Assembly (NCBI RefSeq): GCF_003918875.1
Contig: NW_025766447.1
Coordinates: 1,984,001-2,048,000 of the forward strand
Direction: 5' to 3'
Length of the DNA: 64,000 bases
Origin: Haliotis rubra
Lineage: Eukaryota
Shown in pieces: positions 1 through 64,000 of the stretch (position 1 is the stretch's first letter; each line of letters starts with the position of its first letter). Made by a program: the position numbers and the translations under genes. The notes under the pieces were generated by a model, which did no database searches, was not told the origin of the DNA, and saw only the letters and a list, made by a program, of their open reading frames with translations.

Positions 1-1010
1 AGGTTATCAAGATACTGTTTGGGGTGGTAAATAGAGGTTATCAAGATTCTGTTTTGGGATGGTAAACAGAGGTTATCAATGTACTGTTTTGGGATGGTAT
101 ATAGAGGTTATCAAGGTACTGTTTTGGGATGGTATATAGAGGTTATCAAGCTACTGTTTTGGGATGGTATATAGAGGTTATCAAGGTACTGTTTTGGGAT
201 GGTATATAGAGGTTATCAAGGTACTGTTTGGGATGGTATATAGAGGTTATGAAGGTACTGATTAGGATGGTATATAGAGGTTATCAAGGTACTGATTAAG
301 GTGGTATATATAGGTTATCAAGCGACTGTTTTGGGATGGTAAATATGGGTTATCAAGGTACTGTTTTTGGGATGGTAAATAGAGGTTATCAAGAGAATAT
401 TTTGGAATGGTAAATAGAGGTTATAAAGCTACTGTTTTGGTATGGTATGAAGGTTATGAAGGTACTTTTTGGGGGTGAATAGAGGTTATCAAGCGATTGT
501 TTTGGGTTGGTAAATAGACGTTATCAAGAGACTGTTTTGGGATGGTAAATAAAGGTTATCAAGCCACTGTTTTGTGATGGTATATAGAGGTTATCAAGCG
601 AAGATTTTGAAATGGTAAATAGAGGTTATAAAGCTACTGTTTTGGTATGGTATACAGAGGTTTTCAAGGTGCTGTTTCGGGATGGTATATAGAGGTTATC
701 AAGCTACTGTTTTGGGATGGTATACAGAGGTTATCAAGGTACTGTTTTGGGATGGTAGATAGATGTTATCAAGGTACTGTTAGATGGTAAATAAAGGTTA
801 TCAAGATACTGTTTAGGGGTGGTAATAGAGGTTATCAAGTTACTGTTTTGGGATGGTATATAGAGGTTATCAAGGTACTGTTTTGGGATGGTATAGAGGC
901 TATCAAGCGATTGTTTTGGGTTGGTAAATAGAGGTTATCAAGAGACTGTTTTGGGATGGTAAATAAAGGTTATCAAGCCACTGTTTTGTGATGGTATATA
1001 GAGGTTATCA
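1..1010. repeat. Minisatellite, 35-bp unit (GAGGTTATCAAGGTACTGTTTTGGGATGGTATATA), ~29 copies, truncated by window start
   Basis: GAGGTTATC recurs every ~35 bp (e.g. 69, 104, 139, 174, 209). Confidence 0.95.
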
Positions 1011-1016
1011 AGCAAC

Positions 1017-1268
1017 AGACCTGTGAAGGTCCAGGATAGAATTGGTCTTCAGTAACCCATGCTTGTCGTAAGAGGCGACTAACGGGATCGTTTGATCAGG
1101 CTCGCTGACTTGGTTCACACATGTCATCGTTACCCATTTGCGTAGATCGATGCTCATGCTGTTTATCACTGGATTGTCTGGTCCAGACTCGATTATATAC
1201 AGACCGCCGTCATATAGCTGGAATGTTGCTGAGTGCGGCGTACAACTAAACTCACTCACCCACTCACT
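1017..1268 (+). mobile_element. SINE-like family A copy (~250 bp, (TCAC)n tail)
   Basis: Near-identical to 63409-63652, 14612-14840 and 58445-58680 (rc). Ends GCTGGAAT(A/G)TTGCTGAGTGCGGCGT...AACTCACTCAC. It sits at the end of the 35-bp array, and a partial unit resumes after it. Confidence 0.85.
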
Positions 1269-2004
1269 ATCAAGCGACTGTGTTTTGTGATGATTATAAT
1301 ATCAATCACTGGATTGTCTGGGCCCCGTTCCATAAAGCGATCATAAGTCTACACTGCAGTATTAGGAAGGAACATTGTATTCTGCTCGCCAAGGCTCGGT
1401 CAATAGGATGCTTATTCCTAACACAGCATATTTACCCTTACAGAATACATAACCTTTTATTCACTGGCTTTATCATGCCAAGAATGTTACCCATTATATG
1501 GTAACTGTCTGTACACAAATGTATATTTTGAAATATATTCACGATAACTGAGCATTATAATGTTTGACAGAAGTTAGTTATTGAGATACGACCATATTTT
1601 CAGTGCATGGTAATAATGTTGAACAGTATAATTGCACTAAGGCCCATACAGCTTAAAGGCCTGGAACTGCATAAACGTGCTGGATGTATGAGCTTTTGTC
1701 GAAATCCATTGGAAGCATGGCATACTAATAAAAAGTGGTATTTCCCATCGATTTCTCTTAATCCATAATGGAACCAGCATCTGCAGATACGGGTAGCCTG
1801 GTTTTCATGTGTGTGTGTCTTGGTTTCATTGTGACATCCGCATGGGACTCGGGATGTCCAACAGTAGCATGACCTGTCTCGGACAGAAACAGTGCAACAT
1901 ACAATACTGGTTTTAATGTAGAGAAGTGAGATATACCATTAATTCTGATCGCGATCGATTAGGCCATGCTTGAAATCAGATCGACGAATGTTATAATTTC
2001 CAAC

Positions 2005-2200
2005 TTTCCGGACCAAACCAAACCCATGTTTCAGTGATATATCTTGTGATATATAATTTCCGGACCAAACCAAACCCATGTTTCAGTGATATATCTTGTG
2101 ATATATAATTTCCGGACCAAACCAAACCCATGTTTCAGTGATATATCTTGTGATATATAATTTCCGGACCAAACCAAACTCATGTTTCAGTGATATATCT
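2005..2200. repeat. Minisatellite, 52-bp unit, ~4 copies
   Basis: CCGGACCAAACCAAAC at 2008, 2060, 2112, 2164. Confidence 0.9.
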
Positions 2201-3034
2201 TTTACGTAGATAGCCCACGAGATGACGTTACTTCATCCGGGTTATACACTGTTGGATAAACCTGTTTTCAAAGTGGTCCGCTATCAATGTTTAGCAATGC
2301 AAAACTCCACACACTTGTACGTCCTGCAGTGGATGTGTTCCGACTTCCCCAAGTATAGAGTTGTCAGAGGCTTATCTCGGTAAATACATTATTTAGTTCT
2401 AAAAGCTATGGTGCTCATTTATAACGGTTCCTGCACAAATACATACCCAGATGTTTATACCCGTGTGTGTTTCAGTAATCGATGTCCAGATACCTGTATC
2501 TGCTGAGATAAAGGTGTAATCTGGTTTATTGTCATCCCCGGAAGTGATATTGATTAGGAAGTTCAATATTTATCATGTCATCATACATCTATAATCTGCT
2601 CATGTTTGGTCAAAGTAAAAACACAAATATAAACTACTGAATGCTGTGCCTACTTGTGTTTCAGCTTAACTGAATCGGGTTTGCATGGACGATAACAACA
2701 ATCGGCAAGTGACGTGATTACATTCTCATTTCTCACATAGCCATCCTTGCAGTCTCCATTCATCACAGTAGGCTTAGAATACCCGTATTTCCTCCAATGA
2801 GCGCCCGGTTTTCAGCGGACCTCCATACCCGGCGCTTATTAGAGGCCCGGCGCTTGTTGCGCTTACTGTGTGTAATTAACAGGATCTAGTTTGGTCTATA
2901 AGCAATCATCTAGCACCGGATCGCACACATATTTATATACATGGAATCTCCCTTCGACGATTACTAAATATCCATCAACCCGTGCCATGTGGAGGACAGG
3001 GAGTTATGAATAAAGGGACAATTCCATAATAAGG

Positions 3035-3208
3035 NNNNNNNNNNNNNNNNNNNNNNNNNNNNNNNNNNNNNNNNNNNNNNNNNNNNNNNNNNNNNNNNNN
3101 NNNNNNNNNNNNNNNNNNNNNNNNNNNNNNNNNNNNNNNNNNNNNNNNNNNNNNNNNNNNNNNNNNNNNNNNNNNNNNNNNNNNNNNNNNNNNNNNNNNN
3201 NNNNNNNN
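3035..3208. other. Assembly gap (N run)
   Basis: Run of N. Confidence 1.
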
Positions 3209-3334
3209 TTGTTAGCCACCGTACCCCGACGGCGTGGATCGGTGCTTATAATATCAATCACTGGATGTCGGGACCATTCCCATGAAGCGACAGTAGCGTT
3301 ATGACTGGCATAAGTCTACAGGACTGGCATGTAG

Positions 3335-5580
3335 GAGCTATATAACTCCCATACCTTAACATAAACTTACGACTGTAGCGCTAAAGTTATCGTAACTCCC
3401 ATATCTTAACATAGCCTTACGGCTGTAGCGCTAAGGTTATCGTAACTCCCATATTTTAACATAGACTTAAGACTGTAGCGCTAAGGTTATCGTAACTCCC
3501 ATACCTTAACATAGACTTACGACTGTAGCGCTAACTCCCATACCTTAACATAGACTTAGGACTTTAGCGCTAAGGTTATCGTAACTCCCATCACTTAACA
3601 TAGACTTACGACTGTAGCGCTAAGGTTATCGTAACTCCCATACCTTAACATAGACTTACGACTGTAGCGCTAAAGTTATCGTAACTCCCATATCTTAACA
3701 TAGCCTTACGACTGTAGCGCTAAGGTTATCGTAACTCCCATACCTTAACATAGACTTACGACTGTAGCGCTAAGGTTATCGTATACCTTAACATAGACTT
3801 ACGACTGTAGCGCTAAGGTTATCGTAACTCCCATAACTTAACATAGACTTATGACTGTAGCGCTAAGGTTATCGTAACTCCCATACCTTAACATAAACTT
3901 ACGACTGTAGCGCTAAGGTTATCGTAACTCCCATATCTTAACATAGACTTACGACTGTAGCGCTAAGGTTATCGTAACTCCCATATTTTAACATAGACTT
4001 AAGACTGTAGCGCTAAGGTTATCGTAACTCCCATACCTTAACATAGACTTACGACTGTAGCGCTAACTCCCATACCTTAACAGAGACTTAGGACTGTAGC
4101 GCTAAAGTTATCGTAACTCCCATAACTTAACATAGACTTATGACTGTAGCGCTAAGGTTATCATAACTCCCATACCTTAACATAGACTTACGACTGTGGC
4201 GCTAAAGTTATCGTAACTCCCATATCTTAACATAGCCTTACGGCTGTAGCGCTAAGGTTATCGTAACTCCCATATTTTGACATAGACTTAAGACTGTAGC
4301 GCTAAGGTTATCGTAACTCCCATACCTTAACATAGACTTACGACTGTAGCGCTAAGTTTTTCGTAACTCCCATGCCTTAACAGAGACTTAGGACTGTAGC
4401 GCTAAGGTTATCATAACTCCCATACCTTAACATAGACTTACGACTGTAGCGCTAATGTTATCGTAACTCCCATGCCTTAACAGAGACTTACGACTGTGGC
4501 GCTAAGGTTATCGTAACTCCCATACCTTAACAGAGACTTACGACTGTAGCGCTAACTCCCATACCTTAACATAGACTTAGGCTGTAGCGCTAAAGTTATC
4601 GTAACTCCCATAACTTAACATAGACTTATGACTGTAGCGCTAAGGTTATCATAACTCCCATACCTTAACATAGACTTACGACTGTAGCGCTAAGGTTATC
4701 GTAACTCCCTTGCGTTAACAGAGACTTACGACTGTAGCGCTAAGGTTATCGTAACTCCCATACCTTAACATAGACTTATGACTGTAGCGCTAAGGTTTTC
4801 GTAACTCCCATACCTTAACAGAGACTTACGACTGTAGCGCTAACTCCCATACCTTAACATAGACATACGACTGTAGCGCTAAAGTTATCGTAACTCCCAT
4901 AACTTAACATAGACTTACGACTGTAGCGCTAAGGTTATCGTAACTCCCATGCCTTAACATAGACTGACGACTGTAGCGCTAAGGTTATCGTAACTCCTAT
5001 ATGTTAACATAGACATACGACTGTAGCGCTGAGGTTGTCGTAACTCCCATGCCTTAACAGAGACTTACGACTGTAGCGCTAAGGTTATCGTAACTCCTAT
5101 ATGTTAACATAGACATACGACTGTAGCGCTGAGGTTGTCGTAACTCCCATGCCTTAACAGAGACTTACGACTGTAGCGCTAACTCCCATATCTTAACATA
5201 GACTGAGGACTGTAGCGCTAAGGTTATCGTAACTCCCTTGCCTTAACATAGACTTATGACTGTAGCGCTAAGGTTATCGTAACTCCCATATGTTAACATA
5301 GACATATACGGCTGTAGCGCTAAGGTTATCGTTACTCACATATCTTAACATAGACTTACGACTGTAGCGCTAAGGTTATCGTAACTCCCACGCCTTAACA
5401 TAGACTTATGACTGTAGCGCTAAGGTTATCGTAACTCCCATATGTTAACATAGACATATACTGCTGTAGCGCTAAGGTTATCGTAACTCACATATCTTAA
5501 CATAGACTTAGGACTGTAGCGCTAAGGTTATCGTAACTCCCACGCCTTAACACAGACTTACGACTGTAGCGCTAAGGTTG
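3335..5580. repeat. Minisatellite, 50-bp unit (ACTTACGACTGTAGCGCTAAGGTTATCGTAACTCCCATACCTTAACATAG), ~45 copies, MITE-derived
   Basis: GACTGTAGCGCTAA recurs every ~50 bp. The unit resembles the core of the palindromic MITE at 31348-31456. Confidence 0.95.
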
Positions 5581-6569
5581 TTTAGTACAACGACACCCAC
5601 GTTCAGGCTGGATTATCTACTGACCGCCGTCTTATTGCTGGCGGCGAGATATGTTGCAGCGCGGCGGTAAATATCAAATCTTAAAGTTCCTAAAGCCCGG
5701 TTTCAAGAAGATATTATTGTGTGTTCTTGTCACATCAATAATGTAATAAATTCGATTGCCCTTGGTTCCACTTTGATCGCGTGATTTGATTTATCATTCA
5801 GTGGATACTATATTCTTTAAAGATCACATATACTCTAGGGGGGTACAAATACATAAATCACTAACTGGTATCGCTATAAATGAAACCCCGTCATTAAAAC
5901 TACTCACTTCGATCTTTAATCAACTTAAATCGACCTTTTTGACATAAGTGCACAATTCTCACCCGCGAACGAAATTTCAACCAATCAGAGCGGGGCGTCT
6001 CTGTGACGTCATATGAGGAATAGATATGAGGGCCGATGCAGAATTCATCTACATTTCAGGGGGTAAATTATCTTGTTTCCAGGTTTGTATAAACCTAAAA
6101 TCGTGACAACTGTCGTGGAAAATGAAAGCTATATGTTCTCACAATCTACTGTCATATAATTTTGTCTCCTGCTTTGCCTAGTTACAACTTGTTTTCATAG
6201 ACGATTCTGTCAAAATCGCTTGGTGTCGTTAGGCCTAATGTGTATAATGACTGATCCAAATTGATCCCATTTCTCATTTTTTTACCTCGATATTTAATCA
6301 TGTCATGTAAAACTATGACGTCTCTTACGTATGATATTAAAAAATTGACATTTGATTTATTTGAATCGGTAAACTAAACAACCCTATTTTGCCATTGCTC
6401 GAAGAATCTAAAATTTTACTTAGGTAAATAGGTACATACAGTTTTAGCACACAGCAAATGCTTATATGTATTTCTTATGCAACAATGAAGTTATGTTTGT
6501 ATTCTCAAAACAGTGTCGGCCCATAAGTTTTCACATGCAATTAAAATTGCATGCAATACAGCAATTAAT

Positions 6570-7040
6570 ACTCCCTCGTTGTAACCCGTGTTAGGTGGTA
6601 TAAACCTACACATGTTATTTGTCATCATTCACTTGATGGTCAGTTAAAATTTATAACAGGTATAATTAGTGGTAACACCACTTAGATTACACCACAAAGG
6701 TTCCCATTTTGCATTTCTTGTATCTGGAGTAAATATTCAACATTATAAACATCGATCAAAGGATTAACCGATAACACGCTGATTGATTAATTACTTTTAT
6801 CTTACACAGCGGATTTGTCAAAAGGTAGTGTTTATGTATGTAGATTGACTAATCTATACTGAATACACTCTGTCGTGTCTGTGTCTGCGTAAAAACAACG
6901 TCCTTCCTTCAAAGGATTAACCGCCAATACAGTGATTGATTGCTCATTATTGGCTAACTAAATTACCGTTTTTAAAGAATGGCGGACATTATGCAATCAG
7001 TTGCCAGGTGTGCTATCTTGGGTGACCAATGAGACTATAC
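6570..7040 (+). mobile_element. Unclassified interspersed repeat, related copy at ~26390-26790
   Basis: Shared blocks in the same order, e.g. TATAACAGG...TAATTAGTGGTAACAC, TCTTGT(A/G)TCTGG and TGTGCTATCT(T/C)GGGTGA. Confidence 0.6.
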
Positions 7041-7556
7041 ACCAATGTGACTTACCTGAAACGATATATCACTTTTTCGTATACTAGACTGTTAAAAGAC
7101 ACATTACTTGGAACAGCTGCAGATGAATGGCATATCACTCGTTTTTGTGGATATTGATGGATACATTCCTCGAACAAGGTAATAGCCTGACATTGTTCCT
7201 ATAAATTTAATCTGTTTTGATATTTGCATTTTGTTTTTATTCATTTGTCGTAGCATTCAACAGAATCGTTGTTTTCGCCGTGAAGTGTAATGAGACATAC
7301 ACTAGGGCGTGTGTGCGAATTAACATTCACATTGGCAAACTATAAAAGGTCTAGATATTACAGTCCGGTTATAAATTCACTAGAGTATCAACAGATCGCC
7401 TGCTTTTTATTTAGTTTCAAAATGCATACAAGTATGATAATAAACTAATTAGGATTATAAGACCAAATATAAAGACGTACATTGACTAGTATCTACATAC
7501 TGGTGAGTGCACGTTGACCACGTGAATGTTGTAAGAAATTTATCGCGCAGTATTGT

Positions 7557-8100
7557 CACTTCGACCCCCCACCTCGATTCCGTGGAAGAAATCGTTATGT
7601 TATAAGTTGTGTCATGCAAAATGCTTTTGGTTATGATTCAAATACATATTTAACTACGAGAAGAAAGTAGTTTTGATTTTCTAACTTGATGAAAACAAAC
7701 CATAATCTCATTAATTCTAACAGACTTTAGCCCGTGACTTCACGATTTTCAAAAATGGCGGCGCCCTATCGCGAACATCCGCCAGTCTGAGCATAAATGC
7801 CATTTAGGTTTGTTTTCACCGAGTTACAAAATCAAAACTACTTTCTACTGGTAGTAAAATATGTATTTGATTGATGGCCAATAGGATTTTGCATGACATA
7901 GCGTATAACATAACAATTTCTCTCGTGGAAGCGAGGTGGGTGTCAATATAACACTACTTACAGTATTATTGTTACTTCGACCACAACCTCGCTTCTGAGG
8001 AAGAAATCGTTATGTTACAAGTTGTGTCATGGAAAATCTTTATGTCATCAATCATATACATATTTTACTACGACTAGTAAGTAGTTTTGATTCTTTAACT
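7557..8100. mobile_element. Foldback/MITE-like element with ~140-bp inverted arms (7561-7702 / 7808-7946) plus a third, direct-orientation arm (7975-8100)
   Basis: AAAGTAGTTTTGATTTT...AAAACAAACC is mirrored by GGTTTGTTTT...AAAATCAAAACTACTTT. A YY1-like AAAATGGCGGC lies in the spacer. Confidence 0.75.
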
Positions 8101-8495
8101 TCCGTGAAGCGTTGGGGATAGTGAATGTCTTTTTAGATTGGGCTATTATTACATAATGTTTACTTAGGGTGCCCTCCGACATCAGTCTGTTATAACTGAA
8201 CTACTGTTCAAAGCGGCGTAAAACCAAACACTCACTCAAACATATTAATCTCATATGATTGTTATTTGACCCGACAACTGATAAGATACTTATTTTCATA
8301 GCTTTGCCCTTTCAAAATATCTCCTTAACAATTGTATTATGTCCAGGAATGCCGGGTTATCTGTTCGCAAGAATGCCACGTGGCATTGCCTTGTTCACCA
8401 AAGTCATCATCATCTTTAATAAATCATATTATATTTCTTTTCCTTACAATTGCTAAATGTGTAATGCAAACAGAATAAAAGCAATGTTACAAATA

Positions 8496-10001
8496 TACTC
8501 TCCCAAAAAAGAAACGCATATAGGAATTTCCACTGTATTTTCATGTTTATTTTGAAACATCTTGAAGGCTTTATGAGTCAATGAAATATAGCGAAATTGC
8601 ACACTGGGAATGCAGACTGATCCGTCTTTGGCACCAACTCGAGGAAAGTCAGTTTGAGTGTCACATGGAGACGTGTGGTGGCGCTGAAGTCAATACCTCG
8701 TGTGACCACCGTGGGCATCCAGAACTGCACGGCATCGCCTCGGCATCGAACGAATAAGTCTCAGAATATCGTGTTGCCCAATCGCAACCCACTCTGCCTG
8801 TAGTGCCTGTGCGAGTTGCTGAAGTGTCTGGAGCTGAGGGTTACGGCGTCGCACCCGTCTGTCCAGGGCATCCCACAGATGTTCGATCGGGTGTAAGTCC
8901 GGTGGTCTTGAGGGCCAGGGGAGCACATTGATGTTGTGGTTCTGGAGGAAGTCTCTAGTGTGACGTGCTGTGTGGGGCCTGGCATTGTCCTGTTGAAACA
9001 ACTCCCTCTGGCGATCAATGATTGGAAGGAGGTGTGGGCGTAGGATTTCGTCACAGTACCGTTGAGCTGTCAGGTTGCCCTGGATCATCACCAAGTCACT
9101 TCTCCTACGGCAGGTGATCGCTCCCCCACATCATAACACTTCCCCGGCCGAATCTGTCCACCTGGGGAACGCAAGCGTCGGCGAAACGTTCACGTCGACG
9201 TCTGTACACCCGCATTCTTCCATCGCGTCGTTCCAGTTGGAATCGTGATTCATCACTGAACCAGATTCTACGCCAATTCGGTGGGTTCTAGGCCTGAACG
9301 TTGGTGCACCATTGAACTCGATGTCGACGATGTTGTTGTCGAAGCACAGGGCCAAAATAAGGTCTTCTGGCACGTAAACCAGCCCCTCTCAACCTGTTCC
9401 TGACGGTCTGTGCAGAAAGCCTCCTCAATCCGGGTATTTGTCGAGCGGTACTGGTCGCCGTAGCTGTTCGATGACGCAGGTGATGTATCCGGATGTAGCG
9501 GTCGCCCACTACGAGGGGCATCTGCTACCGCATTCTGTCAGCGATATCTCTCCCAGAGTCGTGAAATGGTGCTTTGGTGAACATTCGTGCGTCGGGCAAC
9601 TGCACGTTGAGACTGGCCAGCTTCAAGCAAACCAATGGCGATATGACGGTTGGCTTCACTTAGACGTGGCATTTTGCGTTCGTCAACAATATTCCAAATA
9701 CAGTGAATAATCGACAGACAGCGATCAACCTTTTATACCCATCATTGAGACTATCTGATCCCCAACTTTCACGTGCATTACATGTGAATTGTGTATTCTG
9801 TGACACTACACGCCGAATTTGAAAATCATGCTGTTAAATACGGGTATTTTACGGATGGTGCGTTTTGTTGTGATGTTTCCAAACATAAACACCATAGGAC
9901 TCATAAACAGAGCAAAACCTTTTGTAAAATGAATCACGTTTTAATTCATTGCTACATGAAATTGCTATTTTCATGATGCGTTTCTTTTTTTTGGGAGAGT
10001 A
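8496..10001 (-). mobile_element. Tc1/mariner (Tc1, DD34E) DNA transposon, full length, defective
   Basis: TIRs TACTCTCCCAAAAAAGAAACGCAT (8496-) and ATGCGTTTCTTTTTTTTGGGAGAGTA (-10001), each flanked by TA. Internal transposase on the minus strand. Confidence 0.92.
8690..9672 (-). pseudogene. Tc1-family transposase pseudogene
   Basis: MPRLSEANRHIAIGLLEAG HTH start at 9672, then WFSDESRF, QQDNARPH and WPSRPPDLHPIEHLW with exactly 34 residues between D2 and E. In-frame TAG at 9288-9290, frameshift at ~9125 and disruption near 9520-9550. Confidence 0.9.
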
Positions 10002-10843
10002 TATGAACACGTTTTGTAAACATTCCTTTTGAAAATATCTGACGTCTACGGCAGAGAATAACCATTCTAGATTAGAAGGGGAACAAGGAAACATAGCGGT
10101 GGAAATGTTATAATATGAGATTTTCCAGATAAAGGCAAGTAGATCCTTCCCAATCGGAAAAACTGCCGGGCAAGCATATTGCTAGAAGCGTTAGTAAAAG
10201 CAACCCAAAATGCACTGCAAAGTTTTGCTTGATAAGGCCAGTTTGTGTTAGGTGTGGGTACGTATTGAGGACTGTTTATCCAAATTCTGGTCGCTATGCA
10301 CGTCACATACCCATGCGAAGGTAGAGCAAGAACTTGTGTTTAAAGGTGCATTATCGTAAGTGTTACGCATACTGTTGATCTTAAACATAAATTCAATTAT
10401 ACTTCAATATCATCAAATGTTTCACCATCTCAGTTACAGTTTCAATCATTTCTTTTGGAGCATTATAAAATACATTTTATGCAGATAGATCTCTGTCACA
10501 GAAACTACAGCAACTGTGGGACTGGGAAGACGTACCGCCTAGTCGGCAATTTTAGTCACAGGTACGTTATTGTGCTTTGAGTCTGGTTTCAAACATACCC
10601 ATTGAAGACGTGACTTACGTTGTCAAACACCCCAAATACCCCCAAAGGACAGTGAGAGATCGCACCGCATCAATAAAAGGTCTAGTCTTTGAAATCCTCG
10701 AGAGAACGTTACATGCAGTAACTGAATTTCTTTAATGCTTATGGGGTCGCTTTGATTATGTTTCTAATCTTATCGTTATACAGCGAGCCCTTGGGCTTCA
10801 CCAATGCGTTAGATATATATCGTCGGGTACTCCACCCACAGCA

Positions 10844-11010
10844 GGGGCGGTGGGGTAGCCTAGTGGTTAAAGCGTTCGCTCGTCACGCCGAGGATCCGGG
10901 CTCCATTCCCCACATGGGCACAATGTGTGGAGCCCATTTCTGATGTCCCCAGTCGTGATATTGCTGGGATATTTCTAAAAACGGCGTAAAACCAAATTCA
11001 CTCACTCACT
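10844..11010 (+). mobile_element. tRNA-derived SINE family B (tRNA-Asp-like head), ~170 bp
   Basis: A-box TAGCCTAGTGGTTAAAGCG, GTC anticodon-like loop, degenerate B-box, tail GGCGTAAAACCAAATTCACTCACTCACT. Several similar copies occur in the window. Confidence 0.85.
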
Positions 11011-11235
11011 CTATCCACACCAAGCTGACACACCGTGATTTAACCTCCCTCACATTGCTGGTGAGTATCAGCGATCTGAATGTGACGACATGGTGATACC
11101 TCCGTTACATTCTTATATCACGGCTCAGGACGCTGGTGTCGCATTAACAGCGGACAAAACTCGGGGCAAATATTTATTATTTGTATGAAAACAAACCAAA
11201 TATGAGCAAATTGCTCTGTTGATCCTCCATGCGTT

Positions 11236-14107
11236 CTATGAGTGAGTGGGAGCTGGTTTGGTTGTCGTGTACAGCCCGGCAAGGGACTGCTCGAACTTGA
11301 GATGCTGGAACATAAACCTCAAACGTGAATAGTTGTCAAAGACAATGTCAATTTCACCAATGACACTTCGTGTGCACGGGACGTGAGCCATCTTGAATCA
11401 GCTAAGTACCCTCAATTTCACCTGTACTTACCGCTGACAAGTATACGTTAAAGAAGTGAGTTTCACCTGTACTTACCGCTGCCAAATAGGAGTTAAAGAA
11501 GTGAGTTTGAGCTGTACTTACCGCTGACAGGTAGGAGTTAAAGAAGTGAGTTTCACCTGTACTTACCGCTGACAGGTAGGAGTTAAAGAAGTGAGTTTCA
11601 CCTGTACTTACCGCTGACAGGTAGGAGTTAAAGAAGTGAGTTTGAGCTGTACTTACCGCTGACAGGTAGGAGTTAAAGAAGTGAGTTTGAGCTGTACTTA
11701 CCGCTGACAAATAGGAGTTAAAGAAGTGAGTTTGAGCTGTACTTACCGCTGACAGGTAGGAGTTAAAGAAGTGAGTTTCACCTGTACTTACCGCTGACAG
11801 GTAGGAGTTAAAGAAGTGAGTTTCACCTGTACTTACCGCTGACAGGTAGGAGTTAAAGAAGTGAGTTTCACCTGTACTTACCGCTGACAGGTAGGAGTTA
11901 AAGAAGTGAGTTTCACCTGTACTTACCGCTGACAGGTAGGAGTTAAAGAAGTGAGTTTCACCTGTACTTACCGCTGACAGGCAGGAGTTAAAGAAGTGAG
12001 TTTTCAGCTTCAGTAGGACAGTTAAAGAAGTGAGTTTCACCTGTACTTACCGCTGACAAATAGGAGTTAAAGAAGTGGGTTTCACCTGTACTTACCGCTG
12101 ACAAGTAGGTGTTAAAGAAGTGAGTTTTACCTGTAGTTACCCTGACAAGTAGGTGTTAAAGAAGTGAGTTTTACCTGTACTTACCGCTGACAGGTAGGAG
12201 TTAAAGAAGTGAGTTTCACCTGTACTTACCGCTGACAGGTAGGAGTTAAAGAAGTGAGTTTCACCTGTACTTACCGCTGACAGGTAGGAGTTAAAGAAGT
12301 GAGTTTCACCTGTACTTACCGCTGACAGGTAGGAGTTAAAGAAGTGAGTTTCACCTGTACTTACCGCTGACAGGTAGGAGTTAAAGAAGTGAGTTTCACC
12401 TGTACTTACCGCTGACAAAAGTAGGAGTTAAAGAAGTGAGTTTCACCTTGTAGGATTCAGAGAAGGAGTTTCACCTGTACTTACCGCTGACAGGTAGGAG
12501 TTAAAGAAGTGAGTTTCACCTGTACTTACCGCTGACAGGTAGGAGTTGAAGAAGTGAGCTTCAGCTGGCGTCACACCTGGAACAGACACAAGTAAACATG
12601 GATCACGATGGGATATAGGATGCGATTATAATTATAATAGTCAGGTTTCAAACAAAGACGTCTAACCGATATACGTCCTTCGTTTTCACGCCTGCAACAT
12701 ATCTACTGAGTGACTCTCATTTCACCTCACTGGTCGGTTCTGTTCATTTCTGTGACAAGGTGGTTAATGTGCCAGTGTTTTACTTAGTTATATTTCGGGG
12801 TCATCTTCTCGTAAGAGGGGTCTATGTCGGGTTAGAACTGATCTTCAGCAGCCCATGCTTGTCGTCAGAGGGGTCTATGTCGGGTTAGAACTGATCTTCA
12901 GCAGCCCATGCTTGTCGTCAGAGGGGTCTATGTCGGGTTAGAACTGATCTTCAGCAGCCCATGCTTGTCGTCAGAGGGGTCTATGTCGGGTTAGAACTGA
13001 TCTTCAGCAGCCCATGCTTGTCGTCAGAGGGGTCTATGTCGGGTTAGAACTGATCTTCAGCAGCCCATGCTTGTCGTCAGAGGGGTCTATGTCGGGTTAG
13101 AACTGATCTTCAGCAGCCCATGCTTGTCGTCAGAGGGGTCTATGTCGGGTTAGAACTGATCTTCAGCAGCCCATGCTTGTCGTCAGAGGGGTCTATGTCG
13201 GGTTAGAACTGATCTTCAGCAGCCCATGCTTGTCGTCAGAGGGGTCTATGTCGGGTTAGAACTGATCTTCAGCAGCCCATGCTTGTCGTCAGAGGGGTCT
13301 ATGTCGGGTTAGAACTGATCTTCAGCAGCCCATGCTTGTCGTCAGAGGGTCATATAGGTGTGGTTAGAACTGATCTTCAGCTTATGCTCCATGCTTGACT
13401 GTCAGAGGGGTCTACTTCAATTGGTTAGAATCGATGCTTCAGCAGCCCATGCTTGAATCACAGAATTATCTAGTCCAGATTCGATTGCTTACAGTCATAC
13501 AGTAGGACTATTGATAAGTGTGGAGTTAAATAACAAACAAACATACGTTATTTATATGTGCTCTGAAACCGATTAGATCATGTATGATAAGTTGCTGTGA
13601 CCAAGTGCTTTGCTATGTACCAGTATTGACACTTGTGGACGCATAATGTTCTTGCGTTCAGCCTATACAGATCTAATCGGCAACCATGCTTTCCATGTGC
13701 CACCTCGCCATTCACACACACAACAGCGCTAAGACTGGACTCACTCCAAACCATATAAACCCATTTGTCAACGAAGATGAAATACCACACAGGCCTTATC
13801 AACAAATACTCAGGAAGTCCGAAACTGACAGGAGTCCCACTGAAACTATATATATATACCATTACTTACTGTCCAACAAATCCAGGATTTTGTAGAAGCC
13901 GACAGTTGCAATATACGCCGTCAGCTGACAAGATTCGGCTGCCCCAATCAGTTCCGGGACGAGCGCCCTATTGTCAGCGGACATCGTGCTGTATGATGGG
14001 GATGTGTGGATGGCAGTCAGCAGTTTGAGAAGGTCCTCGTTCGGGGCACAGGGCCCCGAAGCAGCAGAGGTTGACAGCAATAACGCCAGGACCACGTAGA
14101 TGAGCAT
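11236..14107 (-). CDS. Uncharacterised small secreted protein, paralog A (~117 aa; coding exons 14107-13870, 12576-12530, 11304-11236)
   Basis: Manual splice gives MLIYVVLALLLSTSAASGPCAPNEDLLKLL...GFYKILDLLD|SVTPAEAHFFNSYLSA|HLKFEQSLAGLYTTTKPAPTHS*. All introns are GT-AG with consistent phases (1, 0). Hydrophobic signal peptide; AATAAA at 11173-11178 (rc). Exon structure is identical to paralog B. Confidence 0.85.
11410..12529 (-). repeat. Minisatellite, 45-bp unit made of exon 3' end plus 5' splice site of paralog A, ~24 copies
   Basis: Minus-strand unit GTAAGTACAGGTGAAACTCACTTCTTTAACTCCTACCTGTCAGCG. Its last ~30 nt match the end of exon 12576-12530. Confidence 0.92.
12815..13450 (+). repeat. 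Minisatellite, 53-bp unit amplified from the 5' part of a family A SINE, ~11-12 copies
   Basis: Unit CGGGTTAGAACTGATCTTCAGCAGCCCATGCTTGTCGTCAGAGG matches SINE CGGGTTAGAATATTGATCTTCAGTAACCCATGCTTGTCGTAAGAGG (63422-). The degenerate SINE 3' half follows to ~13540. Confidence 0.9.
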
Positions 14108-14477
14108 TGTAGGGAGTGGAGAGATGCTGAGGTATATAACGCTGTGGGACAAAGACGGTATATATGTCACACGGTCACATTGTCACAAATTGTCACACAT
14201 TGTCTTACCTGAGGAGACGCTGTGGACTGTATTTACCTGTATTGGATTCAGCGCAGAATATCTGATCCGCTTGGGAGGTGGAATATTCCAAAGAACTAGA
14301 TCAGTGGAGATAGTGTGTGAACACGCCAGACTGGAATGTCGCACCTTATCGGGCTTGTTTTGGGAATAACACCTGTCAAATCTAGTGTAAACGTGATGGC
14401 TTTGGGCCTGAATTAACACTGAATAGAAAGACGTGTCACACTCCTAGCTCTGTAACGCCGGATCTTCCTGATTTGGT

Positions 14478-14611
14478 NNNNNNNNNNNNNNNNNNNNNNN
14501 NNNNNNNNNNNNNNNNNNNNNNNNNNNNNNNNNNNNNNNNNNNNNNNNNNNNNNNNNNNNNNNNNNNNNNNNNNNNNNNNNNNNNNNNNNNNNNNNNNNN
14601 NNNNNNNNNNN
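14478..14611. other. Assembly gap (N run)
   Basis: Run of N. Confidence 1.
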
Positions 14612-14840
14612 GGTTGGAATTGGTCTTCAGTAACCCATGCTTGTCGTAAGAGGCGACTAACGGGATCGGGTGATCAGGCTCGCTGACTTGGTTGGCACAT
14701 GTCATCGTATCCAAGTTGCGTAATACGATGCTCATGCTGTTGATCACTGGATTGTCTGGTCCAGACTCGATCATTTACAGACCGCTGCCATATATAGCTG
14801 GAATATTGCTGAGTTAAACAATCAACCAATCAATCAATCA
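14612..14840 (+). mobile_element. SINE-like family A copy (5' end in gap)
   Basis: TTGGTCTTCAGTAACCCATGCTTGTCGTAAGAGGCGACTAACGGGATCGGGTGATCAGGCTCGCTGAC...GCTGGAATATTGCTGAG followed by (CAAT)n. Confidence 0.85.
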
Positions 14841-15547
14841 GTCATCATCGGCATCATCTGTGGTCGAACTCATGTTTCAGTTCTTGTCCAGGATTAACGG
14901 TTACACTTTTCCGATAGTTCGTCGTGTGTCCGTTTACTGGCTGTTTTGAGTGGCAGATGTGTCGTTCAGTGGCACGAGCCTTCCCTATATGTCAGCAGAT
15001 GTTTATAGCGATGAACAGCGTCTGTGCAGTTAAGGGGTATTTTGTGTCTAACAGAGAAACAGTATATAAAAAATGTGAGACTGTAATGCCAATTGGTTAT
15101 TGCAAAGAGAGTTCACACTTCGAGTTCAAAACATGATCGTGGCCAATGGCACAAGGGATCTTAATTATATATGTAGATTAATTGCCATCAACCCGCCATT
15201 CCTATTGTGCTTGGAACACATGTTGGCCAGCTGGCATGGGCCTATCATTCCTATAGTCTCTGGAGGAATATTGCCAACAGTCGTCAACGATGTACACAAA
15301 TACGAAACGTGGATAGTCGTCGCTGGTCAGACGAATCCCGACTCACTTGATGGGCGTGTCTGTCAGATTTGGCGGTGGATCGGGTCTGGTGTGGGTGGCA
15401 TCGCCATGCCTTAACGAACCACACCTCACATTGTACATGTAACGGTTGCTGGGCAGTAAACGTAAAACTCTGACACTGTGTGTAGTCCCGTTTGCAGGAC
15501 GTTTGCCTACCGTGCGCAGCTCACTTCCAGCATCCATAGAATACCAT

Positions 15548-15672
15548 GGGGGCGGTGGGGTACCCTAGTGGTTAAAGCGTTGGCTCGTCACGCCGAAGAC
15601 CCGGGTTCGAATCCCCAGGGTACAATCATTTCTGGTGTTCCCCGCCGTGAGCGTTGCTGGAATATTGCAGCA
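15548..15672 (+). mobile_element. tRNA-derived SINE family B copy (3'-truncated)
   Basis: GGGGGCGGTGGGGTACCCTAGTGGTTAAAGCG...GGGTTCGAATCCCC (B-box)...GCTGGAATATTGC. Confidence 0.8.
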
Positions 15673-16115
15673 TCCATCAGAGATACCATGGCCAGCAATG
15701 AGCCCTACCATTTCCCGAATGAAATCGTCTGGAGCGTTAAAGGTTACTGGCCATGATACCTGGCCAAGCACTCCAAAAGGAGTAGGACAAAATGCCTTTT
15801 GGGGGAAACTTACACACGGTATGCCGCGTCGAGTGATCGAATGCCTGAGAAGTCGTGGCGGCTTTTACCACTATCGATCCAAAAACGTCAACTGTGCCTT
15901 CTCACATATGAGCGTTGTCGTCCTCCAAGATACTTGGCGGCCATAACCTGTTTGTTTGTATGTATATCAGTCGATGGGGACCATCTATTTACTTCATTTT
16001 AAACAGAAGCCACATTACCAGCACAGAAAACGTAAGAACGAAGATATTTTGTCTCATATTTATTCACTTTCATGTTTTTTCAGATTCGGCAATAAGTAAG
16101 TCCTGCCCTCGTGTA

Positions 16116-17151
16116 TCAGTGAGAAGTGTGTGGACGAGTTGTTGTGTGGCTAAGCTTGTCGAACACAGCCTTCTCAATGTTAAGATGCTGAAATCCAACA
16201 GAGAGTTGAACACATGCGCTGAAGACACGATGGAGGGCAATTCTGACTCATCTTCTATACCTACTGCGTACTCTAATGATATCTTGTAAGGTCTGTAGTC
16301 AGACATGCCAGTGAGTCAAGAACGGATATAAATAACACAGGCTGAGGATGAATATTCTCTTCCGTTGCTGTTGGGTCGAACACAACCAAGGGTTTCTAAA
16401 ACTTACGGACCAACTTGTAAATATACCTTGTCCATAACATGTTATAAAATATAGATAGTCAACAGAAATCCCGTCTTCCCCCAATGTACCCTTTCTGACA
16501 GGTAATAGTACTGAATCTGTTCACATTCACATTCGCCTCCGAGTCCTGCCGCCACATACTCACCTTAACGATGTAGGAGTTCAACACGTGGGCTTCCTGA
16601 GGAGTCAGGCCTGAAATGACACAGAGGTTTACCCATTTATGGCATGGGGACAATGACACTTTCTGATACTACAATGTCAAAGGATTTATAAGTAAAAACG
16701 TTTGCTAACGTCGAAGATTTTGTTGTAAGCACAAGAACGTATTTATCCATGCCTTGGTTTGCCAGGATGCACCAGAAACTAAATGGTATTCTTTTTGGGT
16801 TTGTGCCCGGAAAACACATGAATGCCATGCTGGAGGAAGCACAGCACACGAATGACATGCTGGGTGTAGCGCCAGCACACATGCCAGTAGTCCAGTGGTT
16901 TACTTACTGTCCAGCAAACCGAGGACTTTGCTGAAGCCGACGGTGTTGATGTAGGCTGTGAGCTGACAGGTCTGGACCTCCGACACCATCTCCGTCATCA
17001 TCACCTTGTTCTCGGCAGACAGGGTGTTGTAGGAGGGGGTGTTGTGGACGACCTTCAGGAAACTCAGTAGATCCTCATTGGGAGCACATGGGCCATTGAT
17101 GGCCACAGCAGACGACAACAGCACCAAGGTGAAGGTCAAATATACCAGCAT
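16116..17151 (-). CDS. Uncharacterised small secreted protein, paralog B (~120 aa; coding exons 17151-16908, 16610-16564, 16187-16116)
   Basis: MLVYLTFTLVLLSSAVAINGPCAPNEDLLSFL...GFSKVLGLLD|SLTPQEAHVLNSYIVK|HLNIEKAVFDKLSHTTTRPHTSH*. GT-AG introns with the same phases and the same 47-nt middle exon as paralog A. Acceptor at 17158 precedes the ATG; AATAAA at ~16059-16064 (rc). Confidence 0.88.
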
Positions 17152-17948
17152 TTTAGCCTGAAAGGCAACGGCAGAGATATAAGACTGATGTGAAGCATTT
17201 AATGTGGCAGGTTATTACTATTCATATTGTCACTACTTAGACACTTGAAAGTGCCGATAAGGAACTCTTTCAAAGAGAGGGAACACTCAAAAATACTTGC
17301 ATAGTTTCTTGCATAAGATGTTTATCGGCAATCACTGTCTTTGTCCTAATACAAAGTAGCGATTGCATGGATTACAACTTCTTTAATACTAAGTCTCATG
17401 TGGCAACATTTCTAGATAACTTTATGCGACTACTTAGGAGTTGCGTGGAGGTTTCATGTTCCTCTACTTTACGGCGAGGCAGCATGAAAAGTGCCCAGAC
17501 TGGCTGAGCGATACGGAATAAGGACCTGTTTACATTTTAGCAATTCTGAAAACTGATTGGTTATTTGGGCGACATGACGACTCAAGATTTACAAGGATGT
17601 AATTGGTACAGTTCACCATAACACTAAAGCCTAAACTGACGTACCAAAAGAAAGTACACACATGGTTCTTTGGGATATTTTTCCAAGGGAACGTTAATAT
17701 TTTGTAAAGTGTTTTGGTTGTGACTTATGCTTGTGACGAGTTAGCCACAATCAAAACACACAACATTTAAGTCGCTTCTAAGAACACAATCCCAAAACGT
17801 CATGTCTGTACATGGTTTTGTATGTCAGTTTACATTACTTTCCAACCATCAATGATAACTGTTTATTGTTCCCTGTGGGGACCCAGGGTAGAATGTGTTC
17901 CCATCACACTGTTGGCGATCGTAAGCGGCGATCGCATTGGGCAAGCAC

Positions 17949-18205
17949 CCTGTGAAGGTTTTGGTTAGAATTGGTCTTCATCGGCAGTCACCCCGATGAG
18001 TCTCCATCGACCCATGCTGGCCTCAGACGAGTCTAAAGAGCTCGGATCGTCAGGCTCGATGCCTTTGTTCATGCTATCATTGCATCCAAAATGCTTGGAT
18101 CGATGCTCATGATGTTAATCACTGGATATCCTGGTACAGACTCGATTATTAGGCCTCCGTCACATTGCTGGAATATTGCTGAGAACGTTGTTAAAACAAA
18201 CAAAT
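17949..18205 (+). mobile_element. Degenerate SINE-like family A copy (intron 1 of paralog B)
   Basis: CCTGTGAAGG...TTAGAATTGGTCTTCA...GATCGATGCTCATG...CAGACTCGATTATT...GCTGGAATATTGCTGAG. Confidence 0.7.
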
Positions 18206-18295
18206 CACATCAGTCCTAAACTAACTTCTCACCCATGCACATATTTGTAGATGTTGACCGTCACATAACGGTTTAAAACTAGACCTATAACGTAC

Positions 18296-18371
18296 CTCGG
18301 GTCGACGTGGGACTCACTGTCTTGGAGAACAGATGGTAATGAAACTAGGTGGCACTTGAAGCCTTTTTATA
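18296..18371 (-). promoter_or_regulatory. TATA box and short non-coding first exon of paralog B
   Basis: Minus-strand TATAAAAA at 18371-18364, Inr-like TTTCATTA ~30 nt downstream, then CCCGAG|GTACGT donor at 18296/18295 that can pair with the acceptor at 17158. Confidence 0.6.
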
Positions 18372-18639
18372 TCAGCATGATAATTAGCACATGTGTTGAC
18401 CCCACTCCTTTCTCCACGATAACGCTATTTGTTTGCCCGTGGTCCCAACACATTGTAGTCATATGCACCTGTAAAAGAGAAACCTGATTGTTACGATGCC
18501 ACAAACTATAGGGGACGCTGGACATGTAATCCTTACTTCAAAGAATCAGGGGGCAGTTATGTCACATTGTGACAGAGGACAATTGACTACTATAAAGGAT
18601 ACGAATCACCAAGCAAAAGTATATGACACACCTGAAGCG

Positions 18640-21600
18640 CATGTAGGACAGGAGACATCTAGGACATACCTAGCATAGGAAACATGGAGGACATACCAGG
18701 GACAGGAAACATCTAGGACATACCAGCGACAAGAGACACCTAGGACATGCCAGGGACAGGAGACATCCAGAACATACCAGGGACAGGAAACATCTAGGAC
18801 ATACCTAGCATAGGAAACATGGAGGACATACCAGGGACAGGAAACATCTAGGACATACCAGCGACAAGAGACACCTAGGACATGCCAGGGACAGGAGACA
18901 TCCAGAACATACCAGGGACAGGAAACATCTAGGACATACCTAGCATAGGAAACATGGAGGACATACCAGGGACAGGGAAACATCTAGGACATACCAGCGA
19001 CAGGAGACACCTAGGGACATACCAGGGACAGAGATATCCAGAACATACCAGGGACAGGAAACATCTAGGACATACCCTAGCATAGGAAACATGGAGGACA
19101 TACCTAGCATAGGAAACATGGAGGACATACCTAGCATAGGAGACATGGAGGACATGCCTAGCATAGGAAACATGGAGGACATGCCTAGCATAGGAGACAT
19201 GGGGGACATGCCTAGCATAGGAGACATGGAGGACGTACCTAGCATAGGAGACATGGAGGACATACCTAGCATAGGAGACATGGAGGACATGCCTAGCATA
19301 GGAGACATGGAGGACATACCTAGCATAGGGAAACATGGAGGACATGCCTAGCATAGGAAACATCTAGGACATACCTAGCATAGCAAACATCTAGGACATG
19401 CCTAGCATAGGAAACATCTAGGACATACCTAGCATAGGAAACATGGAGGACATACCTGGCATAGGAAACATGGAGGACATACCTAGCATAGGAGACACGG
19501 AGGACATACCAGCGACAGGAGACATCCAGGATATACACATAGCATAGGAAACATGGAGGACATACCAGGGACAGGAAACATCTAGGACATACCAGCGACA
19601 AGAGACACCTAGGACATGCCAGGGACAGGAGACATCCAGAACATACCAGGGACAGGAAACATCTAGGACATACCTAGCATAGGAAACATGGAGGACATAC
19701 CAGGGACAGGAAACATCTAGGACATACCAGCGACAAGAGACACCTAGGACATGCCAGGGACAGGAGATATCCAGAACATACCAGGGACAGGAAACATCTA
19801 GGACATACCTAGCATAGGAAACATGGAGGACATACCTAGCATAGGAAACATGGAGGACATACCTAGCATAGGAGACATGGAGGACATGCCTAGCATAGGA
19901 AACATGGAGGACATGCCTAGCATAGGAGACATGGGGACATGCCTAGCATAGGAGACATGGAGGACGTACCTAGCATAGGAGACATGGAGGACATACCTAG
20001 CATAGGAGACATGGAGGACATGCCTAGCATAGGAGACATGGAGGACATACCTAGCATAGGAAACATGGAGGACATGCCTAGCATAGGAAACATCTAGGAC
20101 ATACCTAGCATAGCAAACATCTAGGACATGCCTAGCATAGGAAACATCTAGGACATACCTAGCATAGGAAACATGGAGGACATACCTGGCATAGGAAACA
20201 TGGAGGACATACCTAGCATAGGAGACACGGAGGACATACCAGCGACAGGAGACATCCAGGATATACATAGCATAGGGAACATGGAGGACATACCAGGGAC
20301 AGGAAACATCTAGGACATACCAGCGACAAGAGACACCTAGGACATGCCAGGGACAGGAGACATCCAGAACATACCAGGGACAGGAAACATCTAGGACATA
20401 CCTAGCATAGGAAACATGGAGGACATACCAGGGACAGGAAACATCTAGGACATACCAGCGACAAGAGACACCTAGGACATGCCAGGGACAGGAGATATCC
20501 AGAACATACCAGGGACAGGAAACATCTAGGACATACCTACCATAGGAATCATGGAGGACATACCTAGCATAGGAGACATGGAGGACATACCTAGCATAGG
20601 AGACATGGAGGACATACCTAGCATAGGAAACATGGAGGACATGCCTAGCATAGGAAACATCTAGGACATACCTAGCATAGGAAACATCTAGGACATGCCT
20701 AGCATAGGAAACATCTAGGACATACCTAGCATAGGAAACATGGAGGACATACCTAGCATAGGAAACATGGAGGACATACCTAGCATAGGAGACATGGAGG
20801 ACATACCTAGCATAGGAGACATTGAGGACATACCTAGCATAGGAGACATGGAGGACCTAGCATAAGAGACATGGAGGACATACCTAGGACAGGAAACATC
20901 TAGGACATACCTAGCATAGGAAACATGGAGGACATACCAGGGACAGGAGACATCTAGGACATTCCAGGGACAGGAGACATCTAAGACATACCAGGGACAG
21001 AAAACATCTAGGACATACCAGGGACAGGAAACATCTAGGACATACCAGGGACAGGAAACATCTAGGACATACCAGGGACAGGAAACATCTAGGACATACC
21101 AGGGACACGAAACATCTAGGACATACCAGGGACAGGAAATCATCTAGGACATAGCAGGGACAGGAAACATCTAGGAAATACCAGGGACAGGAAACATCTA
21201 GGACATACCAGGAACAGGAGACTTCTAGGACATAGCAGGAACAGGAAATATCTAGGACATAGCAGGAACAGGAAATATCTAGGACATTGCAGGAACAGGA
21301 AATATCTAGGACATACCAGGAACACGAAACATCTGAGACATACAAGAGACAAGAGACATCTAGCACACACCAGGCACAAGAGACATCTAGGACATACCAT
21401 GAGGAGCAACAACTAGGACATACCAGGGACAGGAAACATCTAGGACATAGCAGCGACAGGAAACATCTAGGACATAGCAGCGACAGGAAACATCTAGGAC
21501 ATACCAGGGACAGGAAACATCTAGGACATACCAGGGACACGAAACATCTAGGACATACCAGGGACAGGAAATCATCTAGGACATAGCAGGGACAGGAAAC

Positions 21601-22290
21601 ATCTAGGAAATACCAGGGACAGGAAACATCTAGGACATACCAGGAACAGGAGACTTCTAGGACATAGCAGGAACAGGAAATATCTAGGACATAGCAGGAA
21701 CAGGAAATATCTAGGACATTGCAGGAACAGGAAATATCTAGGACATACCAGGAACACGAAACATCTGAGACATACAAGAGACAAGAGACATCTAGCACAC
21801 ACCAGGCACAAGAGACATCTAGGACATACCATGAGGAGCAACAACTAGGACATACCAGGGACAGGAAACATCTAGGACATAGCAGCGACAGGAAACATCT
21901 AGGACATAGCAGCGACAGGAAACATCTAGGACATACCAGGGACAGGAGACATCTAGAACATACCAGGGACAGGAGACATCTAGGATATACCAGGGACAGG
22001 AGACATCTAAGACATAGCAGGGACAAGAGACATCTAAGACATACCAGGGACAGGAGACATCTAAGACATACTCAAGGACAAGAGACCAGATACCAAGACA
22101 AGAGACATCTAAAATATACCAAGGACAGGAAACATCTTGGACATACCAGGGACAGGTAATATCTTGGACATACCAGGAACAGGATACATCTAGGGCATAC
22201 CAGGGACAAGAGACATCGTGGACATACCAGGGACAGGAAATATCTTGGACATACCAGGGACAAGAGACATCTAGGACATACCAGAGACAA
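18640..22290. repeat. Minisatellite, 27-bp unit (GGAAACATCTAGGACATACCAGGGACA / ...ACCTAGCATA variants), ~3.6 kb, with higher-order duplications
   Basis: 9-codon periodicity in all ORFs. Identical ORFs 21140-21412 and 21572-21844 show a 432-bp duplication. Confidence 0.95.
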
Positions 22291-22849
22291 GCAATGACCC
22301 GTAGTATAACGGTAACGTCTTCAAACACTTTGTCGTGAGGTGAAGCGCTGACATGGCTCAACATAGCACTCCAGCGGTCTAACTCCTTGCTCAAATTGGC
22401 TTGTTCATGAGTGTAGTATTGGAATAAGACATGCTGAGATAAGAGAATCTTGAGTTTAAGCTACTCAAGGCAAAGAGAGCAAAACGGGTTAAAATATCCA
22501 ATTGTAATGATCAGTTAATCCTTCTATAATATCTTCTATATTTATAATTAATATAATGTATAATGACTTTATAGTCCGTCGGACGTCCACTTCGCTGACA
22601 AATGACAACCCCTCAAGGTTTACAGGAGCATCATTTTATAATAATATTTATAATTTTAGACTTACAAAACAGAAATTAGAAACTGAAGAAAAACTTTAAA
22701 GTTGTCAATGGCTGACCACTGACCCACTTGGCAAGTCACCCCCACAGGGCCCCTTCTTGCATGGTAGGTACGTGTGCCTAGGCAACAAAGGATTGTGGCT
22801 GAAGAGAAGACCTGTCCTTGGTGGAGACTATTTACCACACCTCGGCAAG

Positions 22850-25800
22850 ATGGCCGGTCCGAAGGAAGACCCTACTAGCAGATGCTGTTTCTCTGTGATA
22901 TGTTTTTTCACCCTCTGTGTCGGTGTCGCTGTAGGCGTCGTCATCGGCATGTATGTCCTGTGTGACGATCACGGCGACGATACTACACGGCCACCAACTG
23001 TTGAGATGTATAGAGACACGATACCAGATGATACTCTACAAGCTATTCTAAGTGGTGTGAGCAAGACGAAAATTGAAGATAATTTGAGGTAAGACAAGAG
23101 ACAGCAAACATAATGCAGGTCAAAAGTGCTGACTACATAGAATAGTCTATACGTATTGATGTGTATGTGCTCAGTGTGACCTTCAGTCTCCGTGCTATTG
23201 CTCAATACTGAGACAATAAAGGCTGCCAAACCTCGGGTACACGTGTTTCGGGGTCAGTTTAGAGGGTATTCCGGATTCGACTCTGTAGTACGCGAGACCA
23301 GGGGCAGTTTAGAGGGTATTGCGGAATCGGCGGTGTAGTACGCGGGATTGGGCACTCTCCTACCCAGAGTTCCATGCGGCAAGCCAGCATAGTATCTCTG
23401 CCACAGGCCAGAAAATGTGACGATTCGTCACATCTTGCAATGTCCATTCAATATAATGTACAGATTATTTTAACTGTTTTATTTTTGACGAGTCTACACA
23501 TCTAACTATAACATCTTTAATAGAATGGTTTAGTTTCACTGAGAAAATATCCCAAAACATGTAACACTATTTCGATTTGCTTAGCGATCCTTTGTTTACA
23601 TAGGTTGTACGGCTCCACGTGCTGTCATCGAAGCTGTTTGAGAGCAAACGATGCAGCCACTTTGATATCTAAATATGTACTGTCATAGACCTTACTGTCG
23701 CAGTTGTGGAAGAATATACATGTAACAATGTAAAACATTATGAAGAGAGCGCCGAAAAGCTTTCGTGAGTCCAGTCTCTTCTTATCATGAATATGCGCGT
23801 TTGATTACAAACAAGAGAAAAGTCCGGTCACGTGATATGCAAATTAGCCTGTGACAGTGATATTATGTTAAGTCATCCCCGTGCCGGAGTGTGGGGATTC
23901 AGGTCAGTTTAGAGGGTATTCCGGATTCGGCGGTGTGGTACGCGGGACCAGGGGTCAGTTTAGAGGGTATTCCCGATTCGGCGGTGTGGTACGCGGGACC
24001 AGGGGTCAGTTTAGAGGGTATTCCGGATTCGACTCTGTGGTACGCGGGACCAGGGGTCAGTTTAGAGGGTATTCCCGATTCGGCGGTGTGGTACGCGGGA
24101 CCAGGGGTCAGTTAAGAGGGTATTCCGGATTCGGCGGTATGGTACGCGGGACCAGGGGTCAGTTTAGAGGGTATTCCGGATTCGACTCTGTGGTACGCGG
24201 GATTGGGGTCAGTTTAGAGGGTATTCCCGATTCGGCGGTGTGGTACGCGGGACCAGGGGTCAGTTAAGAGGGTATTCCAGATGGGCGATGTGGTACGCGA
24301 AAGTAGGGGCCAGTTAAGAGGGTATTCCGGATTCGGCGGCGTGGTACGCGGGACCAGGGATCAGTCTAGAGGGTATTCCGGATTCGGCGGTGTGGTACGC
24401 GGGACCAGGGGTCAGTTTAGAGGGTATTCCGGATTCGGCGGTGTGGTACGCGGGACCAGGGGTCAGTGTAGAGGGTATTCCCGATTCGGCGGTGTGGTAC
24501 GCGGGACCAGGGGTCAGTTTAGAGGGTATTCCGGATTCGACTCTGTGGTACGCGGGATTGGGGTCAGTTTAGAGGGTATTCGGGATTCGGCGGTGTGATA
24601 CGCGGGACCAGGGGTCAGTTAAGAGGGTATTCCGGATGGGCGATGTGGTACGCGAAAGTAGGGGCCAATTAAGAGGGTATTCCGGATTCGGCGGCGTGGT
24701 ACGCGGGACCAGGGATCAGTCTAGAGGGTATTCCGGATTCGGCGGTGTGGTACGCGGGAGTAGGGGTCAGTTTAGAGGGTATTCCGGATTCGGCGGTGTG
24801 GTACGCGGGACCAGGGGTCAGTTAAGAGGGTATTCCGGATGGGCGATGTGGTACGCGAAAGTAGGGGCCAGTTAAGAGGGTATTCCGGATTCGGCGGCGT
24901 GGTACGCGGGACCAGGGATCAGTCTAGAGGGTATTCCGGATTCGGCGGTGTGGTACGCGGGACCAGGGGTCAGTTTAGAGGGTATTCCGGATTCGGCGGT
25001 GTGGTACGCGGGACCAGCGGTCAGTTTAGAGGGTATTCCGGATTCGACTCTGTGGTACGCGGGATTGGCGACAGTTTAGAGGGTATTCGGGATTCGGCGG
25101 TGTGATACGCGGGATTAGGGGCCAATTTAGAGGGTATTCCGGATTCGACTGAGTGGTACGCGGGAGTAGGGCTCATTTTAGAGGGTATTCCGGATTCGGC
25201 AGTGTGGTGCGCGAGATTGGGGGCCAGTTTAGAGGGTATTCCGGATTCGGCAGTGTGGTGCGTGAGATTGGGGGCCAGTTTAGAGGCTATACCGGATTTG
25301 ACTCAGTGGTACGCTGGTCTAGGGGTCAGTTTAGAGGGTATTCCGGATTTGGCGGTGTGGTACGCGGGTCCAGGGGTCAGTTTAGAGGGTATTCCGGATT
25401 CGACTGAGTGGTGCGCGAGATTGGGGGCCAGTTTAGAGGGTATTCCGGATTCGACCCTGTGGTACCCGGGTCTAGGAGCCAGTTTAGAGGGTATTCCGGA
25501 TTCAGTGGTGTGGTACACGGGACTAGGGGCCAGTTTAGAGGGTATTCCGGCTTCGACTGAGTGGTACGCGGGAGTAGGGGTTAGTTTAGAGGGTATTCCG
25601 GATTCGGGAGTGTGGTGCGCAAGATTGGGGGCCAGTTTAGAGGGTATTCCGGATTCGACTGAGTGTAGCGGGTCTAGGGGCCAGTGTAGAGGGTATTCCG
25701 GATTCGGCGGTGTCGTACGCGGGATTAGGGGCCAGTTTTGAGGGTATTCCGGATTCGACTGAGTGGTACGCGGGAGTAGGGGTCATTTTAGAGGGTATTC

Positions 25801-28800
25801 CGGATTCGGCAGTGTGGTGCACGAGATTGGGGGCCAGTTTAGAAGGTATTCCGGATTCGGCGGTGTGGTGCGCGAGATTGGGGGCCAGTTTTGAGGGTAT
25901 TCCGGATTCGACTGAGTGGTACGCGGGTCTAGGGGCCAGTTGAGAGTGTATTCCGGATTCGGCGGTGTGGTACGCGGGTCTAGGGGCCAGTTTAGAGGGT
26001 ATTCCGGCTTCCACTGAGTGGTACGCGGGAGTAGGGGTCATTTTAGAGGGTATTCCGGATTCGGCAGTGTGGTTCGCGAGATTGGGGGCCAGTTTAGAGG
26101 CTATACCGGATTCGACTCTGTGGTACGCTGGTCTAGGGGTCAGTTTAGAGGGTATTGCGGATTCGGCTGTGTGGTACGCGGGACTAGGTACGAGTATAAA
26201 TTGATGAATAAAACCAATTATTTCGTGTCCTTAAAATACAACATTTTGTTTGTAAAAAATGTAGTTATGAGGATACTGATCCAGGGTACTGACCTATGGC
26301 TTCGACTGGCAGTCTAACACTTCACCCCTGTTTCCACAAAAATCCTTTAGTGTATTAGGCCGCAAAATTACATACAATAGAACGATTACTACTCTCTTGT
26401 TGACATCCATGTTTGGTGGTTATAAACCCAGACCTGTTTCTGTCATCGTTCCCTTCATGCCCAGGTGATGAATATATAACAGGGTTAATTAGTGGTAACA
26501 CTACTCAGAGCACGTGACAATCTGATTGGCAAGTCTTGTGTCTGGGGTAATAACTGACCCTCATAAATTCAGGTTTGATGTGCGGCAAATGTATAACATG
26601 TTATGTAATATGCACGTGGAAGCGAACACTCTATACAGTCATATCCTGACGTAAGAAAAACGTCCACTGTTAAAAGCTATACCAAACTATACCTTCATTG
26701 ATTGGCTCCTTGTCCAATCAAATGATTCTTAAAGAAACGTAGCCATCATGAAAATAGTTGTCACCTGTGCTATCTCGGGTGATGAAACTTTATACTATTA
26801 CGGCAGAGTGTAAAATCCCTAACAAAGTCACGTGGCCAATAGAATAACTATTACGAGTTATAAAATACTGAAATTTATATACATTATGGATTATTCAGCC
26901 CAACAAAAGAAACAAAGAAAGTGTAATCCCAAATACAACATATGTTACATTTGACCACTTTCTAAATGGCTTTGTGTATTCATTACAATATTAGATTGTC
27001 GCCTGTTGATATGAAGTTATAAAAAAGTCCTACCCGAAAATGTCCCTCTGTTTGAAGGAAAGGTTAATACGGCATCTAAGACGGCCATGGATACAGTAAT
27101 ATCTGGAGAAGGTGTTGTACATGGATATGTGGGACACAAGTTGTACTTGTACGTGTAACATTTCTGTTGGCGCGTGTAAGTTCCATAGTCTGAAGTACAT
27201 CACCAGCTACGTAGCTGATACAACAGCCATCTACTGGTGCGGTATTATCTGCTATCGAATCATCGGCTCTGGTTACAATATCTTCTTGATAGTAACATCT
27301 ACGTAGAAAGTAGTATTTGTCATGTACGAAACCTAATCTTGTCTAAGAGGCGACTGAATTAGATTGGGTGGCTAGACATATTGGCGTCATTAATCCCAAT
27401 ACTGGTCTTGTCTCTAACCATACGTGTCCAGCCAAGTGTGGAGCGCGCGGAAATATAAACACACCATAAAGAATGTTTTAAAGACGACAACTGGGGTATT
27501 TGTTGACAGATGGCTGTCGGAGTTGCCCCACATCGCCGGCAGTGACAGGAACAAGGAGCTGGGCCGCAGGATCTACAATTACTGGAGGGATGTTGGTCTG
27601 GACGATGTCCAAACTCGGGAATACGACGTACTACTGTCCTACCCGACACTGAGAACCCAAACATAGTGTCGTTGTTAGACAACACTGGAAACCCGATATA
27701 CTCGTCGCCGAAGACGGAGAAAATACTCACCCCAGAGGAGAACAAAACAGGAGTTGTCCCCCCTTTTTTGGCGTTCGCCAAGGCTGGAGTCGTCCAGGTA
27801 CCGATTACACAAATATGACCCGCCTCTTAGTTTCAGAATTGATCCCAAGTACCCATGCCTACCAAACTGAGGTTTGAGTTGTCAAATTGGCCGTTCCTTT
27901 TGAGTATTGACTGACAACATTTCCCGAGTGTCCGTTATCAGATCCCTGTAAGGATTGTTTCCCCTGTGATAAACTGCTCATTGCTAGCATAAAGCCCTTA
28001 CTGACGTCAGCACAGCACAGCACATCATAAGCACATCATACTGTCTGTATTTCACAACAACCGCACTATAGCCTTAAAGCCATGCACGAACTGAGCACTG
28101 TTTCTTGTCCAGGGTGATCTAGTGTACGTCAACTACGGCCGTGTTGAGGACTACGTCACCCTCTCAAACAACTCCATCAACGTCACCAACAAGGTCGTCC
28201 TTGCTAGATACGGAGGAATATTTAGAGGAGATATAGTAAGTACGAATAATTACAGCACAAGGAACTGCAAGATCGGTGTCTAGTTAGTTTCTACATAACA
28301 GGGTACAGGGTAAAGCATTTGTGTTGCTGGAGCCTGCTGATCATATATATAGTGTGTTGTGTCTTTCCCTTCCACAGGTAAGCATCGCCAGTCTTCACGG
28401 CGCTAGCGGGGTCATCATCTACTCCGACCCACACGACTATGCACCGGACAATACAACCCGCCCGTACCCTAACTCTTGGTGGCTGCCCCCCTCGGGCACA
28501 CAGAGAGGCACAATTGATACCGGAAATGGAGATCCTTTGACCCCGGGGTACCCAGCAACAGGTGCGTGGGTCAAACGCCGCCAGCTTTTAGGGAGCTATT
28601 GGCACGGCGGGTAGCGTGGAGAGATTGACATCTCCACAGCATGATGTTTTCGTTCAAAATAGACTTCAATGGTGGACAGTCTTGGTTAGATCAGATATAC
28701 TGTATATTGGTTATACCAGTACATGGTCAGTTAATGTTACACAGTTTGGATTGAAACATGTTTGTGAAATGATGACTGAACCCGTTTCAGTGTTCCGTTT

Positions 28801-31800
28801 TTACACTGAGGCTGTGTTTCAGAAACTGCCTATCGTATCCAGGAGAAAGCGGTCGACCCTCCCCTCCCCTCTATTCCGGCACATGCCATCGATGCTGAGG
28901 TGGCAGAGAAAATACTCAGGTCTGTGTCACGTGTCGAATTTGTAGTCATGGCAACAATCAGCCATAGTTGGTTATGTTTTCCGTTGACATTAAGGGTCCG
29001 TTCTTGACGCAAGACCATTTTGTGTCGTACATAAATGTTATTTTTTTCAATAAAAGTATTTTCTGCAAGAGATCTGTACTGACCAGTGTATGATACACAA
29101 TGGTGAAGACTGCTTATATTTGTTTCATGTAACATCTTAATCTTTAGAATCCTGTGAATGAAATACATTTCAAACAATCTTTAAAATCTTGTCACTCTTG
29201 GACGAAAATGCGCTATTCTATGCAACGCATACACTCCCCACTACAACCATCCACTTACCATCAATGTATATCTTGCCGGTACGTGTTACCCCCTCAACTG
29301 TTCCTCCCACCTGGTTCCAGCTACCTGGCCGGCCCCCCTGCACCCCCGGAATGGAGGGGGGATCTGAATGTCACATACAATCTGGGACCCAGCTTCCGTG
29401 ATGGAATGTGAGTTGATGCTGTTGTCGCCACACGAGGACACCAGAACCGTACAGAATGTTACTCTCACATTGTTATACTGTATGCCCTGTGATATTTTCC
29501 AGTATACCTATAGTCGCAAACATTTATATATTACTCGCTTCTCTTTAAATGACAGCATTTCTGGTGTCCCCCGCCGTGTTATTGCTGGAAAACTGCTAAA
29601 AGCGGCGTAAAACCAAACTCACTCACTCACTTTAAATGACAGAGTTTTCAACGTACAAAGTTATTAGAATAATTATTTCAATAGTATAAGAAGGAGAAAA
29701 AGGCCAGTTACAGGAAAAACAATTCTGAAGCAAGCTGTAACACCATGTAAATTAGATGATTGTAACGTTAAATTAAATTTAATAACTATTTGAAACATCA
29801 TTGAATAAATGAGATTTTTATCAAGAAATGTAAGTTCGAACAATGATTAAAAATTCTATATCGCGATTATTTAAATAATTCATCTTTAAATATATATGAT
29901 ATATTTGGATGATAAGGGGTTGCTGAAGGTGAAGTTTCTAATCACGGGTGATGCTGCGAATCATTGGCATTCAGAACAGATTTTGGCATTCAGCGGATAG
30001 ATTCGAGATAAAACGGCCGCGTAATCATATTAACTCGTTGTCACTATGTCGTGATGTCACTTTGTTGATTAATGTAGTCAGTCAACAAACATCAACCAGC
30101 AAATGCAAGTAAATATTGTGGTATCAGCAAGTATTAAATCAATTGAACACGGTGTTAATGAACCACGATGTTAAACACGAGGACAACCAAGACTAATTGT
30201 AGTTCTGTGTTCCGCCAGGAAGGTGCAACTTAACGTGTCCACGAGGAACAAACAGAGCAGGATCTCGGACGTCGTAGGAGTCATACAAGGTGCAGAGGAG
30301 CCAGGTACGTCTTCACTCACCTCACTCACTTACTCAACACTCATTGTACTTATCACCCATACAGATTCGTTACTTGATTCAATGTTTTTTTCTTCCAGAT
30401 CGCTATGTAATACTCGGTAACCATAGAGACGCGTGGGTGTTTGGAGCCATGGACCCGTCCGGTGGTACAGCCATCATGTTGGAGATCTCCCGGACTCTCA
30501 AACACGCCATAAACACCAGTATGTGACCAATATGGCGGGGCACGTTTTAAACAAGCAATGATTGGATGGGTTAGCGCGTCCTAACGTTACACTGACATCC
30601 GGTTAGGAGAGATTATTGTTGTTGTCTTCCTGCTTTACGGACGTCGCCTCGTAGGGAATAAGGGCATGAAGAGTGTTATAACCTATTTTGGTAAAATGGA
30701 GGCCATCTTGAATTTTCGGTGGAAACGGGTTTTTTCCGTTTTAGTTGTCACTCACTAACTCACGCATTCTCTTATTGTCACTCACTCACTCACTCACTCA
30801 CTCACTCACTCCACTTCAGCCAGCTGGCGTCCCCGAAGGTCCATCATCCTCTGTAGCTGGGACGCCGAGGAGTACGGATTGTTTGGATCCACAGAGTTTG
30901 TTGAGGTGAATTTTGTCTCTTATCTTTCGTCACGTGGAATTTTAAGATGACACGTCAGGCTAAAGACAAAATTATGTACGCATCGGCTTAAGCCCTATCT
31001 AACCGCATGCACATGTGGCAATAACAAGTCTACTTCGTATTTCAGGAATACGTGAAGACGCTGACGACCAGGGCGGTGGCGTACCTGAACGTGGATATTG
31101 CTGTGCAGGGTAAACAGAACTTGTTGAAGTAAAATGTTATCACCAGATCTCTTCCTCATTACCCGCGCCGGAAGTCTCTGATTTTGTTGACTGTTAGAGG
31201 CGTGATGGGAGTCTCAGGTGGTAACTTGAGTCTTTCGTGGGATTAATGTGTATCGGTTGGGCGAAATGTTTCGCCCGTGTTGTTTCTCAGCTGTGAGCTA
31301 GCTGATTGTGCCACAATAGCAGGCATCGATGCTCATACATTTGGCCAGGGCCTAGATTTTCGAAGCTCTCTTAACGCTAAGATAGTCGTAAGTGCCATAC
31401 ATTAACACTAACTTACGACTATCTTAGCGCTAAGGGAGCTTCGAAAATCAGGGCCCAGGTCTGTATCCATCTCCATGTAATAACAGACACTCTCTGAAAT
31501 TTACGCTTCCAAATCTGTAGATTTTCTTTCCTAAAACTTAAATCGACGGTTATATAGAGCTGATGCATTTTGATCGCTTGTTTCTGCATCAAGGTCAATA
31601 CAGCGTCTCCATTGGTGGATCCCCTCTACTGTACAGAACAGCACTGTCGGCCACACAACAGGTATACATACATACATGTGGAGGGGTGGGTGGATCCCTC
31701 TACTGTACAAAACAGCATTGTCGGCCACACAACAGGTATACATACATGTGGGAGGGGTGGGTGGATCCCTCTACTGTACAGAAATGCACTGTCGGCCACA

Positions 31801-34800
31801 CAACAGGTATACATACATACATGTGGGAGGGGTGGGTGGATCCTCTACTGTACAGAACAGCACTGTCGGCCACACAACAGGTATACATACATGTGGGAGG
31901 GGTGGGTGGATCCCTCTACTGTACAGAACAGCACTGTCGGCCACACAACAGGTATACATACATGTGGGAGGGGTGGGTGGATCCCTCTACTGTACAGAAC
32001 AGCACTGTCGGCCACACAACAGGTATACATACATACATGTGGGAGGGGTGGGTGGATCCCTCTACTGTACAGAACAGCACTGTCGGCCACACAACAGGTA
32101 TACATACATGTGGGAGGGGTGGGTGGATCCCCTCTACTGTACAGAACAGCACTGTCGGCCACACAACAGGTACATACATACATGTGGGAGGGTGGTGGAT
32201 CCCTCTACTGTACAGAACAGCACTGTCGGCCACACAACAGGTATACATACATGTGGGAGGGGTGGGTGGATCCCCTCTACTGTACAGAACAGCACTGTCG
32301 GCCACACAACAGGTATACATACATGTGGGAGGGGTGGGTGGATCCCTCTACTGTACAGAACAGCACTGTCGGCCACACAACAGGTATACATACATGTGGG
32401 AGGGGTGGGTGGTTCCCCTCTACTGTACAGAACAGCACTGTCGGCCACACAACAGGTATACATACATGTGGGACGGGTGGGTGGTTCCCTCACTGTACAG
32501 AACAGCACTGTCAGGCCACACAACAGGTATACATACATGGATCCCCTACTGTACAGAACAGCACTGTCGGCCACACACAGCAGGTATACATACATGTGGG
32601 AGGGGTGGGTGGATCCCTCTACTGTACAGAACAGCACTGTCGGCCACACAACAGGTATACATACATGTGGGAGGGGTGGGTGGATCCCCAACAGGTCTAC
32701 TGTACAGAACAGCACTGTCGGCCACACAACAGGTATACATACATGTGGGAGGGGTGGGTGGATCCCCTCTACTGTACAGAACAGCACTGTCGGCCACACA
32801 ACAGGTATACATACATGTGGGAGGGTGGGTGGATCCCCTCTACTGTACAGAACAGCACTGTCGGCCACACAACAGGTATACATACATGTGGGACGGGTGG
32901 GTGGATCCCTCTACTGTACAGAACAGCACTGTCGGCCACACAACAGGTATACATACATGTGGGACGGGTGGGTGGATCCCTCTACTGTACAGAACAGCAC
33001 TGTCGGCCACACAACAGGTATACATACATGTGGGAGGGGTGGGTGGATCCGTCACTTTACCGTAAAAACACGGTATACCGTAAAAATAATAGCAATCTGT
33101 AATAGTATTTACCGTAAAATATTACAGTACACTACCGTAATAATTACCGTAAAATGAGCTCTGCACCTTCCTGTATTTCTGCTTACTCTTAAACTTGACT
33201 ATCAGAATATGTATGGTGAATTAAAAAAATATATAACTCGACCCAACCTCAACCTAATTCCATCCAACCTCTGTAATAAGATGCTGCAATCCATATCTTT
33301 GTCAACAAAAGAAGACTCAAAGGACGTTTTAAGCAATTTTATTAAAACAAGAAATACATCTGAGTCCAAGCATTGGGCAGACAACAATGCTCAACAACTG
33401 AAGGTAGTTCATCTTGGGTGGTTCATTTATGGTGGTTGACATCTCTAAACTGTTCAAGAGTATAACTGGAGAATAACCCTTACATATGCTTTCATTTGGT
33501 GAAAGATGATGAAAACAACAGCTCATGGCCGATTTAGGTAAAGTGTAAAAAAAAAATAAAACAAAAAAAAACAAGAAATAATTTGTTTCTTCTCCAGCTA
33601 TTAACTCTGCCTTTGTATATAAAATATATCACCCCCAAATACACGTAACTGTTGTTATGACCCAATTCCTCCCACTTGAGCCCCCTTCCAACATGACATG
33701 ACAGTCCCCAAATAATGCTCAAATTTAAGAAAAACGAAACAAAATTTAACCTGAGCCATTTTATTGGCTCTCCTCGTATCAACTGCACTTTTTTCCACTT
33801 CGCCGACATCCACCCCCACACCGCAGCCCCTGCGTTAATGTATGACCAGACCCTTAATGTCAACCGACAAGATCTATCGTTATTACAGCAGATGTTAGCA
33901 ACAGACTTTGCCCATTCAGGCCTCGATCCATTTAAAATCGGCAAGTTCATTGCTGAGCTTGAGAACTTTCACACTCATGACTGTCTTCTTTCTTTTTCCC
34001 TTGCAAGCTTGGATCCTTTGCCTGGATTAATGTGGACGAAGCACCGGAAATGAAGAAATGACATGGAATCATTGTTTCTGTATTATTAAAAGGTCGTTAA
34101 AGCTTTTCACAACCGATCTCGGCCATGATAATAGAACTAAATTACATATTTAGGAAAAACAATATCTGCAATTAATCTTTCAGCTTGATACTGGGGGTGG
34201 GTAGGTCAATGAGACAGGTTTCATATACTTTTAACACGCACAAGGGGACAAGGGTAAAAGCTGTTATCAGTGAATCTAGGCTTCCAATCCACGATAAGTA
34301 GAACCTGGCTGTTAAGGGACATAGCTCTGTACAACAATTTAAGGTAAATATGCAGAACTGCTGCTCCTGGCTTTGAGGGTTTTTTTCAACCCGATTACAA
34401 GAACTTCCCTAGTCATATTTGTCTCCAACAATTCAACAGTTTGTTAAAATACACGTTTCATTACCTCTGTATGGACTCGAGTGTGGCAGCAGTCCCAGTC
34501 TGATATTCTATGTTAAACACATAGAAAGCAGCAAACAGCATAGGACATGCATCAATGAAGCTGGTAAGTCACACATCACAGTGTAGTACTGGAGAGCTAA
34601 ATCTGAGTCACCTGAAAAAGATGCACTATATATCACCAAGATGATACATTTGATATAGATCTAACAATATGCTGTTTAGTGCAAATTTGTTTTCAACTTT
34701 AGACCACTGACGATTGACTTTTGTTTTGCAGAAAGCCTTATTTTGTTATTCAAATAAAAGAAAGAGAATCGCAAAATTCCTATGTATGTTTTGTCGACCT

Positions 34801-37800
34801 AACATCTGGCAACACAACTGAGAAAAGGATTTCCTCTGACAAACAGGGCATCTTGGAGTAATGTAACTGACATCGAAGTACACACCATGGGCTGGAGTGG
34901 CAATTGCCTCAATAGTCTCTGGTGTTGAGGTCACCTGTAAATTTGGTAATGTTGACATAATAGAATCGTGAAAAGGACAGATTGCAGTTATGTATTTGAG
35001 AGTGTAGATCTTGAATTTGTTGAAGACAGCTACCTACAATAGACAATTCTGAGCCTCCTCCATGCTTGCATGATATTATGCCAGTAAAGACACACTAACT
35101 TGACAATGCTAGGATATCATACACGTATGTTTTCAAGAGGCAGGGTCACAAGACATTACTGATATCTGGCTAATGCAGGAATGAGGCATAAATTTCAATA
35201 AGCATTAAACCAATGTTACACAGACCGGGATAAGGGAGTACTTAGAGTGACTCGTCTTCCCCAACAATTTAGAAATTATCCATAAACTACTGATACAAAA
35301 GTACGAAAGGTCATTTCACAAGTGACGAAATAACATGGGAACTGTATATTTTGAACATTTGAGGTGGAGCTGGTGATGGTCAACATAGTGCTTAAGTATG
35401 GACGTTTCAAAACTACAACATTTGCAACCAAACATAACCCTTGTGCACAACTGCCAAAACTCTAGACGGACAACGCAGTCCCTGGCAAAGACACGAGACT
35501 AAACTACAAATAAATACAGCAGAAACTAACATACTATGTCTGTGATACTCGTATCCATGCGGTAAACTCTTCAGTTGCGGTGGTCAGATCCCTATAGTCA
35601 GCCTGTCCCGAACCTCAAACAATGGCGGCATTCATTAAACGATCCCATATTACATCTGTTTACGGTACGAGTATTCTAAGTTAGTAACATGCGGTCAAAA
35701 TAACTGAAATGTTTACATTTTTAGTTTTGGTACACATGACATGGAGGTTAGACTGCTGATGTCATTAAACCAGAAGTGCATACAATTTCCTTTTCTCCAA
35801 TGTAGCCTGATATATTCGTCTTTTGTTTATTATTGGGGTCGATGGGGTAGCCTAGTGGTTAAAGCATTGGCTTGTCACGCCGACGTCCCGTTCGATTCTC
35901 CACATGAGCTCAATGTGTGAAACCAATGTCCTGTATTCCCCATAGATAGGGGTAGCCGCGAAGTCAAAACGCTCACCCGTTATGCTGAAGACGATTCCCC
36001 CTCGTTGCCAGATTGTGTGAAGCACATTTAATTGTGCGGCGAATATTGCTAAAGCGGTGTAAAACATAATCATTCATTTCTGAAAGCCAGAAGTATTTAT
36101 ACAACTGATCATAACTCACAGATGACTCCAGCAGTCACGCGGAAGGATACATAACGTCAAAAGTAACAGTGATTCAAGATATATGTTTCCGGTCGGAAGG
36201 TTTACAGGTATTGAGAAGATTTTAGAGATGGGGGTTGCTCGTGTTATGGATATAATAAATGCAAACGCCGCTCTAGCAGTTACCTTTTGCAGATACGGCA
36301 ACCTGGGCTCAGGGAGTGACTTCACCAACATGAGGTGTCAAGCCGGTGTCCCCGTCCTCGACTTCTCCTACATCTACGACGTGGTAAGTATGGAGTGTGC
36401 TGTTGTATACTGCCAGTAGTTTCAGGTTATGTGATTTTCACGGACGATATACAGGATATATGAGATTTTAAGATTGCTTCAAGTAGATTTGCTCATTAGA
36501 AGTTGCTTGGTAACCAAGGGGTACAAAACTTTTCAAATGTACAATTTAAGCGATGTTTCGGTATCGATCCATAAACGGTTATCAAGCAAGACTTTACACT
36601 GTGTTTCAGCCTCACCATGTCTTACTGTCATGTTTCACCTCCCACAGCGCTTTACCTCCATCGCGGTTCTTCTCTCGACGGGGGCGGTGGGGTAGCCCAG
36701 TGGTTAAAGCGTCACGCCAAAGACCCGGGTTCGATTCCCCAAATGGGTACAAGATATAAAGCCCATTTTTGGTGCCTCCCGTGATACTGCCCGAATATTG
36801 CTAAAAGCGGCGTAAAACCCAACTCACTCACTCACTCTTCTCCCAACGCACTTTACGTCTATTGTATTTCATCTGTCAATGTGCTTTACATGATTACGTT
36901 TCACCTCCCACCACGTGATTTACCTACCTCGTGTTTCACCTCCACTACACTTTACCTACCTCGTGTTTCACCTCCACTACACTTTACCTACCTCGTGTTT
37001 CACCTCCACTACACTTTACCTACCTCGTGTTTCACCTCCACTACACTTTACCTACCTCGTGTTTCACCTCCACTACACTTTACCTACCTCGTGTTTCACC
37101 TCCACTACACTTTACCAACCTCGTGTTTCACCTCCACTACACTTTACTATATCATGTTTCACCTCCACTACATTTTACCTCTATCGTGTTTCACCTACAA
37201 CCACTCTTCCCTCTCTCATATTTTACCTTCCACCACTTTACTATCATTTCTTTAAGTTACCGCTAGTCTGACCGAAATAATTGAAATGCCACGACTGTGA
37301 TTGTTATTAATCTGTAATTGTAATCCTGTTGACGTTATCATGTACAACTTATTGAACGTTTGTGTGTTCCAGACCAAGTGGGACATAGCTTCCTATCCCC
37401 TGTACCACTCAGAATACGAGACATTCTACGCCGTCAAGAATTTCGTCGATGGGAACTTTACGGTAAAAATTAAACTAGGTTCATGCCTGTTATGTTACTG
37501 TAATTGTGTAGCTAGTCGCTATTGGTGAAAAAAGAAATACTATGAGACTGTATTGAACTTCTCATAGTCCTGAATATTGAGAGAAGTTTATTTCCAGCCT
37601 GTGTGAGACCCACCAGGCACAGCTGGTGACTGTACACCCAGTCCACGACCCAGGCTCTGTCTACATTGCTCGTCAGTCCACTGCCATTTCGCATTTCCTC
37701 TCGGTGTCCTCAGTATGTTTAAAGTATCAGAATCAAAAATATATAATCAGTTTCTTTAAAAAGTGATGGTCGAACTTGATACTGTGTTTGAAATGTGGGA

Positions 37801-40800
37801 AGTGATACAATGTTTGTAGAACATCCATTATGCTCGCGTGTATCTCTACAGTACCATCGAGCAATCGGTCAGCTGTGGCTGGCATTGGCACTAGAGCTTA
37901 CAGACTCCGCCATATTGCCCTTTAACTTGTCTGACTACGCCGAGACTATGTCCCGACTCAAGGAGCAGCTAGTGGCCGACAAAGGGGACGTCCTGGACAG
38001 GTACCTGCCTGGATATGGTAAGATGTTTCACGTGTGCAATGTTTCACTCTCTGGTTCTCACGCATCGTGTCTAATCTCTACTGTGTTTCCCTTAGATAGT
38101 GCCTCACTTCTACAACCTTTGACTAGGTTACACCTCACCTCTCCCATGGCTCACCTCTATAATGTTTCACTGTTTCACACCTTCACTATGTTTCACCTTT
38201 AACATGATTCAACTTGACCATGCTTCACCTTCACCATGCTTCACATTCATCAAGTTTCAACTTTACTATATTTCACCTTCGTAAAGTTTCACCTGCACTG
38301 TATTTCATGTCTTCTCTCTTTCACCTGTATCATTTTCACCTCCATTATATCCCGCCTCTACCCGACCACATTTCACTTCCAGATGTTTTCACGTTTCAAT
38401 TTTACCATGTTTCACCTCTTGAATATTTTACGTCTGCCTCGTTATTCTTTGTTTCGATGTGATTTCCCGTGATTCATAACTCACCACAAGGGTCAGATAT
38501 CTGTTCGTACACATCTAAACAACACAAGATGAGTAGATATACAACATATTATACAACAGTCATGCCTAGCTGCAACCAGTCTCCTAGAAACTTTACGATA
38601 AGTTTCGAATGAACATGTAATCCACCAAGGGAGGTAACTGTAATCACGTTTCTGCCACCAGTCGAACTCGACATTGTCCAACGCTTCATTTATTTGCTTC
38701 CACGTACAATAAATCATATACCGCCACCATATAACAACCACCGTGCTGTTTCTCCCTCCCTTCCGTTTTACACCTTTACCGTGTTCAATCCCTACCTGGT
38801 TTCACAATTACCGTTTTTCACTTCAAACGTGGTCCTTTCCCGACCTAAATCTCCTGCTATTCCATCGATGATCCATAGATGTGCTTCTGTTTCTCCAGAC
38901 GCCAATCTGACACAGGTCATAGATGAGTTCACGGAAGCGGCGGCCAGTTTCATGGCGCAAGTGGCCGGCACTAGCACATCCAAGTAAGTTACGAACAGTC
39001 AAGTGCCCAAACTGGACGGTTACTACAAGCTTCTTCTTGGGGTCCTGGGGTCTTGCTTTTCGGATTATTACAACTTTTGAAAGTTAATTGTTCAAACGAA
39101 AGCCACAAGTCTGTTCTCCAAAAGAGAGCTATGACAGTTACATGCCTATGTTCAAAAGAGTTGCAGTTGCAGTTCTGTGTTAAAAGTTTTGATACGATAA
39201 TCATACATTTGAGCGAAAAAGTTTGCGTTACAAAGCCCTTCACATTGGTAGCTAAGACGACATAGACTCTCAGTGTTTAAATTACATATTACGAGAGTCG
39301 TCAATAATAATCTACGTTTAAAGTGTATGTTACGACGGTTGCATGCTTGTATCCAATGTGTATCGCAAATGTGTGCTTGGAGTCTACGTAACGCCAGTCG
39401 TAAGTGTGTATCTAAAGTGTATGCTAGATCAAGCGTAAGTGTGTATTGAAAGAGTATGCTACATTAAACGTAGCTGTGTATTGAAAGTCTACGTTACGAT
39501 AGTCGTAAGTATGTTACGCAAGTCGTAAGTGTGTATCTTAAGGGTATGCTACATCAAACTTAAGTGTATATTGAAAGTCTACGTTACGATAGTCGTAAGT
39601 GTGTATCTAAAGTGTATGTTACGCCAGTCGTAAGTGTGTATTGAAAGTGTATGCTACATCAAACATAAGCGTGTATTGAAAGTCTACGTTACGATAGTTG
39701 TAAGTGTGTATCTAAATTGTATGTTACGCCAGTCGTAAGTGTGTATCTAAATTGTATGTTACGCCAGTCGTAAGTGTGTATCTAAAGTGTATGCTACATC
39801 AAACGTAACTGTGTATTGAAAGTGTATGCTTCATCAAACGTGTGTATTGAAAGTCTACGTTGCGATAGTCGTAAGTGTGTATCTAAAGTGTATGTTACGC
39901 CAGTCGTAAGTGTGTATTGAAAGTGTATGCTACATCAAACATAAGCGTGTATTGAAAGTCTACGTTACGATAGTTGTAAGTGTGTATCTAAATTGTATGT
40001 TACGCCAGTCGTAAGTGTGTATCTAAATTGTATGTTACGCCAGTCGTAAGTGTGTATCTAAAGTGTATGCTACATCAAACGTAACTGTGTATTGAAAGTC
40101 TACGTTACGCCAGTCGTAAGTGTGTTTTCAAAGCGTATGTTACGACAGTCGTATGTGTGTTCAAATACCTACATATGTGTCTGCAGACCCCTTGTCGTCC
40201 GCAAGCTGAATGACCAGCTTCTACAACTAGAGAGAGCGTTCCTCGACCCTCATGGACTGCCTGGCCGGAGTTACTACAGGTTAGTAGCCTTGGTTCAGAA
40301 ATTACAAAACTAATTCGCTTCTGACAAATAAACTCATTTCCCCGTAAGCCGTAAGTTATTCTCTAACCTTCTGAAAAAAAAAATATGTTCGTCCATACCA
40401 TTTAAAATGGAGAGTCGGTCACACAGGAACAAATAGAAATATTGGTTGGATGCCATATCCTAGGGAACAAATGTTTCAAAATTAATTAAACTGTAAAACG
40501 GTTTGGCAAGTCTAGATTTCACCAGTTCTGTGCCTGGAATTAAACATTATTCTGGGGACCATTTGAGTCCACTGTGGACTTTGTAAATGTCTTAACATAA
40601 GGTAATCAGTAACAACATATATTTATACGTGAAGTTACCAACTTAGCATTTGTCTGCATAACGTCAGAACGTGGCTATCAACTCCTACAAGGTGTAACGG
40701 CCTCCCTGAGAAATCGTCCGGAAGAACAAAGAAAAAGTCATCTGTAGCCATCCAGTGTTTAACGTTGTAGAAATAAATCCGATGAATTAACGCTGAAATG

Positions 40801-41035
40801 TTCACTAGTCGTCTTCTCACTCCTACTGTTTTTCATACACAGGCATATCCTGTTTGCTCCCAGCAGCCATAACCAATATGCTGCAGCCTCGTTCCCAGGT
40901 CTGGTTGACCTTCTTTTTGATATTAAAGACTCTGACACCAGCCAATGGGAGAAGGTCAAGCAACACTTCTCGGTCATACTCTTTACCATCCAATCAGCGA
41001 CGTCAACATTGCGTGACGTGATACATTTTATGTGA
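22850..41035 (+). CDS. NAALADase / glutamate carboxypeptidase II-like M28B metallopeptidase (type II membrane; PA, M28 and TfR-dimerisation domains)
   Basis: Exons 22850-23088, 27510-27797 (1-bp frameshift at ~27643), 28113-28235, 28378-28561, 28823-28919, 29321-29407, 30219-30304, 30399-30518, 30820-30905, 31046-31109, 31594-31661, [expected exon not found], 36293-36383, 37373-37462, 37852-38017, 38899-38983, 40187-40279, 40843-41035. Motifs: N-terminal [96 protein letters not shown] at 41066-41071. Confidence 0.93.
23890..26190. repeat. GC/CpG-rich minisatellite, 51-bp unit, ~45 copies (intron 1); isolated two-unit copy at ~23250-23350
   Basis: TTTAGAGGGTATTCC recurs every 51 bp (23908, 23959, ...), giving 17-codon periodicity. 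Confidence 0.95.
26390..26790 (+). mobile_element. Unclassified interspersed repeat related to 6570-7040
   Basis: Shares ordered blocks with 6570-7040. Confidence 0.55.
29557..29630 (+). mobile_element. 3' fragment of SINE family B
   Basis: ATTTCTGGTGTCCCCCGCCGTG...GCTAAAAGCGGCGTAAAACCAAACTCACTCACTCAC. Confidence 0.75.
31348..31456. mobile_element. Palindromic MITE (~110 bp), possibly PIF/Harbinger-related
   Basis: GGGCCTAGATTTTCGAAGCTCTCTTAACGCTAAGATAGTCGTAAGT ... ACTTACGACTATCTTAGCGCTAAGGGAGCTTCGAAAATCAGGGCCC, with CAG on both sides (possible 3-bp TSD). Confidence 0.8.
31612..33050 (+). repeat. Minisatellite, ~71-74-bp unit made of the 3' part of exon 31594-31661 plus its donor and intron start, ~20 copies
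   Basis: Unit GGTGGATCCC(C)TCTACTGTACAGAACAGCACTGTCGGCCACACAACAG|GTATACATACATGTGGGAGGGGTG. The first ~48 nt are the exon end ([16 protein letters not shown]). Confidence 0.93.
33052..35670 (-). mobile_element. Probable degenerate EnSpm/CACTA (CMC)-like transposon remnant
   Basis: Starts CAC followed by clustered subterminal TACCGTAAAA repeats (33053-33155). Minus-strand fragments [13 protein letters not shown]...[21 protein letters not shown] (~33915-34045) and [10 protein letters not shown] (~34935) recall accessory ORFs of animal EnSpm elements (from memory). Right boundary uncertain. Confidence 0.4.
35835..36078 (+). mobile_element. Degenerate/composite SINE family B copy
   Basis: GGGGTAGCCTAGTGGTTAAAGC...TTCGATTC...AATATTGCTAAAGCGGTGTAAAAC. 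Confidence 0.7.
36680..36836 (+). mobile_element. tRNA-derived SINE family B copy
   Basis: GGGGGCGGTGGGGTAGCCCAGTGGTTAAAGCG...GGGTTCGATTCCCC...GCGGCGTAAAACCCAACTCACTCACTCACT. Confidence 0.85.
36900..37200. repeat. Minisatellite, 32-bp unit (TTTACCTACCTCGTGTTTCACCTCCACTACAC), ~7-8 copies
   Basis: Direct periodicity. Degenerate TTTCACCT-rich echoes at 38030-38420. Confidence 0.9.
39370..40160. repeat. Composite minisatellite (~31-33-bp variants with a higher-order repeat) ending just before the acceptor at 40186
   Basis: Recurring GTCGTAAGTGTGTATCTAAAGTGTATG(T/C)TAC units. Confidence 0.85.
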
Positions 41036-41321
41036 AGAAGGAAAAGATCGGCACAAGCTTTTTTGAATAAAATATGAATTCTTTGAAAATATTATTTTTG
41101 GGTGTTAAGTTTATTTTATCAAAAGTATAAATCTCAATAATACTCCAGCATGGTAAGAGGCGAAAACATCCAAGATAAACCGGTTTCTCAATACCATTCT
41201 AAAAGTCGTCCCGTCTCTTGTTTGGGGAACAGCTTTCTACGATCGAGACTCAAAGTTTCAGATGGGTTAAACACCAGCTACCACACATTTATGTAGTGTC
41301 CTTTGAGGCCCAGACACCAGG

Positions 41322-41480
41322 TGTCGACCACACCGACACAGTTACCTCGCTATATTGGGTAGTCGACCACAACGACACAGTTACCTCGCTATATTGGGTA
41401 GTCGACCACAACGACACAGTTACTTCGCTATATTGGGTAGTCGACCACAACGACACAGTTACCTCGCTATATTGGGTAGT
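41322..41480. repeat. Minisatellite, 39-bp unit, 4 copies
   Basis: GTCGACCACAACGACACAGTTACCTCGCTATATTGGGTA x4. Confidence 0.9.
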
Positions 41481-42099
41481 CCAAAGTATTACCACCCTAC
41501 TTCATTCCAGTGAGAGTCCCAGGGCACATGCTTTGATCCGTGGATTGACTGCTTGTCTAGATTTCCTCTTGCAGGAAACACTTTATAAATAAAATTTATT
41601 CTAATATTCCCTATGTATTTAATGACACAGGACACCGATGGTACGGTCGTGGATAAAACATTAACATCATCAATAAAATAATAATAAAGTTAAGGACATC
41701 ATGAATAAACGCATCATTCCAAATGATTGTCATCATGGATAAACAAATAAAGCCAGATGACCGGGTGACCTCCCAAAAGTTAGACGTCCCAAAAGTTAGA
41801 CGCGCTAAAACAACAAAGGTTATGATTGGTTGCACTGAGGTTCACTACACTGTTACCTTCGTTAATAAATGGACTAATCCAAAATACTAATCCAAACACA
41901 AAGAGAAGAGATTATGGATAATGACAATGACTTTATTTGACATGAAACAAAACAATTTGATTGTATTTTTGTTAATATGTTGCTTTACAACCAACCTATG
42001 GTTAAAAACATAATTATTACGTGAATAATGATAAACATAATAAAAGGTTAAAAAATGAGTTAAAGTTAAAGGAACATATATACATTTTTTTAAACAATT

Positions 42100-42420
42100 T
42101 TTAAAATGGTAAAAAGTGGAATTATTGTATTATTGTTTTTGTTTCTAGATTGTTTGATATAATTTTGTATGAATAAGATATTTAGTAATTGTTTTAATTA
42201 ATTTGGGCTTTGTAAGAATGTTGAGATCAGAAGAGTTAGCATTGTTGAGGTACTGTTTTAAAGCATTGGGAAATGGGGTTCTTTGCTTATTATATTTTGA
42301 GCAGTTAAAGATAGTGTGGGCTATTGTTTCAGGAATTTGGCAAGTGATACATTTGCCGTTTGGATGAAGGTTGATTTTGTGTAGATAGTGTTGAATTTGG
42401 TAGAGTGGATAATGTTTTCC
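42100..42420 (-). mobile_element. 3' fragment of a non-LTR retrotransposon (LINE) ORF2
   Basis: Minus strand reads ...QHYLHKINLHPNGKCITCQIPETIAHTIFNCSKYNKQR, the C-x2-C...ET-x2-H-x4-C zinc knuckle typical of LINE ORF2 C-termini, followed by A-rich sequence. Confidence 0.6.
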
Positions 42421-43334
42421 TATTATTTGCCAGTTATAATTGAATGTTAACCATACACCCTGTACTTCTTTCTATATTTTATATTGTTTATGCTGGAAAA
42501 AACAATGCTAGGAAGGAAGTAACTCCTTTAAGTTAATGGAAACTCAACAACATATTGTGAACATTGCGAAAACACATTTCGAGAACCCAGTGATACAGTA
42601 AGCCAGTCAACATTAGTATTCTGATCAAAGTATTTCTGTACAAATGTGAAAACCATCTCGTTAGTGTATGGGGCAGGTTCATTATATGAGTGGGTAAGAC
42701 AAGGTTGTAATCACAGTCCCGCCTGATTGATTTGTCTGACTTTTGGGAGTAAACCGATGACCGATATCATGAATACACGATTAGTCAACACCCTAACTAC
42801 GAGTGTTTTGGACGTACAAACATAAAATGTTACAACAGTCACTACTCGCGGTATCCGAGGCCATTGTATGTTGCTGCATTTGTGCCTTGTAAGCTGCCGT
42901 AAAGACTTGCAAGCGTCCGTCACTTTCCGCATGCAGTCGGAGACTCCCGGCGTTTTACGACACCTCCGTAATATCTCCGGTAACGGTGGCGTAGTAATAT
43001 GAATACACAATGCCATTTAGAAAGTGGTCAAATGTAACATAATGTTATATTTGGGATGACACTTTCTTAGTAACGTACAAAGTCTAATATTTTTGTTGGG
43101 TTGGGTCCCATCCGGGATCCGTAGTAATACACATATATTCACATGTTTCCTGAGCATAAATGGTAAACCCAAGCAGTGGACATTGTTTGCAGGAACCAGT
43201 CCCGGAAACACTTTCCTCCTTTACTTATGCGATAGCTATGCTCTTCTCCATGACAGTAACATGAATGAATATAGTTGCAACAGGGATGCTGGTAGAGATG
43301 ACAAGTTACCATGACGTAATTAATACGTCGGGCG

Positions 43335-46300
43335 TCACAACTTCGTTGCACTTTCCATGCTTTTATGGGGGCATCCAGTTCTGACCTTGTCCACATTGGA
43401 ACATTTGTGAAACACTTTCAAGTCATAAGCTTCGTTCACGAAACCCCTTGATGGCGGAACTCGCTTCTTGTCGACGTAGCACACCATGCGCACCAACGCT
43501 GCGCAGACAACCACGAGGAAGGTGACAATAAGAATCAAACTCAACATGACTTCCTCGGCCTGTAAACAAAACAGGGCGTTACATTAGCCGTGATGTCCAC
43601 ATGAAAAGAAAATATATGACTTTTATGGATACAACGTTACATAAAACCAAACGGAACTGTTGCGTTTTCATCACCTAAAGGTATATATGGCGTTTTAGCG
43701 ATTTGTTTCGTGCAATACGAACATTGGCAATCGTTACCAAGCACATTTACATCGAATTTGATGGAAACGTCCAAACCTATTTATATTGCCAATAACGAAA
43801 TGGCATATCCTCTTAGTCATTTCACGATATGACTGAATTTTTTAGTCATTTCACGAAATGACTGATTTCACAATCTGCCTGTAACATATATACTTTTAGA
43901 ATGTTTGCACGCGAAGCGTAAGTGATTTGTCAGCAATTTCCAGAAAGTCGTAAAACGTCTTCAATAACTAGGTTTTCTGGTAATAACGTGATGAGAAACA
44001 AGCCAATTATAACAAGTTGTTGAAGAATTTAAGGACCACCCAATTCATATTTCTGCAGGTAGTTTGTCACTTTCCAGTCGGACATTAAGCAAATGATTCA
44101 GAAAAGTTACACACGCGATCGTCTACTCTGTGGCGTGGTCAATTTACAAGCCTTGACCACTCAACTACTTTCCCTCGCCTTCAGTGGGTGTGTGTAGGTG
44201 TACATACCTGCTGGGTGCTCATCCCCCAGTCCTTACCACTATCTGCAACAAAGAAAACATGGCTGCTATGTTGTTTGTATTGGCGGTAGTCAGCAGAATT
44301 CATATTCCACTAGGCATAACAGATACAATAGTAGTGGACATTGTATGGGCGGATCTGTAATAAGCAGTGATAACACGACATTCTTTGCCTAAAAAGTAAG
44401 CATAATCCTGCCCTGGCTTCCGTCCTTGGCATAATTTGATGCCGCACAAGAGTACTTCTGTCCTACCATGGCGGCCTGTGAACAGTTAAAACAGCATCTG
44501 AAAGTGAGAATAAGTATCGAAACCGCCGGGGTACGGAAACTTAGTCAGGGAGTCTGACCGAGACCGAGTCTGACCCCCACACCCACTTTAGTGGCATCGT
44601 ACGATAGAGGGCTGGAGACCAATCTGTGTCCAGGCGGGTCACCTTCATACATATGATCACGTTCATACATACAGAAGAAGTTGATGTGTTGTGATTGTTA
44701 GTGGGAGCACATGTCTGTAACGTTCGTAAAATTGCAGACTTAGAGTTACCTCCCTTGGTTGGACAAAGACAATGTTGTGGTTAGAACTTTTTCTGTAAGT
44801 GGCGTCACTTGTACTTCTGTCACTTCAATAACAGAAGCGAGACTTCATCGTAATGTCTTGCATGTGGGGAGACAAGGTTTGCATGTGTGTGACAAATGAT
44901 AAATCGGTAAACCAAACCCCGTATCAAATACCACTAAGAACATCTTATATCCAGTCAGACCTCATCATTATATTATATTTAGTGTAAGCACATGCATGTA
45001 ATTATTTACACATCTAAAGATGTTATTAGGATCCACTGTTCATTACGAACTGTAGTGTTTACCTTTAGAAACCATGGTATGTCGAAGAGCGACCATTCCC
45101 GGGCCCGCGGCCGCCATTGACACCTGTGGCCTTTGACCTGTTGCCATGGATACTATTCCCGGAAGAACGTCATTCCATAGCATGCTTCCGCCTTCTAAAA
45201 GCCTCGTTTTCAAATTTGACTCTGACATATTCACAGTTATTTCCAAATACGATCTTGTCGACTCACTGTAGCGCTGCCAATTAATCTTTCTTGAGTTGAA
45301 GTTGGGATTTCTACAAGAGAATTACACAAAACATAATTTCATATGGTATCACGGACGCAAATGGCGCTCTTGTAGGTCATAACTAATTCTGAATGACCAA
45401 AATGAAGAATGACGTATGTAATCATTTTCTTTGAAATCAAGACGTCAGTGTTCTGCAATACAGTAGGGAGTACACGCAGCAGGAACTACGAGAATAGAAA
45501 AGTGTGGCGATTAAAGTGGAAAACAAACTAAGCCGTTTCCAACAATGCTTGAAAATAGGAAAAATGTCCTCAGGCTATACTTTAGGATTTCTTTCAGTAT
45601 ACTTCCAGAAGTTTCGAATAGAAAAAGCCCTCTTGAAAATATTCCTTATTACTGGGTCCATTGTTCATCAGACAACACAAGGTGTGTTGGTTGTGGACTA
45701 AGTCATTCATATATATGTATGTACTGTTTATACTGAAATGAATGCCCATTTTTCTCCTTTGTTCTTTTGTTGAGCTATATCCATATCATTTGAATAAATG
45801 AATCAGATTTATGATATTATTACATTTGCATTGCATTGCAACGAAACTTACTGGAGTAACTTAGTGCACATACCCATATTTTGCAAATGAGGCCCAGGCT
45901 TCCATCCAGTCAGCACTGAGTTCTTTTTCTTCACGTGTACCCTGATTCTGGATGCCCCAAACACAAACTGCAGGTCGTCTGAATGCGCCGCCCGGATGTA
46001 GTCTGGGTACTGAGATCGAGACGGCCTGTGGGTGAAGTAGTACACGAAGCAATCGGCTTTGGTGGAGTGGTATTTGGCGTACTGAAGCGTTTGGGCGACA
46101 AAAACATCCCTCCTGGCATCCAAGTAGCGTCGTCTGTAGTCTGCTACGTTGTCGTCGTCTGGGAGGTAGTGTGAAAGTAGTGTCGACCAGACGACATCCG
46201 TTACACGTACTGGAAGAGGCGTAGGGTAACTGGCTATAAAGATCCGTGACAGGAATGTATCAAACATGGCTCTGTTCATCCCCTCACCGTACAACACTGA

Positions 46301-47344
46301 AGGCAAGGTGTCCAGCGTGGCCGAGCCTTCGTCACTGTTCATACCAATGATGTAATCTACAGCGGAAAATATTCCCTGTTTAATCATATCAAATGGTTCC
46401 TTTGGAAGAAAGTATCCATCAACTGTTGGAGTGAAGGGTGCTAATGATGACGTGATACTGCCGTCTGCTTTGACGAGGTCTTTCACGTCTGCGTGCCGGA
46501 GACACCTGACCTGGCTGAGGCTGGATTGGGGGAGGTTCCCACTGGAACAGTTGAGGTACTGAGCGACTTTGATAACACGTTCTCGAGGCCGTCTGTTCAA
46601 CACGTTCATAATGGCTGACCCGCTCTGCGATATTGCACGATTGAAGAGACCACGGGAGAGCGGACTTAGGATGTGAAGTCCTACACTATACGCACCGGAA
46701 GATTCACCAAACAGGGTCACATTCCCTGGGTTGCCGCCAAACTGTTCTATGTTTGCCTGCACCCACTCTAACGCTCTCATCTGGTCCATTAGTCCCCAGT
46801 TTCCCCTTGCAACTGTGTCCTCGGTTCCAAGGAAACCTAGTAACCCTAGTCTGTAGTTGATGGTGACGACGATCACGTCTCCAGTTAGTGCAAGTCGGGA
46901 TCCGTCAAAGAGAGACCCGGCTCCGAACTGAAACCCTCCACCATGAATCCAGATCATCACCGCTAATGGTTCCTGCCTCGTCCTGTTGACACTGCTGGGA
47001 ACATATAGGTTCAGGTACAGGCAGTCTTCACTCATGGTATTATTCGCCAAATGAGGGGCGTAAATATTATTGAATATAGCTTCATTTTGTTCACACGCAG
47101 GTTTGAACTGGTCGGCATCGAAGGTGATGTCTTCCTGTCCAGTGAGAGCCTCGGGGACGCTGAATCGTCTGTCCCCGATAGGAGGTTTGGCATAAGGTAT
47201 TCCCAGAAACTTCGATATATTTCCGTACTCCGTATCTTCTATGAAACCAATATACCGTCCATATTTGGTCTGCACTGTTTCAGTTAGGACCGAAGCAGAC
47301 GACACTAATATTATTACCATGCATGTAGGCATCATGTACGCCAT
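43335..47344 (-). CDS. Type-B carboxylesterase (cholinesterase/neuroligin superfamily) with C-terminal TM helix, ~659 aa
   Basis: Exons 47344-45874 (acceptor at 47372; 1-bp frameshift in a G-run at ~45955-45958), 45310-45063, 44242-44208, 43559-43335. Signal peptide, FLGIPYAKPP, SEDCLYLN, WIHGGG, GESSG nucleophile, SDEG acid, AAHSDD histidine, W..FAKYG|NPN, TM LSLILIVTFLVVVCAALV, C-terminus ...ESATKL*. Confidence 0.9.
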
Positions 47345-47859
47345 CTCGTGATGTTCCTTTTCTTGGTCAACCTGAAAAAATAAACACTTTCCATAAACAT
47401 TTATTTCTATTCCTGTAGTTTGGTTATAACGACATGTGAACGTTGTGGAACGAAACATGACTGTGTGCCCCCTGCTCGGCTTCCCGCCAGGCGACGTGTC
47501 GTAATACAGTCTCGTTGACTGTGAAGCCTTTCAACTCCCGGAAACTGGCGCTGTAGCCAACATGACTATACCTATACAATCAGCAGATCTGTATTAACTC
47601 TCATCCAGCGTGTACGTCCTTAGATGTGTCGCGCATGATGCTGATATCCTGTATAGAAGCGGTGTCGAATGTCAACACCGATGTACTGTGCATGTAATCT
47701 GGACAGTACATGCTGAGTTGTCATGACATATCACTGACCTGTGACCTTTCAACGGAACAGGTCACCCAGTTGTCACGTAAGTTGGACAGCTCTCCTGTGG
47801 TGCCGACAGTCGCATTGACAGTTAACGCGTGGCTTGAGTGTGAAGCGGTGTGTGTTGTG

Positions 47860-49080
47860 TACATATGTATGTGACGTACGTGTTTGTAATGGTCATGTAC
47901 ATAAGGTATGTGCCATACGTGTTTGTGATGGTGATGTACATAAGGTGTGTGGCGTTCGTGTTTGTGATGGCGATGCACATAGGGTGTGTGACGTACATGT
48001 TTGTGATGGTGATGTACATAAGGTGTGTGACGTACATGTTTGTGATGGTGATGTACATAAGGTGTGTGACGTACATGTTTGTGGTGTTGGTGTACATAAG
48101 GTATGAGACGCACATGTTTGTGATGGTGATGTACGTGCATAAGGTATGAGACGCACATGTTTGTGATGGTGATGTACATAACCTGTGTGACGTACGTGTT
48201 TGTGATGGCGATGTACATAATGTATGTGGCGTACATGTTTGTGATGCTGATGTACATAACCTGTCTGACGTACATGTTTGTGACGGTGATGTACATAACC
48301 TGTGTGACGTCCATGTTTGTGATGGTGATGTACATAAGCAGTGTGCCGTACGTGTTTGTGATGGTGATGTACATAAGCCGTGTGACGTACATGTTTGTGA
48401 TGGTGATGTACATAACGGTGTGTGATGACGTACATGTTTGTGATGGTGATGTACATAAGGTGTGTGACGTACATGTTTGTGATGGTGATGTACATAACCT
48501 GTGACGTACGTGTTTGTGATGGTACATGTTTGTGATGATGTACATAAGGTGTGTGACGTACATGTCTGTGATGGTGATGTACATAACCTGTGTGACGTAC
48601 ATGTTTGTGATGGTGATGTACATAAGGTGTGTGACGTACATGTTTGTGATGGCGATGTACATAAGGTGTGTGACGTACATGTTTGTGATGGTGATGTACA
48701 TAAGGTGTGTGACGTACATGTTTGTGATGGTGATGTACATAAGGTGTGTGACGTACATGTTTGTGATGGTGATGTACATAACCTGTGTGACGTACATGTT
48801 TGTGATGGTGATGTACATAAGGTATGTGACGTACATGTTTGTGATGGCGATGTACATAAGGTATGTGACGTACGTGTTTGTGAGGGTGATGTACATAAGG
48901 TGTGTGACGTACGTGTTTGTGATGGTGATGTACATAATGTATGTGACGTACATGTTTGTGATGGTCATGTACATTATGTATGTGACGTACGTGTTTGTGA
49001 TGGTGATGTACATAAGGTGTGTGACGTACGTGTTTGTGATGGTCATGTACATAAGGTGTGTGACGTACATGTTTGTGCTT
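47860..49080. repeat. Minisatellite, 39-bp unit (GTGACGTACATGTTTGTGATGGTGATGTACATAAGGTGT), ~31 copies
   Basis: 13-codon periodicity in overlapping ORFs on both strands. Confidence 0.95.
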
Positions 49081-51889
49081 TTTATCATTCCAGGTATTAG
49101 ATGATCTACACGACCATCTATATGGACAAACTGCGTCTTTCCCACGTGTCAGCTAATTTGTTCTCGGTCTTAGCAAACAAAGACAACTTTGTTGTATAGA
49201 CTAACCTGTACATTTACATCGAGTTCTGTTTCCTATGACTATGCATATGCTCCTGATTGCTTCTGTCTCGTTAAGTAAATAACAAAGTAAGCAAACCTAA
49301 ACAGCTAGTAGATACAGCATGAAACAAATCTGCCGTTTTGCTTAAGTTGTACAAAGGACAAAACTTTTCTCTTTCTTTTTACATGATTTCGTCTCACAGT
49401 ACATTTCCTGGCTGACAGACATTCGAAACTGTCGTGGTTTAAAGAACATAGGTGTCACATCCTAACTATAATGACCGAAAGATTTTGTGTGATATGCTAT
49501 GGAATGTAGTATAATACCGTAATAACGGAGTGTGGTATACTACCTCAATGGTGGAACTTGATTTAATACCGTAATAACGGAGTGTGGTGTATTACCTTAG
49601 TAACGAAATAGCGTATAATACATTAATGAAGGACAATGAAATCCTACCTTAATGACTTGCTCCTCGTCACGGATGTGTGGCTCACTACGCTGAGACCTCT
49701 CCCTCACTGATAGAAACAACCACTGTGTCACTACCTGCTGGCCCAACCGTGCAGCTGACCATCAACACCAGTGTATGGGTACATGCGTCCTATACAGGCA
49801 GCTCAGACTGACCTATGTGGGGACCCTGTAACCTGTCTCCACAGCTTGGAGACCACAGCAACAGAAGTACGTATCTTGTTGATTCAGCTTTTTGTCTTAA
49901 CTAGATAAAGTCCACGTTATTCCCAGTCTGTATGCTGTGTCGCTGACTCTCACCGACATGCAGGGATAAAGCCGCGGTGCCCGCATTCAGACTCAACTGT
50001 GTACACGCAGCCATTGTTCTACCTGCCATTAAAGTGAACCACAGGATGAACGTCAGCACGCCTGTCGCAGTTAGAACAAAAGTACATGGACCCACGCTCT
50101 AAACCTGATATAGCCGATATAAAATTAAAATTGTTTTCTGAAGTGGTCAGCTCCAATCGCCATGTGTGTCAATAGTCTATGTTTAGAGGGGACAGGTGCG
50201 TGTTCGGCACGCGAGGTTGATACTCAGGACGTAAATATATAACAGTACTGCTTGTTTCACTATTTCATCTTGGTGTACTATAATAAGGCCATCTATCAGT
50301 ACAGCAGTGTTGTCACTCCAGCACGTGACTTTAAGTCGGTACTAAGTGGGTAAAAATGTTGGATAATCTCTATTTCCATGTGAGTTTGATTTGATCAGAA
50401 AGTACAAACATATTTAGAAAGGTCATGAATACCTCGGTGGAAAATAGGAATCATCTTTAAATTACCTCTTTTTCATTTTAAGACAAGCGCTTAAACATGA
50501 CTAAGAAGCGTTATATATACATACACACACTGTTTGGTATGATAGTGCATGGGCCAACACGTTTGGTTTAATTAGACAGAATGTCGGATTACACAGAGTC
50601 CACTTCATCTCGAATGAATGGAATATTGTGTTGAAATACCAGCTTAAAAGGTCAACATCTGCTTAGTTTCCATTATCTGTTGTGCAGCGTATCGTTATCA
50701 TAACAAATAATTATGATAAAATATGATAAAAAAACAAATCTGTATTTCTCTCTCTGGACTGATTCTTATCAGTTTTCAGTCCAGGTGTGGGTGGTGCTTC
50801 TGTTTGTTCTATTAAAGTTCAAGGCCAGTCTACATGGCCAGGATGCAGTGTTGAACAAGGTGGAGATGATCTGACATGTGGTTTGGGGCGTTCTGGACAC
50901 GCGGCTAGGGTAGTCATGTTGTTAAATCACTCGTCCCAACAACCAGGGTCAATTCCTCTCTTGGGTGTAGTGTAGTTAACAAATGCGTAAACGTATACCC
51001 ACTCACTCAATTTATCACACGGTTTTGATGCATATATAAGTGCAAAGGAGAATGTACACTCTTTAAACATCGGTTTGACCAAAAAATTACATTATCAAAA
51101 CGTTAATAGGATTAAAAAAATGTCGCCGAAACTGCAAACTTGTCCAAACCACAGCTTTGATACATGTATCAGGTGCATTACAATGGAGAAAACATGCCGT
51201 GTTTGTTTTGTTTTTCACCACCACCAAACGTATGTACACTTTCTTTTGTCCGTCAATATAGTTAGTTACGCCATAGAGATATCACAGTGGACAACAATGT
51301 AGAACCCGGTATGAGTGAGCGCATTGTCAGATGTGCAAAGCCACCACTCACATATGTTATATATCTTTATTATGCTACTTTCAATATTTAGGCCCCTGGC
51401 AACAAAACATGATTACTTTTATGAAGCATATACTCTGACCAGAGATACATACAACAGTAGTGAGGGAATCATACTCCGGGGAAAGTGGACTACTGTGGAC
51501 TGACTTTGAACCTCAGTGACATATTCACCCACACACGATCATTATTTGTCTTTGCTCGAAACAGTGTTCGCCGAGCTGCACCTTTACAGCCTGTAAGTCG
51601 ATGAATGGTTTGAAAAATCAACCATGTTTTGTAACAATTTCCCGGAGCCCGCTGTGTCGACATATCCCTTTGACACCTCCATAACCCACTGTGAAACGAC
51701 ATGTCAAACCAACCTGCCATGTGTGGTCTGCTGTGATCTAAAAACGCTGAAGTCACGGCACCGATGTGGGCAGGGAAACTTGTTAACGGGGCACGTATTT
51801 CACGGGTAACAGTTGGCTGTACCACGTGTCTGTGTCTTGGCATGCAGTGTGAATATCGTTAAACACACCATGCGTGTGTCCCAAACATG

Positions 51890-53070
51890 CACATCACACA
51901 GTCTATGACAACATGTATCATAGGGTCGATACCAACATATATCACATGGTCGTTGCCAAAATATATCAAACAGTCGTTGTCAACATATATCACAAAAACA
52001 ATGCCAACATACATCACACGGTTGTTGTCAACATACATCACACAATCGATGACAACGTATATCTCACGGTCGTTGCCAACATACATCACACAATCGATGA
52101 CAACATATATCACACAATCGACGACAACATACATCACACAATCGATGACAACATATGCCCACAATCGATGACAACATACATCACACAATCACAACATACA
52201 TCACACAATCGATGACAACATACATCACACAATCGATGACAACATACATCACACAATCAATGACAACATACATCACACAATCAATGACAACATACATCAC
52301 ACAATCAATGACAACATACATCACACAATCAATGACAACATACATCACACAATCAATGACAACATACATCACACAATCAATGACAACATACATCACACAA
52401 TCGATGACAACATACATCACACAATCGATGACAACATACATCACACAATCGATGACAACATACATCACACAATCGATGACAACATACATCACACAATCGA
52501 TGACAACATACATCACACAATCAATCAATGACAACATACATCACACAATCAATGACAACATACATCACACAATCGATGACAACATACATCACACAATCGA
52601 TGACAACATACATCACACAGTCGATGACAACATACATCACACAATCGATGACAACATACATCACACAATCGATGACAACATACATCACACAATCGATGAC
52701 AACATACATCACACAATCGATGACAACATACATCACACAATCGATGACAACATACATCACACAATCGATGACAACATACATCACACAATCGATGACAACA
52801 TATATCACACAATCGATGACAACATACATCACACAATCGATGACAACATACATCACACAATCGATGATGACATACATCACACAATCACAAAACATAATGA
52901 CAACAACATACATCACAACATACAACAATCGATGACAACATACATCACACAATCGATGCCAACATATATCACACAATCGATGACAACATATATCACACAA
53001 TCGATGACAACATACATCACACAATCGATGACAACATACATCACACAATCAATGACAACATACATCACAA
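51890..53070. repeat. Minisatellite, 24-bp unit (ACAACATACATCACACAATCGATG), ~49 copies
   Basis: 8-codon periodicity; units degenerate at the left edge. Confidence 0.95.
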
Positions 53071-53540
53071 GGTCATTGTGAACAACTGCTGTATTACGGG
53101 GACTTAAAACTTATTTATACGCACAAACCAGTTGAAATCTTTTTCTATTTTGTTAAAAAAATAAACAACTAAATGATATTCGAGAGACACCCCCTGTACC
53201 AGTATTGATCAGACGAGGCCTCGTGTTTAATAAATAACAACACACATATTATACAATAATAATAATAATAAAGTGTAGAAATTTGCGTATCACAGGAAAC
53301 GTCTCAGTTGGACACATATATACGTTCGTAATACTGAACGTCTGAAACGAAAGTTTTGGCATTATAATACTAATGATCAAATCCGAAAATAGGCATGCCG
53401 TGTGCGTTGGTGTAAGACGTCGCCGCAGTCTTTCTTCCATGCTATACAGAAGGATCTGAAGTAACGCAAAACACAGACATGAGAATCTCTGTGGCAACAA
53501 ACTTAATGATTTCAGGCGCTGTCACCGTATTCAGACATAC

Positions 53541-53554
53541 GTTACCATGGCAAC
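53541..53554. promoter_or_regulatory. Consensus RFX X-box GTTACCATGGCAAC
   Basis: Matches the GTTNCCATGGNAAC consensus. Function unproven. Confidence 0.45.
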
Positions 53555-53755
53555 GGTAAGACTACAGTCACCTACATTGAGCAGCCCACCGTCAGTACAA
53601 TGCACCACAAAGGACAGGGCGCTGGAGATTTTGTTTGAACATTGATTAGGCTTGACAGAATATAACATGGTCCTATGTCATTGGATAACAACTATTAGCG
53701 GTGACTGCCCATGCATGGATACAGAAACTTCAGAAACACCTCACATTTGAGGGTT

Positions 53756-56700
53756 TCACTTCTTCTTCTTTTTCTTCTTTCCTCCTTTCTTCCCTGATTT
53801 TTTTCCGCCCTTTTTGCTACCAGATTTTTTAGAGTCTTTTCCTCCCTTTTTAGAAGGACTTTTGCTGCGACTCTTATCAGCTGCACTCCCTCTCCCCTTC
53901 CCCTTCTCCCCAGTCTCCTCCTGGGGGGGTCGGGGCACGTACTCCACACGCACGCCTTGGCATCTTTTCTGAACAAACATCATTAGGATATACATAACAT
54001 GGAACTTTAAGAATAACACTTTACTCCCCTCACAAAGTAACACTTTACTCCCCTCACAAAGTAACACTTTACTCCCCTCACATAGTAACACTTTATTCTG
54101 CTCACATAGTAACACTTTACTCCGCTCTCATAGTAACACTTTACTCAGCTCACATAGTAACACTTTACTCCGCTCTCATAGTAACACTTTACTCCGCTCA
54201 CATAGTAACACTTTACTCTCTCACACAGTAACACTTTACTCCGCTCTCATAGTAACACTTTACTCCACTCACATAGTAACACTTTACTCCGCTCACATAG
54301 TAACACTTTACTCCGTAACACTTTTAACTCAACTCCTCATAGTAACACTTTACTCCGCTCACATAGTAACACTTTACTCCCTCTCACAAAGTAACACTTT
54401 TACTCCCTCACATAGTAACACTTTACTCCCTCACATAGTAACACTTTTACTTCCTCACATAGTAACACTTTACTCCGCTCACATAGTAACACTTTACTCC
54501 GCTCTCATAGTAACACTTTACTCAGCTCACATAGTAACACTTTACTCCGCTCTCATAGTAACACTTTACTCCGCTCACATAGTAACACTTTACTCCCTCA
54601 CACAGTAACACTTTACTCCGCTCTCATAGTAACACTTTACTCCACTCACATAGTAACACTTTACTCCGCTCACAAAGTAACACTTTACTCCCCTCACAAA
54701 GTAACACTTTACTCCCCTCACATAGTAACACTTTACTCCCTCACACAGTGACACTTTACTCCCCACACATAGTAACACTTTACCCCCCTCACATAGTAAC
54801 ACTTTACTCCACACACATAGTAACACTTTACTTCCCACACATAGTAACACTTTACTCCATCACATAGTAACATTTTACTCCGCTCACATAGTAACACTTT
54901 ACTCTGCTCTCACAGTAACACTTTACTCCCCTAACATAGTAACACTTTACACCCTCACACAGTAAGACTTTACTCCCCCCACATAGTAACACGTTACTCC
55001 CCTCATATAGTGACACTTTACTCCCCACACATAGTAACACTTTACACCGCTCACATAGTAACACTTTACTCCGCTCACATAGTAACACTTTACTCTGCCC
55101 TCACAGTAACACTTTACTCCGCTCACATAGTAACACTTTACTCCCCATAAAGTGACACTTTACTCCCCCACATAGTAACACTTTACTCCCCTCATATAGT
55201 GACACTTTACTCCCCTCACATAGTGACACTTTACTCCCCCACATAGTAACACTTTACTCCCCACATAGTAACACTTTACTCCCCCACATAGTAACACGTT
55301 ACTCCCCTCATATAGTAACACTTTACTCCCCTCATATAGTGACACTTTGCTCCCCCCACATAGTAACACTTTACTCCCCCCACATAGTAACACTTTACTC
55401 CCCTCATATAGTGACACTTTACTCCCCCCACATAGTAACACTTTACTCCCCCCACATAGTAACACTTTACTCCCCTCATATAGTGACACTTTACTCCCCC
55501 CACATAGTAACACTTTACTCCCCTCATATAGTGACACTTTACTCCCCACACATAGTAACACTTTACTCTCTGATATAGTGACATTTATATTCTTCTCACA
55601 TAGTAACACTTATGCTCCCCTCACCTGGTTGCACCTGCGACACTTGCCCGGCTCGAACATCTCCCCATAGAAGTCCCCTCGCAGACATTCCTTGCAGAAG
55701 CGGGTTCCACACCATTTACACTGGTAGGTCTGCCACACAACAAACGAGCAATAAAAAAACTTACAATATATTCAGAAATGCTGGAATTCAAGAACAAAGT
55801 AAAATCGTACTGTAAAAATTCTTAATTTAGTTCGTTCAGCCAAAATATCCTTCGCGAAGTTTATTGATAACGGCGAAGTGTTACTGAGAACTACAGTGCG
55901 TCATAGGAATAAAGGAATGTGGCCACCTCGAACTGTTCATTGTTTAAAGTTTTTGTGTATTATGAAAGCTGGGGTAGCGTTCACATGAACTGATCGATGT
56001 AATCGATAAACTCGGGTTGTTCGTCACGCAGAGCCTGAGGGTGTGGGTTGGTGGTATGGCCTATATCTATGCTGCGACCATTTACACCAGGAACTTACTG
56101 CCAGGAGTGAGTGAGTTAGTGCGTGAATGCGTTAATGATTAAGTCATATACTGTCAAGTATGCGAGTCGCGAGTGAATGAGATATATTGCCAGTTAGTGA
56201 GTGAGTGAGTGAGGGAGGCAGTGAGTGAGAGATATTGCCAGTTAGTGATTGAGTGAGGGAGGGGGGGCAGTGAGTGAGATATATTGCAAGTTAGTTAGTG
56301 AGTGAGTGAGGGAGGGAGGCAGTGAGTGAGATATTGCCAGTTAGTGAGTGAGGGAGGGAGGCAGTGAGTGAGATATATTGCCAGTTAGTGAGTGAGGGAG
56401 GGAGGGAGGCAGTGAGTGAGAGATATTGCCAGTTAGTGAGTGAGGGAGGGAGGGAGGCAGTGAGAGAGATATTGCCAGTTAGTGAGGGAGTGAGTGAGGG
56501 AGGGAGGCAGTGAGAGAGATATTGCCAGTTAGTGAGTGAGTGAGGGAGGGAGGAAGGCAGTGAGTGAGAGATATTGCCAGTTAGTGAGTGAGGGAGGGAG
56601 GCAGTGAGTGAGAGATATTGCCAGTTAGTTAGTGAGTGAGTGAGGGAGGGAGGCAGTGAGTGAGAGATATTGCCAGTGAGTGAGTGAGTGAGGGAGGCAG

Positions 56701-57970
56701 TGAGTGAGAGATATTGCCAGTTAGTAAGTGAGTGAGGGAGGCAGTGAGTGAGAGATATTGCCAGTTAGTGAGTGAGGGAGGGAGGCAGTGAGTGAGAGAT
56801 ATTGCCAGTTAGTTAGTGAGTGGGTGAGGGAGGGAGGCAGTGAGTGAGAGATATTGCCAGTTAGTGAGTGAGTGAGGGAGGGAGGCAGTGAGTGAGATAT
56901 ATTGCCAGTTAGTGAGTGAGTGAGGGAGGGAGGCAGTGAGTGAGAGATATTGCCAGTTAGTGAGTGAGTGAGGGAGGGAGGCAGTGAGTGAGAGATATTG
57001 CCAGGTGTATGTGCTGTGAGTGAGGAAGGATATAACGCCAGGACCGACGAGTCAGGGAGGTACATATTATCAAGTGTGGGTGTGTTATGCGTGTGTGTTT
57101 GTATTTTCCAAGAGAATTAGTGTTATATAAGTGTTAATAAAGATAAACTGACAGAAGGGAGCGAGTGAATGCGTGATTGGTATATTTCCAGAAGTGAGTG
57201 GGAACAATGACAGTGGGATAACATGCTTGTTTCTTATGACCCTTTATCTCTCAGCCAAATAAAGCATGTCTTCATACATGTAGCTATACCTTACCACAGG
57301 TCCACTATAGGCAAGTATTAAGGGAAAGGCACAACCAGTAGCGTACAATGCATGGGCGGATCCAGGAATTTTTAAAGGAGGGGGTTCAGGGGGGTCGAAC
57401 ACCCAACCACCCCTCCCCCTCCCCCATTGGCTCCGCCAACGCAAAAAAGAAATCTTCAATGTAATCTTAAGTCATTTTCAGGGGTGGGTGGGTGTCGAAC
57501 CCCCTGAACCCCCCCTCTGGATCCGCCACTGCAATGGTATCGATGTCAGTTTAATAGTTTACTTGTCAGCAATATAGATCCTGGTCATGACATGGTCAAT
57601 TGCAGCTGATCGACAGTTCGATTGCTGGTTACACCCCTCTTTCGCACACCTCCCTAAATTAGCCATACACCGGGGCACGCTAAACTGTCCTTGTGTCAAA
57701 GTACGGTATCGTATATAACAGTCATCAACTCAACTACTTTAGATGTTTTGTTACTGTAAAATATATGTAATACAAGTCTTGGTCAAACAGCACTGTGCTA
57801 GGAGATGCCTTGCGTGCAGAGTCTCATCGTCCTGGCAATCAGTGCCGGAGTGTGACCCGTCAGTGACGGGTGACTGGCGATAGTGTGATAACACGATTAT
57901 AACACATGGGTATATCCGCCATAATCGGCTGACTCACCGTGCTCGTCGTCGTACATCCCCACCGACACAT
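53756..57970 (-). CDS. Small Cys-rich zinc-finger-like protein with Lys/Gly/Ser-rich basic tail (~121 aa; exons 57970-57938, 57304-57290, 55729-55625, 53968-53756)
   Basis: MCRWGCTTTST|WTCGK|TYQCKWCGTRFCKECLRGDFYGEMFEPGKCRRCNQ|KRCQGVRVEYVPRPPQEETGEKGKG...SRSKSPSKKGGKDSKKSGSKKGGKKSGKKGGKKKKKKK*. All introns are phase-0 GT-AG. The last two exons are strong, the first two tentative; a further upstream exon may lie near 59220-59260. Confidence 0.7.
54015..55624. repeat. Minisatellite, 24-bp unit filling nearly an entire intron, ~66 copies
   Basis: Minus-strand unit GTGAGGGGAGTAAAGTGTTACTAT. The first unit begins at the donor GT (55624). Confidence 0.95.
56180..57004. repeat. Purine-rich minisatellite, ~45-49-bp unit containing (GTGA)n/(GGGA)n
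   Basis: GAGATATTGCCAGTTAGTGAGTGAGTGAGGGAGGGAGGCAGTGAGTGA repeated about 17 times. Confidence 0.9.
57351..57531. mobile_element. MITE with GGCGGATCCAG terminal inverted repeats and 5-bp TSD (CAATG), hAT-like
   Basis: CATGGGCGGATCCAG ... CTGGATCCGCCACTG, with CAATG at 57346-57350 and 57532-57536. Confidence 0.75.
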
Positions 57971-58444
57971 CCTCAACGCTGTTGTTGCCTTGCCGTTCTA
58001 CTGCCGTATTATGACATATTTCACCATCATGTCGAATCAGTGTTCCTTTCACCCCGACATGACTTGAACTGTATTGATCCAATATGGCGTCCCAGCGTCG
58101 GGCGTTGCTAAGGGGTGACAAAGCGCGTGTTGACAGAAAAGCTCTCGGTACAATATGAGTGGCAGTCACGACTAAAGCCGGGTTATGACTTCTAATAGTC
58201 TGCCTGTCATGCTGGAGTGTGTGTATGTGTAATGATAGAGAGAGAATTTGATAACAATGTGTTCTATGATTCACGTGTACTGAATGGCTATATACACCTG
58301 GGGGCCCAACGCGCCCCTTTCACTTGTAAGTCAGTATTCACACAGCGACCTCTGTTGTTATATCTAAACTCTACTAAGATTAGTTTGTTAGGCGAGAACT
58401 AGAATGTTTGATGACACAAGAACGGCTACTGAAACTCCGTTATT

Positions 58445-58680
58445 AAGTGTTTTGTTTGTTTATTGATTACAGCAGCACTCTCCAATATTCCAGCTATATG
58501 GCGGCGGTCTGGAAATAATCGAGTCTGTACCACACAATTCAGTGGTCAACATCATGAGCATCGATCTACGCAACTGTCATACGATGACATGTGTCAACCA
58601 AGTCAGCGATCCTGACCACCCTAGCCCGTTAGTCGCCTCTTACGACAGGCAAGGGTTGGTCAAGATCAGTTCTAACCCAG
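58445..58680 (-). mobile_element. SINE-like family A copy (minus strand); a degenerate plus-strand copy follows at 58724-58920
   Basis: Reverse complement of the family A consensus (CCGTTAGTCGCCTCTTACGACA...; AATATTCCAGCTATATGGCGGCGGTCTG). Confidence 0.8.
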
Positions 58681-60321
58681 AGTTACAAAAACATATTAAG
58701 GCAGTGTCACAGGTTTATCAGAGACCCGTGAAGATCCCGGTTAGAATATGTCCTCAGGAACCCCTGCATGTCGTAAGACTAACGGGATCGGGTGATCAGA
58801 CTGTCTTTGCTGAGGCATGATATCGTATTTACAATTGTGTAAACCAGTCATTGAATTATCTAATCCAGACTCCGTTATTCACATACATCCGTCAGTAGCT
58901 GGAATATTCCCGAGTGTAATACATCACTAACAATCTCAGTCGACTGTGTTTTATATTGTTGGCGCATAACATGCATGTGCGAGTCAACACAATCAGGATT
59001 TACTTGATATCCACGTACACCACTGTAGAGGATAGCTGCGTTGTTTTAACATTACGTGCACAATGATTGTGACTTGCAAATCACTTTTCATTGGTTTTAT
59101 TTTTCAAAATAGCCCAAAGCACCAGGTGAGTATTTTCTTTTGTATACGTCATGCAGTTTATATATATGACGTCATGCATGATAAGTTACGATGACGACAA
59201 AGATAATGAAATACCTTACACCTGTTGCTGGGCTCATAAGCTGAGCGCTTTCTGTAGATGTGGTTGCTTGGAAAAGTTGGATCACTAACACTCATGTTCT
59301 ACTTATAAACCCAGTGGTTTGACAGGTGTCGGAAATGCGATTTACGAGTATGTCAAAGAAATATAAAGCACCGTATTTTCAAAGAAAGAAATAGCTACCT
59401 AATGTTACAATCACAGCCATCGATCATCTCAAGGTCATCAAGTTCTTAGTTTGTTTAACAAGGGAGATATTGCTTAGGAGATGTAACTTCTTTATAACAC
59501 AAGAATACGACGTTTCAGAGACAAGTGCTTGAGTACGGCGTCAGTCTCTACACCGAAACGTCGCATTCTTTGTAAAAAATATTTGCTGATCTATAGAACT
59601 GTCTTCCTTGTTCATATTTCTTCCTTGTTCATAGTACCAACCTTTTATGGAAATGGTAAACATAAATGGTGAACAGGACCATATATAATGACTGCGAGAA
59701 GTAAGTAAGATCATTTTGAACACTGCTTTATATCTTTCGACATTAAATGTGTTCACCTGCGCTTGAAAATGTAGAAATATAATTAGTCCTCATCTCCTCC
59801 CTTCACTTGAATCAATCTGACTGATATTTCTTTGGTCGCAACCAGTAATTACGCACTCAGTAGATGAACAGTGTACATTAATCCTATTTTGTGACACATT
59901 TTATGAGTAATACCATAAACCATGTGCTTACGGCACACCATTAATCAGTGATCCAGAACTCCTAATCCCCCAGCTGGTCATGTTGCTACGGTCAAACATT
60001 AAACCCGCTCACAGACTGGCAAGATTGTTAGCCCCGGTTATCGTGAGTTTCATTGTCTTGCTATATGATTCATAAAAGTGAAAAAGTATATATGATGAAA
60101 GAATCGACTGGAACAAATAATCAGATGTAAAACATACATGTATATTTTTATTTCAGCATGACAAACTTGACAACTGCATACAGTAACAATCTTAGTGTAT
60201 TTCATTACCGGATTCGTCTTCCGCGGGACTGGATCTATCTATAAACATATATGGCGGTGCGGATGATGAACGGCACACTGTATACCAGAGTTCGGTTTCC
60301 ACCCATCTCTACAGATGATCA

Positions 60322-60486
60322 TGAGTGAGTGAATAAAGTTTCACGCCGCTTTTAGCAATATTTCCGCAATATCACGGCGGGGGACACCAGAAATGAGCTC
60401 CACACATTGTATCCATGTGGGGAATCGAACCCGGGCCTTCGGCGTGACGAACGAACGCTTTAACCACTCGTCTACCCATCCGCCCC
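60322..60486 (-). mobile_element. tRNA-derived SINE family B copy (minus strand)
   Basis: Reverse complement reads GGGGCGGATGGGTAG...GTGGTTAAAGCGTTCGTTCGTCACGCCGAAGGCCCGGGTTCGATTCCCC...GCGGCGTGAAAC...CACTCACTCA. Confidence 0.85.
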
Positions 60487-61297
60487 AGAGGATTATGAAG
60501 TCTTTCACGTAATGAATGAAGTTCGGTAATGAAAGGATGGCATAGTTTGGGTCTGACATCAGTCGATGGTGAACGGGTATTTTGTGGGTATTCTCTGATT
60601 ATTTGTTTTAAAAACTCGAGAAACATCAACTTTGTTTATCGGTCTGTTGATTCACATCGACTGCTACCAATAAGTTATTCACATTCCACTGTGACGAAAA
60701 AGAATCTATTTATTCAATTTTAAGAAGGTATATCTTATGTCAATCAGTTATACTACACAGACCATATATGCAATGTATCCATGGGGACAGCAGCAAGTTC
60801 CAGAAATGTATGGCTAAGAGACCAATTAACTCTACCTTTAATAACACAAAAAGAGCAATTATTGAAGTATCAACGAAAAGGACGCCGTGCACACAAGAGG
60901 AAAGATTTACGCTGCCACTTTCGGTTCAAACTTCACATTACATTACGTAAAAGGGTATTATGACGTATTTTTAAAGTTTGTGATGCTGTATTCTAAAGGT
61001 AGGCCCGAATATGTTTGCCCGGTTAACTTTGCAAACGTTTCATTCTGTTGCTGTAACTTAGTGAAAGAGGCGGAGAGAGTTGAGATTAGCTGAAATGACT
61101 GAACATACATCGCAAGTCGAAAAAAGACGTCACAATGAAACTGACGTCATAAAGGCCGTCTCAAGGCAACATGACGTCACATGTCAAAGCAAGTCACGTT
61201 GTTATTTCAACTGAAAGATTTCCATTATTGATAGAGATGCCTACCAAGGATTTATATTTTGAATGAAAAATGGCTTTTATCATAAATACCGCTTTGA

Positions 61298-64000
61298 GAT
61301 CCAGAACCAACTCTCCGCCCAGATACGATTGGTACTCCTCCAGGGAGTACACAAAGCGAAAATCAAGCTCCAGATAAACCGGATTCATTTGTTTTCTCGA
61401 CTGGAAATGCTACCCTATACACGCGAAGGAAACTTCCCCTCGCGGCTCCGTCGTGGGAGTTTACCAACGTCACCTACAACAGCGATGATGATGAAGGATC
61501 ACAGGATGATGATGAAGTGAAACCCCCCTGTTGACGAACATGCCCTTGATCTGTATGTCAATCGGATTCTTCTTTCGGCAACCATGAACGATGAGGGTGA
61601 CACTTTTGGAATTAGTGAGTAAACGTCTCTGTCATGTTATAATCATTTTAATTGCAGTTGAAAGAAATGTCGTGAAGAGCCTTTTTCGATACTTCATATC
61701 AGACTATATACATGTACTTGTGTTCATTCATTCTGTGAGAGAAAGAGATTGACATGACCGTATTGTTTCATGATCGGTTTCTCCAAACTCAGGTGATCCA
61801 TATGATGGTATCAGAGAGGAACCAACATATAAAGACAAGCCACTGTTGAAATCTGACAAGCAGGGCAGGAAGAAGAAGAAGAGTAGGAGAAGGTCAGATG
61901 GGAAGAATAATAAACCTACAGGAGAGGAAGTCGGGCCATTTCGCCTTCACCTTCCACCCGGGGACAGTTAAAGGATATGTTTCTGACGGACAGGCCTTAA
62001 TCTGTATGTCACTGGATATGTACAGGTATATATGATGATGTTAAAAATAATAGATGCAGATAGAAAAACAATAATGAACTTTTACCTAGGAGAATATTTT
62101 TAATACAAATGTGTGTTTTCAGACATACCCATACAAGCTTAAAATTGACAAGGACAATAATTTTGATCGCAGTACATCGCAAGCCTATGCACAGGATCCA
62201 CTTGCACAAAGCGATCTTAATTCAGTGATCGTAATTCGCACAACTGTCGCCGAGATGTATTTGTGCAAGTGGATCCAGAAAAGGAGCATATATGGATATC
62301 AGAAGGGGAAACAAATTTATCTCCTTGATATCTTTCTTTTCATAGCGCCATTGAGCAATATCTTTTGGAAATAGGCGCTCTATAAATCAATTATTATTAT
62401 TATTATTATTATTATACCCTTGACATCCAACATCACGTGTAAAGTAAGGGTAAAACAGGCTAAGACCCCCATGATGATCTTGTCATATAACAAATAACTG
62501 ATCAGTATGTAATGAAGCATACAACATTATGGATGACAACTTCTTGTTTATTGCAAAGAGCGACGTTCGTTGTAGATTGTTTGCTTGATAACTGTTTAGA
62601 ATCTACACCGAAACTACCATCGCTCTATGCAATGAACAAAAAGTTGTCATCCATAAAGTTGTACGGGCATTACGGACTCTCCAACTTCTGGAATGCCAAT
62701 GAAAGATCAACATTTGTAGACCTACAACGCAACATGGACGACCAATAAAGTTCAACTTTCTGTCCATGTGTCCAGGTCGACTGTGGTAGCGGAAGTGGAG
62801 TCCCGGGCACGCAACATGCACCAATACTTCGACTACGAGTTCCGACGGTACGACACGCTGAAGGTCAACGCTCTGAAGGATTGCTACCTCTGGCACGGTA
62901 TACGATTTGACGGATCACTCGTACAATACTTTAGTTTCAATGTTTTCGTACAGAGACCACGAGACCTTCTGAACGTATAATGCGAAAACAGATGGGACTG
63001 CGATATTTCTTTGAGTAGAGATTAAAATATTGGGTCTCAGTCAGTGTCTTAATGTTTGAAGCTTTTCTTACTGTGTATCATATGTAAACATGAGATAATG
63101 TATTGCTTACAGAAAAATCCAAGCAACTGGAGAAGATCATCGATATCAAGGAAGCCGAGATTTTAGAGTTACGATTTAAAAACGACATGCTGGATGCAAG
63201 GGTATGTTCTTGATTTGTATTGTTTCATATGTATAAAGAAACTATACTGAGTCAAAATAATAAACTTCACAATTTATATTTGTAAATAAAAATATGAATT
63301 GTTATATAAGACAGTTTTCGGGTATCATAATATTAATCACCAAGTACCGACTCAAGAAAACAGTCACCACAGCACATTGAAGTCAATCCAGACATCGTGC
63401 ACCCCACAACCCGTGAAGATCCGGGTTAGAATATTGATCTTCAGTAACCCATGCTTGTCGTAAGAGGCGACTAACGAGATCGGGTAGCCAGGCTCGCTGA
63501 CTTGATTGACACATGTCATCGGTTCCCACTTGCGTAGATCGATGCTCATGCTGTTGATCACTGGATTGTCTGGTACAGACTCGATTATTTACAGATCGTC
63601 ACCATATAGCTGGAATATTGCTGAGTGCGGCGTAAAACTAAACTCACTCACTCGTGCACCCATAATAGTGCTAAAACGTGTTTTGTACGTGCCACTGGTC
63701 ACGTGATCTTATCATTGCACGTGCATTCGATGGGACATGTTCCCATCAACTGTACAAAGTGAAAAGTCACTTTAGAGCACGAACAAGGACAGCCAATTCT
63801 TATGCCACGCCTTTCGAATTAATGTGCAGCCGTTGGCATGCTGGAAGCGGGAACGTCAGTAATAGGTGACGTTGCAGGAACAATAGGGTGCAGCTGTCCG
63901 ACTGTTCATGATTTACAGACTCGACTGAACAAACTGGCACCACTGCTCATCGCCCTAGGCCATGTCGACCACGTGTGGTGGGGCGCCACCATCCACTTTA
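61298..64000 (+). CDS. Partial uncharacterised protein with acidic, basic (NLS-like) and coiled-coil segments (exons ~61298-61614, 61793-61892, 62776-62897, 63113-63201, 63919->end)
   Basis: Phase-consistent GT-AG chain: ...NSDDDEGSQDDDEVK...MNDEGDTFGI|SDPYDGIREEP...GRKKKKSRR|RSTVVAEVESRARNMHQYFDYEFRRYDTLKVNALKDCYLWH|EKSKQLEKIIDIKEAEILELRFKNDMLDAR|TRLNKLAPLL... Start uncertain. Confidence 0.55.
63409..63652 (+). mobile_element. SINE-like family A copy (intronic, well preserved)
   Basis: ACCCGTGAAGATCCGGGTTAGAA...GCTGGAATATTGCTGAGTGCGGCGTAAAACTAAACTCACTCACTC. Confidence 0.85.

What the first reader, a model, noticed from the sequence alone, without database searches (positions are those of the whole stretch)
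11236..17151. Tandem pair of unrecognised small secreted helical proteins
Seen: two paralogs with identical exon phases and an identical 47-nt middle exon. Both have a signal peptide, conserved GPCAPNEDLL, TPSY/SPSY, CQLTAYI.TVGF.K.L.LLDS.TP.EAH..NSY and HL..E motifs, exactly two mature-chain Cys (one likely disulfide) and a Thr/Pro/His tail. Paralog B has a clean TATA promoter. The six-frame track shows only the first coding exon of each. I cannot assign a family. Inference: lineage-restricted secreted effectors (shell or mantle matrix, mucus, pheromone or defence), with amphipathic helices suggesting a ligand-binding helical bundle.
Basis: partly seen in the sequence, partly recalled or inferred. 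Interest (0 to 1): 0.7.

Follow-up and report, generated by a model that had tools for sequence, protein, structure and literature searches.

The report
Tandem secreted helical-domain genes in abalone
Two neighbouring abalone genes do encode small secreted all-helical proteins, and they belong to a large, unnamed protein family found across molluscs whose function has never been tested.

Summary
On the minus strand lie two intact three-exon genes: A (14107-11236) and B (17151-16116). They have GT..AG introns, intron phases 1 and 0, and a 47-nt middle exon. The exon lengths match, but the sequences are only 29/47 identical. The spliced products equal RefSeq 'uncharacterized' proteins of Haliotis rubra: LOC124278554 (117 aa) and LOC124278556 (120 aa). 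The assembly gap (14478-14611) is intergenic, 370 nt upstream of A's ATG, and touches no exon.

The pair is not an abalone-only orphan. A profile search found about 98 real clusters, and every named one is a gastropod or bivalve. H. rubra itself has 16 first-exon matches, each ending at or near the exon 1/2 boundary. All five paralogues read in full have a 47-nt exon 2. Many relatives carry 2-4 tandem domains separated by KR/RR sites. Cys occur as 0 or 2 per domain.

AlphaFold gives a six-helix, four-helix-bundle-like domain (core pLDDT about 90). It has no significant Pfam, PDB or fold match. DUF4476, insect allergen repeat and MgtE_N membership were tested and not met.

A versus B gives dN/dS 0.27, so the duplication is old and constrained. 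No abalone RNA data could be reached. The function (extracellular binding or carrier module versus signalling ligand) is inferred only.

The parts
16908..17151 (-). Gene B exon 1: ATG at 17151, signal peptide, and the first ~62 mature residues. It ends in phase 1 and the donor is GTAAGT.
   Evidence: 100% to P0001, LOC124278556
16564..16610 (-). Gene B exon 2, 47 nt (S-LTPQEAHVLNSYIVK). Acceptor tttcag, donor GTGAGT.
16116..16187 (-). Gene B exon 3 coding part (HLNIEK... Thr/Pro/His tail, TGA stop). AATAAA at 16064..16059.
13870..14107 (-). Gene A exon 1: ATG at 14107, signal peptide, and the first ~62 mature residues. It ends in phase 1.
   Evidence: 100% to P0003, LOC124278554 isoform X2
12530..12576 (-). 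Gene A exon 2, 47 nt (S-VTPAEAHFFNSYLSA).
11236..11304 (-). Gene A exon 3 coding part (HLKFEQ... Thr/Pro/His tail, TAG stop). AATAAA at 11178..11173.
14478..14611 (.). Assembly gap. It is intergenic, 370 nt upstream of A's ATG and about 1.45 kb downstream of B's polyA signal. Its right edge abuts SINE-like sequence.
   Evidence: Not filled.
11416..12529 (-). Intron 2 of gene A: a 45-nt tandem array of about 25 units. Each unit copies the 3' part of exon 2 plus its GTAAGT donor.
12805..13455 (.). Intron 1 of gene A: a 53-nt x 12 tandem array. The unit resembles the SINE-like sequence at 14612-14665.
17176..17182 (-). TATA-like TTATATC 25-31 nt upstream of B's ATG. A has TATATA at 14133-14138 at the same distance. 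Promoter status is unverified.
   Evidence: No RNA 5' ends available.

Best explanation
Shown: A and B are two intact, anciently duplicated, tandem genes of Haliotis rubra. Each makes a signal-peptide-bearing precursor of 117 or 120 aa.

Predicted or inferred: the mature product of about 100 aa is predicted to be an acidic, autonomous all-alpha domain. It has six helices packed like a four-helix bundle. One disulfide probably staples the N-terminal GPC segment to the Cys at the start of the CQLTAYI motif (inferred). The domain is followed by a short Thr/Pro/His tail that is probably O-glycosylated (inferred).

Shown: the two genes are the Cys-bearing branch of an uncurated family of secreted helical domains found across molluscs. 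All five H. rubra paralogues I read in full share the gene plan: a phase-1 intron at domain position ~75, a 47-nt exon, then a phase-0 intron.

Inferred: the single domain is the working unit. In single-domain genes like A and B it is freed by signal peptidase. In the 2-4-domain relatives of other molluscs it is probably freed by dibasic (KR/RR) convertase cleavage.

Inferred, about 35% on its own: the domain acts outside the cell as a soluble binding or carrier module for a small hydrophobic or metal ligand in gut or mucosal fluid. This would be analogous to, but not homologous with, nematode polyprotein lipid-binding proteins.
For: - Gene models and splice sites were read directly. The spliced products are identical to RefSeq models P0001 and P0003, and orthologues of the same length exist in H. 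rufescens and H. asinina.
- A versus B: dN 0.35, dS 1.33, omega 0.27 over 98 mature codons.
- A second abalone DNA sample, about 3% diverged, keeps B's frame and splice sites. It has 6 synonymous codon changes against 3 replacement codons.
- Family breadth: 17 proteins, then 100 clusters at E<=1e-3, 98 of them real. Named members are all gastropods or bivalves.
- This genome has 16 first-exon matches. All end at model positions 73-77, which is the exon 1/2 boundary.
- Five paralogues read in full all have a 47-nt exon 2 and phases 1/0.
- The single-domain model has pLDDT 76.9 overall and about 90 in the core, with six helices.
- The two-domain relative has pTM 0.44 and a linker below pLDDT 50. 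The domains do not pack, which fits beads on a string.
- KR/RR sits in nearly every inter-domain linker.
- Cys occur as 0 or 2 per domain, at three interchangeable sites.
- The family is acidic, median pI 5.2.
- Two Littorina members were recovered 99% identical in the transcriptome of a parasite that sits on Littorina gut epithelium. This shows spliced, expressed family members in or near the gut.
Against: - No RNA or protein evidence for A or B themselves could be obtained.
- The signal peptides were judged by eye. A and B lack a basic n-region.
- Dibasic linkers fit a hormone or pheromone precursor equally well.
- The gut hint comes from another snail and from different paralogues.
Confidence: 0.6

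Rival explanations
1. The domain is an extracellular signalling ligand (hormone-, pheromone- or cytokine-like). It would be made in the regulated secretory pathway and would act through a receptor rather than by carrying a ligand.
For: - It has a signal peptide and is small, with a four-helix-bundle-like shape.
- Relatives are polyproteins with KR/RR between units, as in neuropeptide and pheromone precursors.
- 9 of 68 complete members end in G, GK or GR, the amidation signal. About 3 would be expected by chance.
- Orthologues diverge fairly fast: 81-83% identity between H. rubra and H. rufescens.
Against: - A and B have no dibasic site and no C-terminal Gly.
- The family is large, and the recovery of its transcripts as host carry-over in a gut-parasite data set suggests abundant expression.
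- There are mucin-like fusions (P0081). These fit bulk secreted proteins better than hormones.
- No receptor or neuroendocrine expression is known.
Confidence: 0.2
2. The proteins are structural or mucus/matrix components. The helical domain would be a self-association or cross-linking module, and the Thr/Pro/His tail a glycosylated or metal-coordinating spacer in shell matrix, mucus or byssus-like material.
For: - A and B carry Thr/Pro/His tails.
- Relatives have long Thr-rich N-terminal regions and are named 'threonine-rich protein-like'.
- His-rich and Asp-rich linkers recur.
- One member comes from a Pinctada fucata transcriptome-type record.
Against: - There is no repeat-rich or low-complexity body in A or B.
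- The two-domain model shows no inter-domain packing.
- No shell-proteome name is attached to any member looked up.
Confidence: 0.12
3. The family is a very diverged branch of an existing Pfam family: DUF4476 (as UniRef labels two members), the insect allergen ANP repeat, or the MgtE_N/FliG ARM-like repeat.
For: - UniRef names P0007 and P0115 'DUF4476 domain-containing protein'.
- MgtE_N appears below threshold in 9 of 34 members, best E 0.0028.
- A designed armadillo repeat scores E 0.016 in the PDB sequence search.
- An insect allergen-repeat protein appears at E 4.7e-4.
Against: - PF14771.11 hits none of 15 members scanned, even at E<=10, and hits none of the family loci in the genome.
- The insect hit is a sum of seven 1-8-bit repeat matches. 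hhalign gives probability 1.5%.
- All MgtE_N scores are below the 25.9-bit cut-off.
- Fold searches list no member of these families above background.
Confidence: 0.08

Closest known systems
Uncharacterised RefSeq/UniProt proteins of molluscs (e.g. Haliotis rufescens LOC124152874/5, Gigantopelta aegis LOC121385010, Patella caerulea SNE40_009467, Mya arenaria LOC128217387, Mizuhopecten yessoensis LOC110450103)
   Same: - True homologues, E 1e-16 to 1e-54.
- Same signal peptide plus helical domain.
- The Gigantopelta and Patella proteins share the GPCAPNED and CQLTAYI Cys motifs with A and B.
   Different: - None has a tested function or a curated family.
- Many are 2-4-domain polyproteins with dibasic linkers, whereas A and B are single-domain.
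Nematode polyprotein allergens/antigens (NPA, e.g. Ascaris ABA-1). From general knowledge, not tested here.
   Same: - Small helix-rich secreted units.
- In relatives the units are made as tandem polyproteins with basic cleavage sites between them.
- Invertebrate body- or gut-fluid context.
   Different: - No sequence or fold match was found.
- The unit is about 85-100 aa rather than about 130 aa.
- Lipid binding is untested.
- A and B are single units.
Insect allergen repeat / ANP domain (Pfam PF06757, Bla g 1)
   Same: - Secreted, tandemly repeated domains of about 100 aa with amphipathic helices, in an arthropod gut protein.
- One weak profile hit.
   Different: - The hit is a repeat-summed artefact.
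- No Pfam hit.
- hhalign probability 1.5%.
- The two-domain model does not form a capsule.
DUF4476 (Pfam PF14771; similarity also reported for the N-terminal part of spiralian lophotrochin, PMC7441323)
   Same: UniRef attaches this label to two family members.
   Different: - The Pfam model does not match any member or locus tested.
- DUF4476 itself has no known function.
Generic up-down four-helix bundles (e.g. DGR Avd 4dwl, Xcc0516 2gsc)
   Different: - Sequence identity is 4-11%.
- The biology is unrelated, so this is an arrangement in common, not kinship.

Membership tests
Mollusc secreted helical-domain family (uncurated; defined here by alignments A3/A5) | Significant match to the family profile over the whole ~80-residue domain | tested here: met
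   A and B score 1e-51 to 1e-54 against profile A2. Distant paralogues hit A and B reciprocally in the genome.
Mollusc secreted helical-domain family (uncurated; defined here by alignments A3/A5) | N-terminal signal peptide followed directly by the domain | tested here: inconclusive
   A hydrophobic N-terminus with small residues at the cut site was read by eye in all members. No signal-peptide predictor was available.
Mollusc secreted helical-domain family (uncurated; defined here by alignments A3/A5) | Gene plan: phase-1 intron near domain position 75, a 47-nt exon, then a phase-0 intron | tested here: met
   Read in A, B and three distant paralogues. All 16 genomic first-exon matches end at model positions 73-77.
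DUF4476 (PF14771) | Score over the curated cut-off (22.5 bits) of the Pfam model | tested here: not met
   No hit at E<=10 in 15 members, including the two that UniRef labels so. The genome scan with PF14771 hits other places only, at 20.9 bits or less. Those places do not match the family profile.
Insect allergen repeat (PF06757, Bla g 1 ANP) | Pfam match or profile-profile similarity | tested here: not met
   No Pfam hit. hhalign probability 1.5% against seven-unit repeats of P0111. Per-repeat scores are 8 bits or less.
Insect allergen repeat (PF06757, Bla g 1 ANP) | Two consecutive repeats close into one helical capsule | tested here: not met
   The two-domain relative has pTM 0.44 and a disordered linker. 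No such structure appeared among the Foldseek matches.
MgtE_N / FliG ARM-like repeat (PF03448) | Score over the curated cut-off (25.9 bits) | tested here: not met
   [not shown]
Nematode polyprotein allergen-like carriers (works-like comparison) | Tandem helix-rich units separated by basic convertase sites | tested here: met
   Met for the multi-domain relatives, where KR/RR sits in nearly all linkers. Not applicable to the single-domain A and B.
Nematode polyprotein allergen-like carriers (works-like comparison) | Binds fatty acids or retinoids in a helical pocket | not testable with these tools
   Needs purified protein.

The most novel reading that the evidence does not exclude
The domain is a previously undescribed, mollusc-specific helical fold. 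It is made both singly and as convertase-cut polyproteins. It would constitute a new class of extracellular carrier or signalling proteins, for example gut-lumen lipid or metal shuttles, or water-borne cues. In that case A and B would be a disulfide-stapled, functionally diverged pair.
Probability: 0.3. Interest if true: 0.6.

Novelty: new variant of a known kind. Interest (0 to 1): 0.42.

Why it matters
Molluscs are rich in secreted proteins that no database can name. This finding turns two 'uncharacterized' abalone genes into entry points for a definable domain family. The family has about 98 clusters across gastropods and bivalves and at least 16 first-exon matches in this genome. All of those matches end at the same exon boundary, and the five paralogues read in full share one gene plan. 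The prediction is confident, and no sequence or fold relative is known.

That is enough to justify a curated family entry and a simple set of experiments: expression mapping, mass spectrometry of gut fluid and mucus, and ligand screens. If the polyprotein relatives are cut into single domains, the family would parallel the nematode and insect helix-rich carriers, arrived at independently.

It is not, on present evidence, a surprising mechanism. The genes themselves are already predicted in RefSeq.

Tried and rejected
1. Insect allergen (Bla g 1) kinship. I suspected this from motif resemblance and a hit at E 4.7e-4. I rejected it because the hit is a sum of seven weak repeat matches, hhalign gives 1.5%, and no Pfam or fold support exists.

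2. P0077 (1424 aa, E 6e-7). This is the same kind of artefact: perfect bacterial-type repeats scoring 8 bits each.

3. DUF4476 label from UniRef. Not reproducible with PF14771.11.

4. Internal duplication of the domain (two helix-loop-helix halves). The halves align as expected, but E is 0.02 and probability 2%, so I make no claim.

6. ESM Atlas. Best score 0.77-0.78, below the chance level.

7. PDB sequence search with two profiles. Nothing below E 0.01.

8. Literature. Gene numbers, accessions and three short motifs found no paper.

9. RNA evidence. The single run search found three runs of one sample. They are DNA contigs that cover the introns, so this gives no verdict on expression.

11. 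Cationic antimicrobial peptide idea. Set aside because the family is acidic.

12. Complex prediction was not run. The report makes no binding claim, and the two-domain model already shows no confident domain pairing.

Exons were searched by reference. The full-length proteins used are database records returned by those searches.


Full report
**What is in the sequence**

Reading 11000-17400 on both strands shows two genes on the minus strand.

- Gene B: exon 1 17151..16908, exon 2 16610..16564, exon 3 coding part 16187..16116 (TGA), AATAAA at 16064..16059.
- Gene A: exon 1 14107..13870, exon 2 12576..12530, exon 3 coding part 11304..11236 (TAG), AATAAA at 11178..11173.

In both genes exon 1 ends after the first base of a Ser codon (phase 1). 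Exon 2 is 47 nt and ends in phase 0. All introns are GT..AG with good consensus.

The two middle exons are equal in length but share only 29 of 47 bases. 'Identical' therefore holds for size and phase only.

**The gap**

The N run 14478-14611 lies between B's polyA signal and A's ATG, 370 nt upstream of the ATG. No exon or credible frame crosses it. The 'ORFs' listed across it are runs of X. Its right edge abuts SINE-like sequence that also resembles the 53-nt array unit in A's intron 1, so a repeat probably broke the assembly there.

The tandem order does not rest on the join. The H. rufescens orthologues have consecutive gene numbers on one chromosome-sized record.

**How the searches were done**

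Exons were searched by reference. The exon-1 searches returned database proteins that are 100% identical over exon 1, and their remainder equals exons 2 and 3 as I read them:

- P0001: 120 aa, 'uncharacterized protein LOC124278556 [Haliotis rubra]'.
- P0003: 117 aa, 'LOC124278554 isoform X2'.

These records were used for the later full-length work. The organism is therefore the blacklip abalone. The genes are already predicted in RefSeq, without a name.

**Are they real genes?**

- Orthologues of the same length exist in H. rufescens and H. asinina.
- A versus B, computed exon by exon, gives dN 0.35, dS 1.33 and omega 0.27 over 98 mature codons, and omega 0.17 in the exon-1 part. The duplication is old and under purifying selection.
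- The one sequencing sample that holds the locus proved to be DNA, about 3% diverged, with contigs that run through the introns.
- In that sample B's frame, stop and splice sites are intact. Its 10 coding differences make 6 synonymous codon changes and 3 replacement codons: V16M, D27N and F106M.
Direct transcript evidence for A and B is therefore missing.

**The pair is part of a much larger family**

- Searching the genome with B found three distant paralogues at 24-27% identity, on C2126 and about 1 Mb away on the same contig.
- Reading them showed the same plan: signal peptide, phase-1 intron, a 47-nt exon, phase-0 intron and a short tail. They lack the GPCAPNE segment and both Cys.
- A profile of all eight sequences found 17 proteins in Haliotis species, Gigantopelta and Patella.
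- A profile of those 17, run against 1.84 billion representatives, found 100 clusters at E<=1e-3 and 56 at E<=1e-10. Two of the 100 are repeat-summed artefacts.
- Every named member is a mollusc: Mya, Mizuhopecten, Saccostrea, Ostrea, Mytilus, Pinctada, Potamilus, Batillaria, Plakobranchus, Nucella, Aplysia and Littorina. All are 'uncharacterized'.
- A profile scan of the H. rubra genome gives 16 first-exon matches. Eleven of them lie in a ~105-kb cluster on C2334, spaced in a way that suggests five two-domain genes plus one single-domain gene. Every match stops at model position 73-77, the exon 1/2 boundary.

**Architecture across the family**

- Many relatives carry 2-4 domains.
- Nearly every inter-domain linker contains KR or RR shortly before the residue that aligns with the mature N-terminus of single-domain proteins. 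These linkers are often flanked by His- or Asp-rich stretches.
- The AlphaFold model of a two-domain member has well-formed domains (pLDDT about 80-88) but pTM 0.44 and a linker below 50. The domains look independent. This fits cleavage into single units and argues against an obligatory two-domain capsule.
- Some members carry long Thr-rich N-terminal regions.
- 9 of 68 complete members end in G, GK or GR, against about 3 expected. This is a mild hint of amidation in a subset.
- Cys occur as none or two per domain, at three interchangeable sites: the N-terminal segment, the loop just after helix 3, and the C-terminal tail.

**Fold**

- The model of B built from 17 sequences has pLDDT 76.9, about 90 over residues 30-100. 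Its helices are at 26-36, 39-42, 46-60, 64-71, 73-82 and 85-111.
- Foldseek finds nothing at E<=0.001.
- The shape is therefore four-helix-bundle-like, with no identifiable relative.

**Known families considered**

- Pfam gives no hit over threshold for any member.
- UniRef calls two members 'DUF4476 domain-containing'. PF14771.11 matches none of them, nor the loci in the genome. [quoted passage not shown]
- My own suspicion of kinship with the insect allergen repeat failed every test.
- MgtE_N recurs below threshold in 9 of 34 members, and a designed armadillo repeat scores E 0.016. This probably reflects a shared helix-loop-helix periodicity rather than descent.
- PDB sequence searches, the ESM Atlas and the literature gave nothing.

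**What it most likely does**

Shown:
- Intact, constrained genes for small proteins with hydrophobic N-termini.
- A conserved helical domain.
- A mollusc-wide family.
- Dibasic linkers in the polyprotein relatives.
- An acidic character, median pI 5.2.

Indirect: two Littorina members are present, 99% identical, in the single-cell transcriptome attributed to Digyalum oweni. That parasite sits on Littorina gut epithelium (PMC6733595). These are host messages, so at least some family members are spliced and, by inference from their carry-over, abundant in or near the snail gut.

Inferred: the single domain is the functional unit, exported to the outside. I think a soluble binding or carrier role in gut or mucosal fluid is the most likely function (about 35%). 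It would be comparable in logic to nematode polyprotein lipid carriers. A signalling-ligand role comes next (about 20%), then a mucus or matrix role (about 12%). None of these is tested.

**Verdict**

- It is too narrow on lineage, because the family spans molluscs rather than abalone alone.
- Its suggested roles have no support yet.
- Novelty lies in recognising an uncurated domain family with a conserved gene plan and polyprotein relatives. It does not lie in the two genes themselves, which RefSeq already predicts.

Noticed in passing
window 11416-12529 (minus strand, intron 2 of gene A): There are about 25 tandem 45-nt units. Each is about 43/45 identical to the last 33 nt of exon 2 plus the GTAAGTACAGGT donor. 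Using the second donor would add 15 residues in frame. Plain read-through meets a stop after two units (ORF 12589..12443). RefSeq lists P0003 as 'isoform X2', so another isoform exists.
   Followed up: partly
L007:451-1271 (G000:C1557, intron 2 of a distant paralogue): A 41-nt x 19.8 tandem array starts about 70 nt after exon 2's donor. Every unit contains CAGGTAATGT. This is a second family member with a donor-like minisatellite in the same intron. I could not show homology to A's array (only 7 nt are shared with its own donor).
   Followed up: no
window 12805-13455 and 14612-14830: A 53-nt x 12 array lies in intron 1 of A. Its unit resembles the SINE-like element that begins exactly at the right edge of the assembly gap. 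A similar element sits in intron 2 of the L004 paralogue.
   Followed up: no
window 15551-15640: A tRNA-like SINE head (GGGGTACCCTAGTGGTTAAAGCG... GGTTCGAATCCCC) lies between the two genes. ARAGORN calls no tRNA.
   Followed up: partly
G000:C2334:2045483-2151348: Eleven first-exon-like matches to the family profile lie within about 105 kb. Their spacing suggests five two-domain genes plus one single-domain gene. This is the largest cluster of the family in this genome.
   Followed up: no
window 16527-16534 (intron 2 of gene B): In the other abalone DNA sample, 6 bases are replaced by 70 other letters. Small indels also occur at 16364, 16442, 16472, 16478 and 16693. All are intronic.
   Followed up: no
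window 17152-17182 and 14108-14150: Both genes have a TATA-like motif at -31..-25 from the ATG. In B a strong acceptor-like site (cctttcag|G) ends 6 nt before the ATG. The H. rufescens B orthologue has an isoform with a 20-residue N-terminal extension (P0002). The true 5' ends are open.
   Followed up: partly
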